Below the pieces are notes generated by a model. The model did no database searches and was not told the origin of the DNA. It saw only the letters and a program-made list of their open reading frames with translations. 64,000 nucleotides of DNA, from the sequence record OR885871; one strand, given 5' to 3'. Source of the stretch: Escherichia phage vB_EcoM_JN03. The translations under genes were made by a program, and so were the position numbers. Positions 1 to 64,000 of this stretch are shown in pieces (within the stretch, counting starts at the first letter, position 1; the number at the start of each line of letters is the position of its first letter).

Positions 1-1655
1 CGGTCACCAATGATTACGCCTTTCATGATGTGAATCTAAAAGGCCAGCAAGCGCAGTTGGAACAGATCAATAATTCCAATGCGATGATCCAGCAACAATC
101 TGCGGATATTCTTGTCCAAGAGAAGGAACGTCTGAATAGCCTGAATTCAGATATCGGCGCAGTGCAGGAACAACTGACAGAGTCCCGTGCTCAAGACTCT
201 AAATTGGAATCAGAATTATCAGATGTTCGAAATAGACTGAATGCCGAAATGAAAGGGGATATCGATGCCATCAATGAAGAGTATGCGGCCAAAATCCAAG
301 CGGTTCAGGATGAGGCTGATACCAAGGCTGAAGACTATGAGCGTATCGAGGTGTCTGATGGCGAACGTTCATTACAAGAAATTCGGGAGAGAATGGCGGT
401 AGTCGCGGAACGTAAAAATGATCTGGTCAGCCAACGGAATGCTAACCTGGATGAACTGAACAAAGCATTAGCGCGGCGTCAGCAGGGTGAGAACTTCCGT
501 ATCAAATTCGTAACAGAAATGGAAGGACATGAATCTGCCATCAAACGTTTCCACGATATGGGCACTTGCCCTACGTGTACGCAATTAGTGTCGGACGATA
601 CCAAATCACGCATTGAAAGTCAATATTATCCACAAATCAGTGAACTGACTGACAAGATTCTTCAGGTTGATACAGCCCTAGAAGAAGTGAATTCCCTGAT
701 TGAGAATTACAATGTCAGAGATTCAGAATTATCTTCTCAGATTTCGGTTATTGACAAAGAACTGGATGCTTTGCGCAATGAAATCCGAGAAGCGGAATCA
801 GCGATCGCTACATTAAAACGCGACATCCAAGGATTCTATGATGTCGCTGCTGTTGAGAAAACATCTTTACAGCGGGAACAACAGTCCAAAATTAACGACG
901 TCCTCAAGGCCGTAGACACCCGTTACGAAGATATCACGACGTCAATCCGTCAAGCGCGTGAGCAGCTCTCTAAGAGTATCAACGACACGGCTGATAAACT
1001 CACCAGCCTGAAATCACGCCGTGCCCCTCTGGAGGCATCCATTGCCGATTTAGAGCGTAAATTGGCGGTTAAGCCGACACCAACTGACGCCCTGGAAGGA
1101 GAGATCGCTCGCATCACGGCATTAATGGAAGATCTGAATGCGCGGCGCGTAGAGTTGGATGAGAAATTGCAAGACCTGAACCATCTTCTGTTCTTCCTAA
1201 AAGATGATCAGACCAAGGCTCGAATTATCAGCCTGTATTTGCCTTTCCTCAATAGTAAAATAAACGAGTATCTTGAAGCACTCAATATGTTCTTGGATAT
1301 TGCTGTTGATGATACATTTGAAATCACCATGAGCGCTGCAGGTCGTAAAGGGCAAAGCATCTTCTCGTTATCTACTGGTCAGCGTAGTCGCCTGAACCTG
1401 GCTGTGACATTAGCTTTACGAGATGTTGCAAACCTCAAGGCGTCGGTGCAATGTAACCTGTTTGTGCTAGATGAAATCCTTGAGAACATGAGCGAGCGCG
1501 GCGTACAAGAATCGGTTGAGATGCTGAAGCATAAATTTGGCGGGAACAATCTGTTCGTTATCAGTCAACGCGAGCAGGAATTCCAAGAGTATTTCCAACA
1601 CAACATCCGTTATGGTCTGCGTAATGGCATGACTGAAGTGATTAAGAAGGATTGA
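1..1655 (+). CDS. SbcC/Rad50-like recombination ATPase (T4 gp46-like), 5' end outside window
   Basis: Frame open to window start; long coiled coil; C-terminal signature LSTGQRSRL and Walker B LFVLDE. Confidence 0.6.
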   Translation, partial: VTNDYAFHDVNLKGQQAQLEQINNSNAMIQQQSADILVQEKERLNSLNSDIGAVQEQLTESRAQDSKLESELSDVRNRLNAEMKGDIDAINEEYAAKIQAVQDEADTKAEDYERIEVSDGERSLQEIRERMAVVAERKNDLVSQRNANLDELNKALARRQQGENFRIKFVTEMEGHESAIKRFHDMGTCPTCTQLVSDDTKSRIESQYYPQISELTDKILQVDTALEEVNSLIENYNVRDSELSSQISVIDKELDALRNEIREAESAIATLKRDIQGFYDVAAVEKTSLQREQQSKINDVLKAVDTRYEDITTSIRQAREQLSKSINDTADKLTSLKSRRAPLEASIADLERKLAVKPTPTDALEGEIARITALMEDLNARRVELDEKLQDLNHLLFFLKDDQTKARIISLYLPFLNSKINEYLEALNMFLDIAVDDTFEITMSAAGRKGQSIFSLSTGQRSRLNLAVTLALRDVANLKASVQCNLFVLDEILENMSERGVQESVEMLKHKFGGNNLFVISQREQEFQEYFQHNIRYGLRNGMTEVIKKD

Positions 1656-1657
1656 AC

Positions 1658-1831
1658 ATGAACTGGGATCATCTGTGGTTGGCTATCAGTGTCTTTATGT
1701 TCTTTGATGCGTTGTTGGGAACGTACGAGATGAGTAGGGAGTCCAGAGTCGGGGTGATGGTTTGTTGTTCCCTTATCGGCGTGGTATCCCTTTATTTCGC
1801 TATTGGGTTTGCCGCAGAGATCTTCAAATGA
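1658..1831 (+). CDS. small membrane protein (57 aa, below ORF-track cutoff)
   Basis: ATG 3 nt after upstream stop, RBS AAGAAGGA; two hydrophobic segments; stop overlaps next ATG (ATGA). Confidence 0.4.
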   Translation: MNWDHLWLAISVFMFFDALLGTYEMSRESRVGVMVCCSLIGVVSLYFAIGFAAEIFK

Positions 1832-2157
1832 AAGTTGTCCACTTCAAGAAGGAACCATACGACGTCTACATTGGCCGTCCTGGCAAATGGGGAAACCCGT
1901 TCGAGGTCAAAGACCACGGGCGGGGAAACTGTATTGAGTTGTTTGAAGACGACTTGTATGTGCGCCTGATTGAAGGGGATATCACCGAAGATGAACTCCT
2001 TGAATTAGATGGAAAGACCTTGGGATGCTGGTGTAAGCCGCGCCCATGTCATGGAGATGTTTATGTCAAAGTGATCGGTCGTATTAAACTATTCCGTAAG
2101 TTGGGTAAATCTTTTACTGAATATTTGAGACAAACATATGTCAGAAGAGAAAGATGA
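1828..2157 (+). CDS. DUF4326-like protein
   Basis: YDVYIGRPGKWGNPF and LGCWCKPRPCHGDV motifs; start moved to ATG 1828 coupled to upstream stop. Confidence 0.45.
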   Translation: MKVVHFKKEPYDVYIGRPGKWGNPFEVKDHGRGNCIELFEDDLYVRLIEGDITEDELLELDGKTLGCWCKPRPCHGDVYVKVIGRIKLFRKLGKSFTEYLRQTYVRRER

Positions 2158-2422
2158 AATTCAGATTGCTTGTGATATCGCTGTCGAGTTATGGAATCAG
2201 CGAAACAAACATTATCAGGTGACGTTGACCCCAAAGCGTTATCTAGAGCAAGGTGGCTTAATAGTCGTTGATGCCGTGTTAGGTTTCAACAAATATACTG
2301 ACATGCAAATCTTGGACGGGGATTTCACTATTGCTTCCAATACAGCTTGGGATGATCCTATGGAATTTGTCTACGGTTGGTTGGAATGCATAGAGGAATC
2401 ATACCATCTGATCTACGAATAA
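2138..2422 (+). CDS. hypothetical protein
   Basis: ATG-initiated ORF followed by hairpin terminator. Confidence 0.4.
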   Translation: MSEEKDEIQIACDIAVELWNQRNKHYQVTLTPKRYLEQGGLIVVDAVLGFNKYTDMQILDGDFTIASNTAWDDPMEFVYGWLECIEESYHLIYE

Positions 2423-2427
2423 GGTGA

Positions 2428-2460
2428 AGGGCACTAAATATCACGTGCCCTTTATCTTTT
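2428..2460 (+). terminator. rho-independent terminator
   Basis: Stem AGGGCAC/GTGCCCT followed by TTTATCTTTT. Confidence 0.55.
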
Positions 2461-2519
2461 AACCCTGTCAGGAGGCTCCAGCGAGCTGCAAGTCGACAAA
2501 CCACATAAGGAACGCCATC

Positions 2520-3134
2520 ATGACGATGACAACGTTGAAGGCCATGGCCTTGTCCGTGACCTTTACCATTGCCAGCGGGAATGTGCACGCTTCCCAAAAT
2601 ACAAGTCAATGTGTTTATGATTTCTCTGAGCAACAACTTAATACGCTGGCAACTGCCTATCACATAGGCAAGACGCAAGACCTTGGTTATACTCTGGCCG
2701 CCATATCTTGGCGAGAGAGCCGCGCTGGTGAAGATGTAGTGTCAATGCGATACGGTCTCAAGGCGGCCAACATGGGAGCCTTTCAGAACAAGGTGAAGAC
2801 AGTTGGTGATCGCGAGGGTTGTAAGAATCGCAAGTGCTATGCCAATGTCGCCATCAAGTTGTTGACCGACCAAGAATATGCCGCGCAAGCCGCCCTCGAT
2901 GAGATGCAGTTCTGGCTGACCTATCACAAGCAGAATGTACGCAAGTCTCTTTCCTCTTACAATGCTGGCTTCGCCCGTAATCCCGCATCGAACGCCTATG
3001 CCGCCGACGTCGTGAAGAAAGCTAAATATCTTCAGAAATGTGTGTCCTTCAAAGGGCGTTCCATCTCTGAGGTGGATCCTCAGGTGATCGCCATGAACAA
3101 GCGCACGATAGAGAAACTGAAGAGGACAAGATAA
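2520..3134 (+). CDS. secreted lytic transglycosylase-like protein (SLT domain)
   Basis: N-terminal signal-peptide-like segment; WRESRAG, GAFQ and SYNAG resemble SLT motifs ES / GLMQ / AYNAG. Confidence 0.45.
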   Translation: MTMTTLKAMALSVTFTIASGNVHASQNTSQCVYDFSEQQLNTLATAYHIGKTQDLGYTLAAISWRESRAGEDVVSMRYGLKAANMGAFQNKVKTVGDREGCKNRKCYANVAIKLLTDQEYAAQAALDEMQFWLTYHKQNVRKSLSSYNAGFARNPASNAYAADVVKKAKYLQKCVSFKGRSISEVDPQVIAMNKRTIEKLKRTR

Positions 3135-3772
3135 TGAACATCACTCCATCCCAGACCGGATATGAACATATCTTGGTCTTCATTGCCCTACAGGGTGCGA
3201 AGGAAGGCATCATCGTATCCGAGTATTCAGGTACGGTTCGCCTTGCTGACTACGTCGCGCCGGAGGCATTCATTAAGAAGTGCATTGATGCATGGTGCCT
3301 CTATGCCCTCGGCACGTATCCTGCTCCTCCTGATGGCGAGCTGTTGTTTACCGTACCGACTCCGGCTGCTGGCGATACAGACGCGATCTTTGCCGATATG
3401 CTGGCCAAGGGGTATCTGGTGTATGACATAACTCACGATGTCTATTCCTTCACCTCCCTGAACACTGTGTTTGGGTTCACCATAACCTCTGAAGCCAACA
3501 TCCCTGACTGGGGTATCTTGGCCTGGGGTGTTGACGGCCTGGGCGCAACCTACGCAACGTCTGATGTTGGTCCTGTTCTGATTGATGAGGGTGTAACCAT
3601 GGAGCAGTACCTTGCTCAGTTCCCCCAACACAACATCACGGGTAGCGATATCATTTTGGTCCAGCCTGGCGCTGTTGCCCTCCCCCGCCTCGTGGACGGA
3701 TGGAAGCCTCAGCTGAAGGACATCATTGCAGGGATCAGGTCCCATATTCCTGTGGTGAACCCAACACCGTAA
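3134..3772 (+). CDS. hypothetical protein
   Basis: TAATG coupling to upstream gene; no recognisable motif. Confidence 0.45.
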   Translation: MNITPSQTGYEHILVFIALQGAKEGIIVSEYSGTVRLADYVAPEAFIKKCIDAWCLYALGTYPAPPDGELLFTVPTPAAGDTDAIFADMLAKGYLVYDITHDVYSFTSLNTVFGFTITSEANIPDWGILAWGVDGLGATYATSDVGPVLIDEGVTMEQYLAQFPQHNITGSDIILVQPGAVALPRLVDGWKPQLKDIIAGIRSHIPVVNPTP

Positions 3773-3786
3773 AATAATTCAATAAA

Positions 3787-3806
3787 AGGGGCTTTCGCCC
3801 CTTTAC
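3787..3806 (+). terminator. rho-independent terminator
   Basis: GGGGC-TTTC-GCCCC hairpin then T-run. Confidence 0.55.
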
Positions 3807-3878
3807 TTCTTCAATATCCTTCCCTATACTTCATTCCATAAGCAGTACGACACCAACTTGAAACGAAGGAACTATATT

Positions 3879-4238
3879 ATGGCTATCACCACAAAAACTG
3901 AATTGAACGCGATCCTGAAAGAAGCTGGCTTCGGTAGTATCAAACGCCAGGGCAAGGTTTTACGCGATGGCGGTAAAATCGTAAAGGGTATCATGTTGGG
4001 AAGTACTGGCCCGTTGAGCATCAGCTCCCCTCAGTATGACAATCTTCGTAAACTGGCGCGTGAACTTCTCCAAGAAGACCTCCATATCACGACGCAAGAA
4101 ACCAATTATGTGGTTTTGGAATGCAACAAATTCATCGTCAGCCTTTACATCTGCAGCACCCGCTCATATCCGGTGTCTGAAGGTTATGACCCAATGTATC
4201 TGACCCATTATGCTCAGGTTACTGTCAAAGTAAAATAA
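3879..4238 (+). CDS. hypothetical protein (N-terminus MAITTKTEL)
   Basis: RBS AAGGA 9 nt upstream of ATG 3879; ORF-track start 3858 is TTG. Confidence 0.5.
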   Translation: MAITTKTELNAILKEAGFGSIKRQGKVLRDGGKIVKGIMLGSTGPLSISSPQYDNLRKLARELLQEDLHITTQETNYVVLECNKFIVSLYICSTRSYPVSEGYDPMYLTHYAQVTVKVK

Positions 4239-4322
4239 TCAAATTCAACGGGGGGCTTCGGCTCCTCTTTTGTTTTCGCTAATTAAGGAAAACCGCACCG
4301 ATTTATTATCAGGAGAATTACA

Positions 4323-6710
4323 ATGGCCATCCCATCTTTCTTGAACTTTCTTGAAGAGTCTAAACAATTAGACGAAGCGTTTAACTCATCCCCGTATGAA
4401 TTGACATTCGGCAAGAAGAACGCTGGTGACATTTTCTTCACATTTGTTGATGAAGACGAAAAAGAATTCCGTATTCAATTCTATACCCCACAAGGTCTAG
4501 GCAAGAATGTTCGCCAAGTCTTTATCGGTCAGAAGCGTGGTTCCACATATCCCGATGCCATCGGTCGTTTCAAGAATCCAATGCGTGTTATCGCATCCAT
4601 GATTGAAGCAACAAAGCAATTCATGGCGACGCCTTTGGGGAAAACCATTGACGGCTTTGCAATTAACTTCTCCAAGAAAGCATTGGAGCGTGGTGTTACC
4701 CTCCTGCCGAAGATTATCCGTCAGTCCGGCCTGAAGCAAAAGCTCAATGTCATGGACCTGACGTATACCCCTATCCCTGATCGTGCATTCGTATGGGTTG
4801 TGCGTAAAGGCAAGGATCCTGCTCAGGTATTCGATGGTCCGAAAATGAAAGGTGTCACATGGGATGATCCGGACAAAGTCGGTGACGTCCCGGTTCAGAA
4901 CAATACTCCGGATGTGGGAGTTGTGGCTGGTTCTTCTGAAATCGAAGTCAACCGCGATGACAACGGTTGGAAACTCACCAAAGCTAGTCGTACTCAGCCT
5001 ATGCTGGTCTGGTCTGGTAAAGAACGTGGGCGGACTATTACCGCCAATATCGCACCTCACGCGGATATACCTGGGGTGTATGCTGGTAGTATCATGAACG
5101 AGAAACGGATCCGCGCTCAATCTCCAGACGCTATTGTACGCCAACTGGGATTACCGCAGATCCCTGTGAATATTCTGAATGATTTCACCAAGCAGTCGTC
5201 CATCTTCTGGAAAGAGATGACGGGGGATTCTGGAAAAATAGACATGCAGAATTTGCCAAAAACAGGATCTGTGGATGACTTACGAAATCAGGGTTATATT
5301 GCTCGCCTTCTGGGGATTGTAGACACATATGCTCCACAACAGGTCGGTATGTATGCAGGTGAAAAACTAACACGAATCGGCGCGGGCAAATATCGTACTT
5401 CGGGTGGTCTGGACATTCAGGTTTATTTCTGGGGAATTGTCAACGGAAAACTTTCTGTAGAAGTAGTATCAGATTTGTCTGGTCATGACCAACTTATGCT
5501 GGAAGGAGATGTGAAAAACGCCGCTTATGAAATAGTGGGCGCAATCTCCCGTGCAGCCGATTCTCAATTTGCTGGAGAAGTAGAATGCCGTGTGGTTCCG
5601 ATCAATGGTGCCCCATATCCGATTCAAAAAATTTCCCGTTCTCAGGGATATTCTTACGTTGATTGTGGTTCTTTCACATTGAAGATCGCTGACGCTCTGC
5701 TGAATCGGTTTACCTTGGGCAAGGCGGTCAAACTTGATCTGATGAAAGAGTTTCCTCGTACAACATTCAAAGTCCGCTATGATTGGCGTGGAAAAGATAC
5801 TCTGTTGGTTCAATCTTCCGACGAGCGTACTATCTTTGGTGAAATCAACACCAATTCCAGTGAAAATGCAGTGATCACTGCAAACATCAAAGTGCCAAGC
5901 AATGCTAAATTTTTTGGTGAAACCGTTCATGGCTTCTCTGTAGCGTGGGATTTCCAGTTCCCTGCTGGTAGCAAGTTGCAAGCCGCAAGATTCGTTACCA
6001 ACGTAACTTACGATTTTGATCGAAACAAAGCCAACATCACCACCATGTTGGCTGAAAATGGTCGAAATGTAGTAGACAGCAATGGATATGATATTTCGTT
6101 GTCTGTCAAATCAGTGCAAGATGCATTGGATGAGATTTCTCGACGCCTGAAAGACGCGGCTTCGCAACTGAGCCACCTCAGTTCATCAAACTATAACCCT
6201 AACAATCTATTCCTGAATGACATCACTGTCAGTAAATTTGGCGCAATTATGTTCCAAGACAAAGATTTGGCACAGTCCAGGAACCGCACGGCAGTCATTG
6301 ATGCTCTGGCTCGGGCTAAAGATCAGGCTGCTGGAGGTAAGAATGCAGGTGATCTGGCCACCTATGCCGAATCCATTCGTGACAGCGCTCCTAATGGACG
6401 AGATCTGGATTGGCAGGTATACACAGCCAGTAATGGTACAGTTCTGAATGTTGCTTGGGATATCACTTTCCGTCGCAATACGACCGAAGGAGCATATCGT
6501 GAATTCAAGGATCAGATCAACCGTGCCAACCAATACCTGCAAACGGTATACAACGACGCGAAATCTAAAGGCTATAATCCTACCGTGCCAAATCTCATGA
6601 CTCTTGAACGCGCTCGCCAATCCGACGAATGGGCTATGAGTAATGGCGATAGTGCATACAGTGAATATGAACAATCGCTGGGCGGTAATCTTCAGATTAG
6701 TCTGAAATAA
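4323..6710 (+). CDS. large hypothetical protein (795 aa)
   Basis: Long ORF with RBS AGGAGA; no catalytic motif recognised. Confidence 0.55.
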   Translation: MAIPSFLNFLEESKQLDEAFNSSPYELTFGKKNAGDIFFTFVDEDEKEFRIQFYTPQGLGKNVRQVFIGQKRGSTYPDAIGRFKNPMRVIASMIEATKQFMATPLGKTIDGFAINFSKKALERGVTLLPKIIRQSGLKQKLNVMDLTYTPIPDRAFVWVVRKGKDPAQVFDGPKMKGVTWDDPDKVGDVPVQNNTPDVGVVAGSSEIEVNRDDNGWKLTKASRTQPMLVWSGKERGRTITANIAPHADIPGVYAGSIMNEKRIRAQSPDAIVRQLGLPQIPVNILNDFTKQSSIFWKEMTGDSGKIDMQNLPKTGSVDDLRNQGYIARLLGIVDTYAPQQVGMYAGEKLTRIGAGKYRTSGGLDIQVYFWGIVNGKLSVEVVSDLSGHDQLMLEGDVKNAAYEIVGAISRAADSQFAGEVECRVVPINGAPYPIQKISRSQGYSYVDCGSFTLKIADALLNRFTLGKAVKLDLMKEFPRTTFKVRYDWRGKDTLLVQSSDERTIFGEINTNSSENAVITANIKVPSNAKFFGETVHGFSVAWDFQFPAGSKLQAARFVTNVTYDFDRNKANITTMLAENGRNVVDSNGYDISLSVKSVQDALDEISRRLKDAASQLSHLSSSNYNPNNLFLNDITVSKFGAIMFQDKDLAQSRNRTAVIDALARAKDQAAGGKNAGDLATYAESIRDSAPNGRDLDWQVYTASNGTVLNVAWDITFRRNTTEGAYREFKDQINRANQYLQTVYNDAKSKGYNPTVPNLMTLERARQSDEWAMSNGDSAYSEYEQSLGGNLQISLK

Positions 6711-6761
6711 GTCATAGCCCCTTCGGGGGCTAAATACATCAAAATCCTTAGGAGATCCACG

Positions 6762-7307
6762 ATGAAACCGTTTATCGAATATTTTAAAGAACAAGCTCAA
6801 CAACCGCAAACACATGGCGGCATACAAGGCAAAAGTGTAACCATCACCAAACAGGCCGACGGAACCCAATGGTGTACTGGTGCCACCGTAACCCAGATCA
6901 CTCCAGATAATCAGGCCGACATCTATAATCTGGAATTGACTAATGGCAACACCATCAAAGTGAAGCTAACTCCAGACCAGACCCACGGCATTACCCAAGG
7001 CCAAGAAGTCGTTGCCGTCCATGATGGGTTTGAATTCTTCTTCGGCAAGTCGGCTGACAAAGGTCAGGTTACTGAAACGGAAGGCTGGCGTTTCGTCGGT
7101 GACCGTGGCGCTCATATTCTGATGTATGACGCAAAAGTTGGCGGTGCCTCCACTATCCTTCGCAGTCCAACAGATCGAACCAAATTTGTTGGTGGTCTCA
7201 TCAACGGCAGAAAAATTTTGGGTAATTCCCCAGAAGAACTGGCGGCAAAATTAGGTCTTCCAAAAATTCCTGATAATTTATTAAAATCATTTTTTGGTAA
7301 AAAGTGA
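6762..7307 (+). CDS. hypothetical protein, C-terminal motif shared with upstream 795-aa protein
   Basis: RBS GGAGA; C-terminus SPEELAAKLGLPKIPDNLLKSF. Confidence 0.5.
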   Translation: MKPFIEYFKEQAQQPQTHGGIQGKSVTITKQADGTQWCTGATVTQITPDNQADIYNLELTNGNTIKVKLTPDQTHGITQGQEVVAVHDGFEFFFGKSADKGQVTETEGWRFVGDRGAHILMYDAKVGGASTILRSPTDRTKFVGGLINGRKILGNSPEELAAKLGLPKIPDNLLKSFFGKK

Positions 7308-7321
7308 TTACAAAATACAAT

Positions 7322-7349
7322 CCCCCTAAATACAGGGGGATTTTCTTTT
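7322..7349 (+). terminator. rho-independent terminator
   Basis: CCCCCT-loop-AGGGGG then ATTTTCTTTT. Confidence 0.6.
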
Positions 7350-7362
7350 AGGGGTAAATATC

Positions 7363-7716
7363 ATGGTCAATGCGAGTATATTCATCAACCGTGGACTGCT
7401 TGCTATAGCCCACTCTCATGCCCTCCACTTCGTTACAACGTCCTATGCCAAGCACAAGGCGCTCGGGGAGTTCTACGGGGAACTGGAGGACTTGCTGGAC
7501 ACCTTTACGGAAGCGTATATTGGTGCGGGAGGTATATACATTCCAGGATTCGAGAACATCAAATTGTACAATCCTGAACCGATATCGTATATCAACAGCG
7601 TGGTCATCGACGTTAATGGGATCTACAATCAGTGTGATAGTCATCTTCAAAATACGCTTGACGAAATCAAGACTCTGTGCTATCAAACGATTTACAAACT
7701 GAAGCAATTGTCTTAA
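7363..7716 (+). CDS. hypothetical protein
   Basis: ATG ORF after terminator; preferred over antisense ORF 7348-7707. Confidence 0.4.
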   Translation: MVNASIFINRGLLAIAHSHALHFVTTSYAKHKALGEFYGELEDLLDTFTEAYIGAGGIYIPGFENIKLYNPEPISYINSVVIDVNGIYNQCDSHLQNTLDEIKTLCYQTIYKLKQLS

Positions 7717-7779
7717 CTCAATAGAACATCCTTCAGGTTATAATTTTGCCCATTCGTCATCAATAGGATACAGATAACA

Positions 7780-8397
7780 ATGGGCAAAATATTCATACCT
7801 TCGCATTCAGAAGGTTGTCAAATCGCTGCAAAATTTCTACACAAACAAATGAATTGTGGTGCTGTGTTCGTAGAACCAAATTCATTCGATAATCGTGAAT
7901 CCCCTGACGCCATCGGGTTCAGACCTGGGGGTTGTTCTATATTAATGGAAGTTAAAGTCTCCCGCGCCGACTTCCTGACAGACAAAAAGAAACCTCATCG
8001 CATGAATCCTTCCATAGGCATGGGAGCATATCGTTTCTATGTTTGCCCAGCAGATGTTATTAAAATTGAAGACCTCCCTCCCAAATGGGGTTTGTTGTAC
8101 TTCACCCCTAGAAAATCTTTGAAGCCCGTTCACGTTCCGAATATGCAATATTCCTCTTTGTCTTCACCGGAACATTATGCATCATATTTGTCTAAATCTT
8201 TGGGCAAAAGAAGACATACAGATATCCCTCCTTATCTATTAGGGTACAAACAGATGCTGGAAGAATTCGCCCACTTTGAACGCAATCAGGTTGCGGAACA
8301 AAATATTCTGTATGGGGCTTGGCGACAGCTTTGCATAGCTCAAAGTCGCGGGGTGGATTATAATGTGACAGAAGTGTTCCAGAGGCCAAATATCTAA
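7780..8397 (+). CDS. PD-(D/E)xK-type nuclease-like protein
   Basis: Motif PDAIGF...ILMEVK (PD-x12-EVK); stop overlaps primase start. Confidence 0.4.
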   Translation: MGKIFIPSHSEGCQIAAKFLHKQMNCGAVFVEPNSFDNRESPDAIGFRPGGCSILMEVKVSRADFLTDKKKPHRMNPSIGMGAYRFYVCPADVIKIEDLPPKWGLLYFTPRKSLKPVHVPNMQYSSLSSPEHYASYLSKSLGKRRHTDIPPYLLGYKQMLEEFAHFERNQVAEQNILYGAWRQLCIAQSRGVDYNVTEVFQRPNI

Positions 8398-9461
8398 TGA
8401 AATTCTTGGACGAACAATACATCAATTTTCTCGCCCCCCGACTTGATAAATTCAGTTGGGAACGTGTTGGCGCTGTCGCCAAATTTCGTTGCCCATTATG
8501 TGGGGATTCTAAGAAGAGTGCCAACAAGCGTCGTGGTCACTTCTTTTATGATCGTGATGACGATGTGTTTCGTTTCAAGTGCCACAACTGTAATGAAATG
8601 AGCGGTTGGGCGTTTGAATTCTGGTTGAAGAAGTTTGACGAGCGTCTGTATAATGAATACAACCTTGAAAAATTCAGGATCATGGGGGATACCAGTTCCC
8701 GCCCGTTACAAAAACTCAAACCACTACAGCGCCTGACCCAGACAGCACGTATCGGTTCTCAGGTCGCCAAACGGGATGAAGAGCACCTTGGGAATATGAT
8801 ACGCCTTGATCTTCTTGACCGTGATCATATCGCCCGTCGTTATGTTGAAGGCAGGGGTATGCCGGAGAGCACGTTATCTTTGTTGTATTACAGCAGGAAT
8901 TTTCGTCAAGATCTTCTGAGTTTCGAAACGGATGTTGAGAAGCAGAAGAAGATACCCGAAGATGAGCGGCTGGTAATCCCATTCTGGACCCAAGACGGGC
9001 GCATGAAGATAGTTCAGGGGCGCGCATTCGGCGATAACCTTCCTGATGGGGTATTACGGTATGCCACTGTCAAGCCTAAGAACGAAGATACTAAGATCTA
9101 CGGGGAAGAGCGCATCATTTGGAACAAAACAAAGTTGGTAGTAGAAGGTCCAATTGATAGCTTGTTTCTACCCAATTGTCTTGCGACTGCCGATGCCGAC
9201 TTATTAAGTGCTAAGGGAGACATCTATATCCCCGATAACCAATACAGGAACAAACAAGTTTGTGACGGTATACAGAAGATGATAGACAGCGGAGTCAAAG
9301 TCGTTCTGTTTCCACCGGAAATACCGTGGAAGGATATCAATGATATGGTTCACCCCGATAAGGGAAATATCCCGATACGTGATCTGCTTCAGATCATAGC
9401 CAAGAACGTATATCAGGGACTGTCGGCGTCCTTACGATTTTCTGACTTGAGGAAGATATGA
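8397..9461 (+). CDS. DNA primase (T4 gp61-like)
   Basis: Zinc ribbon CPLCGDS...CHNCN and Toprim-like VVEGPIDSLF. Confidence 0.7.
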   Translation: MKFLDEQYINFLAPRLDKFSWERVGAVAKFRCPLCGDSKKSANKRRGHFFYDRDDDVFRFKCHNCNEMSGWAFEFWLKKFDERLYNEYNLEKFRIMGDTSSRPLQKLKPLQRLTQTARIGSQVAKRDEEHLGNMIRLDLLDRDHIARRYVEGRGMPESTLSLLYYSRNFRQDLLSFETDVEKQKKIPEDERLVIPFWTQDGRMKIVQGRAFGDNLPDGVLRYATVKPKNEDTKIYGEERIIWNKTKLVVEGPIDSLFLPNCLATADADLLSAKGDIYIPDNQYRNKQVCDGIQKMIDSGVKVVLFPPEIPWKDINDMVHPDKGNIPIRDLLQIIAKNVYQGLSASLRFSDLRKI

Positions 9462-9667
9462 TGGATTTGAAAGAACTGAATAGTATGGACGATGAAGAGA
9501 TTCTTCGCGGGTATATGCAAGCCCGTGAAGGATATGTCCTATCTGGCTTAGAATCTAAGAGTTTCATCCATGGTTGGAGGAATGGAATGGTGGACTTCGG
9601 CGGTTGTCCTATCACTGAAGAACAAATGGATTTGGCTCGCCAGTATTTGAAAAAGAAGCCGACCTAA
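9458..9667 (+). CDS. hypothetical protein
   Basis: ATGA-coupled to primase. Confidence 0.4.
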   Translation: MMDLKELNSMDDEEILRGYMQAREGYVLSGLESKSFIHGWRNGMVDFGGCPITEEQMDLARQYLKKKPT

Positions 9668-9695
9668 AACTTTTTAACTCAAAAACCTTCTCTCT

Positions 9696-9720
9696 AGGCC
9701 TCATTCTACGAGGCCTTTTA
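9696..9720 (+). terminator. rho-independent terminator
   Basis: AGGCCTC-loop-GAGGCCT then TTTTA. Confidence 0.6.
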
Positions 9721-9866
9721 AAATACTTCAAAAATAATTTAAAAATTTATTGAAAAAGACTTTACTCTTCAATAATCATGCACTATTATAGTTCACATAG
9801 GGCGGTACACAACACCCCGCCGAATGAAAAGTGAAACGACCCAACTACATTATGAGGAATTACATC

Positions 9867-10355
9867 ATGGCTACTACCAAAACTCTGATCACCAACGGCA
9901 CCATCTCTTTTGAACTGAACACCGAAGTTGCAAAAGTTGAAATGTTCCGCATCGCTCAGGCAGCTGGCTTCACTGGTGGCAAAACTTCCTTCATGAATCT
10001 GCTGAACGGCAAAGTGAAAGCGACCAACGGCTTCACCCTGGTAGAGCAGGTTGTCGTAGACAAAGCCGTGGTTGCCAAGACTGCTGACAAGGTTGGCATG
10101 CTGAAAGACCTGGGCCATGACATCCACGTTGTCGAAGCGAACACCGAAACTTACGGCACCATCGTAGTCGGTAAAGGTCGCATTCAGCTGAACCCGCTGA
10201 ACAACGGAACCTTCTCCGTGATGGTATTCCCGAAAAAGGGTTATGACAACAGCGATATCGTGAAAGCCGCTGGCGGTGAAGCGAAATCCCAGTATGTCAA
10301 AATGGGTAAACTGAGCGCCGACGCAGTAGAAACTCTGGTGAACAAACTGGCTTAA
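9867..10355 (+). CDS. hypothetical protein (N-terminus MATTKTL), likely abundant
   Basis: RBS GAGGA 7 nt upstream of ATG 9867; preceded by partial duplicate of its initiation region; ORF-track start 9831 is GTG. Confidence 0.5.
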   Translation: MATTKTLITNGTISFELNTEVAKVEMFRIAQAAGFTGGKTSFMNLLNGKVKATNGFTLVEQVVVDKAVVAKTADKVGMLKDLGHDIHVVEANTETYGTIVVGKGRIQLNPLNNGTFSVMVFPKKGYDNSDIVKAAGGEAKSQYVKMGKLSADAVETLVNKLA

Positions 10356-10361
10356 CCGCAA

Positions 10362-10385
10362 GGGGGAAACCTCCCCCTTTCAAAG
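10362..10385 (+). terminator. rho-independent terminator
   Basis: GGGGGA-AACC-TCCCCC then T-run. Confidence 0.6.
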
Positions 10386-10405
10386 TTTTGGTAGGAGAAT
10401 GAGAC

Positions 10406-10594
10406 ATGAGTAGAGCAATTATCCAAGCCTCTCCTGGCGCTCTATGGGTTGCCGACCGAATTCCCAACGCGCACTTTCCTCAGTTCCAAGAGGAACTGGA
10501 ACAAGCGATGTTGAAAATATTTGAAAAATATGGGTATGATTCCGAAGTTAGGACTTCCTTCAAAGAAATCATGCCTATCGTCGTAGTCAGATAA
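10406..10594 (+). CDS. hypothetical protein
   Basis: RBS AGGAG upstream of ATG. Confidence 0.35.
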   Translation: MSRAIIQASPGALWVADRIPNAHFPQFQEELEQAMLKIFEKYGYDSEVRTSFKEIMPIVVVR

Positions 10595-10663
10595 TCGACA
10601 CTAAATCCTCAAGTTCGACTTTCACTTTAAATACCTTCGCATACATTGCGGAGGTATTTTCTT

Positions 10664-11458
10664 ATGGCCATTCTAAAACTTGGCAACCGAGGTTCTGAAG
10701 TCAAAGCACTTCAACAAAGCCTCAACAAAATCGGTTTCTCCCTTACAGCCGATGGCATATTTGGTAAGGCAACAGAGAATGCTGTCAAATCCGTTCAGGC
10801 AGGTGCTGGATTGGTTATTGATGGTATTGCTGGGCCAAAGACCTTCTATGCTATCCGCAACGCTGGAGACGCTCATCAGGAACATCTGACCGAAGCGGAC
10901 TTGGTTGACGCAGCACGTGAACTTGGTGTTGAGCTGGCCAGTATGAAAGCTGTGAATCAGGTAGAATCCCGTGGCACAGGTTTTACCAAAACTGGCAAGA
11001 TCAAAACTCTGTTTGAGCGCCACATCATGTACAAAAAGGTGACGGCCAAATTCGGGCAAGCAAGAGCCAATGCTCTGTACCAACTCTACCCAACATTGGT
11101 TAACCCCAATTCTGGCGGGTATATCGGCGGAGACGCGGAGTTGGAACGCCTTCAGGGTGCAATCGCCCTTGACGAGGACTGCGCTTACGAGAGTGCTTCC
11201 TACGGCCTATTCCAGATCATGGGGTTCAACTGCCAAATCTGTGGCTATTCAAATGCCAAAGAGATGTTCACTGATTTCCTGACTGGTGAACGCGCTCATC
11301 TTCTGGCATTTGTGAAATTCATCAAAGCTGACGCCAATATGTGGAAAGCCCTGAAGAATAAGAATTGGGCCGAGTTTGCTCGTCGGTACAATGGTCCGGC
11401 ATATGCGAAAAACCAGTATGATACTAAACTGGCGGCAGCATACAAGAGTTTCTGCTAA
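10664..11458 (+). CDS. endolysin: peptidoglycan-binding domain plus muramidase-like (DUF3380-type) domain
   Basis: N-terminal LKLGNRGSEVKALQ...DGIFG...TENAVKSVQ; C-terminal ESRGTGF / YGLFQIMG; RBS GGAGG before ATG 10664. Confidence 0.7.
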   Translation: MAILKLGNRGSEVKALQQSLNKIGFSLTADGIFGKATENAVKSVQAGAGLVIDGIAGPKTFYAIRNAGDAHQEHLTEADLVDAARELGVELASMKAVNQVESRGTGFTKTGKIKTLFERHIMYKKVTAKFGQARANALYQLYPTLVNPNSGGYIGGDAELERLQGAIALDEDCAYESASYGLFQIMGFNCQICGYSNAKEMFTDFLTGERAHLLAFVKFIKADANMWKALKNKNWAEFARRYNGPAYAKNQYDTKLAAAYKSFC

Positions 11459-11463
11459 TTCTC

Positions 11464-11490
11464 AAGGCCGGAAACGGCCTTTTTCTTTAT
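11464..11490 (+). terminator. rho-independent terminator
   Basis: AAGGCCG-GAAA-CGGCCTT then TTTTCTTT. Confidence 0.65.
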
Positions 11491-11565
11491 CTGATATACA
11501 GGTATGCTGGGCGTGTCGCTTAATTAAAGGTGTCGACAACCCCTGTAGATATAGGAAGGTTCAAC

Positions 11566-12405
11566 ATGCAATCTGCGTCTAAAGTTGTATCCATGAAGCC
11601 AGCGAAGACAAAATCTGCTCGTAAGAAAGACACCATCCAGAAGGAAGAAGACTGGATGAAGTTTTCCAAAGGCGATTTCAAAATTGCTCCGTTCAATGGC
11701 CTCTCAGAAAATCAGAACCTCGCATATCAATCCGCACTCAATGAACATCTCACTATCGCTATCGGTCCGGCAGGTACAGGCAAATCCTATTGTGGTGCAT
11801 CTGCTGCAGCAAAACATCTGATTGACAAAACCATCAACAAGATTATCATCACGCGTTCTCCCCTTCCAACTGGCACCACAGCAGGGTTCCGGCCTGGTGA
11901 CACATATGAAAAGCTGATGCCTTATTTGATGCCGCTCATACAGACATTCAAAAAGGTTCTCAAAACAGATACGGGTTCCGACGGTTTCTTCAACTATCTG
12001 TGGGAGAAACGCATCATAGAAATTCAAGACCTTGAAACTGTAAAGGGGATGACTTTCGATGATTGTTTCCTGATTATCGAAGAAGCGCAGGAATGCGATA
12101 TGGAGCAGCTGAAAAACTTGTTGACTCGTGCTTCAGATTCTTCGTACATCTTCGTGAATGGAGATATCAAACAGTCTAACAAGCGATTGCGTGATAGTGC
12201 GTTACAGACGTATGTAGATTCCTTTAAAGACTTCAACAATAAGCTGGAAACAGGTTCCTTGCAAATTGACGGTGTAGAAATCGGAGATGAATATCCAGAG
12301 TGGGTTCAACCATTCAGCATCATCGAATTCGATAAGTCTGATCGTAATGGTCGCGGCAACTTCACCCGCCTGATGTTAGAAATTAACGACCTGTACAACA
12401 TTTAA
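11566..12405 (+). CDS. phoH: PhoH-like ATPase
   Basis: Walker A GPAGTGKSY; RBS AGGAAGG before ATG 11566. Confidence 0.7.
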   Translation: MQSASKVVSMKPAKTKSARKKDTIQKEEDWMKFSKGDFKIAPFNGLSENQNLAYQSALNEHLTIAIGPAGTGKSYCGASAAAKHLIDKTINKIIITRSPLPTGTTAGFRPGDTYEKLMPYLMPLIQTFKKVLKTDTGSDGFFNYLWEKRIIEIQDLETVKGMTFDDCFLIIEEAQECDMEQLKNLLTRASDSSYIFVNGDIKQSNKRLRDSALQTYVDSFKDFNNKLETGSLQIDGVEIGDEYPEWVQPFSIIEFDKSDRNGRGNFTRLMLEINDLYNI

Positions 12406-12487
12406 GTAACTCACCAACTTCCCCGCCGCCTTCAATCCACGAGGGCGGCGTATAATAAAACCTGCGTAAACAAACCCGAGGAACACC

Positions 12488-14764
12488 ATGATTAACGTTA
12501 TTAAACGTGACGGATCTTCTGTCCCCTTTGATATTGAAAGACCCCACACTGTTCTGGAACGCGCATGCGACGGATTGACGGGCGTCTCAATGTCAGAAGT
12601 GATTGCTGCATCGAAGATTCAGTTCACCGACAACATGAGAACAGATCGCATTCAGGATATCATTATCCAAGCTGCGGCCACCTTAATTTCTGTTGATAAA
12701 CCCAATTATCAATATGTTGCTGCCCGCCTGAAGTCGTATGACCTGCGAAAGGTTGTCTATGGTCAATACAAGCCACCTCATTTGCTGGATATCTTTGCAA
12801 AGAACACCAAGCTGGGTGTTTATGACCGCGAATTCCTCGAACTTTACTCTAAAGAAGAATTCGAAGAACTTAACACAGTCATCAACCACAAACGCGACAA
12901 GAATTTCACTTGGGCAGCAATGGGCCAGCTGACTCAAAAATATCTTTTGCGTGATCGTTCTTCTGACAGCAAAGTGTATTATGAAACCCCTCAAGTCATG
13001 TACATGGCAATCGCTATGGCATTATTCTCAGCGTGGGATAAAGAAAGCAGACTGACAATGGTGAAGAAGTTCTATGAATACGCCAGTACAGGCAAATTCA
13101 GTCTTCCAACACCTATTATGTCCGGCGTCCGCACCCCGACCCGACAGTTCAGCTCTTGTGTATTGATCAAAACTGGTGATACATTGGACTCAATTAATGC
13201 CACTGCGAAAAGCATCGTGGATTATGTTTCCAAACGTGCTGGCATCGGATTCGATGTTGGGGCAATTCGTGGCATCGGTAGCCCTATCCGTAAAGGGGAA
13301 ATGGTCCATACAGGTCTGGTTCCATTCATCAAGTATTTGACTGGTGCCCTGAAGTCTTGCTCTCAAGGCGGTATCCGTGGTGGATCGGCAACATGCTATG
13401 TTCCCATCTGGCATTATCAATTTGATGATGTCGTTGTTCTCAAAAACAACCGTGGATTGGAAGAGAACCGTGAACGCCGTATCGACTATGGGATTCAGAT
13501 TAACCGCGTCATGTTCGAGCGCCTGGTGAACAAACAGCCTCTATACCTGTTTGATCCAAAAGACAACCGCGAAATGTATGAAGCATTTTTCGCAGACGTC
13601 AATAAATTCCGCGAAATGTACGACAATATGATCAAGGCCGCCGACGCCGGATTATGTCGTTCCAAAAAGCTGCAAGCTGAAGAAGTGTTCCAAATGCTAC
13701 TAGACCAGCGTTCTGACACTGGACGGATCTACATCGCATTCGTTGATCACATGAACGAGTATAGTCCGTTCAATTTGGACACGATTTATAGCTCTAATCT
13801 GTGTTTAGAAATCGCGCTTCCGACTCGTGAGTTCCAACAGTATGATGATGAAGATGGTCGCATTGCCCTGTGTACACTCGCATCATTTAACCTGACGGCA
13901 TTTGAAGATCCAACAGAAATGGAAGATGTTGCTTTCGTTCTGGTTTCAGCTTTGGATATGTTGTTGGAATATCAGGACTATCCAGCTCGCCAAGCCCGTT
14001 TGGCCGTAGAAGAATATCGTCCTCTGGGTATCGGTATCGTCAACGTCGCACATTTCCTGGCCAAGAATTTCACGGGTTATGGATCGCCTATCGGATTAGA
14101 ACTTCTAGACAAGTGGATGGCGCATCTTCATTTCTACTTGGTCAAAGCGTCCAACCGTCTGGCCATGCGTTTCGGATCTTGTAAGAAATCAACTATCCAT
14201 GATTCCGGATTTGTAACAGCCGACCTTCAGCCTCTCCCGCTGGACATCCTACCCAATGGCAAAAAGCCTGTTGGGCAAGCCTATGGTCTTGACTGGGAAG
14301 GTCTTAAGCAGAACCTATCCGAGTATGGGATCCGTAACGCCACGTTGTTAGCCGTAGCACCAACTGAAAGCTCCTCTCAGGTGCTGAACGCAACGAACGG
14401 TATAGAGCCACCAAAAGGTCTCATCAGCATCAAAGGCAGCAAGGACGGCGTCTATAAACAGATCGTTCCGGATGTAGAAGCCCTTGGTCCTCTATATGAC
14501 CTGAAATGGAATCTGGATTGTATTGAATACCTGAAGACGGCTGCGGTCATACAACGTTGGGTAGATCAATCTATCAGTACCAACACATGGTATGACCCAG
14601 AGAAATATCCAGAAGGCAAGATCCCGCGCTCTCTTATGATGCAGGATATTCTGTCTTTCTACATGTGGGGTGGTAAAACTCTGTATTACAACACCAACAA
14701 AGACTCCAAGGAAGATGAAGAGTTGAAACAAGTTGAAGAAATTTGTGATACCTGTGTTGTTTGA
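12488..14764 (+). CDS. nrdA: ribonucleotide reductase large subunit (class I)
   Basis: 758 aa; active-site NLCLEIALP; directly upstream of small subunit. Confidence 0.85.
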   Translation: MINVIKRDGSSVPFDIERPHTVLERACDGLTGVSMSEVIAASKIQFTDNMRTDRIQDIIIQAAATLISVDKPNYQYVAARLKSYDLRKVVYGQYKPPHLLDIFAKNTKLGVYDREFLELYSKEEFEELNTVINHKRDKNFTWAAMGQLTQKYLLRDRSSDSKVYYETPQVMYMAIAMALFSAWDKESRLTMVKKFYEYASTGKFSLPTPIMSGVRTPTRQFSSCVLIKTGDTLDSINATAKSIVDYVSKRAGIGFDVGAIRGIGSPIRKGEMVHTGLVPFIKYLTGALKSCSQGGIRGGSATCYVPIWHYQFDDVVVLKNNRGLEENRERRIDYGIQINRVMFERLVNKQPLYLFDPKDNREMYEAFFADVNKFREMYDNMIKAADAGLCRSKKLQAEEVFQMLLDQRSDTGRIYIAFVDHMNEYSPFNLDTIYSSNLCLEIALPTREFQQYDDEDGRIALCTLASFNLTAFEDPTEMEDVAFVLVSALDMLLEYQDYPARQARLAVEEYRPLGIGIVNVAHFLAKNFTGYGSPIGLELLDKWMAHLHFYLVKASNRLAMRFGSCKKSTIHDSGFVTADLQPLPLDILPNGKKPVGQAYGLDWEGLKQNLSEYGIRNATLLAVAPTESSSQVLNATNGIEPPKGLISIKGSKDGVYKQIVPDVEALGPLYDLKWNLDCIEYLKTAAVIQRWVDQSISTNTWYDPEKYPEGKIPRSLMMQDILSFYMWGGKTLYYNTNKDSKEDEELKQVEEICDTCVV

Positions 14765-14834
14765 TTAGGTCTATACAACACAAACGTTTAATATCAGGGG
14801 TGATTCGTCACCCCTTATTCATCAGGAAAGAAAC

Positions 14835-15938
14835 ATGAACGAACAAAAGAAATTTTCAGTATTTGACCCATCTTCAGATAATACAGGTTTGCCGTTCTTT
14901 GGCGACCCTGTGAGCATTCAGCGCTATGACAAAGTCGCATGGCCTTTTGTACAGAAATGGTATGAAAAAGGTCTTAGTCAATTCTGGCGTCCGGAAGAAG
15001 TAGACGTGACCAAAGACAAAGCCGACTTCGCCACCCTGACTGAAGCCGAGAAGCACATCTACTTCTCCAACCTGAAACGTCAGGTCATGTTGGACTCTAT
15101 TCAGGGTGCCGCCCCCGACGAGGCGTTTAAGGTGTGGACTTCAACGCCTGAAATACAGTTCGCTGTACAGGAATGGTGTCGACAGGAATCTATTCACTCC
15201 CTGTCGTACACGCACATCCTGCGCAATACGGTGAACGACCCTGGTATCGTGTTTGACCACCTCTTGGACGTTGCCGAAATCGTAGACTGTGCCAAGCAGA
15301 TCAGCACCTACTACGACGACATGATCACGTACAGCGGCATGCGTATGGCTGGACGCGCGTTCACCCGTGAAGACATCATGAACGCCAAGCGTGCATTCTG
15401 GCGTGCTCTGTTTGCTGCTAACTCCCTCGAAGGCGTCCGTTTCTATGTTTCATTTGCGTGTTCTTGGGCTTTCATGCAATTCCTCAACAAAATGGAAGGC
15501 AACGCTAAAATCATTCGTCAGATTGCTCGTGATGAGCAAGATCACCTCATCCTGACCCAGACTTTCCTGAACCGTCTGCCACTGATGGACCCTGATTTTG
15601 CCATTATTAGAGAAGAACTGCGCGGCGAAATGACCCAGATGTATGTCGACGTTGTCAACCAAGAAAAAGAATGGGCGAATTATCTGTTCAAAGACGGCTC
15701 AATGCTGGGACTGAATGCCAATATCCTTCATCAAATGGTGGACTGGTTGGCAACACACCGTATGGGAGCCATTGGCCACCCATATCCAGGACAAGCCCGT
15801 AAAGACAATCCGGTGCCATGGATAAATGAGTGGCTAGATAATAAAACAATGCAATATGCATTACAGGAAGCGGAAGCCCCTGATTATCTGACTGGTGTCC
15901 TTACTGGATCAGTCTCCGACGGTCTGAAATTTGCCTAA
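14835..15938 (+). CDS. nrdB: ribonucleotide reductase small subunit
   Basis: 367 aa; di-iron ligand-type QESIHS motif; adjacent to nrdA. Confidence 0.8.
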   Translation: MNEQKKFSVFDPSSDNTGLPFFGDPVSIQRYDKVAWPFVQKWYEKGLSQFWRPEEVDVTKDKADFATLTEAEKHIYFSNLKRQVMLDSIQGAAPDEAFKVWTSTPEIQFAVQEWCRQESIHSLSYTHILRNTVNDPGIVFDHLLDVAEIVDCAKQISTYYDDMITYSGMRMAGRAFTREDIMNAKRAFWRALFAANSLEGVRFYVSFACSWAFMQFLNKMEGNAKIIRQIARDEQDHLILTQTFLNRLPLMDPDFAIIREELRGEMTQMYVDVVNQEKEWANYLFKDGSMLGLNANILHQMVDWLATHRMGAIGHPYPGQARKDNPVPWINEWLDNKTMQYALQEAEAPDYLTGVLTGSVSDGLKFA

Positions 15939-15947
15939 AGGTGAGAA

Positions 15948-16172
15948 ATGATTACGATTTATTCCAAACAAGGTTGTGCGCAATGTTTACAAGCTGAAAA
16001 CATCTGTCGCATTCGCGGTATTGAACACCAAATTCTGAAGCTAGACAAAGACTACAAGCTGGAAGAATTACAGAAAATCACTGGTAAGCAACGCATGTCT
16101 ATGCCCGTGATTGTTCTGGCTGACCAAACCGTGACCGACGTTACTGGACTCGCCGCAAGTTTGAAACGCTGA
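15948..16172 (+). CDS. glutaredoxin/NrdH-like redoxin
   Basis: 74 aa with CAQC redox motif immediately after nrdB. Confidence 0.6.
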   Translation: MITIYSKQGCAQCLQAENICRIRGIEHQILKLDKDYKLEELQKITGKQRMSMPVIVLADQTVTDVTGLAASLKR

Positions 16173-16179
16173 TCTTTCA

Positions 16180-16207
16180 AAGCCCCTAACCCAGGGGCTT
16201 TACTTTT
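16180..16207 (+). terminator. rho-independent terminator
   Basis: AAGCCCCT-loop-AGGGGCTT then T-rich. Confidence 0.55.
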
Positions 16208-16274
16208 CAAAAACCTGGTTTATAGTATTCTAGGTCACGGCAACAACGCCACATTTGACCAGAAGGACTATATC

Positions 16275-16661
16275 ATGTATCTGAACACACCAGCCGTATT
16301 AGAAGCCACCATCTCTTTCCCTATCCAAGGCCTGGCGAAGTCCAGAGCGTTCCTTAAACAAGTCCCCTTTGCGTTTAACGTCCACGGGGAGAGATACCCG
16401 CGCTCTATCCTGCGTGCCCTGCGTGATGCCCTGCGTAACGGGGCGGCGCTGACCAAGGAAGAGTTGCGATCTAAAGAAGTGCACATGATCGACCCGGAAC
16501 TGTTATCTGAAGAACCAGAACTGTACCAAGATTTCCAAAACGACGCCCGTAAAGCTCAGCTGATGTACGAGAACGACCAGCTGATGTTCAAGAAGGGCGA
16601 TGACGCTCTGTACGTGGTAGACAAGGGCACAAACCTGCCTCTGGTACTCTTCATCAAGTAA
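16275..16661 (+). CDS. hypothetical protein
   Basis: ATG ORF followed by terminator. Confidence 0.4.
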   Translation: MYLNTPAVLEATISFPIQGLAKSRAFLKQVPFAFNVHGERYPRSILRALRDALRNGAALTKEELRSKEVHMIDPELLSEEPELYQDFQNDARKAQLMYENDQLMFKKGDDALYVVDKGTNLPLVLFIK

Positions 16662-16668
16662 CCCGACC

Positions 16669-16695
16669 AGCCCCTCATCGAGGGGCTTTACTTCT
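16669..16695 (+). terminator. rho-independent terminator
   Basis: AGCCCCTC-ATCG-GAGGGGCT then T-rich. Confidence 0.55.
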
Positions 16696-16765
16696 ATAAA
16701 TCCTGCGCTTATACTTCCCAGTAATTCATTGGCCAACGCCACAAATTGAAAGCGGGTACTACATC

Positions 16766-17008
16766 ATGACCAACTCTGAAATATATCATGCTTCTATGCA
16801 TTATCACGACCTACGCGCCCGTCCAGGACACGCCAAACAAAAAGCATTCTGGGTGGCAGAACTCAGATTACGCCGTGCTGTCGTTAACCACCAAATAATC
16901 ATGAACCGAAGCAATGAAAAATCTCCTCTGTTAGCCGATTCTTATCTTGAACTCCGTACAGCTTATGAACAAGCCTCGGAGCACGTAATAGGGGCACAAA
17001 ATGTCTAA
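16766..17008 (+). CDS. hypothetical protein
   Basis: Small ORF in tightly coupled run. Confidence 0.35.
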   Translation: MTNSEIYHASMHYHDLRARPGHAKQKAFWVAELRLRRAVVNHQIIMNRSNEKSPLLADSYLELRTAYEQASEHVIGAQNV

Positions 17009-17462
17009 CAAATTACTGACCAACCCTCGTCACAACTTCGGTTACATCCAATTGCCTGAAGTGATCGATACGTTATTCCCAGAAGACAAGGAAGAAGTTT
17101 GTTGGGCACCAGCGACTCTTATTGAACGCGAAATTTTCAAATCTGAAGTAGACGTGATGTTCCGCATCGGTTCATCCGGAGACCTCCATTATTTGGGGAA
17201 AGTGACCGAGTTAAAGACCTGCCATGCTCAAAGATTTTTGCGCATTGACACCACTCAATGTGAAGACTTTTCATTCAGCATTCTGCGTGAATATGTTCAG
17301 GTCAACCGTCCTGTGTATCAACACCGTCCTTATTTGACGTCGATGCATATAGACAATTATATTTCTGACATTCATTTACGTGCATCAACTATCCATGAAG
17401 AAGATTCTGGTGTCGCGGTTGATACAGTACTCAACATGATTGTGATTACGTTGGTGCCATGA
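17001..17462 (+). CDS. hypothetical protein
   Basis: Overlaps upstream stop. Confidence 0.35.
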   Translation: MSNKLLTNPRHNFGYIQLPEVIDTLFPEDKEEVCWAPATLIEREIFKSEVDVMFRIGSSGDLHYLGKVTELKTCHAQRFLRIDTTQCEDFSFSILREYVQVNRPVYQHRPYLTSMHIDNYISDIHLRASTIHEEDSGVAVDTVLNMIVITLVP

Positions 17463-17463
17463 T

Positions 17464-17802
17464 ATGTATAAATTCCCGATATTAGAGACGGTGTATTCCG
17501 TCAATAACAAAGAAGAACCTTTATTTGAAAATTTAGATATCCTGTTAAAGGAAAGCGCACATATTCCTCTTGTCCTCAAAGGGAAAGAAATAGGGTACAG
17601 CCATGACTGTCAAATAATGCGTTCTGAAGGCAGTGATGTCCTGCGCATTCGTTTAACATTTGTGTTGACGGGGAGACTAGATGGTATGGTGGTTAACCTA
17701 AAGCCAACCACCATAGTCCATAGAATAGGTGGGAAATTACTGTACCGTTTACTGACGCATTTTGAAATAATTACCAACCGCTCCAATACCAACGCACCTT
17801 AA
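17464..17802 (+). CDS. hypothetical protein
   Basis: Start 1 nt after upstream stop. Confidence 0.35.
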   Translation: MYKFPILETVYSVNNKEEPLFENLDILLKESAHIPLVLKGKEIGYSHDCQIMRSEGSDVLRIRLTFVLTGRLDGMVVNLKPTTIVHRIGGKLLYRLLTHFEIITNRSNTNAP

Positions 17803-18183
17803 TCAGTTTGTGCGTTTTAACCATATGGTGTCTGTTATCGGCTCTGGGTTGTTGACCACATAGAACGTGATGGTTACGCCCAGAGAATGATAATCGTCCG
17901 ACAATGATACATCAACAGATTGCAATTCAGCTCTTGGCTCAAAAAGAGCAATGGCATCTTCAACTTTGTTCTTCACGTCGACCTGTATCGTGGGATTTGT
18001 GTTTTCTCCCAGCATGGTATACAACCCCGCCCCAATACTCGGATACGTCGGCCAATCACCTACCGTCGCCATCACTATATTACGCACAGATTGTAGTACA
18101 GCATAAATGCCTGTTTTCTTAGTGACATCTTTGGTGACCGGATGCATGCCAAACTTCAGGTCAATGTCCTTGTACTCTTTCAT
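17803..18183 (-). CDS. baseplate wedge protein (gp25/GPW-like), tentative
   Basis: About 126 aa, adjacent to hub protein; RBS AGGGG before ATG 18183. Confidence 0.4.
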   Translation of the reverse strand: MKEYKDIDLKFGMHPVTKDVTKKTGIYAVLQSVRNIVMATVGDWPTYPSIGAGLYTMLGENTNPTIQVDVKNKVEDAIALFEPRAELQSVDVSLSDDYHSLGVTITFYVVNNPEPITDTIWLKRTN

Positions 18184-18247
18184 GTTAAACCCCTTTGGAT
18201 ATTGCCTCTCCAGCACGAGAGGGCATTATCTGCCCTCACCAGTGTAA

Positions 18248-19873
18248 TCATGCGCCTTTACCACCAAAATTGCCGCCGTTATCCTCTAACTCCGGTTTTA
18301 TATCAATTGGACCTGGGCCTGTAGTTGTTACAGGAGTTGCCCCCGCACGTGAGGCGGCGCGGCCAGCGCCTTCAGCATATTTGATGTTGCCTTCAATAGT
18401 CTGCGCAACCGATAATTTATCGCAAATTATTTCAGTTGCCAGTATCTTAGGAACCTTCAAAGTGTTAGACACTTCAAACATTTCACAGATGAGACGCAAC
18501 ACGTTCTGTGCCTGTATCTCAGCCAATTGGGAAAATTTCATCAACGCCGTGCCAGCGACCACATTGGAGTAGTTAGAAGAGTGCAAGTGGTAAACTTCTC
18601 CTGTCTTACGCTGTACTTCAGTCCCGCCGATAGTCAGGTTATGATCGCGCCCCACATAATAACGTTTGTCAAACATCGTCAGATCATAATGATCTTTGAC
18701 TGATTTATTGACCACGTCCCCGTCAGGAAGCATCTGCTTATAAGACCCCGAGGAGTGCATCCAATGGAGACGTTCCCCGCCTGGAGTGTCATCGACCTCC
18801 ATAATATGCCCAGCTCGAGAAGCCATAACATTGTTGTATGGATAACGAGACCCTCCAGCCGAAGGAACCGATACCTCTCCTGTGTTGTCAATATCCTGAA
18901 CACGACCAGAAGGAGGCGGTGTTTCTTGGACTTTCGGGGTACGATCTGGAATAGGTTCAGACCATTTACCGTTTTGTTGTGCCGGAGCTGCTGAAGCTGT
19001 AGTTTCTGGACCTGGCCAACGATAACCCAACACGGATGAGCGGCTAAAACGGCTCACCTTCACCGAATCGGATTGGTTTCCCCCGATACACCAAACGTAG
19101 TTGGCGTCAAATTTCTGAACGAATGCAACGTGACCGAATGTCGGGTTGTTCCCGCGCCGGAACACTACAACAGCGCCGTAACGTGGTTCTGACAGAGGAG
19201 ATCCCCATTGTAGATATGAGCGAGCCAAAGCAGAACGTGTTGATGTATATCCGGCCTGTATCAGAACCCATCCAACAAACGACGCACACCAACTAACTTC
19301 ATCTTCTGAAGCCCCCAGGGAAGTTGTCTTATGATATTCCAATATCCTTGGGTTGTTATTGAACTTACCAGAATATTCTTTGACGCCCAATTCCCCACGA
19401 GCCACGGTCATCCACTTCTCAGGATCATATCCGCCTACTGGTGGTTGTGGATCCGGTTGCGGTTCATCCTCAATCTTAACAGGAACATTCTCGACGGCAT
19501 TATACTTCTGCCTTTCTATAGATTGAACGACCTGACCCAGCGCCAATGGGTTTGTATCTGACCCATCTGTTGGTGTTGCTGCTGGCCATACCCATGCAAT
19601 ACGGATGTTCTGATATGCTTCATCCAAAGCAAACCCCATGACGTCAGAGCCGACAGTGATACCCGTCGGAGACCAGCCTAAACCTGCCGAGGAGGCGTTA
19701 GATGCTGGCATAAGCATTTTACCCCAAGGCAATAATTCTGTAGGCAGGAGAGTGGTATCCTCCGTGTGTACCCCATAGATGCGTACTGCGACGCGCCCGT
19801 TTTGATCGGGATCATTCACGTCTTCAACGCGCCCGTAAAACCAACGCAAGTTGTCTAACATATTGAAACCCAT
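18248..19873 (-). CDS. baseplate hub/central spike protein with CHAP peptidoglycan hydrolase domain (gp5-like)
   Basis: N-terminal gp5-like OB-fold region; central CHAP-type Cys (WCASFVGW) and His (GHVAFV). Confidence 0.55.
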   Translation of the reverse strand: MGFNMLDNLRWFYGRVEDVNDPDQNGRVAVRIYGVHTEDTTLLPTELLPWGKMLMPASNASSAGLGWSPTGITVGSDVMGFALDEAYQNIRIAWVWPAATPTDGSDTNPLALGQVVQSIERQKYNAVENVPVKIEDEPQPDPQPPVGGYDPEKWMTVARGELGVKEYSGKFNNNPRILEYHKTTSLGASEDEVSWCASFVGWVLIQAGYTSTRSALARSYLQWGSPLSEPRYGAVVVFRRGNNPTFGHVAFVQKFDANYVWCIGGNQSDSVKVSRFSRSSVLGYRWPGPETTASAAPAQQNGKWSEPIPDRTPKVQETPPPSGRVQDIDNTGEVSVPSAGGSRYPYNNVMASRAGHIMEVDDTPGGERLHWMHSSGSYKQMLPDGDVVNKSVKDHYDLTMFDKRYYVGRDHNLTIGGTEVQRKTGEVYHLHSSNYSNVVAGTALMKFSQLAEIQAQNVLRLICEMFEVSNTLKVPKILATEIICDKLSVAQTIEGNIKYAEGAGRAASRAGATPVTTTGPGPIDIKPELEDNGGNFGGKGA

Positions 19874-20204
19874 TAGTCAATTAGAATCATGTGATATTTA
19901 TGGCGGGGATTTGAAATCTGTCGAATAATATATTATAGGAAGCTCTGCTTCCGTTCAACCTTTATTCTTTTCGTTCCTACTCGCTGAAGCTCGTAACACC
20001 GCCTTGACAGGCAGTCCCATTCCAATGCCATGGAGGCATAAAGGCGAGGAAAATACTGTACACCTCAGAACATGCGTAGAAAAGGATTATTTTTGCTTCA
20101 AAACAAATTCAAACCCCAATTGCACAACACTTACTTCAGCAACAACGGTGTTATAGCAATTTAAGGTTAAACGTTCCTGTCTTAACCTATAAAACAGGTA
20201 AGCA

Positions 20205-20232
20205 AAGAAAACCCCACATTACGTGGGGTTGG
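20205..20232 (-). terminator. rho-independent terminator
   Basis: CCCCAC/GTGGGG hairpin followed on minus strand by TTTTCTTT. Confidence 0.5.
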
Positions 20233-20379
20233 AAGATTTCTTAGACAATCTAATTTTCAGTGTCTCGGTAAGCAAATCAAGATGCCACGGCATCGATTCA
20301 CTAATTTCAAATATGCTATAGCCGTGTGCCTTTAATTCGTCACACATCACAAAATAGGAGAGTAAATCAATTTCAAAAA

Positions 20380-21183
20380 TTAAATGAAAATCTCAGTGAC
20401 ACTGTTAAATTTGACTTCGTGTTCTTTCCCACACGAAGGGCATTTAATTTTTGTCGCGTAACGAATACGCGGAATCTTTTTAAAGAAATCATTCGAAATG
20501 TCCTGAACAATCTCAGATTCAATATTGTCCCCAACCCATTTGACAAATTCATCCTTAATGCGTTGGCGTTCTTTAGCAACTTCTGGATCGATACCAGGTT
20601 CAGCCGGATTTTCCACTTTCCAAACCTGACCATCGTCGTCATACAGGCAATCGATAAAGGTGGCAATCATTTGTTCAACAGAGGATGCTTCATTAAGCAC
20701 TGAGGCATCCGAGAAGGACGGCTGGCGCATCTTTATATGATAACCACCTGGTAGATCAAACGTCTCCCTGAAGCCTTCTGGAGACACGCATTTTACCTGA
20801 TTGAGCGGGATCGGTAACACAAGCTCTTGACCACAATCTTTAACACCAGAAACTGGTTCTTCACCTTCATTTGTGTCGGCTTGAACTTTATTGTTACATT
20901 TGTAACGTATCTTCATGACCTCGCCGATAGATATACAGCGCATCTTTAAAAATACTTCTTCAGTAACACCGATTGGCAGTTTACTAAAGGGAACGCCAGC
21001 ATCAACACAACTGTCAAATAGTTGCTCCAATGTTGCCACGCGCTCACTCATAGGAGTGTTCGGATCAGCAACCTGAAGTAACATGGTCTGTTGCCCTGCT
21101 GTAAAGGCGCGGTATTTGATCACAGTCGGCCAGAAATCACTTTTATGTGTTCTCTCAGTTTTGGGCAATGATGGTAAATTCAT
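20380..21183 (-). CDS. zinc-ribbon protein, probable late/structural gene
   Basis: C-terminal KCPSCGKEH; RBS GGAGA; TATAAATA box upstream. Confidence 0.4.
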   Translation of the reverse strand: MNLPSLPKTERTHKSDFWPTVIKYRAFTAGQQTMLLQVADPNTPMSERVATLEQLFDSCVDAGVPFSKLPIGVTEEVFLKMRCISIGEVMKIRYKCNNKVQADTNEGEEPVSGVKDCGQELVLPIPLNQVKCVSPEGFRETFDLPGGYHIKMRQPSFSDASVLNEASSVEQMIATFIDCLYDDDGQVWKVENPAEPGIDPEVAKERQRIKDEFVKWVGDNIESEIVQDISNDFFKKIPRIRYATKIKCPSCGKEHEVKFNSVTEIFI

Positions 21184-21212
21184 AATGTATCTCCACGGTA
21201 TATTGTAATTGT

Positions 21213-21220
21213 ATTTATAA
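21213..21220 (-). promoter_or_regulatory. T4-type late promoter-like box TATAAATA
   Basis: Exact TATAAATA on minus strand about 30 nt upstream of ATG at 21183. Confidence 0.4.
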
Positions 21221-21232
21221 CGAGGACTGAAA

Positions 21233-21757
21233 ATGCACGCGTTCTGTTTCAGTAAAGTGGGGGAGCAACTCGCAATTAATTATCCGGATGCAAACACGGA
21301 CTTTTTTGTATTACTCACAGATTTTGCAAATAAATTGGGGATAAAGAATGTCGCCATGACCGTGTCCGATATGAAATTCGGGTGGCTGGGAGTTAAAGAT
21401 TTATTGAATTATGGATTCAATGTGATTATCGTTGATCCAACGTACAGCCCAATTGAAGAGGATGATGTTATTCCGGTTTGGGTGCAACGAGATATTAACA
21501 CCCTGGACAAACACTATCCGGATTGTATCATCATCGGTGAATTAATACCGTATTTTCATAAACGTCGTCGTCTTGAAACAATTAAAAGTTATTTTCAAGA
21601 TAATGATTGTGGATATAAAATGGTTGTCCTTACGAGCGGTTGGGTTGTGAAGAATACCACAGGCAATGCCGACCGAATTACTTCTCGTCTTTATGAATAT
21701 GTTAAAGAACGGGATTATGAACTGGAGAACAATAATGCCAAACGTAGAACGCGCTGA
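21233..21757 (+). CDS. hypothetical protein
   Basis: ATG ORF; no motif. Confidence 0.4.
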   Translation: MHAFCFSKVGEQLAINYPDANTDFFVLLTDFANKLGIKNVAMTVSDMKFGWLGVKDLLNYGFNVIIVDPTYSPIEEDDVIPVWVQRDINTLDKHYPDCIIIGELIPYFHKRRRLETIKSYFQDNDCGYKMVVLTSGWVVKNTTGNADRITSRLYEYVKERDYELENNNAKRRTR

Positions 21758-22220
21758 TATTCAGCAGGTACAAGACGTCATCCTTCAACGCCTTCGCGCT
21801 GTGATCACAAATGAAAGGGGAGAAATTGCGCCAGGGTTTGAAGGCGCATTCGACGGTTTCGTTGCTGATGATCAGGGGAACCCCGTTGTACAAACGATCG
21901 CTGGCATGATTATGCTGAATAGCGAATTTATGGCTGATGGTAAAATCCATTATTCACCCAATCTCAGTGTTGACGGAGAATCTTTGGCTTCCGAAGTGGT
22001 TGATTTAACGGTTGCCGTTGGTGAGTTGGGTTATGTTTTGATGGTTTGCACCGCGCATTATGTGGACGCCAACGGCCATGTGTCATATGGTGATGAGGCG
22101 CGAGGGGTCAAACGTCATGTGGACACTTCTGCATTACTGCAACAGATACGTCAGATGCAAGAAGAAATGGACTCCAAACCTCGCCTGATTTTACCGGAAA
22201 GCAAAATCGTCACCAGATAA
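21735..22220 (+). CDS. hypothetical protein
   Basis: Start moved to in-frame ATG 21735; ORF-track start is upstream. Confidence 0.4.
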   Translation: MPNVERADIQQVQDVILQRLRAVITNERGEIAPGFEGAFDGFVADDQGNPVVQTIAGMIMLNSEFMADGKIHYSPNLSVDGESLASEVVDLTVAVGELGYVLMVCTAHYVDANGHVSYGDEARGVKRHVDTSALLQQIRQMQEEMDSKPRLILPESKIVTR

Positions 22221-22269
22221 TCCGGTCTAAATACCCATAACACAATGAAACTTCGTTATGGGTATTTTT

Positions 22270-22869
22270 ATGAAATTTTGCGGAATCGACTATTCTTACG
22301 GCTGTCCAGCCATGTGCTTCTGGGACGACAAAGATCCTCTGGATTTTGATCATCTTCATTTCTATGCACACCATACCGTTGAGAAGCACTGTCGTCAAGT
22401 GCGACACAATATTCTTATTTTACGTCAACCCAAATATGAATCCCCCGAAGAACGGTTTTATAACATTTCCAAATGGGCTGAAGCCGTACTTCTTACGGAG
22501 AAGCCGGATTTCATCACCCTAGAAGGCTATGCTATGGGGAATTCAAAAAACTCCAATAACATATGCCAAACCGCCGAGAACACATCTCTATTGAAACAAG
22601 CGATGCGCCGGAACAATATGGAATTTCAGATTGTTACCCCGTCTTTTGTTAAGAAACATTTTTGTGGTAAAGGAAATGCCGACAAATTGGTCATGATAGA
22701 TCACTTTGAGAAGCTGTTCAACGTTAAGATGCGCGGTATAATGGACATGTTGGACGTGAAGGATCCAAAGCCAATCGATGACCTCGTGGATTCGTTCGCA
22801 AATATGGTTTCTGGTCCTTACTTCATAGAAAATTATCCTGATTTCAATAGAGGTGTAAGAAATGATTAA
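22270..22869 (+). CDS. hypothetical protein
   Basis: Starts MKFCGIDYS; ATG 22258 lies in a hairpin arm, so ATG 22270 preferred. Confidence 0.35.
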   Translation: MKFCGIDYSYGCPAMCFWDDKDPLDFDHLHFYAHHTVEKHCRQVRHNILILRQPKYESPEERFYNISKWAEAVLLTEKPDFITLEGYAMGNSKNSNNICQTAENTSLLKQAMRRNNMEFQIVTPSFVKKHFCGKGNADKLVMIDHFEKLFNVKMRGIMDMLDVKDPKPIDDLVDSFANMVSGPYFIENYPDFNRGVRND

Positions 22870-23158
22870 CTACTGGCTGCTGGCAGATATACTGCTTTTC
22901 GCCTTGCTGTTGATGACGGCGTTTGTTTGGATTAAGGGATTCTTGACATTCCTTCATTCATTAAGTGCCATGGTATCTTTCTATGCGGTTTCGCCACATA
23001 GTGACGTCAATGTAAGAGCTGCAAATCAATCTGATATGTTGGCCGAATATGTTTTGCTGCGTGACAAAGCAATCAGGATTGTCCTGTTTTCTACGCTGGT
23101 GGGAGCAGTTATTATATTTCTACGACACGTATTGGAGGCGATTCATGCCGTTTTATGA
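22862..23158 (+). CDS. small membrane protein (two predicted TM segments)
   Basis: Hydrophobic segments LLADILLFALLLMTAFVWI and IVLFSTLVGAVIIFL. Confidence 0.4.
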   Translation: MINYWLLADILLFALLLMTAFVWIKGFLTFLHSLSAMVSFYAVSPHSDVNVRAANQSDMLAEYVLLRDKAIRIVLFSTLVGAVIIFLRHVLEAIHAVL

Positions 23159-23390
23159 TTATGCCTGTACAGGTTGTGGAAATTCGTTTAGTGCTCGAAA
23201 ATCTTGTGCTGAACGTCATACACCTGAATTAGAGCCATGTTCTGAATGTGGCGGTGAAATAAAAATGATTATTGGAGCACCAAAGATCGTATCTGGTGTT
23301 CGTGGTCCTCAGTCCGCGCCTGATGGCTTCAAAGACGTTTTGCGTCATATTAAGAAGCAATCAGGGAAGGGGAATACAATCGATGTCTGA
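23145..23390 (+). CDS. FmdB-type zinc-ribbon protein
   Basis: MPFYDYACTGCGN...CSECGG; RBS GGAGG before ATG 23145. Confidence 0.45.
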   Translation: MPFYDYACTGCGNSFSARKSCAERHTPELEPCSECGGEIKMIIGAPKIVSGVRGPQSAPDGFKDVLRHIKKQSGKGNTIDV

Positions 23391-23625
23391 TCAACAAATA
23401 GCACAAGTGCTCACACCAGATTCTTTTTCCGAATTGGTGTTGATGAGAGCAAGCCAACGCAAGGAATCAATCCTTGAAACGATGGCCAGTGTTTGTGAAG
23501 AGTATGACATCGAAGAAGCAAAGGTCAAAAAATTGATCACGCCTCCTCTTCTGTCAAGGCTAACAGCTGAATGTTCTGATGCTCGGTTGTTGAAGGGTGA
23601 ATTGAAATCTAAAAAACTCATTTAA
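23383..23625 (+). CDS. hypothetical protein
   Basis: ATG overlapping upstream stop. Confidence 0.35.
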   Translation: MSDQQIAQVLTPDSFSELVLMRASQRKESILETMASVCEEYDIEEAKVKKLITPPLLSRLTAECSDARLLKGELKSKKLI

Positions 23626-23634
23626 GGTTGTAAC

Positions 23635-23874
23635 ATGAGCAAAGAGCAAATCTATAAAATGTTGAAGGCGCAAGAGTATCTGCCAGGTTCTATCCGCTGG
23701 CGGCACGGTAGCCTCAATGAACATGCTGATGATATGGATCGTGTACGTTACACGACGCCGGAAGGTAAATCCTATGTCATCGAATACCATACATTCTTGG
23801 AAGGACACAAAACCTTCTCAGATGTGTACGACATTATTGAAATAGACCCAGCAAAACAAATGATTGCGGGTTAA
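23635..23874 (+). CDS. hypothetical protein
   Basis: Small ATG ORF. Confidence 0.35.
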   Translation: MSKEQIYKMLKAQEYLPGSIRWRHGSLNEHADDMDRVRYTTPEGKSYVIEYHTFLEGHKTFSDVYDIIEIDPAKQMIAG

Positions 23875-23898
23875 CTCAATAGCAAAACGCAGTATAAT
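23871..23898 (+). promoter_or_regulatory. sigma70-like promoter (TTAACT-16 nt-TATAAT)
   Basis: Hexamers with 16-nt spacer upstream of the SSB gene. Confidence 0.35.
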
Positions 23899-23970
23899 TA
23901 CACCGTCGGAATAATTGACAAATACATTTACAGAATAGCCCGAAGGGGCGGATTATAGAGGAATATTAAA

Positions 23971-25002
23971 ATGGGTAATTTATTTGATCGTCTTAAACAA
24001 TCTCGTGGCCAACAAGCCGAAGCTATGCAACAGCGACTCGCTCAGCAAGGCCAGCGTGTTGGTGGCGGTCGTGACCCGCGCATCTGGAAGTGGACCTGGA
24101 ATGACAAGGGTACTTCTGAAAACATCATTCGTTTCCTGCCGATCCCTTTGGTGGACATGAAGGCTCAAGAAGAAGGCACCATCCCTGAAGATGCTGTGTT
24201 AACTCCGTGTGCCATGATCATGAAACACGCATTCCAGGGCGCTGGTGGTTGGTATATCGAAAACTCTCCTCAGACTTTCGGTAACGATGATCCTGTTCGT
24301 GACCATGACCGTCCTCTGTGGGCACAACAGAAAGAAACGAATGATGAAAAGCTGAAAACAGTTCTCAAAAAACGTCTGCCGGACACCAAATACTACGCCA
24401 ACATCCTGGTGATCAAAGATGGTAACAATCCGGAAAACAACGGCAAGGTCTTCTTGCTTGAGTTCGGTAATGCCGTCAAGAAAATCCTGGATTCGGCTCA
24501 GAATCCTAAGTTCTCAACTGACCCTAAATTCGACCCGTTCGATATGTGGGAAGGCGCGAACCTGATTCTGAACCTCTTTGGTGAAGAGAAAGAGTTCGGA
24601 AACTGGAAAGGTCTGGTGGCTAACTTCACCAATGTGAAGTGGGATACTCCGGCACCTTTGGGGACAGACGAATACATTGAAGAGATCTGGGAAAAAGAAC
24701 ACAGTCTGTTTGAGTTCTTTAATCCGGCCAACTTCAAATCGTACGAAGATCTGGAAAAACGTTTGCGCAAAGTTCTGGCCATCCCTGACAATCAGCCTCT
24801 GGTTGAAGGTGGTGCTTCTACTATGGCACATGCGCCTACCCAGTCTCAGGAACCACAGCGCCCAACAGCGCAGGAAAGTCTGAACCAACAACAATCTCAG
24901 CCTTCTAATGCACAGCAATCTGTTCCAGCCAATAATGGTGGTGCCGATGCGAAACAGACGGCTACCATTGATGAGTTCGAGCAGTTCCTGAAGCAAGACT
25001 AA
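23971..25002 (+). CDS. single-stranded DNA-binding protein (T4 gp32-like)
   Basis: N-terminal region with IRFLP motif; acidic Q/S-rich C-terminal tail. Confidence 0.65.
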   Translation: MGNLFDRLKQSRGQQAEAMQQRLAQQGQRVGGGRDPRIWKWTWNDKGTSENIIRFLPIPLVDMKAQEEGTIPEDAVLTPCAMIMKHAFQGAGGWYIENSPQTFGNDDPVRDHDRPLWAQQKETNDEKLKTVLKKRLPDTKYYANILVIKDGNNPENNGKVFLLEFGNAVKKILDSAQNPKFSTDPKFDPFDMWEGANLILNLFGEEKEFGNWKGLVANFTNVKWDTPAPLGTDEYIEEIWEKEHSLFEFFNPANFKSYEDLEKRLRKVLAIPDNQPLVEGGASTMAHAPTQSQEPQRPTAQESLNQQQSQPSNAQQSVPANNGGADAKQTATIDEFEQFLKQD

Positions 25003-25011
25003 TTTCGCTAA

Positions 25012-25031
25012 AGCCCCTTCGGGGGCTTTTT
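25012..25031 (+). terminator. rho-independent terminator, probably bidirectional
   Basis: AGCCCC-TTCG-GGGGCT then TTTTT; sits between convergent genes. Confidence 0.6.
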
Positions 25032-26166
25032 AGTTTTTGACAACATCCTGTAACAATCCGAGTAAACTACTCTTCTCAGACGCCGTCAGGTTATCATTGC
25101 CTAAGATATCCCTCTGGATGCCGATAGAGATCCTTTCGAAATCAGCCAAGCTGATACCAGCCAGATTGTTTACAAGCTGATCGAGTTGCTTATAAGCCAG
25201 CAGGGCTTCACCTGTGAAGTTTCCTTCTTTGATCTTTTTATACAGCTGTCCGGCTTTTGACGCAGCGGTTTCCCAGTCTCCGGAAGCAAGAGCATCAGTA
25301 ATACCCAAAGGAAGAAAATCGCTGGCGAGGCTGCGCGTTTCATATTCAGTCTCCGATAATACTTTGTTATAAGAAAAGGAAATGTTGTACTGATTAAATT
25401 GATCGGCGGCGCTTTTATCCAGATCTATAGAACTGAAGTTGATGGGGTGAGCCTCAGTCACATAAACGCGATGAACAACCTGATCTTCTGTATCCATTTG
25501 CTCTATACAAATATCGGTCACGAAGTCTTCATAATAACCCATCTTGGTTGTGTATGGGTCGAATATCAGATTCTTCCATTTGTCCATGACCGACTTTTCA
25601 TAATAATCGTTGGCGAGGAGGAACGACAACTCCAGATCAATGTTCGTCTTGTTGTTCGGCATTTTAATGTGGTTGCCGTTGTTGGTCATGGGAGTAGTGT
25701 CAATCCCTGTACCAGGTAAAGATGCGACCATACACATCATTTGCAGGGAACGAGATGTTTGGTTTGTCCCTCCAAAGAATGCGTTTACAATACGGGCGCT
25801 TTGTTTGAATAAATCGCCGAATGAAGATGAAGGATATGCGTTCCCATCATTTGCTAGTGTTGCATTGGAATCAAATATTCCAGGCGGCAATGGAATTGTA
25901 ACACGAAATCTGTTCTTGCGGGAAATACCCCGTTGAAGCAGTTGCGTTAGAAAATTGCGATAGTCTTCCACGATGAGGACTCCATTTAAATAATATATCT
26001 GTTGATATTTATAAGGAGTTGACAAATGGCTAAGAACGCTATGGGTGAAGAAGACCCGTTGTTGCTTCCCGCCGAGATGGACGCCCCAGAACTGGTCAAG
26101 CGTTACATCCGCAAATATCGTCAACATTTTGGGCCGGAAGCGAAGCGTAATATCCGTCGTTCTCAT
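25030..26166 (-). CDS. hypothetical protein (start uncertain)
   Basis: Long minus ORF converging on the SSB terminator; in-frame GTG at 25971 with GGAG upstream is an alternative start. Confidence 0.4.
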   Translation of the reverse strand: MRTTDITLRFRPKMLTIFADVTLDQFWGVHLGGKQQRVFFTHSVLSHLSTPYKYQQIYYLNGVLIVEDYRNFLTQLLQRGISRKNRFRVTIPLPPGIFDSNATLANDGNAYPSSSFGDLFKQSARIVNAFFGGTNQTSRSLQMMCMVASLPGTGIDTTPMTNNGNHIKMPNNKTNIDLELSFLLANDYYEKSVMDKWKNLIFDPYTTKMGYYEDFVTDICIEQMDTEDQVVHRVYVTEAHPINFSSIDLDKSAADQFNQYNISFSYNKVLSETEYETRSLASDFLPLGITDALASGDWETAASKAGQLYKKIKEGNFTGEALLAYKQLDQLVNNLAGISLADFERISIGIQRDILGNDNLTASEKSSLLGLLQDVVKN

Positions 26167-26730
26167 GTGTGGTTTATGGAGCGCGTATCGAAAGATGCGA
26201 ACTTATCTCCGAATCACATGATGAAAGCATTCGCTGAAAATAAACGTCCTGTTCAGGGTGTGCGTTATATTGTTGGTCGCATGTATTATTTCAAATATGA
26301 TGCGCTGACTAAAGATGAACTCCCGTATTGGGATATGTATCCTCTGGTGTTCTTCTTCAATTTTGTGAAGGGGGATGGGGTGAAATTCGGTGAACGTGGT
26401 GTAACCTATCTTTATGGCCTAAACCTCCATTATTTACCGCCTAAACTCAGATTGTTGGTATTTGAAGATCTCATTAAATTGAGAAATGAACGGGCATATC
26501 GTTCTAAAACACGTTTGAGACTTACCTGGGATGCGCTAAAGCGGTTTGCGAATCACCCTTTGTACAATCATTGTGTGAAATTATACCGTGCAGATCAATT
26601 TCGTTCACAACTTTATGAAATTGAACCGCAATATTGGGAGGTCGTTTTGTTTATGCGTACTGCTCGATTCCAGAAACAGAGTCAGATGTCTGTTTGGAAG
26701 GACGCACGTCGTAAACACAAAAATGGTTAG
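26026..26730 (+). CDS. hypothetical protein
   Basis: RBS AAGGAG 9 nt upstream of ATG. Confidence 0.45.
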   Translation: MAKNAMGEEDPLLLPAEMDAPELVKRYIRKYRQHFGPEAKRNIRRSHVWFMERVSKDANLSPNHMMKAFAENKRPVQGVRYIVGRMYYFKYDALTKDELPYWDMYPLVFFFNFVKGDGVKFGERGVTYLYGLNLHYLPPKLRLLVFEDLIKLRNERAYRSKTRLRLTWDALKRFANHPLYNHCVKLYRADQFRSQLYEIEPQYWEVVLFMRTARFQKQSQMSVWKDARRKHKNG

Positions 26731-26791
26731 TTCTAAAAGCCGTTCTACGTGATAATTCGCGAACGGCTTTCTATAAACATGAGGTTATGAT

Positions 26792-27538
26792 ATGTCACAG
26801 CTACATCGTATTTTTGGTATTGAATTCAGTTCTAATTGCGTTCGCTATGATCGCACCCATAAAGATTCGGGTGGTAAAACCGGATATGAACTCGGTAGCC
26901 AGTTGGGATATTCCAAGGAACAATTGTTTAATCAGCACAGGCTGAATGAAACGGATCTTCTTAAGGTTATGGGTATTGAACTTGATTCCGAAGCCAGCTT
27001 GGATCTGGGCGACGAAATTCGTTTTGGCAAACCAGAAGCATTGGAATTCATTGAAGACTTCGTTTCTGGTTATACCCAGGCCGCTACGAACCGCCGCGCT
27101 GCTAATGATGCAGTGGGTAAATTCTACTTTGCGGCGAAATATCTTGCCGACAAACGTATACAGATGGAAGCGGAATTCAGTAAAGAAAATCTGAAAGCGG
27201 TTTTCGGCGAAGAAGGCGATTTCCGTTTAATGCCAGAATCTGGCACTGATTCAGCTCGTGATTTCTTTGAAAAACCATTTGTGGTCAAAGGCTGTAAAAT
27301 TCTTACCGACGAAGACCACGCTTTCGCAATCCATACTGAAGTCGTTTACAATGAAGAGAATTGCCTTGTTATTTCCAGATTGTTCAACAGTCTGTCATAT
27401 ACAGCGTATTCTTTGATTGAACGTTGTATGGAAGAAGAGCATCGTCAGGTAGTGGTGAACAAAATTCGCTTACATGTTGAGCAGAATTTTAACGGGTTTG
27501 GTTGTGAATCCGGCGAAATTCCTAATTTCTATCTGTAG
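26792..27538 (+). CDS. hypothetical protein
   Basis: ATG ORF with RBS. Confidence 0.45.
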   Translation: MSQLHRIFGIEFSSNCVRYDRTHKDSGGKTGYELGSQLGYSKEQLFNQHRLNETDLLKVMGIELDSEASLDLGDEIRFGKPEALEFIEDFVSGYTQAATNRRAANDAVGKFYFAAKYLADKRIQMEAEFSKENLKAVFGEEGDFRLMPESGTDSARDFFEKPFVVKGCKILTDEDHAFAIHTEVVYNEENCLVISRLFNSLSYTAYSLIERCMEEEHRQVVVNKIRLHVEQNFNGFGCESGEIPNFYL

Positions 27539-27555
27539 CACAAGCAGGGGGCTGT

Positions 27556-27843
27556 ATGAAGAAATATGTTCGCCTGAACACGGTACTGGAATCTGTAATC
27601 GAATATTTCATAATGCAGCACCTGAGAGCAGAAAATGATCATGTGAGCGATGCTTTGACTTATGACCACCGGATAGTGGTTCATTCCGTCGAAATAGTGG
27701 ACGACGAATTGTTGATTGCTAACATAGAACATGCTCTCTGGGATGAAGTGTTAGATCAGTATGTTCAACCGAAGTTCACACAGATCGAGTTGTCTGCCAT
27801 GTGGCCACCTGAAACAGTTTTCAATATTGATATACAAAGTTAA
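27556..27843 (+). CDS. hypothetical protein
   Basis: ATG ORF. Confidence 0.4.
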   Translation: MKKYVRLNTVLESVIEYFIMQHLRAENDHVSDALTYDHRIVVHSVEIVDDELLIANIEHALWDEVLDQYVQPKFTQIELSAMWPPETVFNIDIQS

Positions 27844-28016
27844 TATTCACGCCAGTCCGCGCTGATACAGCGTTCCGTTGTCTAACACAGAAGTGTTAAC
27901 CAACTTTTCAATAAAAAGTGGTTTACATCTTCTAAAAAGGCAGTATATTAATGTTCCAGACGCACAGTTGAACATTAGACTGCCAAAGAAGGTTACTACA
28001 CAAAAGGGTTTTTATT

Positions 28017-28976
28017 ATGTCCTATATTCTTCATATCGAGTCCGGCCTGAAATTTGAAATTGATGGTAAAACCGCTGCTGATCTTCAAGCAGAAATCAAA
28101 GGTGCAGACCTTATCATTGGCAATGTAACATTACGCCGTATGATGGAAGGCGTCCTCCAGTCAGCCAACGGCTTTGAACTCATTGAAGGTCTGAGCCAGG
28201 AAGAGAAAGAAGAAACTCTCGAAGCTCTTGACCGCGCTGAAGCCGAAAAAGTTAAACCGACCGAAGATGCGGGGGTTAAACAGGGCGACGGTGAATCAAA
28301 TCCGGTGATTGACGCCGAAGAAACGGTTGGGCAACCTGTCGGTGATCAAAATTCCCAGACCGTCGAAGACGGTTCTCTTGAAGTCAACAAAGACGGTTCC
28401 ATTTCCCTGGTAGTTGAAGGCGAAGAAGTTCTTGACGAAGAAGCGCAAGCCCGTGCTGAAGAAGTTCGCCGTCGCATGCTGGGCACAACCGTTGCTGAAG
28501 CAATCGCCGACGTTGAAAATCCGAAGGATGATCAGGCTTTAGCGAACGCGAAGGCGGTTCTGGCCAAGAAATCTTCTGAAATGCGCCCTGCATCTTCTAC
28601 CGAAGAACGCAAGCGTCGTCATAACAAGCGTGAAGAAATGGTTGAAGCGGCTCGCGCATCCAATTATGGTCCTATCCTGGCTGCGGTTGAATCGGGGGTT
28701 GTGCCTGGGGTTTATTTGAGCTATGTGAATCCGGATATGCGCTGGTTCCAGTTCCCTGTTACCGAATTGGCAGATGAAGCCAATCCACACGCCCGCACCA
28801 ATACTTATGTTGATCTGGCGCCGATCGTTTCCGGCGGCTGGGGGTTCAGTCTGTATGTGAATGGTAAATCATTCACCAAACGCCAGAAAATCAAAGAAAC
28901 TGATGCCGAATCTCTGGTGAAAGCAATCAATGAATGGTTACCACAGGCGTTGGCCGAAGCGAAAGCTGCTGCGTAA
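28017..28976 (+). CDS. acidic hypothetical protein
   Basis: 319 aa, D/E-rich; followed by terminator. Confidence 0.45.
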   Translation: MSYILHIESGLKFEIDGKTAADLQAEIKGADLIIGNVTLRRMMEGVLQSANGFELIEGLSQEEKEETLEALDRAEAEKVKPTEDAGVKQGDGESNPVIDAEETVGQPVGDQNSQTVEDGSLEVNKDGSISLVVEGEEVLDEEAQARAEEVRRRMLGTTVAEAIADVENPKDDQALANAKAVLAKKSSEMRPASSTEERKRRHNKREEMVEAARASNYGPILAAVESGVVPGVYLSYVNPDMRWFQFPVTELADEANPHARTNTYVDLAPIVSGGWGFSLYVNGKSFTKRQKIKETDAESLVKAINEWLPQALAEAKAAA

Positions 28977-29004
28977 TTTAATTCAGAAGCGTTCAATAGA
29001 TAAA

Positions 29005-29037
29005 GGGGCTGCTATAATAGCAGCTCCTTTTGTTTAT
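29005..29037 (+). terminator. rho-independent terminator
   Basis: GCTGCT-ATAAT-AGCAGC hairpin then TTTTGTTT. Confidence 0.5.
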
Positions 29038-29048
29038 TGGAGCATGTC

Positions 29049-29711
29049 ATGTCTTATTCGCTCAAAGGGCTGTTGAAGCGCCCTGTGCATTTGTTTGTCA
29101 AACCACCTGCTGTAGAAGGGGAATATTCGGCACGAGGAGAGTTGTATTACATTAAAGGCTCCAATGGTAGTGGTAAGTCTACTGTGCCTTCTTATTTGGC
29201 GGAGAATGATCCTCAGGCGTATGTCGTAACCCATAACAGTAAGATCATGCTCACGGTTTGTCCATCTTACAATATTGTCTGTGTCGGTAAATATGACAAG
29301 TCTAAGTCCAAAGGGGTTGATTCTCTGAAGGATACTGAGCAGATGTTGTTCGCGTTGTCTATTGCTGACCAACCAGAATACCTGAAATATGATGTGATTT
29401 TTGAAGGCATCATTCCGTCTACATTATTGAGTTCTTGGATTCCCCGCCTGACACGCCCACCACGTGAATTGGTCGTCCTCTTTATGGATACCCCTCTTGA
29501 AACCTGTATTGCCCGTGTTAAATCGCGTAACGGTGGCGCAGACTTCAATGAAAGTCTGGTGGTCGAGAAGTGGGAGAGAGTTCATGATCACCGTCAACGG
29601 CATAAAGGCTTGTTCCCTACCGTTCCCGCAGGTATGATGAAGTCCGATGGCCTGACTGTAGAGCAGGCTGTTTTTGCGTTTCTCAATCGTGATTTTGGGA
29701 GTATTGATTGA
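29049..29711 (+). CDS. P-loop kinase-like protein
   Basis: Walker A GSNGSGKST and Walker B-like VIFEG; RBS GGAG before ATG 29049; stop overlaps next start. Confidence 0.5.
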   Translation: MSYSLKGLLKRPVHLFVKPPAVEGEYSARGELYYIKGSNGSGKSTVPSYLAENDPQAYVVTHNSKIMLTVCPSYNIVCVGKYDKSKSKGVDSLKDTEQMLFALSIADQPEYLKYDVIFEGIIPSTLLSSWIPRLTRPPRELVVLFMDTPLETCIARVKSRNGGADFNESLVVEKWERVHDHRQRHKGLFPTVPAGMMKSDGLTVEQAVFAFLNRDFGSID

Positions 29712-30751
29712 TGGAAATTTTTGCTCTAAATAATAATGACATGCTTAAGAAAGCTGTGTTGGCTATCCGTGAACACGGGATTGAGTCAGATCCTGGCAAC
29801 GCAGAGATTAACACTGACGGCACTCGTTTTATTGATGGCGTGACGATTACGGTGGCTGACCCTCGAGATCGTTGGTTATCTGTTGAAGGTCGTAATTCAT
29901 CTGCGCTTGCTGCGATTGGTGAAACATTCTGGGTTCTGTCAGGCCGCAATGACATCCGTTTCCTTTCCCGAGTCCTCCCTCGTGCGGTCAACTTCTCGGA
30001 TGATGGCGTAACGTGGCGTGGTGCTTACGGACCACGTCTGTACAACTATGGCCAGCTGGATAGTGTCATCAACCGTTTGCGCAATAACCCCAACACCCGT
30101 CAGGCGTATCTCACCATCTATGATCCAGCTCTGGACTCAGATGAAAGTTTGGCCGCGCATAGTGAAACAGGAGAAGCCAAGACTAAAGACATGATCTGTA
30201 ATCTGGCTTTATTGTTCAGTATAACAGAAGGGCGGTTGAACATCACGGTCATCAATCGAAGTCAGGATGTCCTCTGGGGTATGAGTTCAATCAACTTCAT
30301 TGAATTCTCCATTTTGCAGGAAGTATTGGCGAAGGTGCTGAACGTGGAAGTCGGGAATTATAAACTGTTCTCGAATAACCTTCACTATTATAACAACGAA
30401 GTCAGTCGGAAGCAACTCGGGAACATAACCAACAAGACCCGAACTTCTATTGGTATGTACAATTCTTTGTTGGAATTCTCTTCGGAAAAGGTGAAATGTC
30501 AAGAAAACATCCAAAATCTGTTCCTCGGTGTACTTCATCGCTGTGACATTGGCAGTGAATTTGGTAAAATCAGAGAGCATTTGAAGGAATATAACGCAGA
30601 TACAGGTTTGATGATGGATATGTCATATTGTCTGTGGTGTCGCCTTAATGATACTAAAATTGATAAACGTCGGATTGCTGATGATGGTCTTCGTAATGCG
30701 TTGTTGCAATCACCCGTTGACCGTAAACACATGTGGGGGTATGGGGAATGA
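29711..30751 (+). CDS. thymidylate synthase-family enzyme, divergent (possible pyrimidine hydroxymethylase)
   Basis: ThyA-like blocks GAYGPRLYNYGQ, NPNTRQAYLTIYDP, candidate nucleophile DMICNLALLF, RSQDVLWG. Confidence 0.6.
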   Translation: MEIFALNNNDMLKKAVLAIREHGIESDPGNAEINTDGTRFIDGVTITVADPRDRWLSVEGRNSSALAAIGETFWVLSGRNDIRFLSRVLPRAVNFSDDGVTWRGAYGPRLYNYGQLDSVINRLRNNPNTRQAYLTIYDPALDSDESLAAHSETGEAKTKDMICNLALLFSITEGRLNITVINRSQDVLWGMSSINFIEFSILQEVLAKVLNVEVGNYKLFSNNLHYYNNEVSRKQLGNITNKTRTSIGMYNSLLEFSSEKVKCQENIQNLFLGVLHRCDIGSEFGKIREHLKEYNADTGLMMDMSYCLWCRLNDTKIDKRRIADDGLRNALLQSPVDRKHMWGYGE

Positions 30752-31317
30752 AATACCCTAATCTAGAATTTTTTACGGGGCGCAAGCGCTCCGGCAAGGA
30801 CTTCTGTTTGGAGTCCCTCATCAGCTTTCACCATTTACAGGGTGATATGGACATCCAGCGCTTATCTTTCTCAGACGAGTTGCGTCGGGTGGCTCATTAC
30901 ATCTATCCTTGGTTGCCAGAGGAAGTAGAGGACGACATCAAGGACTTGCCATATGTTCACCCAGATAACCCCAAGGGATTAACCCCAAGGCAGATCTGGC
31001 TTCATCTCGGCAGCGATACGGGCTTGCGTTACGTACAACCAGACCTGTTTCTGTCATTCTTTAAACGATATCAACTTCCTTTGGTGGAACAGAACCCACA
31101 CGTTCATTATATCGTGAGTGATTTGCGCACCCCTCAGGAATATGAATGGGCGCTGAGCACTAAATGTCCCATCACCCGCATTTCAAAGGCGGATCGCGGT
31201 GGTATCATAGAGGATGACATTGAGGCTTTCATTGATAAGATGGAAGTTGATTATGAATTTGTCAATCCGTTTGAAGGTTGGCAACCGTTCGTCAAATTTT
31301 ATAGGGATCGGAAATGA
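30748..31317 (+). CDS. deoxynucleoside monophosphate kinase (T4 gp1-like)
   Basis: P-loop GRKRSGKD at N-terminus; ATGA-coupled to upstream gene. Confidence 0.55.
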   Translation: MKYPNLEFFTGRKRSGKDFCLESLISFHHLQGDMDIQRLSFSDELRRVAHYIYPWLPEEVEDDIKDLPYVHPDNPKGLTPRQIWLHLGSDTGLRYVQPDLFLSFFKRYQLPLVEQNPHVHYIVSDLRTPQEYEWALSTKCPITRISKADRGGIIEDDIEAFIDKMEVDYEFVNPFEGWQPFVKFYRDRK

Positions 31318-31859
31318 TCACAGCAGAGCATATTAAAAGTCTGCTCGAACTTCAAAAGGCCACCAACGTGGCCTATTTTGGGGAAGAGTGGAAGAAGCGC
31401 TGGACCGAAGTGGCGATAGCAAACTCCATCTATCGTGAGTGGGCAGAGTTTCTAGACGAAACAACCATAGACTGGAAGATCTATGGGGGTGGTAAGCATT
31501 GGCGACAAGTGGATGCCATATACGAGTTGGTGGACGTTGTTCACTTCATGCTCTGTGCTGTCCTGCAGGAGGAAGACAAACCACACGATATTCCAGAAAT
31601 GGTGAGATTCGTTCAGGCGCAGCCAATTCAAACCCCTCACGACCTCAGGAAAGTGACTGAACTGTTCACGTATTTCATGTCACACCCTCTTCGGAATGTT
31701 TTGGCTACCTTCTTGGCAGCGGCTTGCGGATATTTGGGGCTGGATGCTGAGACCTACATGCTGGCCCACAAGCGCAAGAACGATCGCAATCGTCTACGTG
31801 CTGCTGGCGGTGCGAACTATGATAAGTCCGCGGAAACCCCTTTGACTCTGGAGTTCTAA
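31314..31859 (+). CDS. all-alpha NTP pyrophosphatase, dimeric dUTPase/dCTPase family (T4 gp56-like)
   Basis: EWAEFLDET...DAIYELVDVVHFM and C-terminal K-x2-N-x2-R-type region; ATGA-coupled. Confidence 0.45.
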   Translation: MITAEHIKSLLELQKATNVAYFGEEWKKRWTEVAIANSIYREWAEFLDETTIDWKIYGGGKHWRQVDAIYELVDVVHFMLCAVLQEEDKPHDIPEMVRFVQAQPIQTPHDLRKVTELFTYFMSHPLRNVLATFLAAACGYLGLDAETYMLAHKRKNDRNRLRAAGGANYDKSAETPLTLEF

Positions 31860-32389
31860 TGTTTACAGTCGTCGTATCATATTACGCGGAACACGCCCCG
31901 CAAATGGCACAGAACTTTGCTGAGTTTATTAAACCTGGCAGACATGTCGTTATCGCGACCAAATTCAACAAAGAACCAGATGGTGCGGCTACTGTAACGC
32001 AACATATTACAACACCAGAGCCGGAAACACTTTTTAAACGCATTGAAGATTTTGCTTTTGGCGGGGAAGAAATTCCAGAGTCATTACAGCATATCTATTT
32101 TGAAGATGCGATATATTATGTTCATGCTATTCCAAAGGATGTTACAACTGAACAAATGATGTATATCCTGAATATCGCATTGAATGTTTCTTGTGTCAAC
32201 AGGGCACAGCACAATCGTCTGCGTAATATGTATTTAACAGAACGCGGGGGTTCCGAAATTAACGATGAAAAACTCCCGTCAATAATGGCGATTCATGAAG
32301 CAATCAATATATTGTCCAAGAAAGTCTTGGGCACCGATTTATTAATTACGATCAACAAGCAAGAGGAAACGAAATGGCCGATTCATTGA
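31859..32389 (+). CDS. hypothetical protein
   Basis: TAATG-coupled ORF. Confidence 0.4.
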   Translation: MFTVVVSYYAEHAPQMAQNFAEFIKPGRHVVIATKFNKEPDGAATVTQHITTPEPETLFKRIEDFAFGGEEIPESLQHIYFEDAIYYVHAIPKDVTTEQMMYILNIALNVSCVNRAQHNRLRNMYLTERGGSEINDEKLPSIMAIHEAINILSKKVLGTDLLITINKQEETKWPIH

Positions 32390-33459
32390 TGGCTCGCATG
32401 CTCAAGACAGCAAAGAAACTGGACCCGAATGCCGAAGTGCTGTCAAAGACCGATGCGCTGAAGCCTGACATTATTTGCAGTACGGGTATTCCTATTCTGA
32501 ATTTGGCCTGGTCCGGTCGTATTGATGGTGGTCTGATATCAGGCATCAAACAGTTGGTGGGGGATTCTCGTACATTCAAAACCATGTTTGGGCTGGTGGA
32601 TGTTAAGGCTTACATGGATAAGTTTCCTGATGCAATTTGTATCTTCGCGGATTCAGAAGGCGGTGCGAATGAAAACTACTGGACATCTATGGGTATTGAC
32701 ATGGACCGTGTCTTGTATCTGCCGATTGAAAACGTTGAAAAGACGAAGATCAAGCTGACACAGCTTCTGAACGATGCACAGAAAGGTGACAAGATCATCG
32801 TATTCATTGACTCAATCAGCCAGTTGCCGTCTACCAAAGAAGTTGATGATGCCATCGCGGGCAAAGACACGCAAGATATGACCCGCGCTCGCGCTCTCAA
32901 TAGTTTTTGGCGTGTTATCACCCCGTTGGTCACTGAAAAGAAATTCGTTTTGGTATGGATCAACTCGTACTATGATGAAATCGGGAACCAATACGCCGAG
33001 CCGAACATCAAAGGCGGTAAACAGGGGTTCCTGTCTTCTAACCAATTGTGGTTCATCACGCGTTCTCAAGTTAAAGAAGACAAAGACCTTTTGGGATGGC
33101 AGTTTACAGTCAACATTATGAAAGGCCGCTTTGTCCGTGAAAAAGCCAAGTTCCCTGTCACTGTGTTGTATGAAGGCGGTATTGACCGTTGGTCCGGTAT
33201 GTTAGAAATTGCGCGCATGCTGGGGTATGTGGATTTGGTGAGTGGTTCTTGGTATCAACGCACTGCCAAAGGCGGGTTTGATCCAGAAAAAGAAAAGAAA
33301 TATCGTAAGGCAGAGCTGGGGGATGACTTCTGGTATCCGCTGCTGGAAAACCCAGACTTTGTTGACGATGTGAACAACATGTTCGGTATCTCTCAGAGTT
33401 CGGTTATGCCTGCAGATATGCTGGAGCGCCTCGATAATGTCATCAAAACAACCGAGTAA
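32374..33459 (+). CDS. uvsX: recombinase UvsX (RecA-like)
   Basis: RecA-fold layout with Walker A GDSRTFKT; RBS AGAGGAAA. Confidence 0.8.
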   Translation: MADSLMARMLKTAKKLDPNAEVLSKTDALKPDIICSTGIPILNLAWSGRIDGGLISGIKQLVGDSRTFKTMFGLVDVKAYMDKFPDAICIFADSEGGANENYWTSMGIDMDRVLYLPIENVEKTKIKLTQLLNDAQKGDKIIVFIDSISQLPSTKEVDDAIAGKDTQDMTRARALNSFWRVITPLVTEKKFVLVWINSYYDEIGNQYAEPNIKGGKQGFLSSNQLWFITRSQVKEDKDLLGWQFTVNIMKGRFVREKAKFPVTVLYEGGIDRWSGMLEIARMLGYVDLVSGSWYQRTAKGGFDPEKEKKYRKAELGDDFWYPLLENPDFVDDVNNMFGISQSSVMPADMLERLDNVIKTTE

Positions 33460-33766
33460 TATTGCAGGGGGAGGAGACTCCCCCGTTAATTACAAAATCA
33501 TCGACCCTGGTTCTGATCAGTTAGCAATAATCGAAATAACGGAAGGCAAATTCCGTGGCGTTCAATTTCGTATAGGGAAAGTGGGTGTCCATTTAGATAA
33601 TGGAGAGCCTCGGTTATCCTTTACAACAGATATATTGAAGAAACCATGGCGTTTGTTATTTGTTAATTTGAAAGAAAATGACTTGTTCACTGTGGTGTCT
33701 GGGGATATCTTAGTTGATCTGATACAGCAAAATGCTCAGGATTACAACAAAATTTTGGTGGGGTAG
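33437..33766 (+). CDS. hypothetical protein
   Basis: Small ORF between uvsX and helicase. Confidence 0.35.
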   Translation: MSSKQPSNIAGGGDSPVNYKIIDPGSDQLAIIEITEGKFRGVQFRIGKVGVHLDNGEPRLSFTTDILKKPWRLLFVNLKENDLFTVVSGDILVDLIQQNAQDYNKILVG

Positions 33767-33772
33767 TTGCCA

Positions 33773-35197
33773 ATGTTACTCGAATCTGTCGTGCTTTCCC
33801 AATTAATCTATAACGAAGAATATCAAAGAAAGATCCAGCCGTATTTGAAAGCCGATTATTTCGATAACGAAGGCGAGAAAATTATATTCGGTCTCATTGA
33901 CCATTACACTTGCGAATATAATGCTCGTCCTTCGGTTGAAGCGTTGTCTATTATGCTGGAAAAGACTTCGCTCAACGAACACGTATTTGAACAAGCTATT
34001 TCTGCTCTTGAGAATATCAATGACAACACATTCCATCAGGAATGGCTTGTAAAAGAAACAGAAAGTTGGGCGCGGCAGAAAGCTGTTCATAATGCGATCA
34101 AACACGCCGTCAACATCTATGGTGATGAGAAACGTAAAGATGAGATGAACACGATTCCAACTCTCCTACAAGAGGCGTTGGCGATAAGTTTTGATTCTTA
34201 TCTTGGCCATATCTATTGGGAAATGGCTGAACAACAATACGACCACATGAACTCTAATGAAGCGAAGATTCCTTTCGCTGTAGAGATATTCAACAAAGCG
34301 ACTCGTGGTGGTGTTGGTAAGAAAACGCTGAACATCGTGACGGGTGCAATTAATGCGGGTAAGACAACAACTCTGATTGATTTGGCTGCTGGTTACTCCG
34401 AGCAAGGGTTGAACGTATTCGTATTCACCCTAGAAGTGGCTGAGAACGTCTGGCGTCACCGCCTTGATGCCCGTATGATGCGCAGGGACTTCGAGTCCTT
34501 AGAGAAGCTCTCACGACATGAATATGTCGCCACGATACAAAAGTTGCGAACTCGTCAAGACGGTTCCATGAAGGGTGATATTGTTATCAAGGAATATCCT
34601 TCAGGCGCTGGGCATACAGGACTATATCGCCGCGATATCCTTGATTATGCGACATCCACGGGAATTACGCCGGACGTCATTATTATAGACTACTTGGGTG
34701 AATCAGCGTCTTCTCGCCTTCCTGCCCATTTAATGCAGAACACCAACGTGTATTATACGTCGGTGGCGCGTGAATTCCGTGCGCTTGGATTTGAATTTGA
34801 TTGCCCTGTATGGACAGGTATGCAATTTAACCGTGAAAAACAATCGGCGACTGATGGTGATATTAGCGACCTGGCAGATGCTATCGGTATTCCGAAGGTT
34901 GCAGACTTCATCATGGCGTTCTATGCCCCTGATGAACTGGCGGCTGTTAAGAAAGCCCGAGCGTCTATCTTGAAAAACCGTTATGCCAATAAACAGAAAC
35001 TCAAATCGTTCTTGTTCGGTATGGATCAAGATAAACAGATATTGTTTGACTTGGATTGGAATGAAGTCAAGCGAGACCTGACAGAAGAGGAAGCCCGTTA
35101 TGTTGAGAATGTTCATATCAAACATGACTTAAACAAAACAGGCGACGTAAATGATGTCAAGAAAGCCGAGACCGTGAATAATTGGAATTTCGGTTAA
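33773..35197 (+). CDS. replicative DnaB-like helicase (T4 gp41-like)
   Basis: Walker A GAINAGKTT; ORF-track start 33767 is TTG. Confidence 0.75.
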   Translation: MLLESVVLSQLIYNEEYQRKIQPYLKADYFDNEGEKIIFGLIDHYTCEYNARPSVEALSIMLEKTSLNEHVFEQAISALENINDNTFHQEWLVKETESWARQKAVHNAIKHAVNIYGDEKRKDEMNTIPTLLQEALAISFDSYLGHIYWEMAEQQYDHMNSNEAKIPFAVEIFNKATRGGVGKKTLNIVTGAINAGKTTTLIDLAAGYSEQGLNVFVFTLEVAENVWRHRLDARMMRRDFESLEKLSRHEYVATIQKLRTRQDGSMKGDIVIKEYPSGAGHTGLYRRDILDYATSTGITPDVIIIDYLGESASSRLPAHLMQNTNVYYTSVAREFRALGFEFDCPVWTGMQFNREKQSATDGDISDLADAIGIPKVADFIMAFYAPDELAAVKKARASILKNRYANKQKLKSFLFGMDQDKQILFDLDWNEVKRDLTEEEARYVENVHIKHDLNKTGDVNDVKKAETVNNWNFG

Positions 35198-35198
35198 C

Positions 35199-35226
35199 TT
35201 CAATAATGGTGATCATAGGGTATAAT
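35199..35226 (+). promoter_or_regulatory. sigma70-like promoter (TTCAAT-16 nt-TATAAT)
   Basis: Hexamers with 16-nt spacer, about 35 nt upstream of ATG 35261. Confidence 0.4.
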
Positions 35227-35260
35227 CTCTATGATCTGAATATTAACCCAGGAGCACATC

Positions 35261-35593
35261 ATGTCGGATGTTGCATTTATAGCTGACCTGATTCGGGCGG
35301 CACAACAGGTGTGCCAGTCTGGAGAAACCAGTCTCAAACTCACTACAGAGCAGACTCTAGAATTTTATAAGAATCGTCGGCATTGGGGTAAGAATGTCAA
35401 GATACATTGCGAACCAGGTGAATTGGTTCAGCTTGATCTTCCGTCTTTTCCATTGCCAGTACAGACCAACACTCAGGAATATTACAATGTTGAAGGCGTT
35501 GATATTATTCCTAAGTTTGGTTTTCACAGTATCGTTTATTTCTTCCTGCGCCGTTTGGGAACTAGTATCGGTCCACTCGGTTCTCGTCATTAA
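35261..35593 (+). CDS. hypothetical protein
   Basis: RBS AGGAG before ATG. Confidence 0.35.
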   Translation: MSDVAFIADLIRAAQQVCQSGETSLKLTTEQTLEFYKNRRHWGKNVKIHCEPGELVQLDLPSFPLPVQTNTQEYYNVEGVDIIPKFGFHSIVYFFLRRLGTSIGPLGSRH

Positions 35594-35605
35594 TGAGGAT
35601 ATATT

Positions 35606-35908
35606 ATGTCAGTTGAACAAATTGGTTTTTATCAACTCCCTTCTGATCCAAAACTGCGTCAAAAGATGATGCAGACTTTAGAAAATTGTCGTGCCGCCCA
35701 GATCCGTATCAAGTCTGAACAGACCTTTGTTACCGAAGCCCTGGCTGAATTGGCAAAAGAAACAGGCATCAAAGCCGTTGATCTGCGCAAAGTCGTTACC
35801 GATCGCGCTGGTGGAACTTATACCAAGACCATCGAGACTAGCGCCAAATACCAGGATCTTTATGAGTCACTGTATCCTAACGCCGCACCTGATCGCACTG
35901 CTGAATAA
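35606..35908 (+). CDS. hypothetical protein
   Basis: RBS GAGGA before ATG. Confidence 0.4.
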   Translation: MSVEQIGFYQLPSDPKLRQKMMQTLENCRAAQIRIKSEQTFVTEALAELAKETGIKAVDLRKVVTDRAGGTYTKTIETSAKYQDLYESLYPNAAPDRTAE

Positions 35909-35918
35909 TATCGGTAAA

Positions 35919-35945
35919 AGCCCAACATTTGTTGGGCTTTAATTC
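35919..35945 (+). terminator. rho-independent terminator
   Basis: AGCCCAAC-ATTT-GTTGGGCT then T-rich. Confidence 0.55.
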
Positions 35946-36025
35946 AATAAAACTTTACTTCAATAAAACTTGCGGCTATCATTTATCCTACATTGAAAAG
36001 TTTCACTACATCATGAGAGGCAAAA

Positions 36026-37219
36026 ATGAAAGCCAAGACCTTCAGCATCCCAATTGATAATATTGGTCGTGTCAAGGAACGTCTTGCCAAACTTGAAAGA
36101 ACGGCAAACCGCCTGAAACTCGAGTTCCCTCTTGTTGAGTTCAGTGAACCATACAAAACACAACATCGCGATTCTATCACTGGCGAAAAATTTTTTCGTT
36201 GGTGGCAAGATTGTACTCTAACTGGTGAAGGCATCGACCGCCCCGTTTCCTACGGCGGGTGGAGCATTATTGGACAATTCAATCACCAATATCCAAAAGT
36301 CATCTTGAATAAATTAGCAGATGACATCCACCCAAATTTCGTTCAAAGATTCGAAGCCGAAAACGTGTCTTGGTGTGAGCATTGTAATAAATCTGTGCGT
36401 CGTCATAACACATATGTTGTTCGTAACGAACAATCTGGCGCACAGATGCTCGTGGGTAGCAGCTGCATGCATCATTATGTTCCGCATCAGAAATCGCTTG
36501 ATGCAGTTATGTCTTATTACATGTCTATTCACGAAATGTTTACTCCCGATGAAGATGACCCAGAAGGGATTTATCGGGTTAATGAACCAGATTATGTTGA
36601 CACAGAAGGATATTTGCGTAAATGCTTTCAGGTTTTGCTGTCCGGCCTGAGCATTAAAAGTGATGATTTTGGTCGAGTTCTTGGTCATATCTCTAGCGGC
36701 ACTCGTCCGGAGAAAGGTTCTGACATTGATATATTCTATAACAAGGCTGTTAAAGCCCGTGAAGATGCTCAATCAGAGATGTATCATATGATGCTTTTCA
36801 TCGCATCGTTGTCTGAAAATAACGATTTCAACGTCCGGCTGAAACGTATGTGCGAACCTGGTTATCACCTTGTTAAAGACTCAACAACAGTTCGTTGGGG
36901 AGCAGCAAAGTATTATGATTATATCCACACCCCCCGCCAAACGCGCACTGTATCAAATTGGGTTGGTGAAGTTGGTGAAATGTTAGAAGCACAGGTCAAA
37001 TTTGAAGCAAGGATTTTCCTGTATTCATCTGATTATGGTGACACGTATCTGTATACTTTCAAAACCAAGGAAGGCAATACCATTACATGGAAGACTTCCT
37101 ATATGGAAACCGAGTTTTTAGAAGGCGATATGATCATTCGAGGTCGTGTCAAAGAATTGACCGAATTCAAAGGTATTAAACAAACTCAGATTACAAGGGC
37201 AAAACTGAGGAAATTATGA
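36026..37219 (+). CDS. hypothetical protein with Cys/His cluster
   Basis: 397 aa; WCEHCNKS...GSSCMHHY. Confidence 0.45.
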   Translation: MKAKTFSIPIDNIGRVKERLAKLERTANRLKLEFPLVEFSEPYKTQHRDSITGEKFFRWWQDCTLTGEGIDRPVSYGGWSIIGQFNHQYPKVILNKLADDIHPNFVQRFEAENVSWCEHCNKSVRRHNTYVVRNEQSGAQMLVGSSCMHHYVPHQKSLDAVMSYYMSIHEMFTPDEDDPEGIYRVNEPDYVDTEGYLRKCFQVLLSGLSIKSDDFGRVLGHISSGTRPEKGSDIDIFYNKAVKAREDAQSEMYHMMLFIASLSENNDFNVRLKRMCEPGYHLVKDSTTVRWGAAKYYDYIHTPRQTRTVSNWVGEVGEMLEAQVKFEARIFLYSSDYGDTYLYTFKTKEGNTITWKTSYMETEFLEGDMIIRGRVKELTEFKGIKQTQITRAKLRKL

Positions 37220-37332
37220 TTCTTTTACAATTTGTTTTGAAAGCATTTGCATTCGGTCTTATCGCATGCGGAGTGATCACAGCTATGCTGTTAATCATAG
37301 CCCTGATCATCCCATTTAAGAGGAAACGTTAA
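37216..37332 (+). CDS. small hydrophobic peptide (38 aa, below ORF-track cutoff)
   Basis: MILLQFVLKAFAFGLIACGVITAMLLIIALIIPFKRKR; ATGA-coupled upstream, stop 1 nt before next ATG. Confidence 0.35.
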   Translation: MILLQFVLKAFAFGLIACGVITAMLLIIALIIPFKRKR

Positions 37333-37532
37333 TGAAACGGGAAATCTTGGATGTTTACTACCCTGGATCTTGTTGTCCAGGCCATGACAAGTACCCAGCG
37401 GACACATACAAAAATCGCCGCTCTAAATCAAAACGTTCAGACGGTATTAAAAAGGAGCATCGACATGTCCGCCGTGTCAAGCGCCAAAATCTGAAATCTG
37501 ATTTGCTCTTCATTACCAAGGAGGATTTCTAA
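37332..37532 (+). CDS. hypothetical basic protein
   Basis: Small ORF, Lys/Arg-rich. Confidence 0.35.
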   Translation: MKREILDVYYPGSCCPGHDKYPADTYKNRRSKSKRSDGIKKEHRHVRRVKRQNLKSDLLFITKEDF

Positions 37533-37744
37533 TGGAATGTTCATGCGGAGGGCAAGGCACAAGTGCATACTTGCCATTTAACACCGTGAAGGAAGCCGAA
37601 GAAGCCGGATATGCCGTGGATAAGGCTCCCTGTGTAATTGCCACCAAGGATTGTCCGTGCTGTAAGAGGCACTCTCAGGACGTGCATTACTCACCAAACG
37701 CACGTTCAGATAAAGTCAATCTTCTTTCACTGATGAGTAAATGA
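37532..37744 (+). CDS. Cys-rich small protein
   Basis: RBS AGGAGGA; CSCGG...CPCC. Confidence 0.35.
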   Translation: MECSCGGQGTSAYLPFNTVKEAEEAGYAVDKAPCVIATKDCPCCKRHSQDVHYSPNARSDKVNLLSLMSK

Positions 37745-37745
37745 C

Positions 37746-38093
37746 ATGCGCAAATATTTTAACTGGTTGTTGGGGAAACCCCTAAGCGTCGAAATCCGTT
37801 GTCTTATTGATGCCATCGACGCTGATGACGTTGAATGGAATGGTGAACGCTTTGTCGGTATCGATACTGTCATCTATAACGGCGTAAGGGTATGTGCATA
37901 TACAGTCAATAGCAGCGCAGGGTATAGAGTCGATATCGGTTTTTGTTTCGATTGTCTGCCATACCATGAGGCCAAGGCCGTGTATAAAGCGCTCACCCGA
38001 CATCACAGGCGTCGGATTAATCGTGAAGCAATTCAGGTCGATACATATGACCGTGAAAAAGTCCGCAAAGCTCTTGGCTATCACAACAAATAA
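37746..38093 (+). CDS. hypothetical protein
   Basis: ATG ORF. Confidence 0.35.
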   Translation: MRKYFNWLLGKPLSVEIRCLIDAIDADDVEWNGERFVGIDTVIYNGVRVCAYTVNSSAGYRVDIGFCFDCLPYHEAKAVYKALTRHHRRRINREAIQVDTYDREKVRKALGYHNK

Positions 38094-38147
38094 TTCAATA
38101 AACGTTTACCCATATAATACATGGGAATTAAACAGAAGGAATAAACA

Positions 38148-38489
38148 ATGCCCACACTCGTAGAAACATTATTCCCAGGTTGTACGCTTGGGCGCGGCGG
38201 CTCTGAGGCCAATGGGTTAGCGATTGATGTTGAGCCTAAAAACTGCACCATCATCGACAAGTTTCACGACAATCATTATGCTCTGAATGATCGTCGCGAT
38301 CATTATTTGGTTTCTGTGGGAGAATCTTTGGTTCACCTTCGAATCTGTTCTGCTTTACCAGGATATGGGTATGACGCATTTGCTTATATCCATGATGTTT
38401 CCAACGGTGAGATGGGGAAAGAATCCCTGATTGAAAAATTCAAGAGTTGGAAGGAATCCTTCACCTCTGTCACACCACCTAAGAAATAA
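38148..38489 (+). CDS. hypothetical protein
   Basis: ATG ORF. Confidence 0.35.
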   Translation: MPTLVETLFPGCTLGRGGSEANGLAIDVEPKNCTIIDKFHDNHYALNDRRDHYLVSVGESLVHLRICSALPGYGYDAFAYIHDVSNGEMGKESLIEKFKSWKESFTSVTPPKK

Positions 38490-38504
38490 TTGAGGAATAT
38501 ATTA

Positions 38505-39113
38505 ATGTCACTGAAAACCTTTTTAAACCGCCTGTTCAGCACTGTCGAGGCCAATTTAACTGCAGGTTTGGATAAACTCACAGATACTGAGAAGCGTTTG
38601 AATCTGGCTGCACGGAAACTATCTGATGAAATCCGGCGTTTAGAAGAAGCCCGTGTAACCAATGTCCACCATGGCGTTAAGATGAAGAAGACCGCTGATG
38701 AAAATCTGGCTGAAGCCATCAAGCGAGAAACCATTTTGAAAGATGCGATCGCTCGTGGAGTAACTCCTACCCGCGCCGAAGCTTTAATCATACTCCACCG
38801 CCGTCGTATTGGTGAAGCCTTGCTGGATAAAGTCAAAGAGATCGAATCTGGCAGCGTGAAATTGAATTCGGCAATTGTTGAATTAGGTGACAAACTGGAC
38901 GCTGTTAAGTCTAATCTCGAATTGGTCCGAATTCAGAAAGAATCAAATGATCTTGGGTTAACTTTACCGGAAGACATCGATTACGCGGCTGGAATGATTA
39001 ATGTCGACGTTGATGCTATCCTTCGGGAAGCCGAAATCGCAGATTCCAATTATTCTACCAATAGCCCTTCAGCAACAGAAGCGGACAATTATCTGGCAAG
39101 TTTATCAAAATAA
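38505..39113 (+). CDS. PspA/IM30-like coiled-coil protein, tentative
   Basis: N-terminus FLNRLFSTVEANLTAGLDKL resembles PspA FSRFADIVNANINALLEKA; all-helical about 200 aa. Confidence 0.4.
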   Translation: MSLKTFLNRLFSTVEANLTAGLDKLTDTEKRLNLAARKLSDEIRRLEEARVTNVHHGVKMKKTADENLAEAIKRETILKDAIARGVTPTRAEALIILHRRRIGEALLDKVKEIESGSVKLNSAIVELGDKLDAVKSNLELVRIQKESNDLGLTLPEDIDYAAGMINVDVDAILREAEIADSNYSTNSPSATEADNYLASLSK

Positions 39114-39150
39114 TATAGAAGGGGCATATGCCCCTTCATTTGGGGGATTT

Positions 39151-39723
39151 ATGGTCATTATTGACTCAACAGATATTTTGATTGCTGTTCTTAGTATGGT
39201 TGGGGTCTGTATTCTCGTTATGGGAATCAAAAAATCTTTGGGAAAACGGGTTGTTGAGGCCGTCTCCTCAGATTTACAACCAGAAAATACCACGAAAAAT
39301 GTTAAAGACATAAAACTTATTCTGAGTAGTCGTGTGTCCAAAAGTTTGGTTCCTAGCATAGAGGATTTCAACTTAGACCACAAAGACCCAGACACTACTC
39401 CTGAAGAATATTTTCAATATTTCATGGGAGGTTTGGGTTGGCCGTTCATAGAATCGTGTGTATCAAAATCAAATTGTTTCTATTTGAAAATAGCATGTAA
39501 AGATGGATATCAGGCTGTATGGTTTTGGAATTACAACGACACTTGCGATAAACAATTTTTGATATATCTTCACAGGTTGTTTAAAGAGTATATGAACAAC
39601 GGAAATGCCCCTATTCACAAGGCAGAAACTGTAGAATCTATCGTGGATCGTGCTCGAACTCGTAATGGAACGAAACCAGATTATCTTTCCAAGTATGGAT
39701 TTGTTTGGAAGGAAGACATATGA
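39151..39723 (+). CDS. membrane-anchored protein
   Basis: N-terminal TM ILIAVLSMVGVCILVMGI; RBS GGGGGA; preceded by hairpin. Confidence 0.4.
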   Translation: MVIIDSTDILIAVLSMVGVCILVMGIKKSLGKRVVEAVSSDLQPENTTKNVKDIKLILSSRVSKSLVPSIEDFNLDHKDPDTTPEEYFQYFMGGLGWPFIESCVSKSNCFYLKIACKDGYQAVWFWNYNDTCDKQFLIYLHRLFKEYMNNGNAPIHKAETVESIVDRARTRNGTKPDYLSKYGFVWKEDI

Positions 39724-39887
39724 AAGATATTTCATTTTATATTTGGTCTGCAATATTATTTTTCGGGATCTTGATTATTCTTTTTCAACCGTTTTGGGCC
39801 GAATGGATCAATAATAGAAGAATGCGCAAATATGGAGTGGATGTTCTTCAGATTGTAGATAAGGCCAGAAAAAGACGCAGCAAATAA
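39720..39887 (+). CDS. small membrane protein
   Basis: ATGA-coupled; TM segment FYIWSAILFFGILIILF. Confidence 0.35.
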   Translation: MKDISFYIWSAILFFGILIILFQPFWAEWINNRRMRKYGVDVLQIVDKARKRRSK

Positions 39888-39940
39888 ATCTATTGAAGTC
39901 TCTAGGGTTATAATAGCATGACGAATAACCCTGGAGACAC

Positions 39941-41368
39941 ATGATGCTTCCTCTTTTAGAAATAATTCAAAATCTTCGCGATACCAAAGGCACCAACGCC
40001 AAGAAAGCTGTGCTGACCGAGGCGTTTAGAAACAATCCAGAATTGGTTGATTTCCTTCAATATGTCTACGACCCAATGCGTTCTTATTACCGCACTCAAT
40101 TCAATCTAAACGCATTCCCTCGCATGCTCTCGCGCGGCGTTGTTGGTAGCTGGGATCAGGTTTATGACGTTCTCGATATGATGGCCGAACGCAAGATCGG
40201 TGGGATGAAGGCAGATCAAGAACTGGCGAAGGCTGCAACCAACATCCATCCGGATTACCATACCCTGATACAAATTATACTCGACAGAGACATCAAAGCG
40301 GGAATTGCCGAAAAAGGTATAAACGCAGCATTCAACGCAGCAGGTGGTACAGGGCGTCTGATTAATATCCTTCCATATCACCGTTATGATAACATGACGA
40401 TTGACTTGCTGAAGAAGATGGACTTCAAGCGCGGCGTCTTCAGCCAGCTGAAGTCAGATGGCATGTTCGCCAACATCATCTGTCGTTATGGAAGAGACCC
40501 AGAGATTCGTTCTCGTTCCGGTTCTCTTATTGCGGGTGGTTCCGTTGATAACCTGTCATTGGTTTTCAAAGACCTGATCTACGATGCGGGGATCGGTGAA
40601 AGCGTCTTCCATGGTGAACTGCTCGTCATTGATCTGAAAACGTATACAGTGTTGCCTCGGGCTATCGGCAATGGTAAGCTCAACAGTGTCATCCAAACGG
40701 GTGAACCTCTGGAAGATCGTTACAAGGTGATCTACCGAGTGTGGGATGTTGTGCCGTATGATAATTGGTTCAATGCTCAGCGTGTGGACACCCCATATGA
40801 TCGCCGTTTTGATATCATACAACAGTTGTTCGAAGGGGATGACGGCCTGGTTCAGGTTCAAGAAACCCGTGTTGTTCATTCATTTGAAGAAGCTGTCGAA
40901 CACTTCAAAGATGCTTTGGCTCGTCGGGAAGAAGGCACGATTTGTAAGGCTGCAGATATGCCTTGGGAAGATGGAACATCATCTGAAGGGTTAAAGCTGA
41001 AAATGGAAGTAGAATGTGACCTTGAAATCGTTGGCTTCAATGAGGCCGATAAGAAAGGGAAGCACGCCAAGACATTTGGATCTCTCCTCTGCAAGACCTC
41101 TGATGGCCTCTTAGTTGTTGGCGTATCGGGGATCTCAGATGAGTTGAGACTACGAATGTGGGAAAACCAAGAGGACTTCATTGGTAAGATTGCCGCCGTG
41201 CTCTCTAATGGCGTACAGGATAAAACCGATGACGCCATGAAGTCTCTATTCCTTCCACGTCTCGTTGAAGTACGCACAGACAAGAAAGTCGCTAATACAC
41301 TGGCTGAAGTCTATGCTATCCAGAAAGCATATATCGAAAATATTTTGGTGTTGTTGGAAGCGGCATGA
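39941..41368 (+). CDS. ATP-dependent DNA ligase
   Basis: Adenylation motif LKSDGMF (KxDG); 475 aa. Confidence 0.8.
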   Translation: MMLPLLEIIQNLRDTKGTNAKKAVLTEAFRNNPELVDFLQYVYDPMRSYYRTQFNLNAFPRMLSRGVVGSWDQVYDVLDMMAERKIGGMKADQELAKAATNIHPDYHTLIQIILDRDIKAGIAEKGINAAFNAAGGTGRLINILPYHRYDNMTIDLLKKMDFKRGVFSQLKSDGMFANIICRYGRDPEIRSRSGSLIAGGSVDNLSLVFKDLIYDAGIGESVFHGELLVIDLKTYTVLPRAIGNGKLNSVIQTGEPLEDRYKVIYRVWDVVPYDNWFNAQRVDTPYDRRFDIIQQLFEGDDGLVQVQETRVVHSFEEAVEHFKDALARREEGTICKAADMPWEDGTSSEGLKLKMEVECDLEIVGFNEADKKGKHAKTFGSLLCKTSDGLLVVGVSGISDELRLRMWENQEDFIGKIAAVLSNGVQDKTDDAMKSLFLPRLVEVRTDKKVANTLAEVYAIQKAYIENILVLLEAA

Positions 41369-41445
41369 AAATTGGGGTTCTTCGGAACCCCATTCAATAA
41401 AGACAGTAGCAGTATAATTCCAAGAAATCATTACCAGGTGTTATT

Positions 41446-41709
41446 ATGAAACTTATTGATAAGAAACCAAGGAAAGACAATGATTCTCTTAATCTCATAA
41501 ACATTATGAGGGAATTGGGAGTTTCTGAATTACAGATGATGAAGATGATGAATTGTTCTGATGTCGTTTATAATTGGACCAACGGCTATCGTCTCATACC
41601 AAAATCTTTTCGGCGTTTTATTCTGGCGTTGGTTTTTATTCACCGACAAGGGAAGACAGAAGAGTTTCAACGTTTCGTTCGCACAGAGGAGAGATCACGT
41701 GGTTGGTAA
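41446..41709 (+). CDS. hypothetical protein
   Basis: ATG ORF. Confidence 0.35.
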   Translation: MKLIDKKPRKDNDSLNLINIMRELGVSELQMMKMMNCSDVVYNWTNGYRLIPKSFRRFILALVFIHRQGKTEEFQRFVRTEERSRGW

Positions 41710-41852
41710 AAATCCGCCGTCATATACCAAGATTGGAATTGCTTTTCGAAACGCCATTCTCTTTATAAAGGAGAAAGGATTGCTGTCTGAGTACTACCAG
41801 TTTTGTTCAGAACGCCGCCGACTTCAAAGACAGAAAAGCAAGGAGAAACTCC

Positions 41853-42515
41853 ATGATAACTGAGTGGGAGAAAATGCAATATGAAAGGGCATTCAACGTT
41901 TATTGCATCTATATGGCGATCAAATTGCATTTCACCACAAAAGACTTTGATTATGGCCTGTATGGACCGATGAACAATTACAAGTTTGAAACGTTCTATT
42001 CTAAACAGGGCGTGGCCAAACAATTTGCTAAACTTGCTCGTCGGTTCGAATCGTCCCAAGGTGAAGTGGTGGAAAATTATATTATTGCCAACTTTGTTAA
42101 ATCACCAAAGACGTGGGTGACAACATTACTTACAAGGCAGGCCCAAGAAAATTATAATGAATATCGCCGCCTGTATGACAACTTCTCATATAATTTTCTT
42201 GAACATTTTGAGAGATATATGATCCCTGAGATAAAAGAAAGAGGCGTGAATTTTATCCAATATATCAAAGGAAATGGTAATGGGCATCCACCTTTACTGA
42301 CAGATATTATTGTTAAACGCTATCCAATTTGGTTTCTCGTTGGATTGAATAAAGTAGTGGGTTTCATCCATTTATATGATACAATACTCAAGGATGACAT
42401 CTATTGGAACTCTGAGTCTTTTTTATTAAAGAAAACCAATTCAGTTGTTCCTGATGAAAACACAGAATACACAAAAGGAAAACTCCGTGAGCTAATCCTT
42501 GCCCACGGAATTTAA
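41853..42515 (+). CDS. hypothetical protein, possibly helicase loader (gp59-like)
   Basis: Size and sequence style only. Confidence 0.3.
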   Translation: MITEWEKMQYERAFNVYCIYMAIKLHFTTKDFDYGLYGPMNNYKFETFYSKQGVAKQFAKLARRFESSQGEVVENYIIANFVKSPKTWVTTLLTRQAQENYNEYRRLYDNFSYNFLEHFERYMIPEIKERGVNFIQYIKGNGNGHPPLLTDIIVKRYPIWFLVGLNKVVGFIHLYDTILKDDIYWNSESFLLKKTNSVVPDENTEYTKGKLRELILAHGI

Positions 42516-44456
42516 TTACCAATCCCAGAGAATGCGCCCTGTATCAGTACGGTTGGACGGCTCCAACTGTGAACTATTGAAGTTGTTCGTCGTACTGACT
42601 TTCTTCGAGTTGTCCACATTTTGTTGTACTGGAACCACAACACTGGCTGGCGGGTTAGCATAGGCGGATTTAACTTCTTCGATGTTATTGGCTGCTCTTC
42701 CTTGAACCGGATAAGCCCCGCCCAGAGTACCTCCCCCAATCCCTGCGTATGCGTCTTTCAATTGTGAAGTTCTATCCGTAACGTTGACAGCGTCTGAGGA
42801 CACCCCAGAAGGCATCGGAGTTAACGTGCTGATATTGGCATTGGGTTGTGCTGGTGATTGACTGCTTGGCGGCGTAGACGCATTCTCGGGAGCCTTATCG
42901 TCTTGGCTGATTAGCATAGACTGTCTTGCTTCCGCCATTTTGTTCCTGGCTGCTTCACCACCCAGAGCATCAGGTATGATACTCACGAATTTATCCACGA
43001 TATCAAACATGGCATTGGTTATGGCATTCAACATATTAAAGAATGGTTTCTTCACGTTTTCCGCAAATCCTTTCTTCATATCTTCAACGACTTTATTTGC
43101 AGCCGCCATGCCATCATCAATCAATCCTGATATTCCGCCCGTTACCCAATCAACCAATTTTATCAATTGGCCTTGTAGGTTGTCTGCAAGTTTACCAGGG
43201 ATTTCAGTCAGCGCTGTCCCTTTACCGATCCCAGCAAACAGATCGTTGGATACCCAATCAACGATAGAATTGAGCCAGCGCACTGGTGCTTCGGTCATCT
43301 TCAATACTTGTTCACGGAACGCCTTTCCAAATCCTGCGTTATCCCAACCAAATATTTCAGCCACCCAATCAGCCAGATCTCCGAAACTGCCAACAAGTTC
43401 TGTTATGCCCGCCTGAACTCTGTCTACTATTGAAACTTGGGCTTTGCCAAGGATTTCTTTAGCATTAAAGAAACCTTTACCGAATTCAAATACAGATGTT
43501 ATTAACGCCAGAGGTCCAACTCGAAGCATCTTGGTTGCTGCTTTCAGAGGCGCAAGCAACCCGCCGATCCCAGCACCAAACCCCATGAATAATTTAATGA
43601 AGCCACCAACAAGTTTTAATGGGGACATCAGGAGTTTTAACGCACCCAGTCCAAGGAGTGCCCCCAGCGCCGCGCCTAACCCAGAAGATTGACCATCTTG
43701 TTTAGGCTCAGACGGAGGGATAGAACCAGCCTCTGGGTTGTTCTTGTTTTCCTTACCTTCTTCGCCACGACGGAATTTCTCTTCTTCTCTATATTTTTGA
43801 TCACTTTCATAGATACGTGTCAGAGTATCATTAAGATCTTCGTTCATGTATCCCAATTTGTCATCAATGCTGTCGAGGCGGGTAACAGTTTCGTTACTGG
43901 CATCTTTATTGAAATCCAGCGTGTCCTTATGCGTTTGAAGCATTATGTCAGTCAGGTTTACGATCTCCCCTCCGACCAACGCCAGCTTATCCTTTAATCC
44001 ATCAAGGCGTTCAAGACTATCTTCGTTGGCCGCGCCCAATTGATCTGATATCATGTCAAGATATTCAACTGACATGTCGTCAACCGGACCATTCGCCGCT
44101 TCGCCAAATTTTTCTATTTTGGTTGCGATTCGCATCAGTTCTTCATTTCCGTCCTTGGAAAGACTGACGGTGTCTTTCATCCAAGTGCTGTAATCCCTTG
44201 TGAAAATAGGACTGACGCGGACAAACCCACCAACAATATCATTCACCGATGGGAATTTAATTGGCGGGACTTTCTGCTCCTGATTAGACGCCTGGCGTGT
44301 CTTCAGAGATTGCAGTTGTTTGTTGACATCTGCGAGCTGTTTATTCGTCTCGGATTGGGCGCGCAATTGCTTGCGCTCCATCATTTCTTTTTTGATTTTA
44401 TCCAAAACCTTGACGATGTCTTGCTGCCCTGGTGTCGGTTGATTGTTATCTGCCAT
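42516..44456 (-). CDS. tail tape-measure/ruler-like protein (gp29-like)
   Basis: N-terminal coiled coil, central Gly/Ala-rich hydrophobic stretch LGAALGALLGLGALKLL. Confidence 0.45.
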   Translation of the reverse strand: MADNNQPTPGQQDIVKVLDKIKKEMMERKQLRAQSETNKQLADVNKQLQSLKTRQASNQEQKVPPIKFPSVNDIVGGFVRVSPIFTRDYSTWMKDTVSLSKDGNEELMRIATKIEKFGEAANGPVDDMSVEYLDMISDQLGAANEDSLERLDGLKDKLALVGGEIVNLTDIMLQTHKDTLDFNKDASNETVTRLDSIDDKLGYMNEDLNDTLTRIYESDQKYREEEKFRRGEEGKENKNNPEAGSIPPSEPKQDGQSSGLGAALGALLGLGALKLLMSPLKLVGGFIKLFMGFGAGIGGLLAPLKAATKMLRVGPLALITSVFEFGKGFFNAKEILGKAQVSIVDRVQAGITELVGSFGDLADWVAEIFGWDNAGFGKAFREQVLKMTEAPVRWLNSIVDWVSNDLFAGIGKGTALTEIPGKLADNLQGQLIKLVDWVTGGISGLIDDGMAAANKVVEDMKKGFAENVKKPFFNMLNAITNAMFDIVDKFVSIIPDALGGEAARNKMAEARQSMLISQDDKAPENASTPPSSQSPAQPNANISTLTPMPSGVSSDAVNVTDRTSQLKDAYAGIGGGTLGGAYPVQGRAANNIEEVKSAYANPPASVVVPVQQNVDNSKKVSTTNNFNSSQLEPSNRTDTGRILWDW

Positions 44457-44466
44457 TTGTCACCTC

Positions 44467-45855
44467 TCAGACCTTCTGGGCTTGTCCTTTCTCTATTGGC
44501 GTCGGAGTTGGTGTAGAAGCCACAGTTTGACCAGTCTGAGGCGGTAAGACCTTCTGGATCATACTATCTTTGGCAATCTCGGCGACGCATTGATAATCAT
44601 TTGTCAGGCGTGAAATCTTATGGCGTATCTTTGTGACGATATAATGGCCTGTTGATAACTTACTTAACTCGGCAATGTTTTCATTAGATTTCGGGCGGTT
44701 CGACAAATCTTCAATATAATAAACCTGCCCAACATTCAGACGGTTATCCCCCACGACCAGCAAACGCATAACCGTTGACGCGAGGCTGAATTCTATAACG
44801 CGTCGTGCGTAATCTATTTGTTCGGCACCATCCGGTTGCGCTTCAATGTACCTAACGTTCTCGCGGTCGAATTGATCAGAGAACAAAGGGAAAGGATCAA
44901 GGTGAGCAGTGCTGTCAAACCATTCTGAATAAATGCGTTGGGTCGCTGTCGTGGATTTTGTACTAAAGTCATACACGCGCTCGTTCACTGCCAAGATATC
45001 CCGATAATTCGCCATGTATTGATCACGCGCCAGTTTCTTTTCAGCCTTGATTATAGTCCGCATGAAACGTTCTGAGTTGAAATTGTTATCCTGCATCAAC
45101 GGCGCGTCTTGAGGGTCTCGGAAGAATTTCTTTTCAATAGAAGCCTCTTGCTTCTCTTCAGCAGTCATAGACTGGTTGCCCTGGTTGAACAACGTCGTCA
45201 TGCTTTTGAAGTGATAACCCGTAAAGTCTTCATAGAAAACGAATGGCATGAATAATTCGTCATATGCACGGCTGGCCATATAATCTATGGAGCGGAGTAC
45301 AGGCCAAAGAGGGGTAGCGAACCTTTCTTGTATCCCATATGAAGGATCTATGTCTTCAAATTTGGTGCGTGAATTCAGTTGCTCAAAGATCTTAGCTGCC
45401 ATCTCAGAATAAGAACCGCTTAATCCAAGAGATTTACGCAACATGCTATCTCGATACGCGTCTGTTGTCACCAAGTGTAACCAGAATGCCTTTTTCGAAG
45501 AAGAGTTCGATTCATCAGCAACTCTCCCTACCCGACTGACTCGCAATGAAAGCGTAGTGTAATCAGAAGCTGCAGGCGATTTGAACGATACCACTACTTC
45601 CTCACCTCCGAGGATTGGCATTGTATCCAATATATCCCAGCCTTCTTTGATCAGAATATTAGCTGTCAACGACGGTGATGCATTCCCTTCCAGACCAAGA
45701 TCCTGATATACGTTGAATTCTTGAAACAACGATGAAAGGTCATAAGGCTTGGGAGTACCGCCTTCAGGCGTGTGTGGTAATATCGCCATATATTTCAAAT
45801 CAAATGTTGTGGACGGAGTTAAAATTCCGTCCTGGGATTCTTTATTTTCGATCAT
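44467..45855 (-). CDS. baseplate/tail structural protein (unassigned)
   Basis: In coupled minus-strand structural block. Confidence 0.3.
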   Translation of the reverse strand: MIENKESQDGILTPSTTFDLKYMAILPHTPEGGTPKPYDLSSLFQEFNVYQDLGLEGNASPSLTANILIKEGWDILDTMPILGGEEVVVSFKSPAASDYTTLSLRVSRVGRVADESNSSSKKAFWLHLVTTDAYRDSMLRKSLGLSGSYSEMAAKIFEQLNSRTKFEDIDPSYGIQERFATPLWPVLRSIDYMASRAYDELFMPFVFYEDFTGYHFKSMTTLFNQGNQSMTAEEKQEASIEKKFFRDPQDAPLMQDNNFNSERFMRTIIKAEKKLARDQYMANYRDILAVNERVYDFSTKSTTATQRIYSEWFDSTAHLDPFPLFSDQFDRENVRYIEAQPDGAEQIDYARRVIEFSLASTVMRLLVVGDNRLNVGQVYYIEDLSNRPKSNENIAELSKLSTGHYIVTKIRHKISRLTNDYQCVAEIAKDSMIQKVLPPQTGQTVASTPTPTPIEKGQAQKV

Positions 45856-46409
45856 TTGGTCAGCTCCTGTTCTAGCTGATTAACAAAGGAAGAAACATAA
45901 TCTGGGTCTAGAACCTGAATATTCCGTTTGGCTTCGTTTTTGTTTATAGCATCATCATGATATGTAATACCTGTCAGACCATAGTTGGCGATAATCGTGG
46001 AATCATCCATAGAACCAAGGCCATATGCTAAACGTATTGCTCTAGGATCTGTTTCATGACCGAATTCGTCAACGTAGTATTTCACATCCCACATTCCGTC
46101 AAGGCCGTATCGAGCCGTCAGTTCTTCAATGATACGGCGCTCCGGTTTCGGCCAGTCCTCTACGATGTCCATGATACCATTGATAAGACATGGGATCCAA
46201 AACAGCTCGAAGGAACCGTAGACGCGTTCGGCAAAAGACCTTGGGGTTTCCCCATCAAAAACAGTATACGGCAGGAGAAGCCCTTCTATGTCCCTAATTT
46301 TCTTAACAACCATAACCCGTCGTGTTAAGTTCTGCAACAGGACTTGGTCATCCTCTTTGACACCAATTAGTTGATGCCACACGAGTGGAAATTTCTCAAA
46401 ATATTTCAT
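45852..46409 (-). CDS. baseplate/tail structural protein (unassigned)
   Basis: ATGA-coupled in structural block. Confidence 0.3.
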   Translation of the reverse strand: MKYFEKFPLVWHQLIGVKEDDQVLLQNLTRRVMVVKKIRDIEGLLLPYTVFDGETPRSFAERVYGSFELFWIPCLINGIMDIVEDWPKPERRIIEELTARYGLDGMWDVKYYVDEFGHETDPRAIRLAYGLGSMDDSTIIANYGLTGITYHDDAINKNEAKRNIQVLDPDYVSSFVNQLEQELTK

Positions 46410-46421
46410 GGCATCTTCTCC

Positions 46422-47390
46422 TTAAAAGCTGTCGCCTTCGGTATCAAAGCGGCCTTTGTGCAACGGTTCTAGTTCTATAAACGTCATGTCGATTTGTGTC
46501 GACACGATGCTGTCATCTTTGTGTACAGCATATGAAGAGTCAGGCGTCTCGTTGACAAACATATTTGATAGGACGCAAGTCGATATCCGATGCAACCATT
46601 TGTTGCGTTCTCCCTGGACCATGAACGTGATATCAAACGTGGATGGATGAAGATAGAATGCGCTGGAATTCTTGTTGTATTTGTATTCTGGATACATGTG
46701 CATCTTGAATAAACGGATAATCTCCCGCACCATTTTCGCCTCTTTTTGCGATCTTGGAGTGAATTTGAATGTGAACGGGATTTCTCGGTTGCGCACCCCT
46801 TGGAAAATCATTTCCACATACGGGTTGGTCATCGTACCTGTAAACAATTCTAATGTATCATGAGCATTAATTGTCGGCAAGAAAGGAATTGCTTCCGAAG
46901 CAGATTGAATGGCCTTTGTTGCCGCAAATCTCCCCATTTCTTTCCCAACATTCAAAGCATCCCCAAGTTTGAATTGACTCATATCTTGGGCGGCGCGTGA
47001 TAAGAATTGGGCACCCATACCTGCTAATCCCAACTCGGAGCCGTTCCAACCAACGCCATAGTTGGTTGTAATGGATTCGGGCATACACAACACAATTGAC
47101 TCGTTAGAGCGGACATGACGCGCCCAAGCATATTTGCTAATAGACCCCGATTTAGAACCATAAACCACAGGAGTCTTACCCAATGGATTTTGTATCGGAT
47201 TTTCGACGGTTTGGGTTGTGGTGTCCCCATATGAAGAACCAGATATTCGGTTGATGTTGAATAGAACATAATGGCCCAGGGTTTTACCCCCTGTTATGTC
47301 TAATGGATAGACCAATTGCTTCTGAGACTTGGCCAAGCCTTTTGTGTTCAGAACTTTGATCTTATCGATGGTCGACTTGAAATTCGCCAT
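46422..47390 (-). CDS. tail tube/baseplate-tube junction-like protein
   Basis: Position and size only. Confidence 0.3.
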   Translation of the reverse strand: MANFKSTIDKIKVLNTKGLAKSQKQLVYPLDITGGKTLGHYVLFNINRISGSSYGDTTTQTVENPIQNPLGKTPVVYGSKSGSISKYAWARHVRSNESIVLCMPESITTNYGVGWNGSELGLAGMGAQFLSRAAQDMSQFKLGDALNVGKEMGRFAATKAIQSASEAIPFLPTINAHDTLELFTGTMTNPYVEMIFQGVRNREIPFTFKFTPRSQKEAKMVREIIRLFKMHMYPEYKYNKNSSAFYLHPSTFDITFMVQGERNKWLHRISTCVLSNMFVNETPDSSYAVHKDDSIVSTQIDMTFIELEPLHKGRFDTEGDSF

Positions 47391-47443
47391 GGTCTGAAGC
47401 CCTTTAATTAGAATAGAGTGATGACACTATTTAGGACTAGAAT

Positions 47444-48064
47444 ATGGCTATGTATTTGCAGGGGAAGTATGTTCCCGTAAATCCCAAGAAATATAAAGGC
47501 GACGTGAACAAAATAGTATTTCGTTCTTCGCTAGAACTTGTCGCCTTTAAATTTTGTGATATGAATCCTGCTATCGTCTATTGGTCTTCAGAAGAAACTG
47601 TAATCCCTTACATATCTCCGGTTGATGGCCGCGCCCATCGTTATTTCATGGATTTGAAGGTTTGGACTCGTCGGCAGGATTCCGATGAATTACAAATTAC
47701 TCTTATTGAAATAAAACCCAAAGACCAGATTAAAGAACCTCGCAAAACTAAAACGATGAAGGAATCAACATTCAATAATTCAATGCGCACTTGGTTGGTA
47801 AATCAGGCAAAGTGGACAGCAACTAAAGAACATTGTGCAAAGGTGGGTTGGAAATTCATTATCTGGACAGAAGAACATTTGGTGCCAGGTGAAGACCCAG
47901 AAGTTAAAAAACAATTTGCTCTTCGTTCTAAGAAAAAGCGCGAAGTCGAAATGGAAGATCGACGCCGCGCTCAAAGGATTAATGCGTTGAAAGAGCAAAT
48001 GAAGAAGGAAACTGCTAATAAACAACCAACGCAATCGGAAGATGATGGTTTGTTATTACCCTGA
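47444..48064 (+). CDS. head completion protein (gp4-like)
   Basis: N-terminal GKYVPVNPKKYKGDVNKIVFRSSLE...IPYISP pattern. Confidence 0.45.
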   Translation: MAMYLQGKYVPVNPKKYKGDVNKIVFRSSLELVAFKFCDMNPAIVYWSSEETVIPYISPVDGRAHRYFMDLKVWTRRQDSDELQITLIEIKPKDQIKEPRKTKTMKESTFNNSMRTWLVNQAKWTATKEHCAKVGWKFIIWTEEHLVPGEDPEVKKQFALRSKKKREVEMEDRRRAQRINALKEQMKKETANKQPTQSEDDGLLLP

Positions 48065-48274
48065 TTTCCTTGGATGTCTAGGGGCAAAGCAAGTTTGTTT
48101 GTCCCTGCATATCATCCACCCATCAGCACGGGCTTGTCTAGCACAGTCTCCCCAAGATTCACCAGCATAAGACTTCATCCCACATCTGGGGTGATGTTCT
48201 TGCCAAGCCCAATTACAAGATTTGCATTCAACACACTCACAATACAAATCGACGGTGTATCCTGCAGTAATCAT
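48056..48274 (-). CDS. Cys-rich small protein
   Basis: CECVECKSC plus further Cys/His. Confidence 0.35.
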   Translation of the reverse strand: MITAGYTVDLYCECVECKSCNWAWQEHHPRCGMKSYAGESWGDCARQARADGWMICRDKQTCFAPRHPRKSG

Positions 48275-48682
48275 TTAGTCACCCAGATGATCATAAATTT
48301 TTTGACGGAATTCGTTCCCTTTAGCACAACCTGTAGCCAACAGGCGAGTACCGCCCGTACCAATAACACTGATGGTCGAAAACTTCAGGATACGGCCTGT
48401 AATAGACTGGTCCACCTTAATGGTTTCTACTTTACCAAGACGGAGTTCATCAGCATCACGACGAATAAATCCCCGTTTGACAATAACACGCTTGTTGGTG
48501 ACTGCGAATTCAGTTGTCAATACATTTAAAATTGTTGGTATCAGAAATAACAAGCTGAATCCAAATGTTGGGATAATCGTTAAAATAACCAGAACATAAA
48601 TCCAAAAACCGCTCCACCAAGTCGGGCGGGTGAAAGCGATGACATGTTCATTTTCACCGAGCATGCGGTCTACATAACGCAT
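48275..48682 (-). CDS. membrane protein with bacterial PH-like domain, tentative
   Basis: Two TM segments then TEFAVTNKRVIVKRG-type region. Confidence 0.3.
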   Translation of the reverse strand: MRYVDRMLGENEHVIAFTRPTWWSGFWIYVLVILTIIPTFGFSLLFLIPTILNVLTTEFAVTNKRVIVKRGFIRRDADELRLGKVETIKVDQSITGRILKFSTISVIGTGGTRLLATGCAKGNEFRQKIYDHLGD

Positions 48683-48683
48683 T

Positions 48684-49205
48684 TTAATTCCTTACTTTGT
48701 CTGGGTTGGATAAGATTTGTTCGTATCCGACTTCGCCTTGATCGTCGAAAACATGCTGAAGAATCGCCATATCGTCTACCATCCGATAAACTTCAATTCC
48801 AGCGTTCATCAATTTTTTGATTCCATCCATGATACGATATGGCTCTTGATAATATACTTTATCGATCTTGCCGTTGTCGATGATCTTCTGAGTGCAATCA
48901 GGGCATGGGCTATGTGTCACAAACATAACCAACCCTGTGAAATCATCTGCATTTTCGGGGATACGCATTAGAGCATTTTCCTCCGCATGAATGACACACG
49001 GGTTTGTAACAATTTGCCCGTGTTGTTCCATCTCACAAACATTCGGCATGCCAGGAGGCGTTCCGTTCCATCCGATAGCCACAGGCTGATCAGTTTCAGG
49101 GTTTACGATAACACAACCGACTTGCAGACGCCGTGCATAACTGGTTACACCATATGCTGCAGCTGATCGCATATGGGCGAACATCATACGTGGTTTGATA
49201 GCCAT
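48684..49205 (-). CDS. dCMP deaminase
   Basis: Zinc motifs HAEENA and PCPDC. Confidence 0.75.
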   Translation of the reverse strand: MAIKPRMMFAHMRSAAAYGVTSYARRLQVGCVIVNPETDQPVAIGWNGTPPGMPNVCEMEQHGQIVTNPCVIHAEENALMRIPENADDFTGLVMFVTHSPCPDCTQKIIDNGKIDKVYYQEPYRIMDGIKKLMNAGIEVYRMVDDMAILQHVFDDQGEVGYEQILSNPDKVRN

Positions 49206-49522
49206 TATTTTATCAGAGCCTTTTCAAGTAAAAAGATCATGTCATCCTGGTCGGCGCGGCCAAAGATCTGACCGAGGGACACCATGGAATGAACCTCTTT
49301 GACAATCAGGTCTTTGCCTGTTACACCGCTGTTGTCCAATTCGAGAATTGTAGACATGCGCTCAACCATATGAGGTGGATGATTGATATAACGTTGAAGA
49401 TACTTTTCACGCAACGCAATTTTTTCGATAAGATCTGACATTTCTGCATTCTCTTCTGAATACAGACGTTCTTTAGATTTCAGTTCTTCGAGGCGTTCGT
49501 ACATTTCTTTTAATGAAATCAT
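49205..49522 (-). CDS. hypothetical protein
   Basis: RBS GGGAGAGA before ATG 49522. Confidence 0.35.
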   Translation of the reverse strand: MISLKEMYERLEELKSKERLYSEENAEMSDLIEKIALREKYLQRYINHPPHMVERMSTILELDNSGVTGKDLIVKEVHSMVSLGQIFGRADQDDMIFLLEKALIK

Positions 49523-49543
49523 GTTTGTCTCTCCCAATAAATT

Positions 49544-49566
49544 AAGGGGAAGTATACCTTCCCCTT
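49544..49566 (-). terminator. rho-independent terminator
   Basis: AAGGGGAAGG-loop-CTTCCCCTT then T-rich on minus strand. Confidence 0.5.
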
Positions 49567-49585
49567 TCTTCAATAACCTAAAATA

Positions 49586-49936
49586 TTATTCAGTACATGC
49601 TTTACCGAGGTCTGTAAGCCTATAGAATGTTACTTCAGACTTCGGCCAATGCTTATACTCTTCAGAGTTGTCATGAACCATTGTAAACGCAGGTTCTATC
49701 AGACCTTTAGACAACAAGGATTGACCTGAACGCGTATCCCATGGATCACCCTTTACAGAACGAAACCCGCCAGATATCGGTGGCGCATGAAAAGTCCAAA
49801 CCGTTTTCCCTTTATCGTTCGTCCAAGATTTGGGATTGAAATACCAATGACAAAGGCGTCTGGCTTCACCTTTTTCAAAATTCAACATTCCTAAAAGGAC
49901 GCAGAGTTGATGTCCTGTGATGCGTGGCTTTTTCAT
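49586..49936 (-). CDS. hypothetical protein
   Basis: ATG 49936 overlaps upstream stop (ATGA). Confidence 0.35.
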   Translation of the reverse strand: MKKPRITGHQLCVLLGMLNFEKGEARRLCHWYFNPKSWTNDKGKTVWTFHAPPISGGFRSVKGDPWDTRSGQSLLSKGLIEPAFTMVHDNSEEYKHWPKSEVTFYRLTDLGKACTE

Positions 49937-50265
49937 AAGATCCCCAAGTCGGTAAGGTAACGATAAAACAAGATTATAGACAGAAATCCAATTAACACCC
50001 AAGACGACAGGATGGGCTTGCAATTTAGCGTAGTCTTTCCATTGGGTATGTTGGGACTTCCAGTAATAACAACCGAATCCGTTTTAGCTCTCAGCGTCAT
50101 GACAGAACCCATGAGGATGATTGGGCGCACATAATGCCCTTCATGATTGCGCTTCACGATACATGGTGAAGAAAATCGCAGAAACGGATCACCGCTTTTA
50201 TAACCAAATAACTCGACCTTTTGTATTTCTTCGGGTACTTTCTGACCAGGAAAGAATATTCTCAT
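49933..50265 (-). CDS. hypothetical protein
   Basis: ATGA-coupled to metallophosphatase gene. Confidence 0.35.
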
Positions 50266-50822
50266 AACACAATTCCTAAATTTGTGTATAATAACTCAGC
50301 CAGGGTTACAGGACGCTTGAATTGTTCCCAACTGCAGTTCAGGTATTCGCGCTCTTCGCGAATATTGTCGTGAAGATGACCATGGATATTATACGCCCAA
50401 CGGTCTAATTGATAAGGAACATGTGTTGTCAACACACGGCCAACAGGCGTGTCACGTTCATACATAGCGCCGAAGGAGCTAATCCAGCCGTCCAGATACA
50501 GAGACAACAACATCTTAAAGCTGTCATGGTTGCCTTGTGCCACCTTGATGATAAAGTTCGGACGCCAGTCATCGGGAACGGGGCGTCGCTTAAACTCATC
50601 AATGTTTCGCTTGGCACCCTCCCGCATCAGGCGAATGAACCCTTCAGCCCCGATGAAGCATATATCACCAGCCAGTTCAAGAACGTCCCGAGACTTCAAC
50701 CCCTGAAAGATACTGTCAATGACCGCAGCGTCATGGGCTTCCTGTGTATCAAATCCACGCGGTTTAAAGACCTTCTTATGCCCAAGATGAGTGTCACCAA
50801 GGTGCTTTACAATTCCCGCCAT
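50262..50822 (-). CDS. calcineurin-like metallophosphoesterase
   Basis: GDTHLG, GNHD and GHLH motifs; RBS GAGGAA before ATG 50822. Confidence 0.55.
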
Positions 50823-51163
50823 TATGGTTTCCTCAGCCATTCTAAAATCGGCACGTCCACAAACCCTTTATGCCAACGATGCGGTTTGTGACCTCTATTA
50901 TGTTCGAGCAAACACGTGTCTGGTGGGACACTGAAGTGGATGCCTTCGATGTCGTAGTAATGTCCGTCAATCAGAGTATACACATGACCTTCGATCTGAC
51001 TGTAATGGATCTCTGCTTGAGGATACACATGCTTCAGAACCAGAGCAACCTGATAGCACTTTCCGTTCTTCCCAACATACTCAACATCCACCTGTTGTGG
51101 GAAGACGTCTTTGATAAGATTTATCAATCTCGTGATGTCATTTACAACAACCGAACATTTCAT
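50822..51163 (-). CDS. hypothetical protein
   Basis: Coupled ORF, His-rich. Confidence 0.35.
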
Positions 51164-51165
51164 CT

Positions 51166-51828
51166 CTATGATAACTCATGGCGATGTCGAACACACGCAG
51201 GGCAATCACAATTCTTTTTCAAAATTGGCAATTCACACCATGTCATTAAGTCATGTATTGGGGACATGTGATGATAGAACCAAGATTTCTTGAGACTAAT
51301 CAATGGATATAAAATTTCAATAGGTCTTTCCCCGTCTCTGGTCATCATGTTGTACCCTTCAATGACTTTATTAAAGGCGGGTATCCAGTGTATTGCGTCA
51401 TCGCCGTTAACATATGCCAAGATATACGTGGAAGGCAAGCCGCTGCCTTTAAATTGCGTGTTTAATAACCATATCGGGGCTTGTGCTAAACAAGCGCGAA
51501 AACCACCGTTCGGGACGTTGATGCTACTGATAGGTTCTTGATGATGTGTCCAACGATACATGAGAAGTGGGGCATTTTTATTAATCCAGTTGTGTATTTT
51601 ATTCCTCGCCCAATTTTCGCGCTTAGATTTAAATTTATTATTTTCGAGGTGGCAATACACAGTATGAACTGAATATCCTTTCGATAACAACCAAATCAAC
51701 ATGTATGTGCTATCCACCCCACCAGACCAGAACAACGTCACTTCTTGATTATTCTGCGGCAATGGAGCATCCCCTTGAAGAACACGGTATACAAAATCAC
51801 AATCAGATACTGAGACAACAATTTCCAT
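51166..51828 (-). CDS. PP-loop ATPase, QueC-like
   Basis: PP-loop SGGVDST; C-terminal Cys cluster C-x9-CDCPAC. Confidence 0.4.
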   Translation of the reverse strand: MEIVVSVSDCDFVYRVLQGDAPLPQNNQEVTLFWSGGVDSTYMLIWLLSKGYSVHTVYCHLENNKFKSKRENWARNKIHNWINKNAPLLMYRWTHHQEPISSINVPNGGFRACLAQAPIWLLNTQFKGSGLPSTYILAYVNGDDAIHWIPAFNKVIEGYNMMTRDGERPIEILYPLISLKKSWFYHHMSPIHDLMTWCELPILKKNCDCPACVRHRHELS

Positions 51829-52124
51829 TAAAATATTCCTCTTAAAGAATCATTTATCCTGCGCAATTCGTTTTCCACTTTTATCTTCATATTTTTATCG
51901 TCGTTCACGAAAATCATTTTATCTAAATCTTCGCCATTAATCTTTGTATAAAAATAAATGTCATGCTCAAAGAAAATCGTTTTTCCAACAGAACGCATGG
52001 CAAAGAACGTTGCAATAGTTCTTGGTAAAGGTTTGAATTTAATGGCATTGAAACGCAAAGCCTGATAGAGAGGTTTTAATGTTCCTAAGCGAATACAATG
52101 CTGGATAATTTCTTGCTCTTTCAT
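51828..52124 (-). CDS. hypothetical protein
   Basis: TAATG-coupled. Confidence 0.35.
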   Translation of the reverse strand: MKEQEIIQHCIRLGTLKPLYQALRFNAIKFKPLPRTIATFFAMRSVGKTIFFEHDIYFYTKINGEDLDKMIFVNDDKNMKIKVENELRRINDSLRGIF

Positions 52125-52180
52125 TTGTTGTGCGCCATAAAGATATGATGGTACAATGATAATACATTATACAAATAGAA

Positions 52181-52198
52181 AAGCCCCTTTCGGGGCTT
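52181..52198 (-). terminator. rho-independent terminator
   Basis: AAGCCCC-TTT-CGGGGCTT then TTTTCTATTT on minus strand. Confidence 0.5.
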
Positions 52199-52487
52199 AT
52201 TTGTCTTCAGATTCGTACAAACGCCAATTGCCGATGCTAAACCATTCCCCCACATTATTTGAATATCTGGTTGTTCGGACTCCTCCGACTTCATACGCCC
52301 ATTTGAAGAATTTCCATTTGGACGATAAAGAAGGACATTCGCTTCCGGATTTCAAAGAACACGCTGTGAGCCAACGCGTAATACTGAGAGCCTGAAAAAT
52401 CGGATGGATAAATGAAGAATACAATATCCAAAGCGTTATGGCAACAAAAACAATGGTCGTGATCACCCCGACAATTTGAAAGAACAT
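52197..52487 (-). CDS. small membrane protein
   Basis: RBS GGAGG 7 nt before ATG; N-terminal TM. Confidence 0.35.
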   Translation of the reverse strand: MFFQIVGVITTIVFVAITLWILYSSFIHPIFQALSITRWLTACSLKSGSECPSLSSKWKFFKWAYEVGGVRTTRYSNNVGEWFSIGNWRLYESEDK

Positions 52488-52563
52488 TTAAGAACCTCCA
52501 AAATATTGAACACAGACTATGAAGAAAACTATGATTGTAAACAACCATGAAACAAGGAAAGAT

Positions 52564-53196
52564 TCATCCTTCCACCTTCAGCCCCATCAGGTCTTCCATG
52601 GTTTTCTGAATGCGTAGCCAGTCAAGCGCCGCATCATAACGAGGGTCATGATAGATCATACCTTCCAGTTCCCACGCCTTGATACCAGCATATCGATCCT
52701 GCTGCCCAATACCCTTCAGCCAGCTTACGATGTCAAATGTGTGGTGATAGTCCCAAGGTTCGTTGGAATCTTGCTTACACGTCACCTCAATGATGTGCTG
52801 AGCCTTGCGTAGGTCAAACAGATTCCTATCACACCAGTCAACCGATCGCGGGTCGATCCCAAGGCGATGGCATCCCTTGCGAATTTCATCGGCCAATTTG
52901 AAAATAGAAATATCCTTGTCGGTCGGATATAGACTGATAGCTCGGGCGGCGTCGCACGGGTTGCGTTTACCTGTACCCAGCCACCATTCCACAGTGCCCT
53001 GGTCTTTCACACGGCCAAGTTCAATCTGTTCTTTGACATTCAGTTTGATAAATGTCGTGCGCTCTACAACAAGCTGCTGAAGAGTATAACGCTTGGTCAG
53101 GTCGGCGATAGTCTGTGCCCAAGACAACATGACAGCATCATCCCAACGACCGAGAGTTTCGCTATCAGCGACGGCCAAGAAATTAGATTTATACAT
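52564..53196 (-). CDS. DnaQ/DEDD-type 3'-5' exonuclease-like protein
   Basis: AVADSETLG (DxE-type) and YHHTFD (H-x4-D-type). Confidence 0.4.
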   Translation of the reverse strand: MYKSNFLAVADSETLGRWDDAVMLSWAQTIADLTKRYTLQQLVVERTTFIKLNVKEQIELGRVKDQGTVEWWLGTGKRNPCDAARAISLYPTDKDISIFKLADEIRKGCHRLGIDPRSVDWCDRNLFDLRKAQHIIEVTCKQDSNEPWDYHHTFDIVSWLKGIGQQDRYAGIKAWELEGMIYHDPRYDAALDWLRIQKTMEDLMGLKVEG

Positions 53197-53533
53197 CAGT
53201 TTCCCCTGCTTTCTCTAAAAGGAGTTTCAAAGGATATGTCCCACAAGCGGTGGCATACTCGACTTTGAAATATGAATTATCGTTCATGGCGAAATTGCGA
53301 TGTGGGAAATATTCCCCGTCATCCAACCCGCCTAATCCCCCGCCGACGCGATATTGTTTTAACTCGACTTCGCCGCCATAACGGAGTTGGGCATATAGGC
53401 CGATAGGAGCGCGAACATAATGCTCCAGCCATACCCAATTTCCATCGTGTAAACGTGTAGGGATAAATGCAAAACGCACCTTGGGATGAAGAACGGCTTT
53501 GGCGAGCATCTCTTCTGTTATTTCACGCTTCAT
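53189..53533 (-). CDS. hypothetical protein
   Basis: Coupled ORF. Confidence 0.35.
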   Translation of the reverse strand: MKREITEEMLAKAVLHPKVRFAFIPTRLHDGNWVWLEHYVRAPIGLYAQLRYGGEVELKQYRVGGGLGGLDDGEYFPHRNFAMNDNSYFKVEYATACGTYPLKLLLEKAGETDV

Positions 53534-54150
53534 CCAATACCTTCCTCTTCGATGATATCTTCTTCACTAGCGACGACAGAGATTCCGTGGTCTACCATCT
53601 GGGAAAGTTCTTGTAAATCTTGTTCAAACCCGTCACCCTGTCGGATATAAAAGACGGGTACGACACGACGCCTGGTATCTTCGAAGATAGTCTCCGCGAT
53701 TTTATTAATCTGACTCACCACGTGAAACAGTTTTAATCCACCGATGCCACAGCCGATGGCGGGTAAACCAACATAGACTGTTTCGTCAGTTTTTGCCTCA
53801 ATGATATCGTGAACTTGTTCAAACATAATCTGAACTGAACTGATAATGGAAGGCATGCGTGCGTTAGGACCAGGGTAGAACTGAGTATACAAATTGAATC
53901 CCCAGACACCAGTGTCATGATCAAACGCATAGGACATGTTCCCCAAACGTTGTTCCGGACCACGTTCATCTAATTGGTCGGCTCGGTAAATTTCTGGGAA
54001 ATCTAATCGAACATGGTTGGCGATACCTGCGCCCATCACAGACCAACAATTTGCGCCATGAGCGAAAGCATTGATGAGATTAAAACTCGTAGCGGCTTTC
54101 AGTAAATCGCCGTTTGTGATAACATATGTGGTCATGCGTAACGTCTCCAT
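53530..54150 (-). CDS. macro-domain (ADP-ribose binding/hydrolase)-like protein
   Basis: INAFAHGANCWSVMGAGIA and GLPAIGCGIGGL resemble macro NAAN...GGGV and P-x-I-G-x-G motifs. Confidence 0.4.
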   Translation of the reverse strand: METLRMTTYVITNGDLLKAATSFNLINAFAHGANCWSVMGAGIANHVRLDFPEIYRADQLDERGPEQRLGNMSYAFDHDTGVWGFNLYTQFYPGPNARMPSIISSVQIMFEQVHDIIEAKTDETVYVGLPAIGCGIGGLKLFHVVSQINKIAETIFEDTRRRVVPVFYIRQGDGFEQDLQELSQMVDHGISVVASEEDIIEEEGIG

Positions 54151-54368
54151 TGTATAATTTCGTTGTTGACACAGCTAACCTGGATGATACACATATTCTG
54201 GCGATGGTCAGTGAGTGTCATAATAAAACTGTCTGTCTGTGCCATAACACAATTGACAGATATTCCTCGCATTATCAAACGAACACAGATTTCTTGATAT
54301 AATCGTTTCATGTATCCTGAAACTGAAGCGGACTCATACACGCGTTCAAATTCATATAACTCGTTCAT
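54132..54368 (-). CDS. hypothetical protein
   Basis: Small coupled ORF. Confidence 0.3.
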   Translation of the reverse strand: MNELYEFERVYESASVSGYMKRLYQEICVRLIMRGISVNCVMAQTDSFIMTLTDHRQNMCIIQVSCVNNEIIQWRRYA

Positions 54369-54589
54369 TTATTCAGACCATCAATAGCGTGTTCAGAAAT
54401 ATATTCAACGAATTGGTTATCAGCTGCCATCTTTAAAAGTTCAAATAATTCCGTTCCAACGGTACTCCCAAACATCCCTTCCAATACACTCTGAACATCT
54501 TCATCTATTTCTTCGATGACGAGTCCATACGATTTCAGGCGGCGTGAAATAGCACGGAACTGGGCAATATCACCAATTTCATTTGCCAT
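54365..54589 (-). CDS. hypothetical protein
   Basis: Small coupled ORF. Confidence 0.3.
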   Translation of the reverse strand: MANEIGDIAQFRAISRRLKSYGLVIEEIDEDVQSVLEGMFGSTVGTELFELLKMAADNQFVEYISEHAIDGLNK

Positions 54590-54638
54590 GTTATTTGTCT
54601 CATTATGGGGTTAGGCGGCAATTATACCGCCAATTTAT

Positions 54639-55052
54639 TCAATAGAGGTCTTCGGAAAAGAGTTCTTTGAAAGGAGTGTTCTTCAAACGGACCTGATTAG
54701 TTTGTCCGGCTTCACGAGCGACCACAGCGGCCTCTTCACGGGACATCCATTGCCCATAGTTATCAATAAACCCTTGTTCACGAGTGTGGGTGGTTTCGAT
54801 AATACCTGCTTCCTTCAATCGTTTGAGTTGCGTGTTCATCAATTTGTCGTGATGTCGGGCGCTTACAACGATCACATCACCATATTTGTTGGCAGCAGCC
54901 ACAACACGCCGATCAAACTTGGTTGGGTCAGGTATATCACGAGTATACAATGCGATGTGAGTGTCGTCCACGTCCCCTTTCACCTCAGAATATAACCGAC
55001 ACCCATTAGGAGATCCAGTAGGTAAAGAACGAAAATATCCAAGTAATTTCAT
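54639..55052 (-). CDS. hypothetical protein
   Basis: 137-aa ORF. Confidence 0.35.
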   Translation of the reverse strand: MKLLGYFRSLPTGSPNGCRLYSEVKGDVDDTHIALYTRDIPDPTKFDRRVVAAANKYGDVIVVSARHHDKLMNTQLKRLKEAGIIETTHTREQGFIDNYGQWMSREEAAVVAREAGQTNQVRLKNTPFKELFSEDLY

Positions 55053-55055
55053 AAT

Positions 55056-55415
55056 CTAATCTATCCATATTTCAGGTTCGGGGATATCAACCATCTCCAC
55101 CGTTTGATTCTTTAATTCGTGGAAACAGTCACCAAGGAATTGTAATTTACCATCAGTCAAGAACAAATGACAACGACTCGCCGGATCAGAATGATTCACC
55201 AACAGACTAGGAGTGAAAGTCGGTGATTCGAGATCGTGATTCCATTGCCATATTGGGCCAGGCATTTGCCCTGAAATGCGATAAGGATGAAGCATATTAC
55301 ATCCAGGACAATGAAAATATATGGAACCACCCATTGATAATAATTTTGGAGTCAATAATTTTGACATATCACGCCTCCACTTCTTCATCAGGATTGTATG
55401 GGCGTAATTCTCCAA
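55056..55415 (-). CDS. zinc-binding hypothetical protein
   Basis: CPGC...H...C..H pattern. Confidence 0.35.
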   Translation of the reverse strand: MENYAHTILMKKWRRDMSKLLTPKLLSMGGSIYFHCPGCNMLHPYRISGQMPGPIWQWNHDLESPTFTPSLLVNHSDPASRCHLFLTDGKLQFLGDCFHELKNQTVEMVDIPEPEIWID

Positions 55416-55647
55416 TTAACTTAGGGAATAATGCGAATCCAAATAAATTAAATGAACGCATGGTGCCAACCATACCCACTTCATCCGATTCGGTTACATC
55501 AGAAAGAGCGCAAAGAGGTATCCATAAATCTTGTTGACCTTCATGATTGACAAAAGCAACTTCCTCTTTAATAAAACGAGGGCATAAGATATCGAACAAC
55601 CAATAGAAGAAAGCCGGCAATGAGAGACTGCGGAAATATACAAACAT
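55369..55647 (-). CDS. small membrane protein
   Basis: RBS GAGGAG before ATG 55647; hydrophobic N-terminus. Confidence 0.3.
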   Translation of the reverse strand: MFVYFRSLSLPAFFYWLFDILCPRFIKEEVAFVNHEGQQDLWIPLCALSDVTESDEVGMVGTMRSFNLFGFALFPKLIGELRPYNPDEEVEA

Positions 55648-55689
55648 GGTGAACTCCTCGCTTGTTTGGAGGGAATTCACCCTCCAGAT

Positions 55690-57030
55690 TTATAGGCCCA
55701 ATGCCTTTTCAAGATCATCTAAATCTTCAATATAAAGATCGATGTCTTGCTTATTATTTAATTCTTCTCGTTGAACTTCTAAATTCTTTATCTGGTTCAA
55801 CAAACGTTCACGGGCATCTAGTGTAATTGATGATAAAGACATCTTGAATAAATCATCGAGATCGCCATCAAAATCAGGATAGTCTGTCTGGAATAACGCT
55901 TTCAGTTCCGTGAGGCTCCGGCGCATATCTGTAACGACAGCCCACCCAATGAATATGGCACGATTGTTCAAACGGTGTATTTTGTCGGTCAATTCCTTGA
56001 TAAGATACTGACGTCTATCTTCATAGCGACTCAGGCGATAATTGAAAAATGGAAGCAACATGTCTTTCCAACCATCGTAACGGTGAATAACACCATCTTC
56101 ATCCCAAGCTGTCCACACGGGCTTATTAGCTGAGTAGAGGCGGAACATTTGTTCAACCTGTTCGTCATTCAACTTAGACAATTCACCCCGCTTGAATACA
56201 ACAGTGATATCCCAACCATCTTCGGTCGTATCGTTGGCGTACTCAGTGAGGACTCCCGCCTTGTACAGGGGCAACAGCACTTTGGTCTCATAGGTTTTAG
56301 AGAACCAACCAATAGGAACCTCGGTGATGTTCAAAGTGGTTGCATTAACGCGGGTGAACAATCCACGACTGTATGCTCTTCCTTCCTCAGTATAGCCTGT
56401 CTCTCCTTTGAAACCATTCCAGTACGGTTTTAAGTCCTTCGGGTCTTCGCCACGGAGAAGTGCTCTCAGGGCACTGAGCACGGACTTAACGCAGTGACAT
56501 GGGGTGTCGGTGGCATAACCCGAGCCGATACCATTTATACCATTCACGAGAAACATGGGCAGGATGGGTAAAAAGAATTTCGGCTCCAGTTTCTCTTCCC
56601 CAAGATAATTGTATTCCAATATCCCATCGTCCTCCTTTCGGAAGATTTTACGGATAACTTCAGACACTGCCACTGAAATATAACGAGCGGAAGACGCTTC
56701 GCGCCCCATGATTGAACCAAACTGTCCGTCGCGGTCAAAGTATGGGATGTTATTCGTACCTGGGAACCCCTGAGCCATGTTCACGATCGTACCGCTCATG
56801 TTCTCACCACCGGATTTGTAATTCGTGCGAGCGGCGGCGTACATGCCAAGGCGGTCAACAATCTCCTCCTTGTTGTATTCAAGAGCAGCGAAGAGGATCT
56901 TGCGCTGACTTGGCTTCAGGCTGTCAATCAGCTGAGGGATTTGACGGATGCTGTTAACCACGGAAAACTCTTTATGATCCCCGTTGATAAATTCTGTTAC
57001 GGTAATACTTTTAGCAACCATCTTATTCAT
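55690..57030 (-). CDS. DNA topoisomerase II cleavage subunit (gp52/GyrA-like)
   Basis: Active-site region ASSARYISVA; start near 57030 or 57021. Confidence 0.7.
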   Translation of the reverse strand: MNKMVAKSITVTEFINGDHKEFSVVNSIRQIPQLIDSLKPSQRKILFAALEYNKEEIVDRLGMYAAARTNYKSGGENMSGTIVNMAQGFPGTNNIPYFDRDGQFGSIMGREASSARYISVAVSEVIRKIFRKEDDGILEYNYLGEEKLEPKFFLPILPMFLVNGINGIGSGYATDTPCHCVKSVLSALRALLRGEDPKDLKPYWNGFKGETGYTEEGRAYSRGLFTRVNATTLNITEVPIGWFSKTYETKVLLPLYKAGVLTEYANDTTEDGWDITVVFKRGELSKLNDEQVEQMFRLYSANKPVWTAWDEDGVIHRYDGWKDMLLPFFNYRLSRYEDRRQYLIKELTDKIHRLNNRAIFIGWAVVTDMRRSLTELKALFQTDYPDFDGDLDDLFKMSLSSITLDARERLLNQIKNLEVQREELNNKQDIDLYIEDLDDLEKALGL

Positions 57031-58936
57031 CCTCGGTTTCAAATAGGCAAACATCGCTAAACCAGGTTTTGCGGTAATCAGCAGCCTCATCACCGAAACC
57101 ATTCTTCAGTGACTGCTTGTATCCATCGTCCAGCGTGACCGTCGTAGTATACGCATCCAGGTTGTTTAGAATACGCTTGAAGTCTTCAGTGCTGTTACCG
57201 CCAAGACCTTTCAGATATTTCTTCTTCGTTATCTTCTTGGCGTCAGGTGTCTTCAGGAACTCCTCATATTCGGCATTGTTCATGAATTCATGCATTATAT
57301 TACCACACCACACGCGCATGTATGGAGTACGAAGGAGCTTCAGCCTACCCTGACGAACGTATTCAGGCCAGAACGTACAATACAGAGTTATTAACAACCC
57401 ACGGATGTGAATGCCGTCGTCATCCGCGTCTGTTGCCACGACGGTCTGTGGATAGCGACTGATATCAAGCGGCTGGCCTGGCACAGCACCGCCGTGAATG
57501 GTGCATAAATTCTTGAATTCTTCGTTCGCCATCACCTTTGAGCGCGGGGCGTTCAGGCAGTTGATGAACTTACCACGAAGCGGGAACAAACCAATTTTCT
57601 TGGTATCACGAGCGTTCAGGATAGGGTTGGATGCGCTATCACCTTCTGTCAGTAGCAGAGAACACCCACTGCGGTCGCCTCTGGCGGTCGCCGGATAATA
57701 CTTCTCAATCTCACGATAATCCCGTTTGCTGATATCCTTCTTCGCCTTTTCAAATTCGGCATCTTCTTGTTCATTGCGTAATGAAGCCAGTTCTTTACTC
57801 AGCCCTGCTGTCACGAACTCAAGCGCCTTGCGAATCAGTTTATCGCTGGGCTTGTAGGACGTACCAAACTGGCTCACAGGAGTCGTCATGCGCTCCTTGG
57901 TCTGGCTGTCAAAGCGAGGGTTGTTGATGTCGGCGGCGATGAACAATGACATGTGGTTCTTGATCATCGCTGGCTTCAGTTCGGTCTTGAACTTCTTAAC
58001 CAGCTGAGGGCGTATCGCCGCCACGATCTGGTCAGCAACATAATCAACGTGAGGTCCACCGATGTGCGTGGCGATTGAGTTCACGTATGATGCATGCATG
58101 AACGCACCAGATGAGGGAGTGATAGCAACAGACCAATCATCCGTTTCATCAACAGCCGAGCCAGCGTAGAAGTAATCAACGAAATGACCAAATCGATCAA
58201 TGCGGATTTGCTTGCCGTTGAGAACAACCTTCAGGCGCGGGTTGCATGCCGCCACTTCGAATGCACGACGGTAAATCATGAGCAGGTTGTTCTGGTCAAG
58301 CCCCTTAACACCCAGGCGCGCATAATCAGGGATCCAGGCAATAGTGGTGCCGAACTCTTTCGGTGTATTGCCGATGACCGGATTGGACTTCTTGCTCATG
58401 TTGTCTTCAAACAGCTGAGTATAAGACTTCTTGCCGTCACTGGTAGCAACGCGGAACCACTTTGAGAACACGTTGACGAGCGAAGCCCCTTCACCGTTCT
58501 GGCCGCCGGACTTCTGGTTGTTGTACTCCTCGTCCTCATCGTTGAAGTTGCTGCCCGCATAGAGCGAGCCAAACAACATCTCAGGGAGCCACTCATTGGT
58601 GACGCCATGCTTGACCACAGGGATACCCCCGTTGTCGGAAACGATGATTTGACCGTTCATAGGGGAGACCGTGACGGTGATTTCCGTCAAGCCTTTACCC
58701 TCAGGGGTCTTGCTGTGGTCAACACAGTTGGTGATGATTTCATCAAACTGTTTGATCAGCGCAGGGGAGTACTCAAAGTTGTCACGGAAGATGACTTTGT
58801 CTTTGGTTGGGTCATACACCCACACCGTCCCCACAGACGAACGGATACTGCCCAGATGACGCTCTGGGCGAAGTAGGATATGCTCTATGTGAGTGAGCTT
58901 TTTGTATTTGCGTTCAATATCAATTTTGTTGGACAT
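57023..58936 (-). CDS. DNA topoisomerase II ATPase/Toprim subunit (gp39+gp60 equivalent, single ORF)
   Basis: GyrB-like N-terminus, Toprim LLTEGDSA; 637 aa uninterrupted. Confidence 0.8.
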   Translation of the reverse strand: MSNKIDIERKYKKLTHIEHILLRPERHLGSIRSSVGTVWVYDPTKDKVIFRDNFEYSPALIKQFDEIITNCVDHSKTPEGKGLTEITVTVSPMNGQIIVSDNGGIPVVKHGVTNEWLPEMLFGSLYAGSNFNDEDEEYNNQKSGGQNGEGASLVNVFSKWFRVATSDGKKSYTQLFEDNMSKKSNPVIGNTPKEFGTTIAWIPDYARLGVKGLDQNNLLMIYRRAFEVAACNPRLKVVLNGKQIRIDRFGHFVDYFYAGSAVDETDDWSVAITPSSGAFMHASYVNSIATHIGGPHVDYVADQIVAAIRPQLVKKFKTELKPAMIKNHMSLFIAADINNPRFDSQTKERMTTPVSQFGTSYKPSDKLIRKALEFVTAGLSKELASLRNEQEDAEFEKAKKDISKRDYREIEKYYPATARGDRSGCSLLLTEGDSASNPILNARDTKKIGLFPLRGKFINCLNAPRSKVMANEEFKNLCTIHGGAVPGQPLDISRYPQTVVATDADDDGIHIRGLLITLYCTFWPEYVRQGRLKLLRTPYMRVWCGNIMHEFMNNAEYEEFLKTPDAKKITKKKYLKGLGGNSTEDFKRILNNLDAYTTTVTLDDGYKQSLKNGFGDEAADYRKTWFSDVCLFETEDE

Positions 58937-58985
58937 CGGCCTATCCCGTCAATGGTAAACACACAAGATTATGTATGGGGTTGGC

Positions 58986-59564
58986 TTATAGACCAAATTT
59001 ACCACGCCACTTTTCAACTTTGTGTTCTATGGCATGTTCTACTTTAACGATCGTGTTGATATGGTTTTGATTATACCCACACGCCAATTTGGCAGTATTG
59101 CGTATCAGATTTGAAACCAGGTCCACCATATTATCTTCTGAACGTTGAGGTTGGTTCAGTAAACGAGTGATGCGGCCTTTGTAATGATTAACCATCGCAA
59201 GATATTTGTCTATAGTTTCAACACCACTACAGAACCAATAATCTTCCAACGTATGTTGGCTGAGATCAGTTGTGTGATTGGCCGTAGCCAAAGCAAACAC
59301 CATGGAGTCAAAGATTTCTTCTTTGGTCATAGACCCATGTTGTTGAACTTGTTGATAATCCACAACATATAATAGATCCAGAGCCGAGATGATAACGTCC
59401 GCCACTTCACCGTTCAGGGGTTCGGATGCAGCGATTCCATAAAGCACATCTGATAGTTCACAAGACTCTTCCACGAGTTTGCAATATACAAACACAGGAG
59501 AACGATTAGGATCGCGCTGGCTGAGTTCATATGATGTGTTGAAGATAGTTTTTAGAAAATTCAT
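58986..59564 (-). CDS. MazG-like all-alpha nucleotide pyrophosphohydrolase, tentative
   Basis: LVEESCELSD...EVADVIISALD resembles EExxE...ExxD metal-binding pattern. Confidence 0.3.
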   Translation of the reverse strand: MNFLKTIFNTSYELSQRDPNRSPVFVYCKLVEESCELSDVLYGIAASEPLNGEVADVIISALDLLYVVDYQQVQQHGSMTKEEIFDSMVFALATANHTTDLSQHTLEDYWFCSGVETIDKYLAMVNHYKGRITRLLNQPQRSEDNMVDLVSNLIRNTAKLACGYNQNHINTIVKVEHAIEHKVEKWRGKFGL

Positions 59565-60061
59565 TTCAAATATCCTTCTAGACGGAAGCGGTTAATATGC
59601 TGTATGATAAAATCCATAGAGTTTTGAAAACTGTATTTCCCCTGATGTTCATAAGCGTGAATCAGGGGAAGACGGCTGTGGGCCAATTGGAATCTCAACT
59701 TGGATGGCATTGTCAGCAATTTTTGACTCGTCGCTGCGATAATGTCTCGTTTAAATTTGGGATCATCAGGGGACAATACAACGATGCGTGACTTGGCCAG
59801 GGTTTGTCCAAATTGCTTGGCGTCGTTCCCGTAAAGACTACGCAAGTCGTCGTGGCGATATTTTAGCCAATACCAGTAGCCTTCTAACGAATTGAAATTA
59901 CCATCAACAGTATCCATGGGATGGTATGCAAAATGGGAAAGGAATCTGCCTAGTTCTGTGCGGCTTCGACTGTATATGTTGTAATGGGTCTTGCCTTCAC
60001 TATCCGGCGTCATACGTTCTTTTGGAACATTGAGTAATGGGAGCATGATATAGGGTCTCAA
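59561..60061 (-). CDS. NADAR (YbiA-like) domain protein
   Basis: GRFLSHFAYHPMDTVDGNFNSLEGYWYWLKY matches YbiA-type G-F-SNF...DG...SEHYFQA-KF pattern; C-terminal LIHAYEH. Confidence 0.5.
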   Translation of the reverse strand: MRPYIMLPLLNVPKERMTPDSEGKTHYNIYSRSRTELGRFLSHFAYHPMDTVDGNFNSLEGYWYWLKYRHDDLRSLYGNDAKQFGQTLAKSRIVVLSPDDPKFKRDIIAATSQKLLTMPSKLRFQLAHSRLPLIHAYEHQGKYSFQNSMDFIIQHINRFRLEGYLK

Positions 60062-60085
60062 ATCAAAATTGCTGTGTGTGTTAAA

Positions 60086-60277
60086 TCAGATCTTTTTGTA
60101 CGCTTTCAAAGCACTAATAACCGAGACGCCGCCAAATAGAACTAACAATATGAATCGTTCCATCCTGAAATCAGGAAGGGAAAGCAGTCCCACAAGGCTG
60201 TCTAAAGCAATCATGAACGTTACTCCAGTCAGCATGCCCAACTTAAAGGAGTTGGAACCTCTCTTGCAACGTAACAT
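60086..60277 (-). CDS. small membrane protein
   Basis: 63 aa, hydrophobic; same strand as neighbours. Confidence 0.3.
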   Translation of the reverse strand: MLRCKRGSNSFKLGMLTGVTFMIALDSLVGLLSLPDFRMERFILLVLFGGVSVISALKAYKKI

Positions 60278-60323
60278 AAATCACCTCCGATTCAAATGGG
60301 GAGTTCTCTCCCCACACAGATAT

Positions 60324-60833
60324 CTAGCCCAGAAACACTACTAAAGTCAAATTTGTGAGACTGGTCCGAGCATCCTGCAACATTTCACGGGCAGCGGCTA
60401 AACGTTTTACATCATGTAGAGTGTCAGAGAACACGATTATGTTAGCCTTATCGATCCTGGTCCCCATGAAATGGGTGATTGTCGTCGTGCTCTCTTTCTT
60501 GTCGACATCAGGGATAAGTAATTCTTCGCCCGTCTGAGGGTTGCGGGAAGGATAGAAGAATGCATCACGTTCACGAGAAGTATGGAAGACGCCAAACACA
60601 TATGCGTCGTTTTCGACCTGAAACTTTTTAGAAAGTAGTTTCTTCAGAGCGGCTGTATGTCCGGTCTGGCGGAGCATTCTGTAGTAGAGCATGTTGCCGG
60701 AGCAAATAGGGTCTATCACTCCCCTAATTTGACGTTCCTTTTGTATCTCATACGCATCTGCCACAAGCTGCTGGATCATATCGACATGGGCATTCATGGA
60801 GATTTCTATTTTACGTTTGATCATAGATTGCAT
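60324..60833 (-). CDS. hypothetical protein
   Basis: 169-aa ORF. Confidence 0.35.
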   Translation of the reverse strand: MQSMIKRKIEISMNAHVDMIQQLVADAYEIQKERQIRGVIDPICSGNMLYYRMLRQTGHTAALKKLLSKKFQVENDAYVFGVFHTSRERDAFFYPSRNPQTGEELLIPDVDKKESTTTITHFMGTRIDKANIIVFSDTLHDVKRLAAAREMLQDARTSLTNLTLVVFLG

Positions 60834-60903
60834 TTGGTATATCCTCAGTTAGGTTCCGCTCATGGGGAACGGGTCCATTATACACCCAATGCTGGAAATG
60901 AAA

Positions 60904-60919
60904 AAGAGGCCGAAGCCTC
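60904..60919 (-). terminator. rho-independent terminator
   Basis: AGAGGC-TTCG-GCCTCT then TTTTTCATTT on minus strand. Confidence 0.5.
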
Positions 60920-60920
60920 T

Positions 60921-61142
60921 TTAATCGTCGTATTGGCCTGTCCTGAAATTCCATTTTCGCGCCTTGGATAAATCCAAATCTTTGAAAATGTTGCCAAAGA
61001 TCTTTTTAAAATCAGACTCTTCTTCAAGATCTTTTGGTTTTTTGACAGGCTCCTTGACCATACCGCCTTCGGGTTTCCCCACATCGGCGGTCGTGGTTGC
61101 CGGAGCAGAAGAGTCTTCAAGGAAATCCTGGAAGCTCTTCAT
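60921..61142 (-). CDS. hypothetical protein
   Basis: Small ORF downstream of Ig-like gene. Confidence 0.3.
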   Translation of the reverse strand: MKSFQDFLEDSSAPATTTADVGKPEGGMVKEPVKKPKDLEEESDFKKIFGNIFKDLDLSKARKWNFRTGQYDD

Positions 61143-61145
61143 AAA

Positions 61146-61967
61146 TTACACCACAGCCATTTCACAACGAGTAGACGTGACAGAATGGCCATCTGCATCA
61201 GAAACCACACACCAATATTCGCCTTCATTTGCGGCTTCAACTGCTGTGATAACCAGGTTAGCAGTGGCGGCGGTGGCATTAGTGCCAGCATCGATAACTG
61301 ACCCCGCACCCCCAGGAGTATCAGAGAAATGCCACACATAAGTGTATGGAGTTGTACCGCCCGCAGCAACAACACTAAAGGTTCCGTCTTGTCCAGAAGT
61401 CACGTCTTTGGTGGCAGGTAAATCAGTCGACAGCGATAGAGCGCCTGCAACTGTAATAACCGTAGAATCTGTGTGATTCCCTTCAACCGTGACACCATAA
61501 ACCGTTACAGTTCCTGAAGCCAGCAATTTGAATTTACCACCACCGACATGTACAGCTTTCGTAATATCACCAGAATACCAATTAACGCCTTGATATGTGG
61601 CATTGGCAGGGGATACCTTCGCTAGCAATTCAACAAATTGTCCGATCTCTCCGCTGGCTGTAGCTGGAGTAATCACAAGTCCGGTGGTTAAAATAGCATT
61701 CGGATCGTGGATTTCATAAGATACTTGAAAGCCGATAGGCTTGGTGGGATCCACTTTGGTGACACCGTCCGCTTGTAAATTGCTCTTGGTGAGCAGAGCG
61801 TCAAGACCTTTACATTCGGTCAGGATCTCATCAGGATCTTGGTTGAGGCTGGTCTTTTGCCAACCCTTTGCAACACCCGTCACGACATGATTGCGTTCGG
61901 TTTCGGGTTTGTTGCGGACAACTTCCGGTGCGACTAATACTGTGATTGTTGGCATGGTTTCCTCCAC
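61146..61967 (-). CDS. Ig-like domain protein (possible Hoc-like capsid decoration)
   Basis: Ig signatures YTYVWHF and GEYWCVVSD. Confidence 0.4.
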   Translation of the reverse strand: MEETMPTITVLVAPEVVRNKPETERNHVVTGVAKGWQKTSLNQDPDEILTECKGLDALLTKSNLQADGVTKVDPTKPIGFQVSYEIHDPNAILTTGLVITPATASGEIGQFVELLAKVSPANATYQGVNWYSGDITKAVHVGGGKFKLLASGTVTVYGVTVEGNHTDSTVITVAGALSLSTDLPATKDVTSGQDGTFSVVAAGGTTPYTYVWHFSDTPGGAGSVIDAGTNATAATANLVITAVEAANEGEYWCVVSDADGHSVTSTRCEMAVV

Positions 61968-62326
61968 TCATCCAAATCGTTGTTCAGAGCCATCATCAGC
62001 TCATTATCTGGTTCGTATGAACCGGAACATAAATCATCTCGCCAAACTCCTAACGTCAACAGCGCTGCTTTAAGACGAGGATGTTGGTTCTTATCCGTTT
62101 TCAACACCAACATTCGGCACACGGCTTCGGTTTCAAAGGTATTGAAAAGAATAATCAATTGATTGATAAGTACTCGAGGACTTTTCCCTGGCACAAATCT
62201 TTTCAATGATTGATTAATTAGCGAAATTCGCTGAATGTCTACCATCAAATCATCTCTTGAGACACCAGGGGTGATATAATGTCTTAGAGCGTACTCCATC
62301 AAATTGCTTTCGTCAACGATAGCCAT
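61934..62326 (-). CDS. hypothetical protein
   Basis: 130-aa ORF. Confidence 0.3.
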   Translation of the reverse strand: MAIVDESNLMEYALRHYITPGVSRDDLMVDIQRISLINQSLKRFVPGKSPRVLINQLIILFNTFETEAVCRMLVLKTDKNQHPRLKAALLTLGVWRDDLCSGSYEPDNELMMALNNDLDEWRKPCQQSQY

Positions 62327-62358
62327 ATTGAATTATAATCAGCAGTTATACACTGGGA

Positions 62359-62772
62359 TTATTTAATCTGCAGTTTTTCAGCCAATTGCGAGATTATTTC
62401 ATTACGGTCAGTCGCGTCGATACCCAGGGGTTCCGCAAGTGTTTTAAGATCATTGATATCGAGCAAAAGAAGAACTTCAACTGTAATATCGGTTGATACC
62501 ACAGTACCTGGTTTCATCGGCTTACCGAATTTATCTAACCCATAACGGCGCAAAGTTCCGGCAAGTCCGGTGAGTTCCTCTAGAAGCTCCTTAGAGCCGT
62601 CTTTATATTCACACACCCAACCGTAGTCACCAGCGTAGACAATACCGCCGTCGCCGCCCTGAGGCACGTTATCCACCACGCGTTGCAGATAACTGGGAAG
62701 TTTATTTTCTTCCTGTGTAGTGATTTCTTGAATGGTTTGAGTGTTTTCAATTTTCTTTTGTGTCTTCGCCAT
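62359..62772 (-). CDS. hypothetical protein
   Basis: RBS AGGAGAA 6 nt before ATG 62772. Confidence 0.35.
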   Translation of the reverse strand: MAKTQKKIENTQTIQEITTQEENKLPSYLQRVVDNVPQGGDGGIVYAGDYGWVCEYKDGSKELLEELTGLAGTLRRYGLDKFGKPMKPGTVVSTDITVEVLLLLDINDLKTLAEPLGIDATDRNEIISQLAEKLQIK

Positions 62773-63046
62773 GATCAGTTCTCCTATAGACTGTAATATA
62801 TTTACCACAACAATTGCAGCAATAAACATGCATGGAATATCCGTCGTCGTTAAAGTCACAGCCGCCACAACGACAAAATAATTTCACGAACTGGTCGCCT
62901 ATGACTTCTCTCGGAGGAAAATTCCTGAACGAGTATTCCTTGAGTTCTCCATCAAATTGGAATGAATCAACAAGGAACTTTGTTTTTCGGCGCAGTGATC
63001 CAAATGCCTGTTGCTCATACACGAAGTAAACATCTCTGGTTTCCAT
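62747..63046 (-). CDS. zinc-finger hypothetical protein
   Basis: CRCGGC...CCNCCGK. Confidence 0.35.
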   Translation of the reverse strand: METRDVYFVYEQQAFGSLRRKTKFLVDSFQFDGELKEYSFRNFPPREVIGDQFVKLFCRCGGCDFNDDGYSMHVYCCNCCGKYITVYRRTDHGEDTKEN

Positions 63047-63099
63047 ATCGACCTCAAAGAAAAGGAGGCCGAAGCCCCCTCTTTTATGTCAGTTCGCGG

Positions 63100-63969
63100 T
63101 TACTTGTATAGACCTTCAACATCAATGGATTTATGTTGGCGGTTGTATTCCGTGGTGTAATCGTCTAATACCAGATATTCACAGCAGCGGATTTTACTGG
63201 AGCCATAATCATCAGTGATAGACACGATATCTTTCGGGTTCAGTTTGCAACGGACAACGCGTTGTCCCAGGCTACCAAAACATTGTTTCAGATAAGCCAG
63301 AGAACAAACGTGAAGACCGTAAGAGCACAGATCTTTGTTGTTATCGTTCACGAATGAGCGAGCCATCCGAACAATGGTGCCAGGAGCATTACTAACTTTT
63401 CCTGTGCGCTTGTCCATGTAGTTACCGCGAACGGATTTATACAGGATGATATCACCGTCTTCATGAATTTCGATATCCGAATATGCCATGAATTCATAGA
63501 TTCGACCGGACTGAACCAGCGCGGCGCTCGGGTTTTGGAACATTTTGTCCAGGAAACGACCCAAGCGTTCCAAGTTCGGATAATCGCCTTTTAATGCCAA
63601 AGCCAAAATGCGTTTGGCAACGGAAGTTCCGGTGATATCATAGCCACCCCAGCGAACACGATTGTCTGAAAGGTCAACCATGCCTGTGGTGAATTGTTTG
63701 ATGGCTTCACGCGGTTTCATCAGAGTGTACGCTGTTTTGACGTCACGATTTTTAATCGCTTCAACAATACGGTCATACGCCTGGTGGCTCGTTGTGATCG
63801 TTTCCGGTTTACCATCAACCACGATCACGATACTTTCCGGCAAAATCATGATCTGGTGTTCGTTCAGGAACACAGACAGATCTTTTTCATTAAATGAATT
63901 CTGAGTTTGCTTGTCGCCTGTTTCTCCAACAACTGCAACAGTCTTGACCACGAATAATACGGATGACAA
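63100..63969 (-). CDS. hypothetical protein, possibly rIIB-like; 5' end may lie beyond window
   Basis: Frame stays open to window end; rIIB resemblance is from memory only. Confidence 0.3.
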   Translation of the reverse strand: MSSVLFVVKTVAVVGETGDKQTQNSFNEKDLSVFLNEHQIMILPESIVIVVDGKPETITTSHQAYDRIVEAIKNRDVKTAYTLMKPREAIKQFTTGMVDLSDNRVRWGGYDITGTSVAKRILALALKGDYPNLERLGRFLDKMFQNPSAALVQSGRIYEFMAYSDIEIHEDGDIILYKSVRGNYMDKRTGKVSNAPGTIVRMARSFVNDNNKDLCSYGLHVCSLAYLKQCFGSLGQRVVRCKLNPKDIVSITDDYGSSKIRCCEYLVLDDYTTEYNRQHKSIDVEGLYK

Positions 63970-64000
63970 TGCCAGACGAAGTGTACGGCCTAAAATTACA

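Follow-up and report, generated by a model that had tools for sequence, protein, structure and literature searches.

Escherichia phage vB_EcoM_JN03 (OR885871; a stretch of 64,000 nucleotides, here called the window, was analysed) encodes, directly upstream of a T4 gp61-type DNA primase, a protein of 205 amino acids that by its predicted fold and its conserved residues is a PD-(D/E)xK nuclease. Profile and structure comparisons further suggest that it is a remote sister of the MmcB-like nucleases. The explanation that fits this evidence best, and that is probably although by no means certainly correct, is that the protein acts as a small, basic, divalent-metal-dependent PD-(D/E)xK endonuclease, with damaged or branched DNA as its substrate in phage replication, recombination or repair. 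The gene and its parts are placed in the window as follows.

7780..8397, plus strand: coding sequence of the predicted MmcB-like PD-(D/E)xK nuclease (205 amino acids, 23.4 kDa, pI 9.2; phrog_631)
7780..8139, plus strand: N-terminal nuclease core, residues ~1-120 of the AlphaFold (AF2) model; the part that recurs in the homologues of Stx phages, Vibrio phages and bacteria
7873..7956, plus strand: predicted active-site segment with E32 (7873-7875), E40, P42-D43, E57 and K59, in columns that are invariant or nearly so in two alignments of homologues (A1 and A2)
8155..8349, plus strand: C-terminal three-helix region (AF2 helices 130-142, 151-163 and 170-189)

The open reading frame was found where the first-pass annotation, made from the letters of the sequence alone, had placed it. 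It begins at the first start codon past the upstream stop, its ATG is preceded by a Shine-Dalgarno-like AGGA at 7765-7768, and its sequence includes SPDAIGFRPGGCSILMEVKVSRADF; the residues P42-D43 are encoded at 7903-7908, E57 at 7948-7950 and K59 at 7954-7956. Comparisons with the orthologues of Limestonevirus, Agtrevirus and CBA120 yielded dN/dS values of 0.03-0.15, and substitutions relative to these phages gather at third codon positions. These two properties indicate that 7780-8397 is a real coding gene under purifying selection.

The first-pass annotation had recognized a stand-alone PD-(D/E)xK nuclease by what it called a textbook PD-x(n)-E-x-K arrangement. The motif is indeed present, but as a bare pattern it is weak evidence and no better than chance: the expression PD-x(8,30)-[DE]-x-K matches 6 of the 90 open reading frames in the window and 7.2% of shuffled versions of the nuclease protein itself. 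It is the conservation of the motif among homologues that raises it above chance. A search of 5.8 billion proteins yielded 41 homologues of the nuclease, and 28 proteins from this search, reaching down to 35% identity, were aligned (A1). Invariant in this alignment are H9, E32, E40, P42, D43, E57, K59, R62, D64, D68, K71 and R74, as well as G80, G82, R85, W103, G104 and L105. An exhaustive profile search returned 7186 representative clusters (50% identity) at E<=1e-3, and 75 of these representatives, with 28-42% identity to the window protein, make up a second alignment (A2). E40, D64, D68, K71, R74, G82, R85, P100, G104 and L105 are invariant in this alignment as well. Non-conservation of the catalytic residues had been named as the observation that would speak against a nuclease; D43, E57 and K59 are unchanged in all 28 and all 75 homologues. 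The predicted active site is followed by a family signature, S61-R62-x-D64-F65-x-x-D68-x-x-K71-x-x-R74.

The AlphaFold model, built from the alignment, has a pLDDT of 90 and a pTM of 0.86. It starts with a helix (residues 9-22), strands at 28-31, 44-48 and 52-58, and helices at 62-68 and 72-75, followed by the later core strands (84-89, 103-108 and 114-118) and then by the three C-terminal helices. The order of the core elements, helix-strand-strand-strand-helix-strand, is the canonical PD-(D/E)xK topology. The position of the putative catalytic residues is canonical as well: strand 3 carries E57 and K59, D43 lies at or just before the beginning of strand 2, and from this topology the three residues are predicted to cluster in space. 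The identification as a stand-alone PD-(D/E)xK nuclease is thus upheld by the invariant D43/E57/K59, by the canonical predicted fold and by the MmcB-like structure and profile matches described below; catalysis and metal dependence would be expected of a protein of this fold with these residues. The C-terminal region has a narrower distribution: apart from E173, which at least 90% of the sequences in each alignment retain, its sequence is specific to Ackermannviridae-type members. In a low-stringency hhalign comparison, the helix that carries E173 could not be aligned convincingly with the Glu conserved at the C-terminus of MmcB.

A search of Pfam, NCBIfam and PDB sequences with the single protein returned no match, and the Pfam MmcB-like model, PF06319, fails to match the window protein even at E<=1. 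The same model weakly matches 3 of the 28 relatives in A1 and 2 of the 75 in A2, with a best E of 1.9e-4. Among the PHROGs, the protein falls in phrog_631 (2.2e-82, almost full length), a family of unknown function that exists as a sequence cluster alone, with no attached function, structure or curated name. It matches phrog_2776 and phrog_5429 ('DNA repair protein') more weakly than phrog_631, and a genuine S. meliloti MmcB matches these two about as strongly as the window protein does. In a Foldseek search of the PDB, the top match to the model is 3dnx (SPO1766; E 1.3e-4, probability 1.00, TM 0.61 on the target). This structure represents DUF1052/PF06319, a family now called MmcB-like, within the PD-(D/E)xK superfamily (PMC3424549). 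The weaker matches in the PDB are mainly to PD-(D/E)xK proteins, namely Cas4 SSO0001, R.BspD6I, NucS/EndoMS, McrC, Bax1, SfsA, Hjc, BamHI and VRR-NUC. Among the predicted viral structures of BFVD, the significant matches include several phage proteins labelled 'MmcB-like DNA repair protein'.

The profile search that the first-pass annotation had proposed leads to the same family. The A2 profile matches the sequence of 3dnx at E 1.2e-4, over the segment E...D...E-x-K-S-R-A-D-F. A 42-residue fragment of 3dnx used as a query for MmcB proteins retrieved short fragments only. Genuine MmcB genes were located on rhizobial replicons by plasmid tblastn and their relatives collected; all of these carry PF06319, and 26 of them were aligned (A4). 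An hhalign comparison of A2 with A4 gave a probability of 88.5%, which is good but not overwhelming, with an E of 2.7e-6 over 84 columns at ~20% identity; the MmcB profile was built from closely related sequences. The aligned span runs from strand 1 to the P-x-x-W/C-G-L strand, so that it is the N-terminal core of the window protein that aligns to MmcB, and the active-site columns fall on E42, D52, E66-x-K68 and S70..D73-F74..D77 of true MmcB. From the 3dnx match, the hhalign result and the common PHROGs, the window protein is best placed as a remote sister of the MmcB-like nucleases, outside PF06319 as Pfam defines it. In Caulobacter, MmcB is a PD-(D/E)xK endonuclease that is induced in the SOS response and confers protection from mitomycin C and cisplatin; it may do so by repairing interstrand cross-links (PMC9578287). 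The literature retrieved on phage members consists of superfamily surveys and of annotations by homology alone within replication/repair modules.

The likeness to the MmcB-like group (DUF1052/COG5321, PF06319) lies in the single PD-(D/E)xK domain of about 150-200 amino acids and in the order of the motifs, E (strand 1)...D (strand 2)...E-x-K-x-S-x-x-D-F-x-x-D-x-K...R (strand 4)...P-x-x-x-G-L (strand 5). The window family differs in having invariants of its own (H9, E40, G80-M-G82 and W103) and different C-terminal helices, and it is mostly found in phages and prophages, whereas MmcB is chromosomal and mainly alphaproteobacterial. SOS regulation and resistance to mitomycin C and cisplatin are known only for Caulobacter MmcB (PMC9578287). 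The Hjc-type resolvases (PF01870), to which an early analysis linked DUF1052 (PMC1189080), likewise have a minimal PD-(D/E)xK core and a similar size. Here the similarity is at the level of the superfamily only (Foldseek E 0.7-2.0 for 2wiw and 2wj0): the Hjc model weakly matches 4 of the 75 relatives in A2 (E ~3e-3) and does not match the window protein, and the phage has a RuvC-like resolvase already. Endonuclease I, the product of T7 gene 3, is a small, structure-specific phage PD-(D/E)xK enzyme that helps in host-DNA breakdown, and its gene lies upstream of primase/helicase in the replication block. The window gene resembles it in coding for a small nuclease of this superfamily at such a position, but the two have no detectable sequence relationship (the BFVD match, to endonuclease I of Vibrio phage ICP2, is very weak, E 0.54), and the T7 enzyme belongs to another subfamily with a domain-swapped architecture.

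The N-terminal core (~110 residues) recurs well beyond the relatives of this phage. Stx-converting lambdoid phages carry it in the exo-xis region, downstream of exo, bet and gam, and in Vibrio phage X29 the homologue is surrounded by genes for an exonuclease, RNase T, DUF551, DUF1064, RusA, Dam and SSB; the Stx2-phage and X29 homologues are also members of phrog_631. Many Vibrio phages have further homologues, as do other large phage genomes and a phage record named P1. Of 5426 complete E. coli genomes, 931 (17%) carry the Stx-type prophage homologue, with 250 of 1300 places on plasmids, and it is labelled 'hypothetical protein' in every record listed. On 65 diverse viral contigs, the recurring neighbours, in counts that are inflated by related contigs from one metagenome, are YqaJ exonuclease, RecT, C5 and Dam methyltransferases, an HTH_36/DnaD_N initiator, DnaB helicase, DUF1064 and the small terminase. 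Such neighbours make up the module of early replication and recombination genes. The contexts of three distant relatives from metagenomic contigs are heterogeneous and uninformative (mobile-element-like, phage-like and chromosomal). Outside the Ackermannviridae, the family thus occupies generic early-region contexts with no fixed partner gene, and its C-terminal extensions vary widely, including coiled coils and fusions. The literature searches brought up no relevant work on the exo-xis region or on transcriptomes of Kuttervirus.

Bases 7000-9700 of the window are 97-98.5% identical to many Kuttervirus (Ackermannviridae) genomes, such as those of Salmonella phage bering and Escherichia phage CBA120. 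The CBA120 counterpart of the nuclease gene, at 99% identity, is orf107, labelled 'hypothetical protein', whose neighbours are a DUF5856 gene (orf108) on one side and the gp61-type primase gene (orf106) on the other, with gp46/47 upstream and PhoH and ribonucleotide reductase genes downstream. The features that flank the nuclease gene in the window are these.

7319..7342, no strand assigned: strong terminator-like hairpin, bidirectional, with a stem of 9-10 bp and a T-run on each strand (from a consensus scan only)
7363..7716, plus strand: DUF5856 gene, upstream (117 amino acids; PF19174 at 1.4e-28; phrog_858)
8381..8385, plus strand: AGAGG within the 3' end of the nuclease gene, a putative Shine-Dalgarno-like site of the primase gene (from reading the sequence)
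8395..8399, plus strand: TAATG junction, with the nuclease TAA at 8395-8397 and the primase ATG at 8397-8399; one base, the last A, is common to both
8397..9461, plus strand: T4 gp61-type DNA primase gene, the conserved downstream partner (354 amino acids; phrog_47 'DNA primase', 2.1e-78)
9458..9667, plus strand: small conserved open reading frame overlapping the primase stop, last of the cluster (69 amino acids; phrog_4460)

The product of 8397..9461 is annotated as DNA primase in relatives, and tblastn with it reaches T4-like primases at ~30-35% identity. The 69-residue frame downstream is kept in Kuttervirus, Limestonevirus, Taipeivirus and Miltonvirus loci. The hairpin at 7319-7342 probably marks the upstream boundary of a transcription unit in which the DUF5856 gene would be the first gene. 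Because of this hairpin, and because in the consensus scan no terminator-like site separates the DUF5856, nuclease and primase genes from one another, these three genes and the small open reading frame are probably carried on one transcript. A scan for sigma-70 promoters gave 7 sites where chance predicts 6.9, and the conserved TATAATTTTG upstream of the nuclease gene shows no enrichment in the window. The first-pass annotation had described the nuclease gene as coupled to a primase gene by TAATG, and the shared base at 8397 and the gp61-type identity of the downstream frame agree with this. The same one-base overlap is annotated in CBA120 and Menlow, and it is broken by inserted open reading frames in XF4, allotria and Gloob. 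The overlap suggests that translation of the primase is coupled to that of the nuclease.

Within the Ackermannviridae the gene is close to universal. By tblastn the nuclease protein is found in 647 phage records, and at 60% identity or more the nuclease is present in 265 records and the primase in 279; the Serratia locus, where the nuclease is 52% and the primase 60% identical, falls in the gap between these two counts. The nuclease gene lies directly upstream of the primase gene in Kuttervirus (CBA120), Menlow, Taipeivirus, Miltonvirus, Serratia phage 2050H1 and the Vibrio phages D495 and 207E48.1, and the other flanking genes vary among the Kuttervirus, Taipeivirus, Miltonvirus and distant Vibrio phage loci. 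The identities of nuclease and primase per locus are 99/100, 75/77, 75/77, 70/84, 52/60, 39/46 and 36/46%. This parallel divergence argues for vertical co-inheritance of the two genes, and by these comparisons the nuclease gene is a near-core gene of the family. In Limestonevirus XF4 a homing endonuclease of 218 amino acids (F-LimV; phrog_655, 2e-51) separates the nuclease and primase genes, phage allotria retains a 54-residue remnant of an F-LimV-type homing endonuclease at this junction, and Agtrevirus Gloob has an unrelated 94-residue open reading frame there. The junction is therefore a landing site for other genes. With homing genes inserted beside it, with its synteny with the primase gene and with its parallel divergence, the nuclease gene itself is not the mobile element at this locus.

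The comparison of presence and absence in relatives, which had been proposed as a way of detecting mobility, revealed a single loss. In Escherichia phage LHE287 an internal deletion has left the first ~9 codons and a frameshifted 3' part of the nuclease gene next to an intact primase gene. Since LHE287 has only this deleted remnant, the gene is non-essential for propagation. The record of Serratia phage 2050H1 shows a frameshift near codon 24 of the nuclease gene, which is either a sequencing error or a mark of a pseudogene.

If the protein is an active enzyme, the D43 that opens strand 2 would, together with the strand-3 residues E57 and K59, bind Mg2+, activate a water molecule and cut the phosphodiester bond, with E32 and/or E40 probably assisting the catalytic centre. 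The basic helix that follows the active site, SRADFLTDKKKPHR, would contact the DNA. The targets would be damaged or branched intermediates of replication or recombination, and neither a specific sequence nor a homing site. A role of this kind, specific for structure or damage, is the likeliest because the window protein has no separate sequence-reading domain, because its nearest characterised relative repairs lesions and distant relatives resolve junctions, and because the genes around its homologues belong to replication and recombination modules. Thus, of the roles that the first-pass annotation had put forward, the repair or structure-specific one continues to be the best reading, through homology, and the homing one has lost ground. 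With a RuvC-like resolvase, gp46/47 and an exonuclease encoded by CBA120 as well, the nuclease is probably an auxiliary enzyme, which fits the loss of the gene in LHE287. The same set of enzymes leaves no obvious gap in the replication or recombination toolkit that would demand this nuclease, and this counts against the explanation favoured here, as do the deleted gene of LHE287, the failure of PF06319 to match the window protein and the generic neighbourhoods outside the Ackermannviridae. A role as a Holliday-junction resolvase was considered and downgraded, given the RuvC-like resolvase of CBA120 and the RusA gene beside the homologue in Vibrio phage X29.

A more far-reaching idea, which is improbable as it stands, holds that the nuclease-primase pair, translationally coupled and kept together over 36-100% identity, is a functional module. 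The nuclease would then make nicks or process stalled forks or branched DNA for re-priming by the gp61/gp41 primosome, or it would act on modified DNA, and phrog_631 would be a major phage nuclease family with a distinct early, replication or recombination activity.

The phages of the ViI-like group have DNA with hypermodified thymidine, and the T4 nucleases EndoII and EndoIV and T7 gp3 break down host DNA and so feed nucleotides to replication. The window protein could conceivably be a host-takeover nuclease of this type, degrading unmodified host DNA, sparing the hypermodified phage DNA and supplying nucleotides. An intact, conserved predicted active site and a basic protein are consistent with such a function, and so is the position of the gene in a region of replication and nucleotide metabolism, near the primase, PhoH and ribonucleotide reductase genes. 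Its dispensability in one relative would fit too, as host-DNA-degrading nucleases are often dispensable. This proposal is nevertheless unlikely. Close family members reside in temperate phages, in prophages (Stx) and on bacterial contigs, where indiscriminate degradation would be harmful, and the prophage homologue is carried by the 931 E. coli genomes noted above. Moreover, no DNA modification is known for those phages, and the nearest characterised relative is a repair enzyme.

Distinctly unlikely, again, is a function outside the replication machinery altogether, as an accessory conflict gene serving in anti-defence, superinfection exclusion or prophage defence. Several aspects of the wider family point in this direction: the lambdoid Stx homologue lies in the variable exo-xis accessory region, the C-terminal extensions are highly variable, and one bacterial or mobile-element context is near genes for DndB, a helicase and Cas6. 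The non-essential nature of the gene in LHE287 would also be compatible with it. No PADLOC defence model, however, matches the window protein or seven of its relatives at E<=0.1, and the gene is near-core and fixed beside the primase gene over 36-100% identity with low dN/dS, unlike conflict genes, which turn over fast.

The tight coupling to the primase gene, and the presence of a C-terminal helical region with no assigned role, might also be read as signs of a catalytically inert nuclease fold that serves as a DNA-binding or scaffold subunit of a primase/helicase complex. This is very improbable, as the catalytic triad and the additional acidic residues are invariant over a wide divergence, in the manner of active enzymes. 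A few PD-(D/E)xK homing enzymes exist, and the first-pass annotation had offered a homing-type role. Least probable of all is that the window gene codes for a free-standing homing endonuclease and is a selfish mobile element aimed at the primase locus, for although it is a small stand-alone nuclease gene that abuts a conserved replication gene and is absent from one relative, its near-universal syntenic presence and its divergence, which parallels that of the primase at all loci compared, bespeak vertical descent and are the reverse of the sporadic presence and incongruence with flanking genes that mark homing, purifying selection on it is strong, it matches none of the homing-endonuclease PHROGs or Pfam families, LHE287 keeps both ends of the gene around an internal deletion where a clean empty site would be expected, and a separate phrog_655 homing gene fills the junction in XF4 and has left its remnant in allotria.

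For the endonuclease of damaged or branched DNA favoured here, the kind of protein is ordinary, as a PD-(D/E)xK nuclease would not surprise a specialist; its family is widespread and uncurated. The window protein is not recognized by any model of Pfam, NCBIfam or PADLOC. With 7186 clusters and the homologues in 931 of 5426 E. coli genomes, including those of Stx-converting phages, characterization of one member would permit the annotation of thousands of genes and warrant a new Pfam or NCBIfam model. The present analysis gives a predicted biochemical identity to a gene in ~260 sequenced Ackermannviridae genomes, among them candidates for therapy or biocontrol such as relatives of CBA120. In Ackermannviridae records the gene is mostly annotated as 'hypothetical', and sometimes, wrongly, as 'adenylosuccinate synthase' or 'structural protein'.

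The junction between the nuclease and primase genes, which overlap by one base at window 8395-8399, is an insertion hotspot among the relatives of this phage. Three of them, Dickeya phage XF4, Salmonella phage allotria and Shigella phage Gloob, carry additional open reading frames at this site:

L014:3615-4271, phage XF4: full-length homing endonuclease F-LimV, 218 aa (phrog_655)
L002:3615-3779, phage allotria: 54-aa remnant of the same homing endonuclease family as F-LimV
L016:3622-3906, phage Gloob: unrelated 94-aa ORF (phrog_22447)

The nuclease gene itself is interrupted in the sequence records of two further relatives. In Escherichia phage LHE287 (PP761450.1; L003:3853-4096), about 430 bp have been deleted inside the gene. 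What is left is roughly the nine initial codons plus an out-of-frame 3' portion, immediately before an intact primase gene. This natural knockout suggests that the nuclease gene is dispensable. In Serratia phage 2050H1 (MF285619.1; L011:3925-4534), a frameshift at around codon 24 breaks the orthologue in two: residues 1-24 belong to ORF 3925-4020, the remainder is read in a different frame, and the deposited CDS begins at an internal start. This frameshift is either a sequencing error or the mark of a pseudogene.

Homologues of the nuclease are also found in other settings. One of these lies in Stx phages:

L004:4992-5507, Stx2a phage F349: nuclease homologue of 171 aa, exo-xis region

It follows a TraR/DksA-like gene and an ORF of 315 aa, and often adjoins a DUF551 gene. 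Among 5426 complete E. coli genomes, 931 carry this homologue, at 1300 places (250 on plasmids), and there it is labelled "hypothetical protein" in all records among the matches listed. A distant homologue, P0028, resides on a plasmid- or ICE-like metagenomic contig with topoisomerase and KorA genes (L007:11687-16681). From about 3 kb downstream onwards come genes for DndB, a helicase and a type IV Cas6 (Csf5), a proximity that may be coincidental.

Several phage homologues bear the name "putative adenylosuccinate synthase" or "structural protein" in their database records:

L016:2971-3612: Gloob gp87
H60: homologue in Yersinia phage vB_YenS_P400
H61 and H62: homologues in Vibrio phages pVa-1 and pVa-3

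As no support for either name was found in this analysis, these labels look like propagated annotation errors.

Upstream of the nuclease gene, the window contains:

4323-6710: large 795-aa ORF (phrog_3867, unknown function)
7319-7342, both strands: strong, bidirectional terminator-like hairpin, AATCCCCCTAAATACAGGGGGATT, with T-runs flanking on both strands
7363-7716: DUF5856 gene (PF19174, phrog_858)

The hairpin is positioned between a 181-aa ORF (6762-7307) and the DUF5856 gene, which is variously named "starvation-inducible transcriptional regulator", "MobD.6 protein", "unknown structural protein" or "hypothetical" among relatives. The 795-aa ORF is without a Pfam domain and corresponds to CBA120 orf111, there noted as a "possible fusion protein"; its counterparts in relatives are of variable length, with an annotated internal repeat region (allotria_82).

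Follow-up and report, generated by a model that had tools for sequence, protein, structure and literature searches.

A conserved, folded non-coding element before the gp5-like baseplate hub gene of Kuttervirus phages: a candidate regulatory RNA

The gap between two baseplate hub genes

The window analyzed here is a 64,000-nucleotide stretch of Escherichia phage vB_EcoM_JN03 (sequence record OR885871), a Kuttervirus of the Ackermannviridae with 99.5% identity to the Salmonella phages heyday and SFP10. On its minus strand, the genes for a gp26-like baseplate hub protein and for a gp5-like hub protein and tail lysozyme are separated by 506 nt (19874-20379), an exceptional distance because intergenic gaps across the window have a median of about 29 nt (from a rough greedy ORF call, which picks spurious ORFs and was used for this median alone). 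The window's ORF list contains no ORF of at least 60 aa between the two genes, and an earlier note on this DNA had described an unusually long non-coding region with no convincing ORF. The gap itself is real, but it is not empty of genes: its gp26-proximal end holds a conserved small gene, which leaves some 345-357 nt of truly non-coding sequence (19862/19874-20218). For the hub gene, the alignment points to the ATG at 19861 (MLDNLRW...) as the probable conserved start, rather than 19873. As we read the alignments, several functional parts together make up the gap, and it is not a product of decay (Table 1).

Table 1. Features at and around the gap between the gp26-like and gp5-like genes, in order of position.
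Feature	Position	Strand	Evidence and remarks
gp5-like baseplate hub / tail lysozyme gene (CHAP domain)	18248..19873	-	PHROG 430, E 5e-157; Pfam Gp5_OB and CHAP; downstream gene
Predicted T4-type late promoter box of the hub gene, CATAAATATC	19893..19902	-	conserved in all genera; annotated late promoter in LIMEstone1
Hairpin P4, GGAAGC-AGA-GCUUCC	19938..19952	-	covariation; conserved GAAC before, conserved UAUAAUAU after
Conserved non-coding element (5' box plus 70-nt core)	19976-20094	-	alignment, covariance model
Element core, 70 nt	19976..20045	-	covariance model 80.4 bits, E 1.9e-21, sole match in the window
P3	19994-19979	-	ACGAGC-UUCA-GCGAGU: A-U, C-G, G.A, A.G, G-C, C-G
P2	20015-20009 with 20004-19998	-	ACUGCCU/AGGCGGU, 7 bp, loop GUCA
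Pseudoknot PK	20033-20030 (CCAU) with 20020-20017 (AUGG)	-	4 bp
P1	20039-20035 with 20029-20025	-	AUGCC/GGCAU, 5 bp, loop UCCAU
5' box of the element, AAAAATAATCCTTTTCTAC	20076..20094	-	common to the copies at gp6 (TAAAAACTACTTTTCTAC) and gp45 (TAAAAATCGCTTTCTTG)
Poorly conserved spacer	20095..20199	-	identity trough of 0.48-0.52 at 20150-20090
Intrinsic terminator of the gp26 / small-gene transcript	20200..20232	-	stem 20230-20210, 9 pairs (5 G-C), then TTCTTTGCTT
Small gene, 53 codons plus stop, IFEIDLLSYFVMCDELKAHGYSIFEISESMPWHLDLLTETLKIRLSKKSSNPT	20219..20380	-	PHROG 9633, E 1.9e-36, full 49-position profile
gp26-like baseplate hub gene	20380..21183	-	Pfam T4_baseplate, E 1e-51; PHROG 150 'baseplate hub', E 1e-63; upstream neighbour

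The small gene begins with ATT (20380-20378), which overlaps the gp26 stop codon TAA; there are relatives with ATG. The start context is TAATG at 11 loci, TAATT at 17 and TGATC at 2, the non-canonical starts being those of Kuttervirus, Taipeivirus and Miltonvirus. Internal GTG and ATG codons occur at 20350 and 20347, and residues L6 and F10, both encoded upstream of the internal ATG, are invariant in the alignment of relatives. Coupling to the gp26 stop codon explains why the gene has no Shine-Dalgarno sequence. Its own stop codon lies within the terminator loop, and its nucleotide identity across genera is 0.8-0.9. It is annotated in Det7 (gp92), LIMEstone1 (ORF060), SKML-39 and others, and is missing or truncated in many further records because it starts with ATT or ATC; recognizing this mini-gene corrects their annotation. 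A Pfam search with the small protein gave no match, while the profile phrog_634 ('baseplate hub assembly catalyst') matched at E 3.5e-3 for the window, 4.4e-4 for Limestone and 9.8e-8 for Miltonvirus, over about 48 of its 121 positions (~40%). The product is likely a gp51-like hub assembly factor: in addition to this profile similarity, the gene directly adjoins the gp26 homologue, and gene 51 of T4 presumably also neighbours gene 26. It differs from T4 gp51 in its length (49-66 residues), in matching only part of the profile and in its non-canonical start in the three genera named, and any catalytic or chaperone role is putative. According to the earlier note, an intact gene in related phages would indicate simple gene decay; such a gene exists for the gp26-proximal 160 nt only, and there the copy in the window is intact and conserved.

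The minus-strand terminator that the note had placed at 20205-20232 is well supported, with a G+C-rich stem and a T-rich tail directly after the small gene. The stem is kept across genera through compensatory changes (AACCCCAC/GTGGGGTT, AATCCCGC/GCGGGATT, AACCCCGC/GCGGGGTT), and a terminator is also annotated in LIMEstone1 and Magnus. In the spacer that follows, a hairpin reported at 20163-20190 is present in the window (AGGTTAA/TTAACCT at 20164-20188, 7 bp) but poorly conserved in relatives. The spacer alignment also contains an extended -10-like box, TTGCTATAAC, at 20159-20150 (TGTTATAAT in Agtrevirus), a possible promoter for the downstream element; a sigma-70 scan called no minus-strand promoter within the spacer, and no convincing one for this copy of the element.

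Nearer the hub gene, two features of the earlier note hold. The hairpin seen at about 19937-19952, our P4, covaries among relatives (GGATGC..GCATCC, GGCTGC..GCAGCC; pair counts AU:9/UA:4 and AU:12/CG:1). Because its tail (UAUAAUAUAUUAUU) contains no U-run, P4 was not called by the terminator scan; it may be a weak terminator or the element's 3' end, or else form the spacer in a promoter-like arrangement, TTGAAC-N15-TATAAT (TATAAT at 19937-19932), which was read by eye and whose 15-nt spacer falls outside the range of the promoter scan. The late-promoter-like box is likewise conserved in all relatives; it resembles the -10 box TATAAATA, lacks a -35 element and is a predicted promoter, and a gp55-like late sigma factor is annotated in SFP10. 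Many gene starts in the window have the TAAATA core some 30-45 nt before them.

A covarying fold with several copies

The structured element lies between the spacer and P4, and some 75 nt separate it from the late promoter box downstream. Its core combines P1 and PK into an H-type pseudoknot (loop 1 of 1 nt, no nucleotide between the stems, loop 3 of 4 nt), followed after one nucleotide by P2 and then by the hairpin P3, whose stem includes tandem G.A pairs (context 5'-YGAR-3'). In an alignment of 23 distinct sequences, 97.6% of the cells of the 20 pairs in four helices are paired, against 28-51% in slid controls; two-sided changes occur in six pairs, and the observed score was reached by none of 500 shuffles. 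Every helix of the core shows compensatory changes: in P1 the pair counts are CG:12/AU:11 and AU:12/UA:11, in P2 CG:21/UA:2 and UA:16/CG:4/UG:3, and in P3 CG:17/UA:5. All PK cells are paired, one of its pairs being AU:17/CG:6 without mismatch, and the switch from A-U to C-G is found in both Taipeivirus copies and in copy 1 of CRW-SP2. These covariation events are few because the independent lineages are few (about five to six genus-level groups with two copies each), and because the two copies may exchange sequence.

The pattern of wobble pairs identifies the strand. There are 42 G.U cells and no A.C cell, and G.U pairs fit the gene-sense strand alone; paths from U-A through U.G to C-G and alternation of A-U with G.U run through the 23 sequences, as is typical of RNA, and 21 of them have a wobble in the middle of P2. 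Identity in the core is 0.81-0.91, compared with 0.6-0.8 in the flanking structural genes, among genera that differ by about 30%. The single-sequence fold is not unusually stable (z = -0.47), and stability is not significant on either strand. The earlier suggestion that the space could hold a small RNA or a regulatory leader is thus supported for the promoter-proximal two thirds of the gap, by covariation, pseudoknot, conservation and paralogous copies.

Searches with known models gave nothing comparable. A permissive Rfam 15 search of 19700-20600 gave no match for the element, the best hits being eukaryotic or archaeal snoRNA models with E of at least 1.3, far below gathering; since no Rfam family covers the element, the covariance-model scan proposed in the note would have missed it. 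No tRNA or tmRNA was found at the locus, and no match to the element in 5,426 E. coli genomes. Mimicry of a host sequence was rejected: the bacterial matches to the exact pattern, at least 120 of them, are chance occurrences in G+C-rich DNA and score at most 26 bits, compared with 80 for true copies.

Several further structures and motifs were considered. A closing helix between the 5' box (CUUUUC/CCUUU) and the sequence after P3 (GAAAAG/AAAGG) appears in the minimum-energy fold, is absent from the consensus fold and is broken by Kuttervirus variants (GCUUU; AAAG-U), and is at most a tentative candidate. The alternative helix UCGC/GCGA gives no covariation test because it is invariant in copy 1, and the change that compensates a G-to-A substitution in Aglimvirinae lies in P3 rather than here. 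The 5' box fails as a general promoter motif, since the 64-kb window contains this site and one loose coding match at 21584 (+), shuffled windows averaging 0.42 matches. Nor does the tandem-G.A hairpin behave as a regulon signal: a loose pattern occurs once in the window against 2.25 expected, with three intergenic sites genome-wide.

The covariance model finds a single copy of the element in the window; in the remaining 95 kb of SFP10 it finds a second and, weakly, a third. Copy 2 lies upstream of the gp6-like gene, at the head of a structural cluster of about 40 kb; copy 3, upstream of the gp45 sliding-clamp gene, is a relative without the pseudoknot, and because of it the element is not specific to baseplate genes. 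The positions before these three genes are kept across genera, and the complete Ackermannviridae genomes matched by an exact-pattern scan of IMG/VR carry two copies each (several contigs recur in that list). A scan of the other 95 kb of SFP10 at Rfam gathering thresholds, covering copies 2 and 3, returned tRNAs only. For copies 2 and 3, correctly oriented sigma-70-like candidates lie upstream. A hairpin and an A/U-rich tail come after every Kuttervirus copy (P4; AAACGC..GCGUUUUGAUU at copy 2; AAAUGCC-GUCA-GGCAUUUAUUUAU at copy 3), the last two flagged as terminators on the opposite strand alone.

The tandem-G.A module is shared more widely. The long hairpins of the gp6 and gp45 copies bear G.A/A.G pairs between C-G and G-C, and a distant Vibrio phage has a P3-type hairpin, extended by G-C pairs, just before its gp5 start codon. 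The motif GCGAAGC occurs in P3 of Aglimvirinae copies 1 and 3, in copy 2 of Agtrevirus, Limestonevirus and Taipeivirus, and in copy 3 of SFP10; P3 in the window reads GC-UUCA-GC instead. Because a 17-mer of the tandem-G.A/GAA hairpin module (GGTGAGCGAAGCGAACC) is present at 64 IMG/VR loci, many of them on unrelated phage contigs, the module may be a widespread and unrecognized phage regulatory signal.

Possible roles of the element

The likeliest role of the element is that of a protein-binding regulatory leader or a small RNA. Specifically, we hypothesize, with a probability of about 0.5, that it is a regulatory RNA encoded in cis. The RNA domain would share the transcription direction of the baseplate genes and be carried by long transcripts that begin before the late promoter. 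There the folded element would serve as a platform to which a protein of phage or host binds, and binding would set how much transcription, or how much stable mRNA, reaches the downstream gene. Since the late promoters are downstream of the element, the main late mRNAs would not carry it, which weakens a simple translational-operator model. A literature search returned no Ackermannviridae or Kuttervirus transcriptome, and the LIMEstone paper annotates only promoters and terminators. Much more tentatively, the copies may constitute a new modular class of RNA (pseudoknot plus tandem-G.A hairpins; types A and B at three loci) that would be a control device dedicated to genes initiating virion assembly and late transcription, namely gp5, the gp6-led cluster and gp45; possible modes of action within such a class are antitermination, protein-independent or factor-dependent, and an R-loop or primer RNA coupling replication and clamp loading to late promoters.

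Several of these features could be read in other ways. The element is a discrete conserved block with variable sequence on both sides, the main mRNAs do not need it, and its multi-copy modular design resembles families of small RNA paralogues; together with the hairpin and tail after each Kuttervirus copy, this makes a trans-acting small RNA gene of about 130-170 nt, running from the 5' box to P4, with paralogues at the two other loci and a target in host or phage, a possible if doubtful explanation. The 3' hairpins lack proper U-runs, however, and in the element's own orientation none was called a terminator; most of the conserved nucleotides belong to the structure, with no conserved single-stranded seed evident, and the retention of the same three gene positions across genera suggests a link in cis. 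Action in cis would also suit a put-like RNA, in which the nascent fold, alone or together with a phage factor, would act on RNA polymerase for processive read-through of P4 and later terminators into long operons. Processive antitermination in phage HK022 depends on two put sites of comparable size, and the element resembles them in having few copies per genome and about 70 nt with several hairpins, placed after a candidate promoter and before terminator-like hairpins, with copy 2 heading the large structural cluster. We consider this reading distinctly unlikely, as the element resembles put in neither sequence nor structure, no Rfam family matched significantly in the scan, TAAATA boxes are frequent in the window, and copy 1 is followed by just two genes, gp5 and gp25. 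Late genes of T4-type phages are served by many individual late promoters and are not known to need antitermination.

The element might instead act as DNA, its single-stranded hairpins marking an origin, a priming signal, or a site for loading the clamp or another protein near late promoters. Tandem G.A pairs in the 5'-YGAR-3' context are stable in DNA. In relatives the P3-type hairpins contain GCGAAGC, an extraordinarily stable DNA mini-hairpin, and all three loci lie beside A/T-rich stretches, at or near a divergence of gene orientation. Hairpins with GAA loops and G.A pairs are classic single-stranded DNA signals, the motif GCGAAGC being found at the priming origins of G4, St-1 and alpha3, at RSF1010 ssiA and at the N4 hairpin promoters (PMC13037366). 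Frequent, conserved G.U (G.T) wobbles, the alternation of A-U with G.U and covariation in the pseudoknot are characteristic of RNA, however, and the UUCA loop of P3 in the window does not make a mini-hairpin (GCGNAGC or GCGNNAGC). The cumulative GC-skew minimum in the window, at 20-21 kb, is explained by the switch of gene orientation at 21.2 kb. T4-type primases, as far as we are aware, need no hairpin signals, and on balance a role as DNA seems unlikely. The reading that commands least belief is a decayed gene remnant, which the earlier note had entertained, or a neutral spacer without function. Many short spurious ORFs do overlap the region, and the fold is not thermodynamically exceptional; yet the core is more conserved than neighbouring essential genes, its substitutions are compensatory, and its paralogous copies are kept at orthologous positions. 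The micro-ORFs of the core (MPPWHWNG..C from ATG 20038, and MALEWDCLSRRCYE... at 19933..20031) are excluded by changes from CCATGG to CCCTGG in Taipeivirus and CRW-SP2, by the lack of the first ATG in copy 2, and by indels of 1-2 nt among relatives. As far as sequence comparison can show, this reading is already refuted.

Kuttervirus phages and their relatives (Vi01, CBA120, Det7, LIMEstone, the Klebsiella Taipeivirus phages) are widely used for therapy and biocontrol, and gene regulation in the group is essentially unstudied. A non-coding element conserved above the surrounding structural genes would mark a further layer of control before gp5, gp6 and gp45, and its roughly 70 nt with defined pairs offer a precise handle for mutation. 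If the cis-regulatory reading or any other RNA reading is right, the element is a previously undescribed folded RNA and would add a new family to RNA databases.

Comparison with known systems

Like the G4-type initiation signals and mini-hairpin DNA (GCGAAGC / GCGAAAGC), the locus is intergenic and clusters stable hairpins with GAA loops and sheared G.A pairs (PMC13037366). It differs in the P3 loop of the window and in wobble and pseudoknot covariation that favour RNA, and it belongs to a T4-type phage that has a double-stranded DNA genome and a replisome of its own. Among RNAs, P3 shares G.A/A.G pairs between C-G and G-C with the non-canonical stem of K-turns, the hammerhead core and box C/D RNAs. 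It is not a K-turn because it has no 3-nt bulge and its G.A pairs are flanked by Watson-Crick pairs on both sides. The 5' strand of the Limestone copy reads UGAUGAGC...GCGAA, and the full UGAUGAGC-GAA-GCGAAU resembles the hammerhead core, but the Kuttervirus form (UUACGAGC...GCGAGU) does not, having UUACGAG in place of CUGAUGA. In addition, GAA is followed by a U, not an A, and there is no Rfam match. A guanidine-type (ACGR) reading of P3 was also rejected, as the defining core is not kept.

The likeness to putL and putR of HK022 is one of position and dimensions only: a folded RNA of about 70 nt with several hairpins, in few copies, after promoters and before terminators. The put sites consist of two stem-loops without a pseudoknot and serve lambdoid early transcription. 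The gene 32 leader of T4 and T2 shares with the element a compact H-type pseudoknot of coaxial stems and a one-nucleotide loop 1; in both cases the pseudoknot belongs to the non-coding leader region before a gene of a T4-type phage, and A/U-rich sequence comes after it. The T4 gene 32 pseudoknot is a protein-nucleation site that regulates expression. A translational operator of this type was rejected for the element, which does not lie between promoter and ribosome-binding site and would be omitted from late transcripts. The element has no sequence similarity to the gene 32 leader, adds two hairpins and a tandem-G.A module, and stands upstream of a late promoter at two or three loci before structural and clamp genes, where the binding protein is hypothetical.

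Genes and signals in the gap

Together with its flanks, the gap at 19874-20379 matches Salmonella phages heyday, SFP10 and GG32 and many more genomes of Kuttervirus (Ackermannviridae) at 99.4-99.5% identity. Sequences and structures are given in the sense of the genes, for which the coding strand is the minus strand of the window. Three entries filed under other names share 94-100% identity with Kuttervirus in the compared regions, probably through mislabelling or contamination: OR844942 and OR844944 ('Enterococcus phage Efm 3-10') and MN871475 ('Pseudomonas phage Pa-sanjiao'). The hub gene's first in-frame ATG (19873) is Kuttervirus-specific; every other genus uses the ATG equivalent to 19861 (MLDNLRWFYG), which is therefore the probable true start.

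An earlier note had described the gap as unusual non-coding space with no convincing ORF. The gap is long (a rough greedy ORF call puts the median spacing between ORFs of the window at about 29 nt), lacks ORFs of at least 60 aa, and bears the element described below, but its gp26-proximal third is a conserved small gene. The minus-strand terminator claimed here holds up: its stem shows compensatory substitutions between genera in an alignment of the gap from relatives, and the stop codon of the small gene sits within its loop. Of the two hairpins reported, P4 stands as described, while the one near the terminator is present here but poorly conserved. The late-promoter-like box was rightly recognized, being kept in every relative aligned; its TAAATA core also precedes many other genes of the window, 30-45 nt from their starts, the equivalent box of LIMEstone1 is an annotated late promoter, and a late sigma factor is among the gene products of SFP10.

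Features of the gap, its flanking genes and the gp45-associated relative of the element
Feature	Position	Strand	Remarks
gp25-like gene	17803..18216	-	profile search
gp5-like baseplate hub / tail lysozyme	18248..19873	-	PHROG 430, E 5e-157; Gp5_OB and CHAP domains
Late-promoter-like box	19893-19902		CATAAATATC
Hairpin P4	19938-19952		
Element core	19976-20045	-	P1, pseudoknot, P2, P3
Element 5' box	20076-20094	-	AAAAATAATCCTTTTCTAC
Hairpin near terminator	20164-20188		
Terminator	20230-20210	-	9-pair stem, then T-rich tail
Small gp51-like gene	20219-20380	-	
gp26-like hub subunit	20380..21183	-	Pfam T4_baseplate, E 1e-51
Copy 3, pseudoknot-less relative	L249 27259-27596 = SFP10 91.26-91.60 kb		outside window; upstream of gp45

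The gap was aligned across nine genus-level members (Det7, LIMEstone1, Magnus, SKML-39, LHE287, CAU_YEP3, EspM4VN, CRW-SP2 and the window), and the small-gene segment is the best-conserved part of the entire region (0.8-0.9 identity between genera). Its open frame begins at the final base of the gp26 stop codon (window 20378-20382, minus strand; orthologous sites in loci L003-L011 and L181-L183 from other phages), with the start context TAATG in Limestonevirus, Agtrevirus, other Aglimvirinae-like genomes and one Vibrio phage, TAATT (an ATT codon) in Kuttervirus and Taipeivirus, and TGATC in Miltonvirus and an Aeromonas phage; an ATC start codon is listed for Miltonvirus and Tedavirus. Here the product has 53 aa. 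It aligns with the entire profile of PHROG 9633 (E 1.9e-36), and also with phrog_634, which bears the annotation of T4 gp51, "baseplate hub assembly catalyst", at E-values of 3.5e-3 in the window, 4.4e-4 in Limestone and 9.8e-8 in Miltonvirus. The gene lies immediately 3' of the gp26 homologue; in T4, gene 51 likewise adjoins gene 26. Alignment with distant homologues shows L6 and F10 to be invariant upstream of the internal GTG/ATG (20350/20347), and third-position changes prevail in that stretch, so the N-terminal extension is very probably translated. From this probable translation we infer re-initiation at an AUU (or AUC) codon overlapping the gp26 stop codon, and the conservation of the N-terminal residues despite the ATG/ATT/ATC differences suggests termination-reinitiation at such non-canonical codons. 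In many GenBank records the mini-gene is absent or started at the internal GTG. Vibrio phage D503 (L182 2720-3125), a distant relative, has the same order of gp26, mini-gene (TAATG overlap), terminator and gp5.

At a larger scale, cumulative GC skew in the window is lowest at about 20-21 kb, at most 1.2 kb from the element, and highest at about 42-43 kb, each time where gene orientation switches. Another large gap (26167-26587, about 420 nt) is flanked by divergently oriented ORFs, with TAAATA boxes near it on both strands (25987 +, 26011 - and 26436 -).

A conserved, covarying fold

These phages carry a conserved, strand-specific, covarying fold in few copies per genome and at fixed positions. 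The roughly 100 nt downstream of the terminator are poorly conserved (identity 0.48-0.52), and a second conservation peak lies at 20070-19993 (0.81-0.91, versus 0.6-0.8 in the flanking structural genes). BLAST detected part of this peak at one further site in most Kuttervirus genomes. This site is the divergent intergenic region 5' of the gene for the gp6-like baseplate wedge protein, at the head of a minus-strand structural gene cluster of about 40 kb. Comparing this copy 2 with the gap copy (copy 1) across genera revealed the fold. P1 reads AUGCC-UCCAU-GGCAU in copy 1 and (G)CAGCC-UCCAU-GGCUG(C) in copy 2; its loop CCAU pairs with AUGG, 4 nt 3' of P1, as a pseudoknot, and every sequence with the loop CCCU has a matching downstream AGGG. 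P2 is ACUGCCU-GUCA-AGGCGGU, with variants including CUGUCU/AGACGG, CUGCCC/GGGCGG and one bulged form. P3 is ACGAGC-loop-GCGAGU (A-U, C-G, G.A, A.G, G-C, C-G), its loop variable or its stem 5 bp longer (Kuttervirus copy 2), and reads AUGAGC...GCGAAU in Aglimvirinae.

Across 23 distinct sequences, standard pairs fill 97.6% of pair cells, versus 28-51% with partners slid by 1-3 columns; two-sided changes occur at six pairs, at least one in each of the four helices, and none of 500 shuffles reached the observed covariation score. The pair cells hold 42 G.U and zero A.C, and pairs run through U-A, U.G, C-G series as well as A-U/G.U alternation, which indicates that the structure is confined to the gene-sense strand and that its helices evolve like those of RNA. 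The pseudoknot geometry (stem 1, 5 bp; loop 1, 1 nt; inter-stem, 0 nt; stem 2, 4 bp; loop 3, 4 nt) would allow coaxial stacking. The fold shows no unusual thermodynamic stability (z = -0.47), and hence the evidence for the element is comparative, not thermodynamic.

The gap region has no match in Rfam 15 (best E-value 1.3, to snoRNA models), a scan of the rest of the genome returned tRNAs only, and ARAGORN found no tRNA or tmRNA. Short ORFs within the core were rejected, as their start codons are lost in relatives. No similar sequence was found in complete E. coli genomes, and exact-pattern matches in bacterial genomes were dismissed as low-scoring chance matches; nor did we find literature on the element or on any Ackermannviridae transcriptome. 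The earlier note had proposed a small RNA, a regulatory leader or the remnant of a deleted gene. The first two ideas are supported for approximately 120 nt of the gap; the conserved, covarying core speaks against a remnant, and, within the reach of sequence comparison, decay of a gene can be excluded. The original observation is partly confirmed.

Copies and relatives

A 17-base degenerate core pattern gave two matches per complete Ackermannviridae genome matched in IMG/VR, plus three unrelated chance matches. A covariance model built from the element alignment found a single copy in the window (80.4 bits, E 1.9e-21) and, in the other 95 kb of SFP10, one strong copy upstream of gp6 (81.5 bits); a weak SFP10 match lies upstream of the gp45 sliding-clamp gene. 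The last, copy 3, has the 5' box (TTGAATAAAAATCGCTTTCTTG, as against AAAAATAATCCTTTTCTAC in the window), a long hairpin that carries two tandem-G.A modules (ACGAGUUGUGAGCUUUGCGAGCAACGAGU) and has a homologue 5' of P1 in copy 2, and a P3 of ACGAGC-GAA-GCGAGU, and is without P1, pseudoknot and P2; 3' of it, TATAAATG overlaps the hairpin AAAUGCC-GUCA-GGCAUUU. It is kept in Aglimvirinae (loci L251, L252, L254 and L255) with a UGAGC...GCGAA variant. In Miltonvirus the pseudoknot-less type sits upstream of gp5, and Vibrio phage D503 has only a hairpin, GGGGUGAGC-GAA-GCGAACCCC, 25 nt 5' of the gp5 start codon. An A/U-rich stretch and a TAAAT(A/G) box come 3' of each element.

The D503 spacer is extremely A/T-rich, and its hairpin lies directly 3' of a TATAAT box. 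The exact 17-mer GGTGAGCGAAGCGAACC (tandem-G.A stem, GAA loop) occurs at 64 IMG/VR loci (L185-L248), on many unrelated viral contigs, A/T-rich and G+C-rich ones among them, often just 3' of TATAAATA-like boxes or within repeated G+C-rich units (ggagGGTGAGCGAAGCGAACCgaggccgaggaca...); none of 12 loci tested matched an Rfam family, and the 17-mer may be a widespread phage hairpin signal. In SFP10, a stretch of about 2.2 kb between SFP_0168 and the tRNA cluster (L250 23192-25450, within 134.4-137.4 kb, L250 22415-25450) has no annotated genes; it lies downstream of the gene diverging from copy 2.

Possible function

Copies 2 and 3 are both preceded, on the correct strand, by sigma-70-like candidate promoters (for copy 2, TTGATA-18-TATTAT with 10/12 matches); for copy 1 the only candidate is a TGcTATAAC box at 20159-20150, picked by eye (TGTTATAAT in Agtrevirus). 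As the element is 5' of the late promoters, it would be missing from the main late mRNAs, which makes a translational operator of the gene 32 type unlikely. We favour, with a probability of about 0.5, a cis-encoded regulatory RNA carried on longer transcripts, which would bind a protein, putatively via the pseudoknot stack and G.A modules, and so set read-through or stability into gp5, gp6 and gp45.

A function as single-stranded DNA, in priming or as an origin, has a real precedent in the GCGAAGC-type mini-hairpins that mark the G4, St-1 and alpha3 priming sites, RSF1010 ssiA and the N4 hairpin promoters (PMC13037366), but the wobble pattern and the pseudoknot speak against it, as does the window's own P3, which is not a mini-hairpin, and we hold such a signal to be quite improbable. 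That the fold is instead a discrete small RNA acting in trans is doubtful, if less so than the DNA signal, and a put-like antiterminator appears the least probable of these alternatives. The element, whose structure is well supported by comparison and whose host phages are of practical importance, would represent a new family of a known general kind, the structured regulatory RNAs in phage leaders.

Follow-up and report, generated by a model that had tools for sequence, protein, structure and literature searches.

A coupled gene module in Escherichia phage vB_EcoM_JN03 as the probable front end of a ViI-like thymidine hypermodification pathway

The coupled genes and their surroundings

Four plus-strand genes of Escherichia phage vB_EcoM_JN03 form a chain of overlaps, confirmed by an ORF check, within the 64,000-nucleotide stretch of DNA analysed here (sequence record OR885871; hereafter the window). 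They encode a P-loop kinase, a thymidylate synthase (TS)-family enzyme, a dNMP kinase and a pyrophosphatase (Table 1). The first junction reads TGATG, the stop codon of the kinase gene (TGA, 29709-29711) giving its A to the ATG of the TS-family gene at 29711, and the next two read ATGA, at 30748-30751 between the TS-family and dNMP kinase genes and at 31314-31317 between the dNMP kinase and pyrophosphatase genes. An earlier note on this DNA had described the four genes as joined start-to-stop in just this manner, and all three junctions can be read in the sequence, as can the motifs that it quoted (GSNGSGKST, NPNTRQAYLTIYDP, DMICNLALLF, RSQDVLWG and GRKRSGKD), each in the protein to which it had been assigned.

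The chain runs past the fourth gene into an ORF for an ACT-like protein, uvsX (32374), a 109-aa ORF (33437) and the gene for a gp41-type helicase (33767). The counterpart chain in phage ViI comprises eight genes and is the longest overlap run within the 40 kb of ViI examined, and 21 of 52 same-strand neighbour pairs in ViI overlap or abut. Because overlaps are so frequent in a ViI-type genome, coupling alone is no marker of a four-gene functional unit. The module region is 99.9% identical to that of Salmonella phage vB_SenAc_BPS3 (BPS3), a Kuttervirus; the phage of the window is a ViI-like Kuttervirus of the Ackermannviridae, and the family assignments of the module proteins lie far beyond chance.

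Table 1 Features of the module and associated loci in the window
Feature	Position	Strand	Basis
Terminator-like hairpin with T-run	29002-29030	+	13-pair stem, top match in consensus scan
5-hmdU DNA kinase 1 (5-HMUDK; predicted), ViI gp67 ortholog	29049-29711	+	PF18748 HMUDK_HMUD1
TS-superfamily enzyme, putative dUMP 5-hydroxymethyltransferase	29711-30751	+	PF00303, E = 1.8e-15
dNMP kinase, T4 gp1 family	30748-31317	+	phrog_139, E = 2.3e-48
Dimeric-dUTPase / all-alpha NTP pyrophosphatase, T4 gp56 family	31314-31859	+	PF08761, E = 6.4e-9
ACT-like phage protein	31859-32389	+	PF24021 ACT_phage, E = 2.5e-86
dCMP deaminase	48684-49205	-	PF00383, E = 5.2e-17

A terminator-like hairpin, lying after the preceding gene (28017-28976) and ahead of the kinase gene, marks the upstream edge of the coupled run. 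The RNA of this interval (28990-29048) folds at -28.7 kcal/mol (z = -6.9), a value equalled by 0 of 200 shuffles, and ViI carries a near-identical hairpin ahead of its own kinase gene. A scan for sigma-70 promoters returned 24 sites compared to 18.2 ± 3.5 in shuffles; given that it fails to exceed this background, we claim no promoter. Past the module, the ACT-like ORF opens with its ATG in a TAATG overlap with the dUTPase-like gene and is coupled downstream to uvsX. Among the matches listed, the ACT-like protein occurs in Ackermannviridae-type records only, and its gene sits between the dUTPase and uvsX genes in every listed record with annotated neighbours. The protein may act outside the hypermodification pathway discussed below.

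Identity of the encoded enzymes

The earlier note had recognised a P-loop kinase resembling 5-hmdU DNA kinases, a divergent, hydroxymethylase-like member of the TS family, a gp1-like dNMP kinase, a pyrophosphatase of the dimeric dUTPase/dCTPase family and, at a distance, a dCMP deaminase as a possible source of dUMP. Profile, pairwise and PDB searches bear out these identifications.

The first protein covers the whole of the PF18748 profile (positions 1-196 of 196; E = 2.4e-113, 376.8 bits, cut-off 27) and is 95% identical over 220/220 aa to the characterised ViI gp67 (YP_004327432), with an intact Walker A P-loop (GSNGSGKST, aa 37-45) in the same letters as in gp67 and a GGAG 6 nt ahead of its ATG. 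ViI gp67 phosphorylates 5-hmdU in DNA, 5-PmdU being formed on SP8 DNA (PMC8989533). The gene adjoins that of the hydroxymethylase homolog, and 5-HMUDK genes are known to co-associate with genes for dUMP hydroxymethyltransferases (PMC5889632). Taken together, these matches support assignment of the product as a 5-hmdU DNA kinase. A sequence search among solved structures gave nothing significant for this DNA kinase. RefSeq and PHROG-based annotation spread the label 'terminase small subunit' for the 5-hmdU DNA kinase.

A more conventional account would have the module serve ordinary thymidylate metabolism, with a true TS making dTMP, a plain thymidylate or adenylate kinase beside it and canonical DNA as the outcome. 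The first protein does match phrog_761 'thymidylate kinase', weakly (E = 2.6e-5), and database records name genes of this kind 'thymidylate synthase'; against this stand the kinase's membership of the 5-hmdU DNA kinase family and its near-identity to an enzyme that acts on DNA. The second protein likewise departs from ThyA. Its match to PF00303 (57.3 bits, cut-off 24.3) spans residues 67-233 only, and its scores against the NCBIfam ThyA equivalogs range from 35 to 57 bits, far under all of the cut-offs of 108-405 (the best being 57.2, 55.2 and 50.9 bits against 174.55, 327 and 327), so that the profile comparison does not describe an ordinary TS. In a PDB search the CMP hydroxymethylase MilA came first at 1.8e-17, with ThyA at about 1e-6, and BLASTP placed an M6-like 'deoxyuridylate hydroxymethyltransferase' (9e-37) and an Okubovirus homolog (3e-33) far ahead of E. 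coli ThyA (9e-14) and T4 gp42 (2e-6), the most distant reference. The second-best PHROG family of the protein, phrog_5131, holds the enzymes of phi18 and MP1412, which are homologous to the characterised enzymes of SPO1 and M6/YuA but are not themselves the ones assayed. The protein is 93% identical to ViI Vi01_060c, and a published phylogeny likewise placed the enzyme nearer to the hydroxymethylases of hmU phages than to true TS (Kutter 2011, PMC3184105). Databases spread the label 'thymidylate synthase' for this hydroxymethylase.

The residues of the second protein point to the same assignment. The NPNTRQAYLTIYDP, DMICNLALLF and RSQDVLWG blocks begin at aa 126, 160 and 183, the catalytic cysteine is C163, and in an alignment C163, R183, S184, D186, H225 and Y227 are invariant across E. 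coli ThyA, T4 gp42 and the hydroxymethylase homologs. An asparagine at the position where gp42 has aspartate had been noticed by eye in the earlier note and taken to hint at a uracil-type substrate; in our alignment N195 indeed corresponds to N177 of E. coli ThyA and D179 of T4 gp42, and asparagine stands there too in the SPO1-genus and M6-like homologs. This residue bears on the possibility that the enzyme is instead a gp42-like dCMP hydroxymethylase and the DNA contains hydroxymethylcytosine, as might be imagined from a set of hydroxymethylase, gp1-type kinase and gp56-type pyrophosphatase that parallels T4, with the gene in a T4 gene-42-like place ahead of uvsX and gene 41. Such a reading is hardly credible, because the specificity residue is one shared with ThyA and with dUMP hydroxymethylase homologs, no other reference is as distant as gp42, the phage encodes a dCMP deaminase, CBA120 shows no hmC substitution (PMC3184105) and the modified base of ViI is a thymidine analogue. 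We thus infer that the TS-family gene encodes a dUMP 5-hydroxymethyltransferase, which would convert dUMP and CH2-THF to 5-hmdUMP.

To look for a second TS-family gene we used E. coli ThyA and T4 gp42, and not ThyX, as probes; apart from the module gene, none was found in the window or in positions 1-100000 of BPS3, some 2 kb of BPS3 being outside the search. In coliphage EP_H11, which has the nearest homolog outside the family, the overlapping upstream ORF encodes a P-loop AAA_28 protein, not one of PF18748. A zinc site in the C-terminal extension of the second protein (HRCD...CLWC) was considered and rejected, because only three cysteines are conserved in Ackermannviridae, the histidine is variable and the EP_H11 homolog keeps only C310.

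The third protein shares phrog_139 with T4 gp1 (E = 1.8e-65 for the latter), and its GRKRSGKD at aa 11 aligns with gp1 as a GxKRSGKD P-loop, although pairwise its likeness to gp1 is at the motif level only; it is 94% identical to ViI dnk. A sequence search for solved relatives of the dNMP kinase gave nothing significant. By family, it would turn 5-hmdUMP into 5-hmdUDP. Similarly, the fourth protein scores 36.7 bits against PF08761 (cut-off 22.9), falls into phrog_173 (E = 2.4e-42) together with T4 gp56 (5.8e-39), to which its pairwise likeness is again at the motif level only, and is 90% identical to the ViI dUTPase. Its top PDB match is the dimeric dUTPase of C. jejuni (1w2y, 2e-4), with whose counterparts its ExxE and ExxD segments (rEwaEfld and yElvDvvHF) align, segments which we take to be the metal-binding ones of the dimeric dUTPase family. 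The protein is probably a dUTPase that feeds dUMP and possibly also a dTTPase, an additional activity proposed earlier (Kutter 2011, PMC3184105). All four PDB matches of the minus-strand deaminase ORF are deoxycytidylate deaminases, among them 4p9c as the best (1.7e-31) and the T4 enzyme (1vq2, 7e-13).

A probable front end for thymidine hypermodification

In ViI-like Salmonella phages, hydroxymethyluracil replaces thymine and is then decorated to 5-(2-aminoethoxy)methyl-dU (5-NeOmdU), a change that resists host nucleases. Given the assignments above, we consider the module to constitute the conserved front end of thymidine hypermodification in ViI-like Ackermannviridae, with a probability of roughly 0.93. 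Before replication, the unlinked dCMP deaminase and the dUTPase-like pyrophosphatase would provide dUMP, onto which the TS-family enzyme would transfer a hydroxymethyl from methylene-THF to give 5-hmdUMP; the gp1-type kinase would carry this to 5-hmdUDP and the host NDP kinase to 5-hmdUTP, which the phage polymerase would take instead of dTTP. In the polymerised DNA, kinase 1 would then phosphorylate the hydroxymethyl of 5-hmdU to give 5-PmdU, and a gp247-type serine:DNA transferase and a gp226-type PLP decarboxylase, both encoded outside the window, would convert part of the sites to 5-NeOmdU, whereas the sites without 5-NeOmdU would end as thymidine. The pre-replicative scheme has been described (PMC8989533), and the kinase activity of gp67 and gp243, the serine transfer by gp247 and the decarboxylation by gp226 are documented in the literature for close orthologs. 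Homology is the basis for the roles proposed in Ackermannviridae for the hydroxymethylase, dNMP kinase and pyrophosphatase.

The closest known system is the 5-NeOmdU pathway of Salmonella phage ViI (Vi01) and E. coli phage CBA120, phages of the same genus. The four genes of ViI keep this order, the overlapping junctions and the upstream hairpin being the same too, and their products are 95, 93, 94 and 90% identical to those of the module (gp67, Vi01_060c 'thyA', dnk and dUTPase); the two differ by strain-level sequence changes only. Virion DNA of ViI contains 5-NeOmdU (PMC5889632), about 40% of T is replaced in ViI and CBA120, with the genes conserved family-wide (PMC11721090), and CBA120 did not incorporate 3H-thymidine, for which phage the same gene-level conclusion was drawn (PMC3184105). 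The 5-NeOmdU of ViI and the lack of thymidine uptake by CBA120 speak further against ordinary thymidylate metabolism, which we regard as very improbable. Preferring hypermodification, we infer by homology that the DNA of vB_EcoM_JN03 itself is modified, in keeping with the earlier claim that these genes form an enzyme set for non-canonical pyrimidine DNA, which agrees with the published pathway of their ViI orthologs.

The later genes of the pathway lie elsewhere. Using tblastn, no ortholog of ViI gp160 (aGPT-Pplase1), gp226 (PLP decarboxylase), gp243 (kinase 2) or gp247 (serine:DNA transferase) was found within the window, whereas BPS3 holds all four outside the span of the window at 78-93% identity, the gp160 ortholog being the one at 78%; orthologs of aGPT-Pplase1 and aGPT-Pplase2 both occur in BPS3 outside the window. 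Here the pathway is divided among at least three genome regions. With the later enzymes outside the window and less than identical to the ViI proteins, the same front end could lead to a different final chemistry, be it a stop at 5-hmdU as in SPO1, another adduct or another modified fraction, and the fraction does differ within the family, from about 40% in ViI and CBA120 to about 16% in phiHS2, a further Ackermannviridae phage with measured 5-NeOmdU (2026 preprint). Yet the near-identical BPS3 has full-length orthologs of all five ViI hypermodification genes, 5-NeOmdU was present in 3/3 chemically examined Ackermannviridae phages (PMC11721090; 2026 preprint) and ViI virions are free of 5-hmdU (PMC8989533), which makes such a divergence unlikely and favours a pathway that proceeds to 5-NeOmdU.

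Comparison with more distant phages places the module among the hmU systems. The SPO1 group of Bacillus hmU phages has a dUMP hydroxymethylase, dNMP kinase, dCMP deaminase and dTTPase in a pre-replicative pathway of the same logic, with 5-hmdUTP displacing dTTP (PMC8989533), and the module's TS-like enzyme shows 33% identity to the Okubovirus homolog, with which it has the asparagine and an FSDDGV segment in common; however, the C-terminal ~110 residues of the module's enzyme are not alignable, and SPO1-type virions keep 5-hmdU without a 5-hmdU DNA kinase step. In the Pseudomonas M6/YuA-like phages, which make 5-NedU, and in Delftia phage PhiW-14, a 5-HMUDK gene lies beside or near the dUMP hydroxymethyltransferase gene, and the MP1412 proteins are 30% (kinase, E = 8e-16) and 34% (hydroxymethylase) identical to those of the module. 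Unlike in the ViI type, all hypermodification genes of these phages form a single cluster, and their products are the glycine-derived 5-NedU and putrescinyl-T. T4 offers an analogous trio in gp42, the gp1 dNMP kinase and the gp56 dCTPase/dUTPase in a similar genomic position, but the module appears to target uracil and T4 cytosine, and T4 glucosylates after replication whereas the ViI-type pathway phosphorylates and then transfers an amino acid.

Two DNA kinases and the wider meaning

Since the layout of these genes, what it signifies and the DNA chemistry that results had already appeared in print for the genus between 2011 and 2021 (Kutter 2011, Lee 2018/2021), the discovery value of the present analysis is small. 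Regardless, it indicates that a non-canonical DNA pathway can be deduced correctly from the letters of a genome, and it exposes a systematic error in the databases, in which the kinase and the hydroxymethylase both carry misleading names.

The arrangement of the two kinases also invites a conjecture. The gene of kinase 1 (PF18748) belongs to one translational chain with those of the pre-replicative enzymes, uvsX and the helicase, and that of kinase 2 (PF18747) adjoins the gene for the serine:DNA transferase in another part of the genome. It is conceivable, if rather doubtful, that the two 5-hmdU DNA kinases are non-redundant, with kinase 1 working on nascent DNA in other sequence contexts and feeding the branch from 5-hmdU to thymidine, the mechanism of which was termed unknown by Lee et al. 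2018. Kinase 1 would then possibly belong to this thymidine-restoring branch together with the gp160-type aGPT-Pplase1. If true, this division of roles would determine at which T positions, roughly 40% of them, 5-NeOmdU arises. By a related conjecture, the ACT-like protein, whose gene is coupled to the module, might serve as its regulator.

A ViI-like hypermodification module

The four genes at 29049-31859 (+) had been read, in an earlier note, as part of a non-canonical pyrimidine pathway, and this reading is supported: they make up the front end of a thymidine hypermodification pathway like that of the type phage ViI. The start-to-stop overlaps claimed there were borne out by the junctions as read in the sequence (TGATG, where the last base of the kinase stop TGA at 29709-29711 is the A of the ATG at 29711, and ATGA at 30748-30751 between genes 2 and 3 and at 31314-31317 between genes 3 and 4), and the quoted peptide motifs were all found at their expected places. 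The module region is 99.9% identical to that of Salmonella phage vB_SenAc_BPS3 (BPS3; genus Kuttervirus, Ackermannviridae), and nearly all of the 270 matching phage records are ViI-like, with Salmonella, Klebsiella, Escherichia, Dickeya and Shigella hosts. ViI itself (NC_015296) carries the four genes as Vi01_061c, 060c, 059c and 058c, with the order and overlaps of the window and protein identities of 95, 93, 94 and 90%, respectively.

Both the observation and its interpretation have been described before and are already known. Kutter et al. (2011) made the same inference at the gene level for the related E. coli phage CBA120 (PMC3184105), Lee et al. (2018) identified the base and remarked on the kinase-hydroxymethylase association (PMC5889632), and Lee et al. 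(2021) reconstituted the post-replicative steps (PMC8989533); the module genes are also listed in routine Kuttervirus genome papers.

Features of the module and its surroundings in vB_EcoM_JN03
Feature	Coordinates	Strand	Remarks
Hairpin and T-run	29002-29030	+	13-pair GC-rich stem, just before GGAG
Shine-Dalgarno GGAG	29039-29042	+	6 nt 5' of kinase ATG
Gene 1, kinase	29049-29711	+	220 aa
Gene 2, thymidylate synthase (TS)-like	29711-30751	+	346 aa
Gene 3, dNMP kinase	30748-31317	+	189 aa
Gene 4, pyrophosphatase	31314-31859	+	181 aa
ACT-like phage protein	31859-32389	+	PF24021, E=2.5e-86
uvsX	32374-33459	+	member of overlap chain
206-aa ORF	47444-48064	+	TnsA-like endonuclease N-terminal domain, PF08722, E=6.3e-17
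dCMP deaminase	48684-49205	-

The kinase and the TS-like enzyme

Protein 1 matched the whole Pfam profile PF18748 ('5-hmdU DNA kinase') with E=2.4e-113 and a score of 376.8 bits, where the cut-off is 27. Its ViI ortholog, gp67 (YP_004327432), like M6 gp54, converts 5-hmdU in SP8 DNA into 5-phosphomethyl-dU (PMC8989533), and near-identity to this assayed enzyme supports the kinase step predicted for the window. RefSeq and PHROG-based annotations name the kinase gene (in ViI, Vi01_061c; 18204-18866 in record L001) 'terminase small subunit', a label explained by the protein's membership in family phrog_800. Since phrog_800 also contains the M6-like kinase, and the ViI small terminase proper is annotated elsewhere as Vi01_162c, the label is an annotation error. 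The hydroxymethylase gene is likewise carried through records as 'thymidylate synthase', and together the two mislabels amount to systematic misannotation over hundreds of records.

The hairpin upstream of the kinase gene, nearly identical in sequence in ViI, has a fold energy of -28.7 kcal/mol (z=-6.9; 28990-29048). Because in the minimum free energy fold of this segment the stem of this terminator-like hairpin is extended at its lower end into the GGAG, the kinase ribosome-binding site could be partly occluded on a read-through transcript. Coupling of the kinase and TS-like genes is dispensable, since in Salmonella phage 38 an HNH endonuclease ORF (1506-1685 of its record, L012), part of an insertion of ~590 bp, separates the pair and breaks the TGATG junction; the dNMP kinase of that record is annotated in two fragments.

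Several comparisons place protein 2 with the hydroxymethylases and not with ThyA. It matched Pfam Thymidylat_synt over residues 67-233 only (E=1.8e-15) and fell far under every NCBIfam ThyA equivalog cut-off. Its best solved relative was the CMP 5-hydroxymethylase MilA (1.8e-17, versus ~1e-6 for thymidylate synthases). Across phage genomes, similarity fell in steps, from Ackermannviridae orthologs (75-100% identical), through M6/YuA-like 'deoxyuridylate hydroxymethyltransferases' and a SPO1-genus homolog (~33%, 1e-26 to 1e-31), to T4-type td enzymes (~23%, ~1e-6). By BLASTP, the two hydroxymethylase homologs scored 9e-37 and 3e-33, E. coli ThyA 9e-14 and T4 gp42 2e-6; both homologs fall in the second-best PHROG family of protein 2, whereas T4 gp42 is a member of the generic TS family.

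When five sequences were aligned, the catalytic C163 and the core residues R183, S184, D186, H225 and Y227 proved invariant. The by-eye suggestion that an Asn marks a uracil-type substrate held up in this alignment, where N195 lies opposite E. coli N177 and T4 gp42 D179 and is matched by Asn in the two dUMP hydroxymethylase homologs. The C-terminal ~110 aa (residues ~236-346; 30416-30751) are Ackermannviridae-specific, lie outside the Pfam TS domain and could not be aligned with SPO1- or M6-type enzymes; no convincing metal-site pattern was found in this extension, within which C278, C307 and C310 are conserved among Ackermannviridae. Searches with ThyA and T4 gp42 found no second TS-family gene in the window or in BPS3 1-100000.

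In Escherichia phage EP_H11 (107-1899 of its record, L016), which has the nearest TS-like homolog beyond Ackermannviridae (42% identical; 33% in a full-length alignment), a P-loop gene upstream likewise shares 4 nt with the TS-like gene; its product is a member of the AAA_28 family rather than a PF18748 kinase.

Nucleotide supply and later pathway steps

Protein 3 matched phrog_139 ('dNMP kinase') at 2.3e-48, as did T4 gp1 (1.8e-65); the two have a GxKRSGKD P-loop in common and little else aligns pairwise. Protein 4 matched Pfam dUTPase_2 (6.4e-9) and phrog_173, the T4 gp56 family, and its best solved relative, the C. jejuni dimeric dUTPase, lines up with it at the two acidic segments.

In the published two-stage scheme (PMC8989533, PMC5889632, PMC3184105), dCMP deaminase and dUTPase would supply dUMP before replication, the TS homolog would make 5-hmdUMP, and the dNMP kinase of the phage together with the NDP kinase of the host would raise this to 5-hmdUTP, to be used by the phage polymerase instead of dTTP. 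After replication, 5-hmdU in DNA is phosphorylated by the 5-hmdU DNA kinase, gp247 attaches serine through its hydroxyl, and decarboxylation by gp226 gives 5-(2-aminoethoxy)methyl-dU (5-NeOmdU); remaining 5-hmdU sites are turned into thymidine, a conversion whose path was called unknown by Lee et al. (2018; PMC5889632). From homology and conserved residues, we infer that proteins 2, 3 and 4 of the window act as hydroxymethylase, dNMP kinase and pyrophosphatase, respectively. The last of these was proposed by Kutter et al. to double as a dTTPase, because CBA120 failed to incorporate labelled thymidine (PMC3184105). Outside the window, another candidate for this dTTP clearing is a second ViI protein, labelled 'MazG-like pyrophosphatase' (L002, 28725-29588, -), which has no Pfam match, is 85% conserved in BPS3 and adjoins the gene for gp160 (aGPT-Pplase1).

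No later hypermodification genes were found in the window by tblastn with ViI gp160, gp226, gp243 and gp247; orthologs of all four are present in BPS3, beyond the window's span, at 78-93% identity. ViI gp243 is a member of a different Pfam family, '5-hmdU DNA kinase 2'. In ViI and CBA120 the modified base takes the place of about 40% of T, and its genes show family-wide conservation (PMC11721090); in a further Ackermannviridae phage, the share is ~16%. Gene content suggests that the vB_EcoM_JN03 isolate carries the modification as well.

Genomic surroundings

The overlap chain runs on through four genes, namely the ACT-like ORF (coupled to the upstream dUTPase-like gene), uvsX (overlap of 16 nt), a 109-aa ORF and a gp41-type helicase. 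In the 40 kb of ViI examined, where 21 of 52 same-strand neighbour pairs overlap or abut, no other chain is as long as this one of eight genes. Because the chain continues and overlaps are common in the genome, the four-gene module amounts to a functional grouping within a longer, tightly packed operon. The PF24021 protein occurred solely in Ackermannviridae-type records (n=269), lying between dUTPase and uvsX in the listed records with annotated neighbours.

The order at 29711-35197 (hydroxymethylase, then uvsX, a small ORF and the gp41-type helicase) mirrors 42 - b-gt - (segA) - uvsX - 40 - 41 of T4 (L008), with the TS-like gene sitting where T4 has gene 42. NrdA and NrdB genes also lie in the window, and the previously noted dCMP deaminase gene was confirmed; the TnsA-like ORF lies ~600 bp from it, on the opposite strand.

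Follow-up and report, generated by a model that had tools for sequence, protein, structure and literature searches.

An intergenic TTCAATA box at two fixed distances from -10 elements in enterobacterial Ackermannviridae

The motif TTCAATA(A) is a real and strongly conserved intergenic DNA signal that stands at fixed distances from -10 elements, and it most likely marks promoters of replication-type genes. It is enriched between genes, biased in strand, placed in two spacing registers, one of which (class 2) has no -35 hexamer, conserved across genera and followed by particular classes of genes. The explanation that we favor, with a probability of about 60%, is that the box is a cis-acting promoter element of the enterobacterial Ackermannviridae, used at two fixed positions through a predicted phage protein.

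The window, that is, the whole 64-kb stretch of phage DNA analyzed here, can be assigned to Kuttervirus by its sequence; an 8-kb stretch around the tandem boxes described below is 99.1% identical to Salmonella phage moki (Kuttervirus, Ackermannviridae, the ViI-like phages). Transfer of the moki annotation by tblastn placed 96 genes in the window and left 4.1 kb between genes; the co-oriented intergenic DNA amounts to 3.9 kb. Genome-wide counts were made in two complete, unannotated genomes, those of Kuttervirus Se-F and of Taipeivirus cp18 (a Klebsiella phage), using a simple gene caller that recovered 93 of the 96 annotated genes of the window. For further comparison we used Klebsiella phage Menlow, a close relative of cp18 with ~72% identity to the window over the region compared, a 30-kb segment of Dickeya phage LIMEstone1 (Limestonevirus) and a 26-kb segment of Vibrio phage BX-1.

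On both strands of the window we counted 46 copies of TTCAATA, compared with 15.1 +/- 3.7 in dinucleotide shuffles. Twelve gene-sense copies, distributed over 10 gaps, lie in the co-oriented intergenic DNA, where 0.73 were expected, and the highest count reached in 2000 shuffles of the window's intergenic DNA was 6. TTCAATA is the most over-represented intergenic 7-mer of the window, with the -10-derived GTATAAT behind it. It is also the top 7-mer of the two whole genomes, with 24 intergenic copies in Se-F (p about 1e-20) and 21 in cp18 (p about 1.5e-17) versus 1.5 expected in each, and of the LIMEstone1 segment (6 copies versus 0.26 expected); the intergenic count of TTCAATAA is 19 in Se-F and 15 in cp18. 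All of the copies listed in the original prediction are present in the window, most of them at the coordinates given and three slightly displaced (3810 for 3811, 49569 for 49570 and 54638 for 54648). They had all been read on the plus strand, which is correct as to position, but the genes around 49569 and 54638 run on the minus strand, where the gene-strand reading is TATTGAA.

A count in coding versus intergenic DNA had been proposed as a check, and it shows that the motif is not equally frequent in genes: its density in the window is about 3.9 per kb in intergenic and 0.5 per kb in coding DNA. The coding DNA of the window holds 30 copies, versus 16-17 expected from synonymous-codon or codon-order shuffles, and these are mostly NNT-ATT-GAA or TTC-AAT-A codon strings. 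Together, TTCAATA and TATTGAA exceed the genic count of codon-aware shuffles about 1.8-fold, a mild excess with no promoter-like copy. A scan with a count of 31 genic copies found no case (0/31) in which a strong -10 hexamer followed at 11-15 nt, and the intergenic copies therefore form a population separate from the coding ones. One copy lies within the last 24 nt of gene 27556-27843 and is followed 14 nt on by TAATAT (window 27820-27846); its equivalent in LIMEstone1 lies in intergenic DNA, and the window copy may be a real promoter that overlaps the gene end.

How is the box placed relative to -10 elements? Se-F and cp18 together have 45 gene-sense boxes between genes, and the distance that separates these from a strong -10 hexamer is sharply bimodal. 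In 21 of the 45 the hexamer lies 11-15 nt downstream (2, 5, 10, 3 and 1 boxes at the successive distances, with a mode of 13), versus 1.5 expected, and in 8 it lies 7-9 nt downstream, versus 0.95 expected; no box of this sample has one at 0-6, 10 or 16-23 nt, and 12 of the 45 fit neither register. The TATAAT-like hexamer that had been predicted 12-16 nt downstream is thus found, at 11-15 nt. The 7-9 nt register, the inverted and duplicated boxes, and the nature of the flagged tandem as a TTTACT-type promoter had all been missed.

Class 2 sites consist of a box 11-15 nt upstream of a near-perfect TATAAT, with no -35 hexamer. At the modal spacing the box spans about -32 to -26, with its center near -29; its consensus here is ttnTTCAATAAa, and single mismatches (CTCAATA, TTCAATC) are tolerated. 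Of the 24 perfect intergenic TATAAT hexamers of Se-F, 13 have a box, a one-mismatch box or a reversed box, and at all 13 the sequence 16-18 nt away departs from TTGACA by at least two mismatches; in the window, boxes have 7 perfect TATAAT partners. TTCAAT itself was tried as the class 2 -35 hexamer and rejected, as the spacer would then be 12-16 nt (mode 14).

Class 1 sites carry the box 7-9 nt upstream of the -10, inside the spacer of TTTACT-N17-TATAnT promoters and centered near -23, with the consensus (G/C)TTTACTTC-TTCAATAA-N6-8-TATAnT. All nine class 1 boxes have a TTTAC-type hexamer just upstream (seven TTTACT, one TTTACC and one CTTACT). These promoters come after terminators; a second copy of the box, upstream or inverted, is frequent, and at several of them an inverted pair, TTATTGAA-N12/13-TTCAATAA, flanks the -35 hexamer. 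The canonical sigma-70 layout of -35 and -10 is present in class 1 and in the tandem promoter (TTTACT-17-TATCAT) and absent from class 2. Per complete genome, about 10-14 sites show the class 2 pattern and about 4-5 belong to class 1.

Could host RNA polymerase alone read the box? It would then be an upstream or spacer element that strengthens promoters on hypermodified-thymidine DNA, comparable to the extra consensus of T4 early promoters. Such a reading agrees with the sigma-70 consensus of the -10 partner, with the -35-like TTTACT at 17 nt in class 1, with the additional conserved regions of T4 early promoters (PMC2988021) and with the outcome of our search for an activator gene, which found none. 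We nevertheless consider it unlikely: in class 2, TTCAAT stands too close to the -10 for sigma-70 region 4, for which PMC3184105 quotes a consensus of 15-18 nt, and a single contact would leave unexplained both the inverted pairs and the existence of two registers about 6 bp apart. Because the hexamer-to-hexamer spacing is mostly 14 nt, and because the same 7-mer is reused about 6 bp closer in complete promoters, a protein other than sigma-70 region 4 would be the reader of the box. The inverted pairs that bracket the -35, together with the tandem or duplicated boxes, likewise suggest a bound protein rather than RNA polymerase alone.

A bound protein need not be an activator. The box could mainly be an operator for a nucleoid-type protein or repressor that silences or times promoters, such as a phage HU-like protein, the phage histone-family protein or host H-NS. 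Both phage proteins are encoded: an HU-like one, read from sequence, downstream of a class 2 promoter, and a 169-aa 'histone family' DNA-binding protein at 60324-60833. The position of the box inside the class 1 spacer, the inverted pairs around the -35 and the tandem or duplicated copies would also suit an operator, and by eye TCAATAAA resembles the H-NS nucleation motif, TCGATAAATT. On the hmU DNA of phage SPO1, early promoters are repressed by the HU-like protein TF1. Against an operator, the box stays at a constant 13 +/- 2 nt in promoters without a -35 and with a perfect TATAAT, and class 2 promoters precede essential replication genes, so that we regard this possibility as quite improbable. 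IHF sites (WATCAANNNNTTR) and ARG boxes, compared by eye, fit the box poorly.

In the window, four class 2 sites on the plus strand have an exact box. TTCAATA-N14-TATAAT at 28992-29018, with its -10 in the loop of a terminator-like hairpin (29002-29031), precedes the gene annotated in moki as 'small terminase subunit' (thymidylate kinase in the LIMEstone1 ortholog) and the thymidylate synthase cluster, and is kept in Menlow, cp18 and LIMEstone1. TTCAATA-N15-TATAAT at 35199-35226 directly follows the helicase stop codon and has its -10 in a hairpin loop (35211-35236); in three genera the box of this site is kept and the spacer has diverged. TTCAATA-N12-TATAAT at 38094-38118 places its -10 in the loop of hairpin 38109-38125, and TTCAATA-N13-TATAAT at 41393-41418 lies behind a terminator hairpin and the DNA ligase gene. 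Three variants, also on the plus strand, are CTCAATA-N15-TATAAT at 7717-7744, before a gene cluster with DNA primase; TTCAATC-N13-TATAAT at 12431-12456, before nrdA, with the same variant in cp18; and CTCAATA-N11-TATAAT at 23875-23898, before the ssDNA-binding protein gene, where LIMEstone1 has an exact TTCAATA.

Reversed boxes occur at three sites, 11-12 nt from the -10. TATTGAA-N11-TATAAT at 39891-39914 (plus strand, hairpin 39904-39932) precedes DNA ligase and is conserved in this reversed form in Kuttervirus, Taipeivirus and Limestonevirus. The other two read TATTGAA on the gene strand, here the minus strand: TATTGAA-N12-TATACT at 49551-49575, with its -10 in the hairpin loop of 49544-49565, and TATTGAA-N11-TATAAT at 54621-54644, which overlaps a TGA stop codon and has its -10 in the hairpin loop of 54614-54631. 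Two further gene-sense boxes on the minus strand have other surroundings. The one at 52504-52510 lies just upstream of a ribosome-binding site and has no -10 at either register, and the one at 62326-62332 directly follows a TATAAT, is not conserved in cp18 and is probably non-functional.

Class 1 is represented on the plus strand by TTTACT-TC-TTCAATA-N8-TATACT at 3802-3830 (box 3810-3816). An extra box (3778-3784, plus strand) precedes that of class 1 by 32 nt and abuts the terminator hairpin at 3785-3804; this two-box arrangement is found in Se-F and cp18 as well. At the site 9748-9789 (plus strand) the two members of an inverted pair, TATTGAA (9748-9754) and TTCAATA (9768-9774), are 13 nt apart, with TTTACT (9761-9766) between them; N9 and TATTAT (9784-9789) follow. 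At 27907-27949 (plus strand) a box stands 8 nt upstream of a TTTACA-N16-TATATT promoter, an arrangement kept in LIMEstone1 but not in Menlow.

Other intergenic features of the window were recorded. CTAAATA(C), which is among the most enriched intergenic k-mers of Se-F and cp18, recurs at 2434, 6730, 7326 and 22227 (plus strand) and 47428 (minus strand), mostly before structural or late-type genes, and is probably the late (gp55-type) promoter of Ackermannviridae. Two baseplate genes are separated by 506 bp (19874-20379) with no moki gene, a terminator-like hairpin, a TATAAT and no Rfam match. The region 16173-16765 holds an extra 128-aa ORF (16275-16661) that is absent from moki and has no Pfam family; it is flanked by two near-duplicate modules of a terminator plus a TTTACT promoter, and looks as if it were a gene cassette inserted with its own promoter copy.

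The pair of copies singled out in the original prediction lies at 35938-35969 on the plus strand. Both copies are there, but in place of 13-nt copies separated by 3 nt we found a single 16-nt unit, TTTA(A/C)TTCAATAAAAC, repeated twice: Tandem Repeats Finder reports a 16-nt unit in 2.2 copies with 94% matches at 35937-35971, TTTAATTCAATAAAAC and then TTTACTTCAATAAAAC, and the GenBank record of moki marks the position as a repeat_region. Unit 1 (TTTAATTCAATAAAAC, 35938-35953, plus strand) supplies an extra upstream box (35943-35949), which has no usable -10 at 11-15 nt. In unit 2 (TTTACTTCAATAAAAC, 35954-35969, plus strand), TTTACT (35954-35959) overlaps the box (35959-35965), and the -10 hexamer TATCAT (35977-35982, plus strand) follows with a spacer of 17 nt to TTTACT and of 11 nt to the box; a promoter scan of the window reports this TTTACT-17-TATCAT. 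The tandem begins in the T-tail of a hairpin, GCCCAAC-ATTT-GTTGGGC (35920-35937, plus strand), which comes after the upstream gene and is not called by a simple terminator scan. Downstream of the promoter lies a gene for a protein of 397 aa (36026-37219, plus strand; phrog_2319) with no Pfam family.

We suggest that the tandem is a duplicated '-35 plus box' module, in which unit 2 and TATCAT would form a working promoter for gene 36026-37219 and unit 1 would add a box 16 nt upstream. Menlow and cp18 have an exact second copy and a degenerate first one (CTTACTTTCAAAAC), and LIMEstone1 has an exact first copy and a degenerate second one; on this comparison the two-copy layout predates the genus split. 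The LIMEstone1 record annotates a 'putative middle promoter' at the orthologous site, with the same -10 but with CTT as the '-35 signal'. We did not adopt this signal, which was taken from the T4 consensus and differs from the TTCAATA box.

Downstream of the class 2 sites in the window lie the genes for NrdA, DNA ligase and the ssDNA-binding protein, the clusters of primase and of thymidylate synthase, and the genes that follow the replicative helicase. For ten proteins encoded downstream of class 1 promoters, a Pfam search returned no families. This split between the classes mirrors that between early and middle genes (replication and nucleotide metabolism) of T4 (PMC2988021), here judged from sequence alone.

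About half of the class 2 promoters carry their -10 at the tip of a strong hairpin, in its apical loop (dG -14 to -23 kcal/mol); a T-run comes after most of these hairpins, which therefore resemble terminators that harbor a promoter in the loop. In Menlow, cp18 and LIMEstone1, compensatory changes preserve the stems, and G.T wobbles are confined to the sense strand, a sign that the hairpin forms in RNA. Such structures bear on the proposal, made along with the original prediction, that the motif is an RNA processing signal, and equally on a termination-associated signal at the 3' ends of transcription units. Many copies do lie 0-15 nt after stop codons and adjoin hairpins, and the hairpins have the character of real RNA structures. 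When the sites were tested as intrinsic terminators, though, the box proved not to be part of the stems, from which its distance varied, and roughly half of the class 2 sites lacked a strong hairpin. The distance to the hairpin base varies, whereas the distance to the -10 is fixed, and reversed copies, which would differ as RNA, are conserved at one locus in three genera; an Rfam scan of the window gave no match at or above the gathering score. With the box tracking the -10 and not the hairpins, an RNA signal is disfavored and in our view very improbable.

The box is conserved in position across genera. The 7-mer is intact in 14 orthologous gaps of Se-F and cp18 (14 of the 24 Se-F boxes), between flanks that are 62-64% identical. 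In the alignments the box and the -10 are kept as islands, separated by spacers that have diverged in sequence and kept their length (Se-F 94997, 25208, 32698 and 151767), and boxes are present at orthologous gaps of Menlow and LIMEstone1. That an AT-rich intergenic composition, or the mild excess seen in coding DNA as well, produced such a pattern by chance has a negligible probability and is already refuted by the enrichment (16-fold over dinucleotide-preserving shuffles, top k-mer in three genera), the strand bias, the fixed spacing and the positional conservation. Beyond these genera, the 26-kb segment of BX-1, a distant member of the Ackermannviridae, contains no TTCAATA; CTTCAAA is enriched in its intergenic DNA, and three tandem copies stand ahead of a TATAAT upstream of rIIA (20687-20797). 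In this small sample, CTTCAAA may be a diverged or shifted version of the box. An IMG/VR scan for TTCAATAA-N12-TATAAT returned, among the matches listed, almost exclusively single chance matches.

Which protein might bind the box? With queries taken from the T4 record we found no homologue of MotA in the window, Se-F or cp18 (tblastn and phmmer, best E-value 1.5 or worse) and none of AsiA in the same three sequences; the best AsiA E-value, 0.09 in a tiny database, came from a match inside a much longer ORF (about 256 codons versus 90 aa for AsiA). Kutter 2011 also found no MotA or AsiA in ViI-like phage. Just upstream of the tandem, 35606-35908 encodes a 100-aa 'transcriptional regulator' (phrog_639) that occurs almost only in Ackermannviridae records. 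Seven of 19 homologues of this protein show faint matches to Pfam Phage_DsbA (best E 0.008), on which the RefSeq/PHROG label seems to rest. Comparison with T4 DsbA by hhalign gave a probability of 0.2%, phmmer found no match among PDB sequences, and the AlphaFold model (pLDDT 77, helical) had no PDB fold match with an E-value below 2.5. The protein is a positional candidate only for binding the box, which the searches neither support nor exclude.

What, then, is the mechanism that we propose? From sequence and analogy we infer that the sites are transcription starts, that their timing is early or middle and that a binding protein exists. The box is probably bound by a putative phage protein, and we propose that it works like the MotA box but with an unrelated factor, because its sequence is not that of the MotA box and neither MotA nor AsiA has a homologue here. 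At class 2 promoters, host sigma-70 holoenzyme would read the -10, and the putative phage DNA-binding protein on the box would supply the missing upstream contact, as the MotA box does; these promoters would serve genes of replication, recombination and nucleotide metabolism. At class 1 promoters the same protein would more plausibly modulate the promoter or shut it off, and one protein acting as repressor at class 1 and as activator at class 2 would fit.

Several observations count against this preferred explanation: (i) the 11-15 nt spread exceeds the 12 +/- 1 bp of the MotA box; (ii) 12 of the 45 boxes fall outside both registers, and coding DNA shows the mild excess; and (iii) a monomeric, oriented activator fails to explain the three reversed sites.

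A bolder version, which we put forward tentatively and consider fairly unlikely, is that the Ackermannviridae take over sigma-70 in a manner like T4 sigma appropriation, through unrelated proteins, with one protein acting in two registers via TTCAATAA to turn TTTACT-type early promoters off (box at -23, often paired) and -35-less replication promoters on (box at -29). Were this takeover true, many replication promoters would sit in the loops of terminators that close the transcription unit before them.

The box and its two registers amount to a concrete promoter map that is conserved across the family. With this map, the timing of prereplicative transcription in ViI-like phages becomes directly testable, and the map is relevant to the annotation and engineering of phages widely used in biocontrol and therapy. 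A literature search found no paper describing the motif and no transcript mapping for Ackermannviridae. The novelty of the box is provisional: the abstract of a 2012 article by Adriaenssens in Arch Virol on 'Viunalikevirus' reportedly mentions 'conserved regulatory sequences', and the article may already describe the motif. The genome papers of CBA120 and AG3 could assign neither early nor middle promoters to ViI-like phages and report no MotA, AsiA, Alt or ModA (Kutter 2011; Anany 2011). Promoters in the LIMEstone1 paper were assigned by similarity to T4 consensus sequences.

The closest comparison is with the middle promoters of T4, in which the MotA box, centered near -30 and 12 +/- 1 bp from the -10, replaces the -35 (PMC2988021). 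The likeness to this architecture that had been predicted holds for the conserved box 11-15 nt upstream of a sigma-70-type -10, the missing -35 and the replication and nucleotide genes downstream; it fails for the sequence of the box and for MotA and AsiA, which have no homologue. In both systems a box of 7-9 bp takes the place of the -35, about 12-13 bp upstream of a sigma-70-type TAtaaT (the class 2 mode of 13 nt from the 7-mer corresponds to 12 nt from TTCAATAA), single mismatches in the box are tolerated, and genes of replication, recombination and nucleotide metabolism follow. In contrast to T4, whose box is (a/t)(a/t)TGCTT(t/c)a, the box here is TTCAATAA, its spacing is 11-15 nt, it has a second register in promoters that contain a -35, and it may be inverted, tandem or occasionally reversed. 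As for the phage-encoded activator that had been predicted, the geometry fits and suggests one, but MotA and AsiA have no homologue and the searches found no binding protein. TTCAATA(A) is most likely a family-wide promoter box for which the structural analogy with T4 is right, with an activator that is a proposal and is not MotA.

Class 1 promoters resemble instead the early promoters of T4, with (G/C)TTTACT, 17 nt and TATAnT, after terminators and before small genes of unknown function. T4 early promoters are strong sigma-70 promoters with a GTTTAC-type -35. One class 1-type site (GTTTAC...TATTAT) is annotated as a putative early promoter in the LIMEstone1 record. What sets class 1 promoters apart from T4 early promoters is the conserved TTCAATAA block of their spacer, and no TGn extended -10 was seen in the class 1 sites inspected. 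A box between -35 and -10, sometimes with an inverted partner 12-13 nt away, also recalls spacer operators and the TF1 system of SPO1, with which these phages share the coding of HU-like proteins; the DNA of ViI-like phages is thymidine-hypermodified. Unlike such operators and TF1, the geometry of class 2 would point to activation rather than repression.
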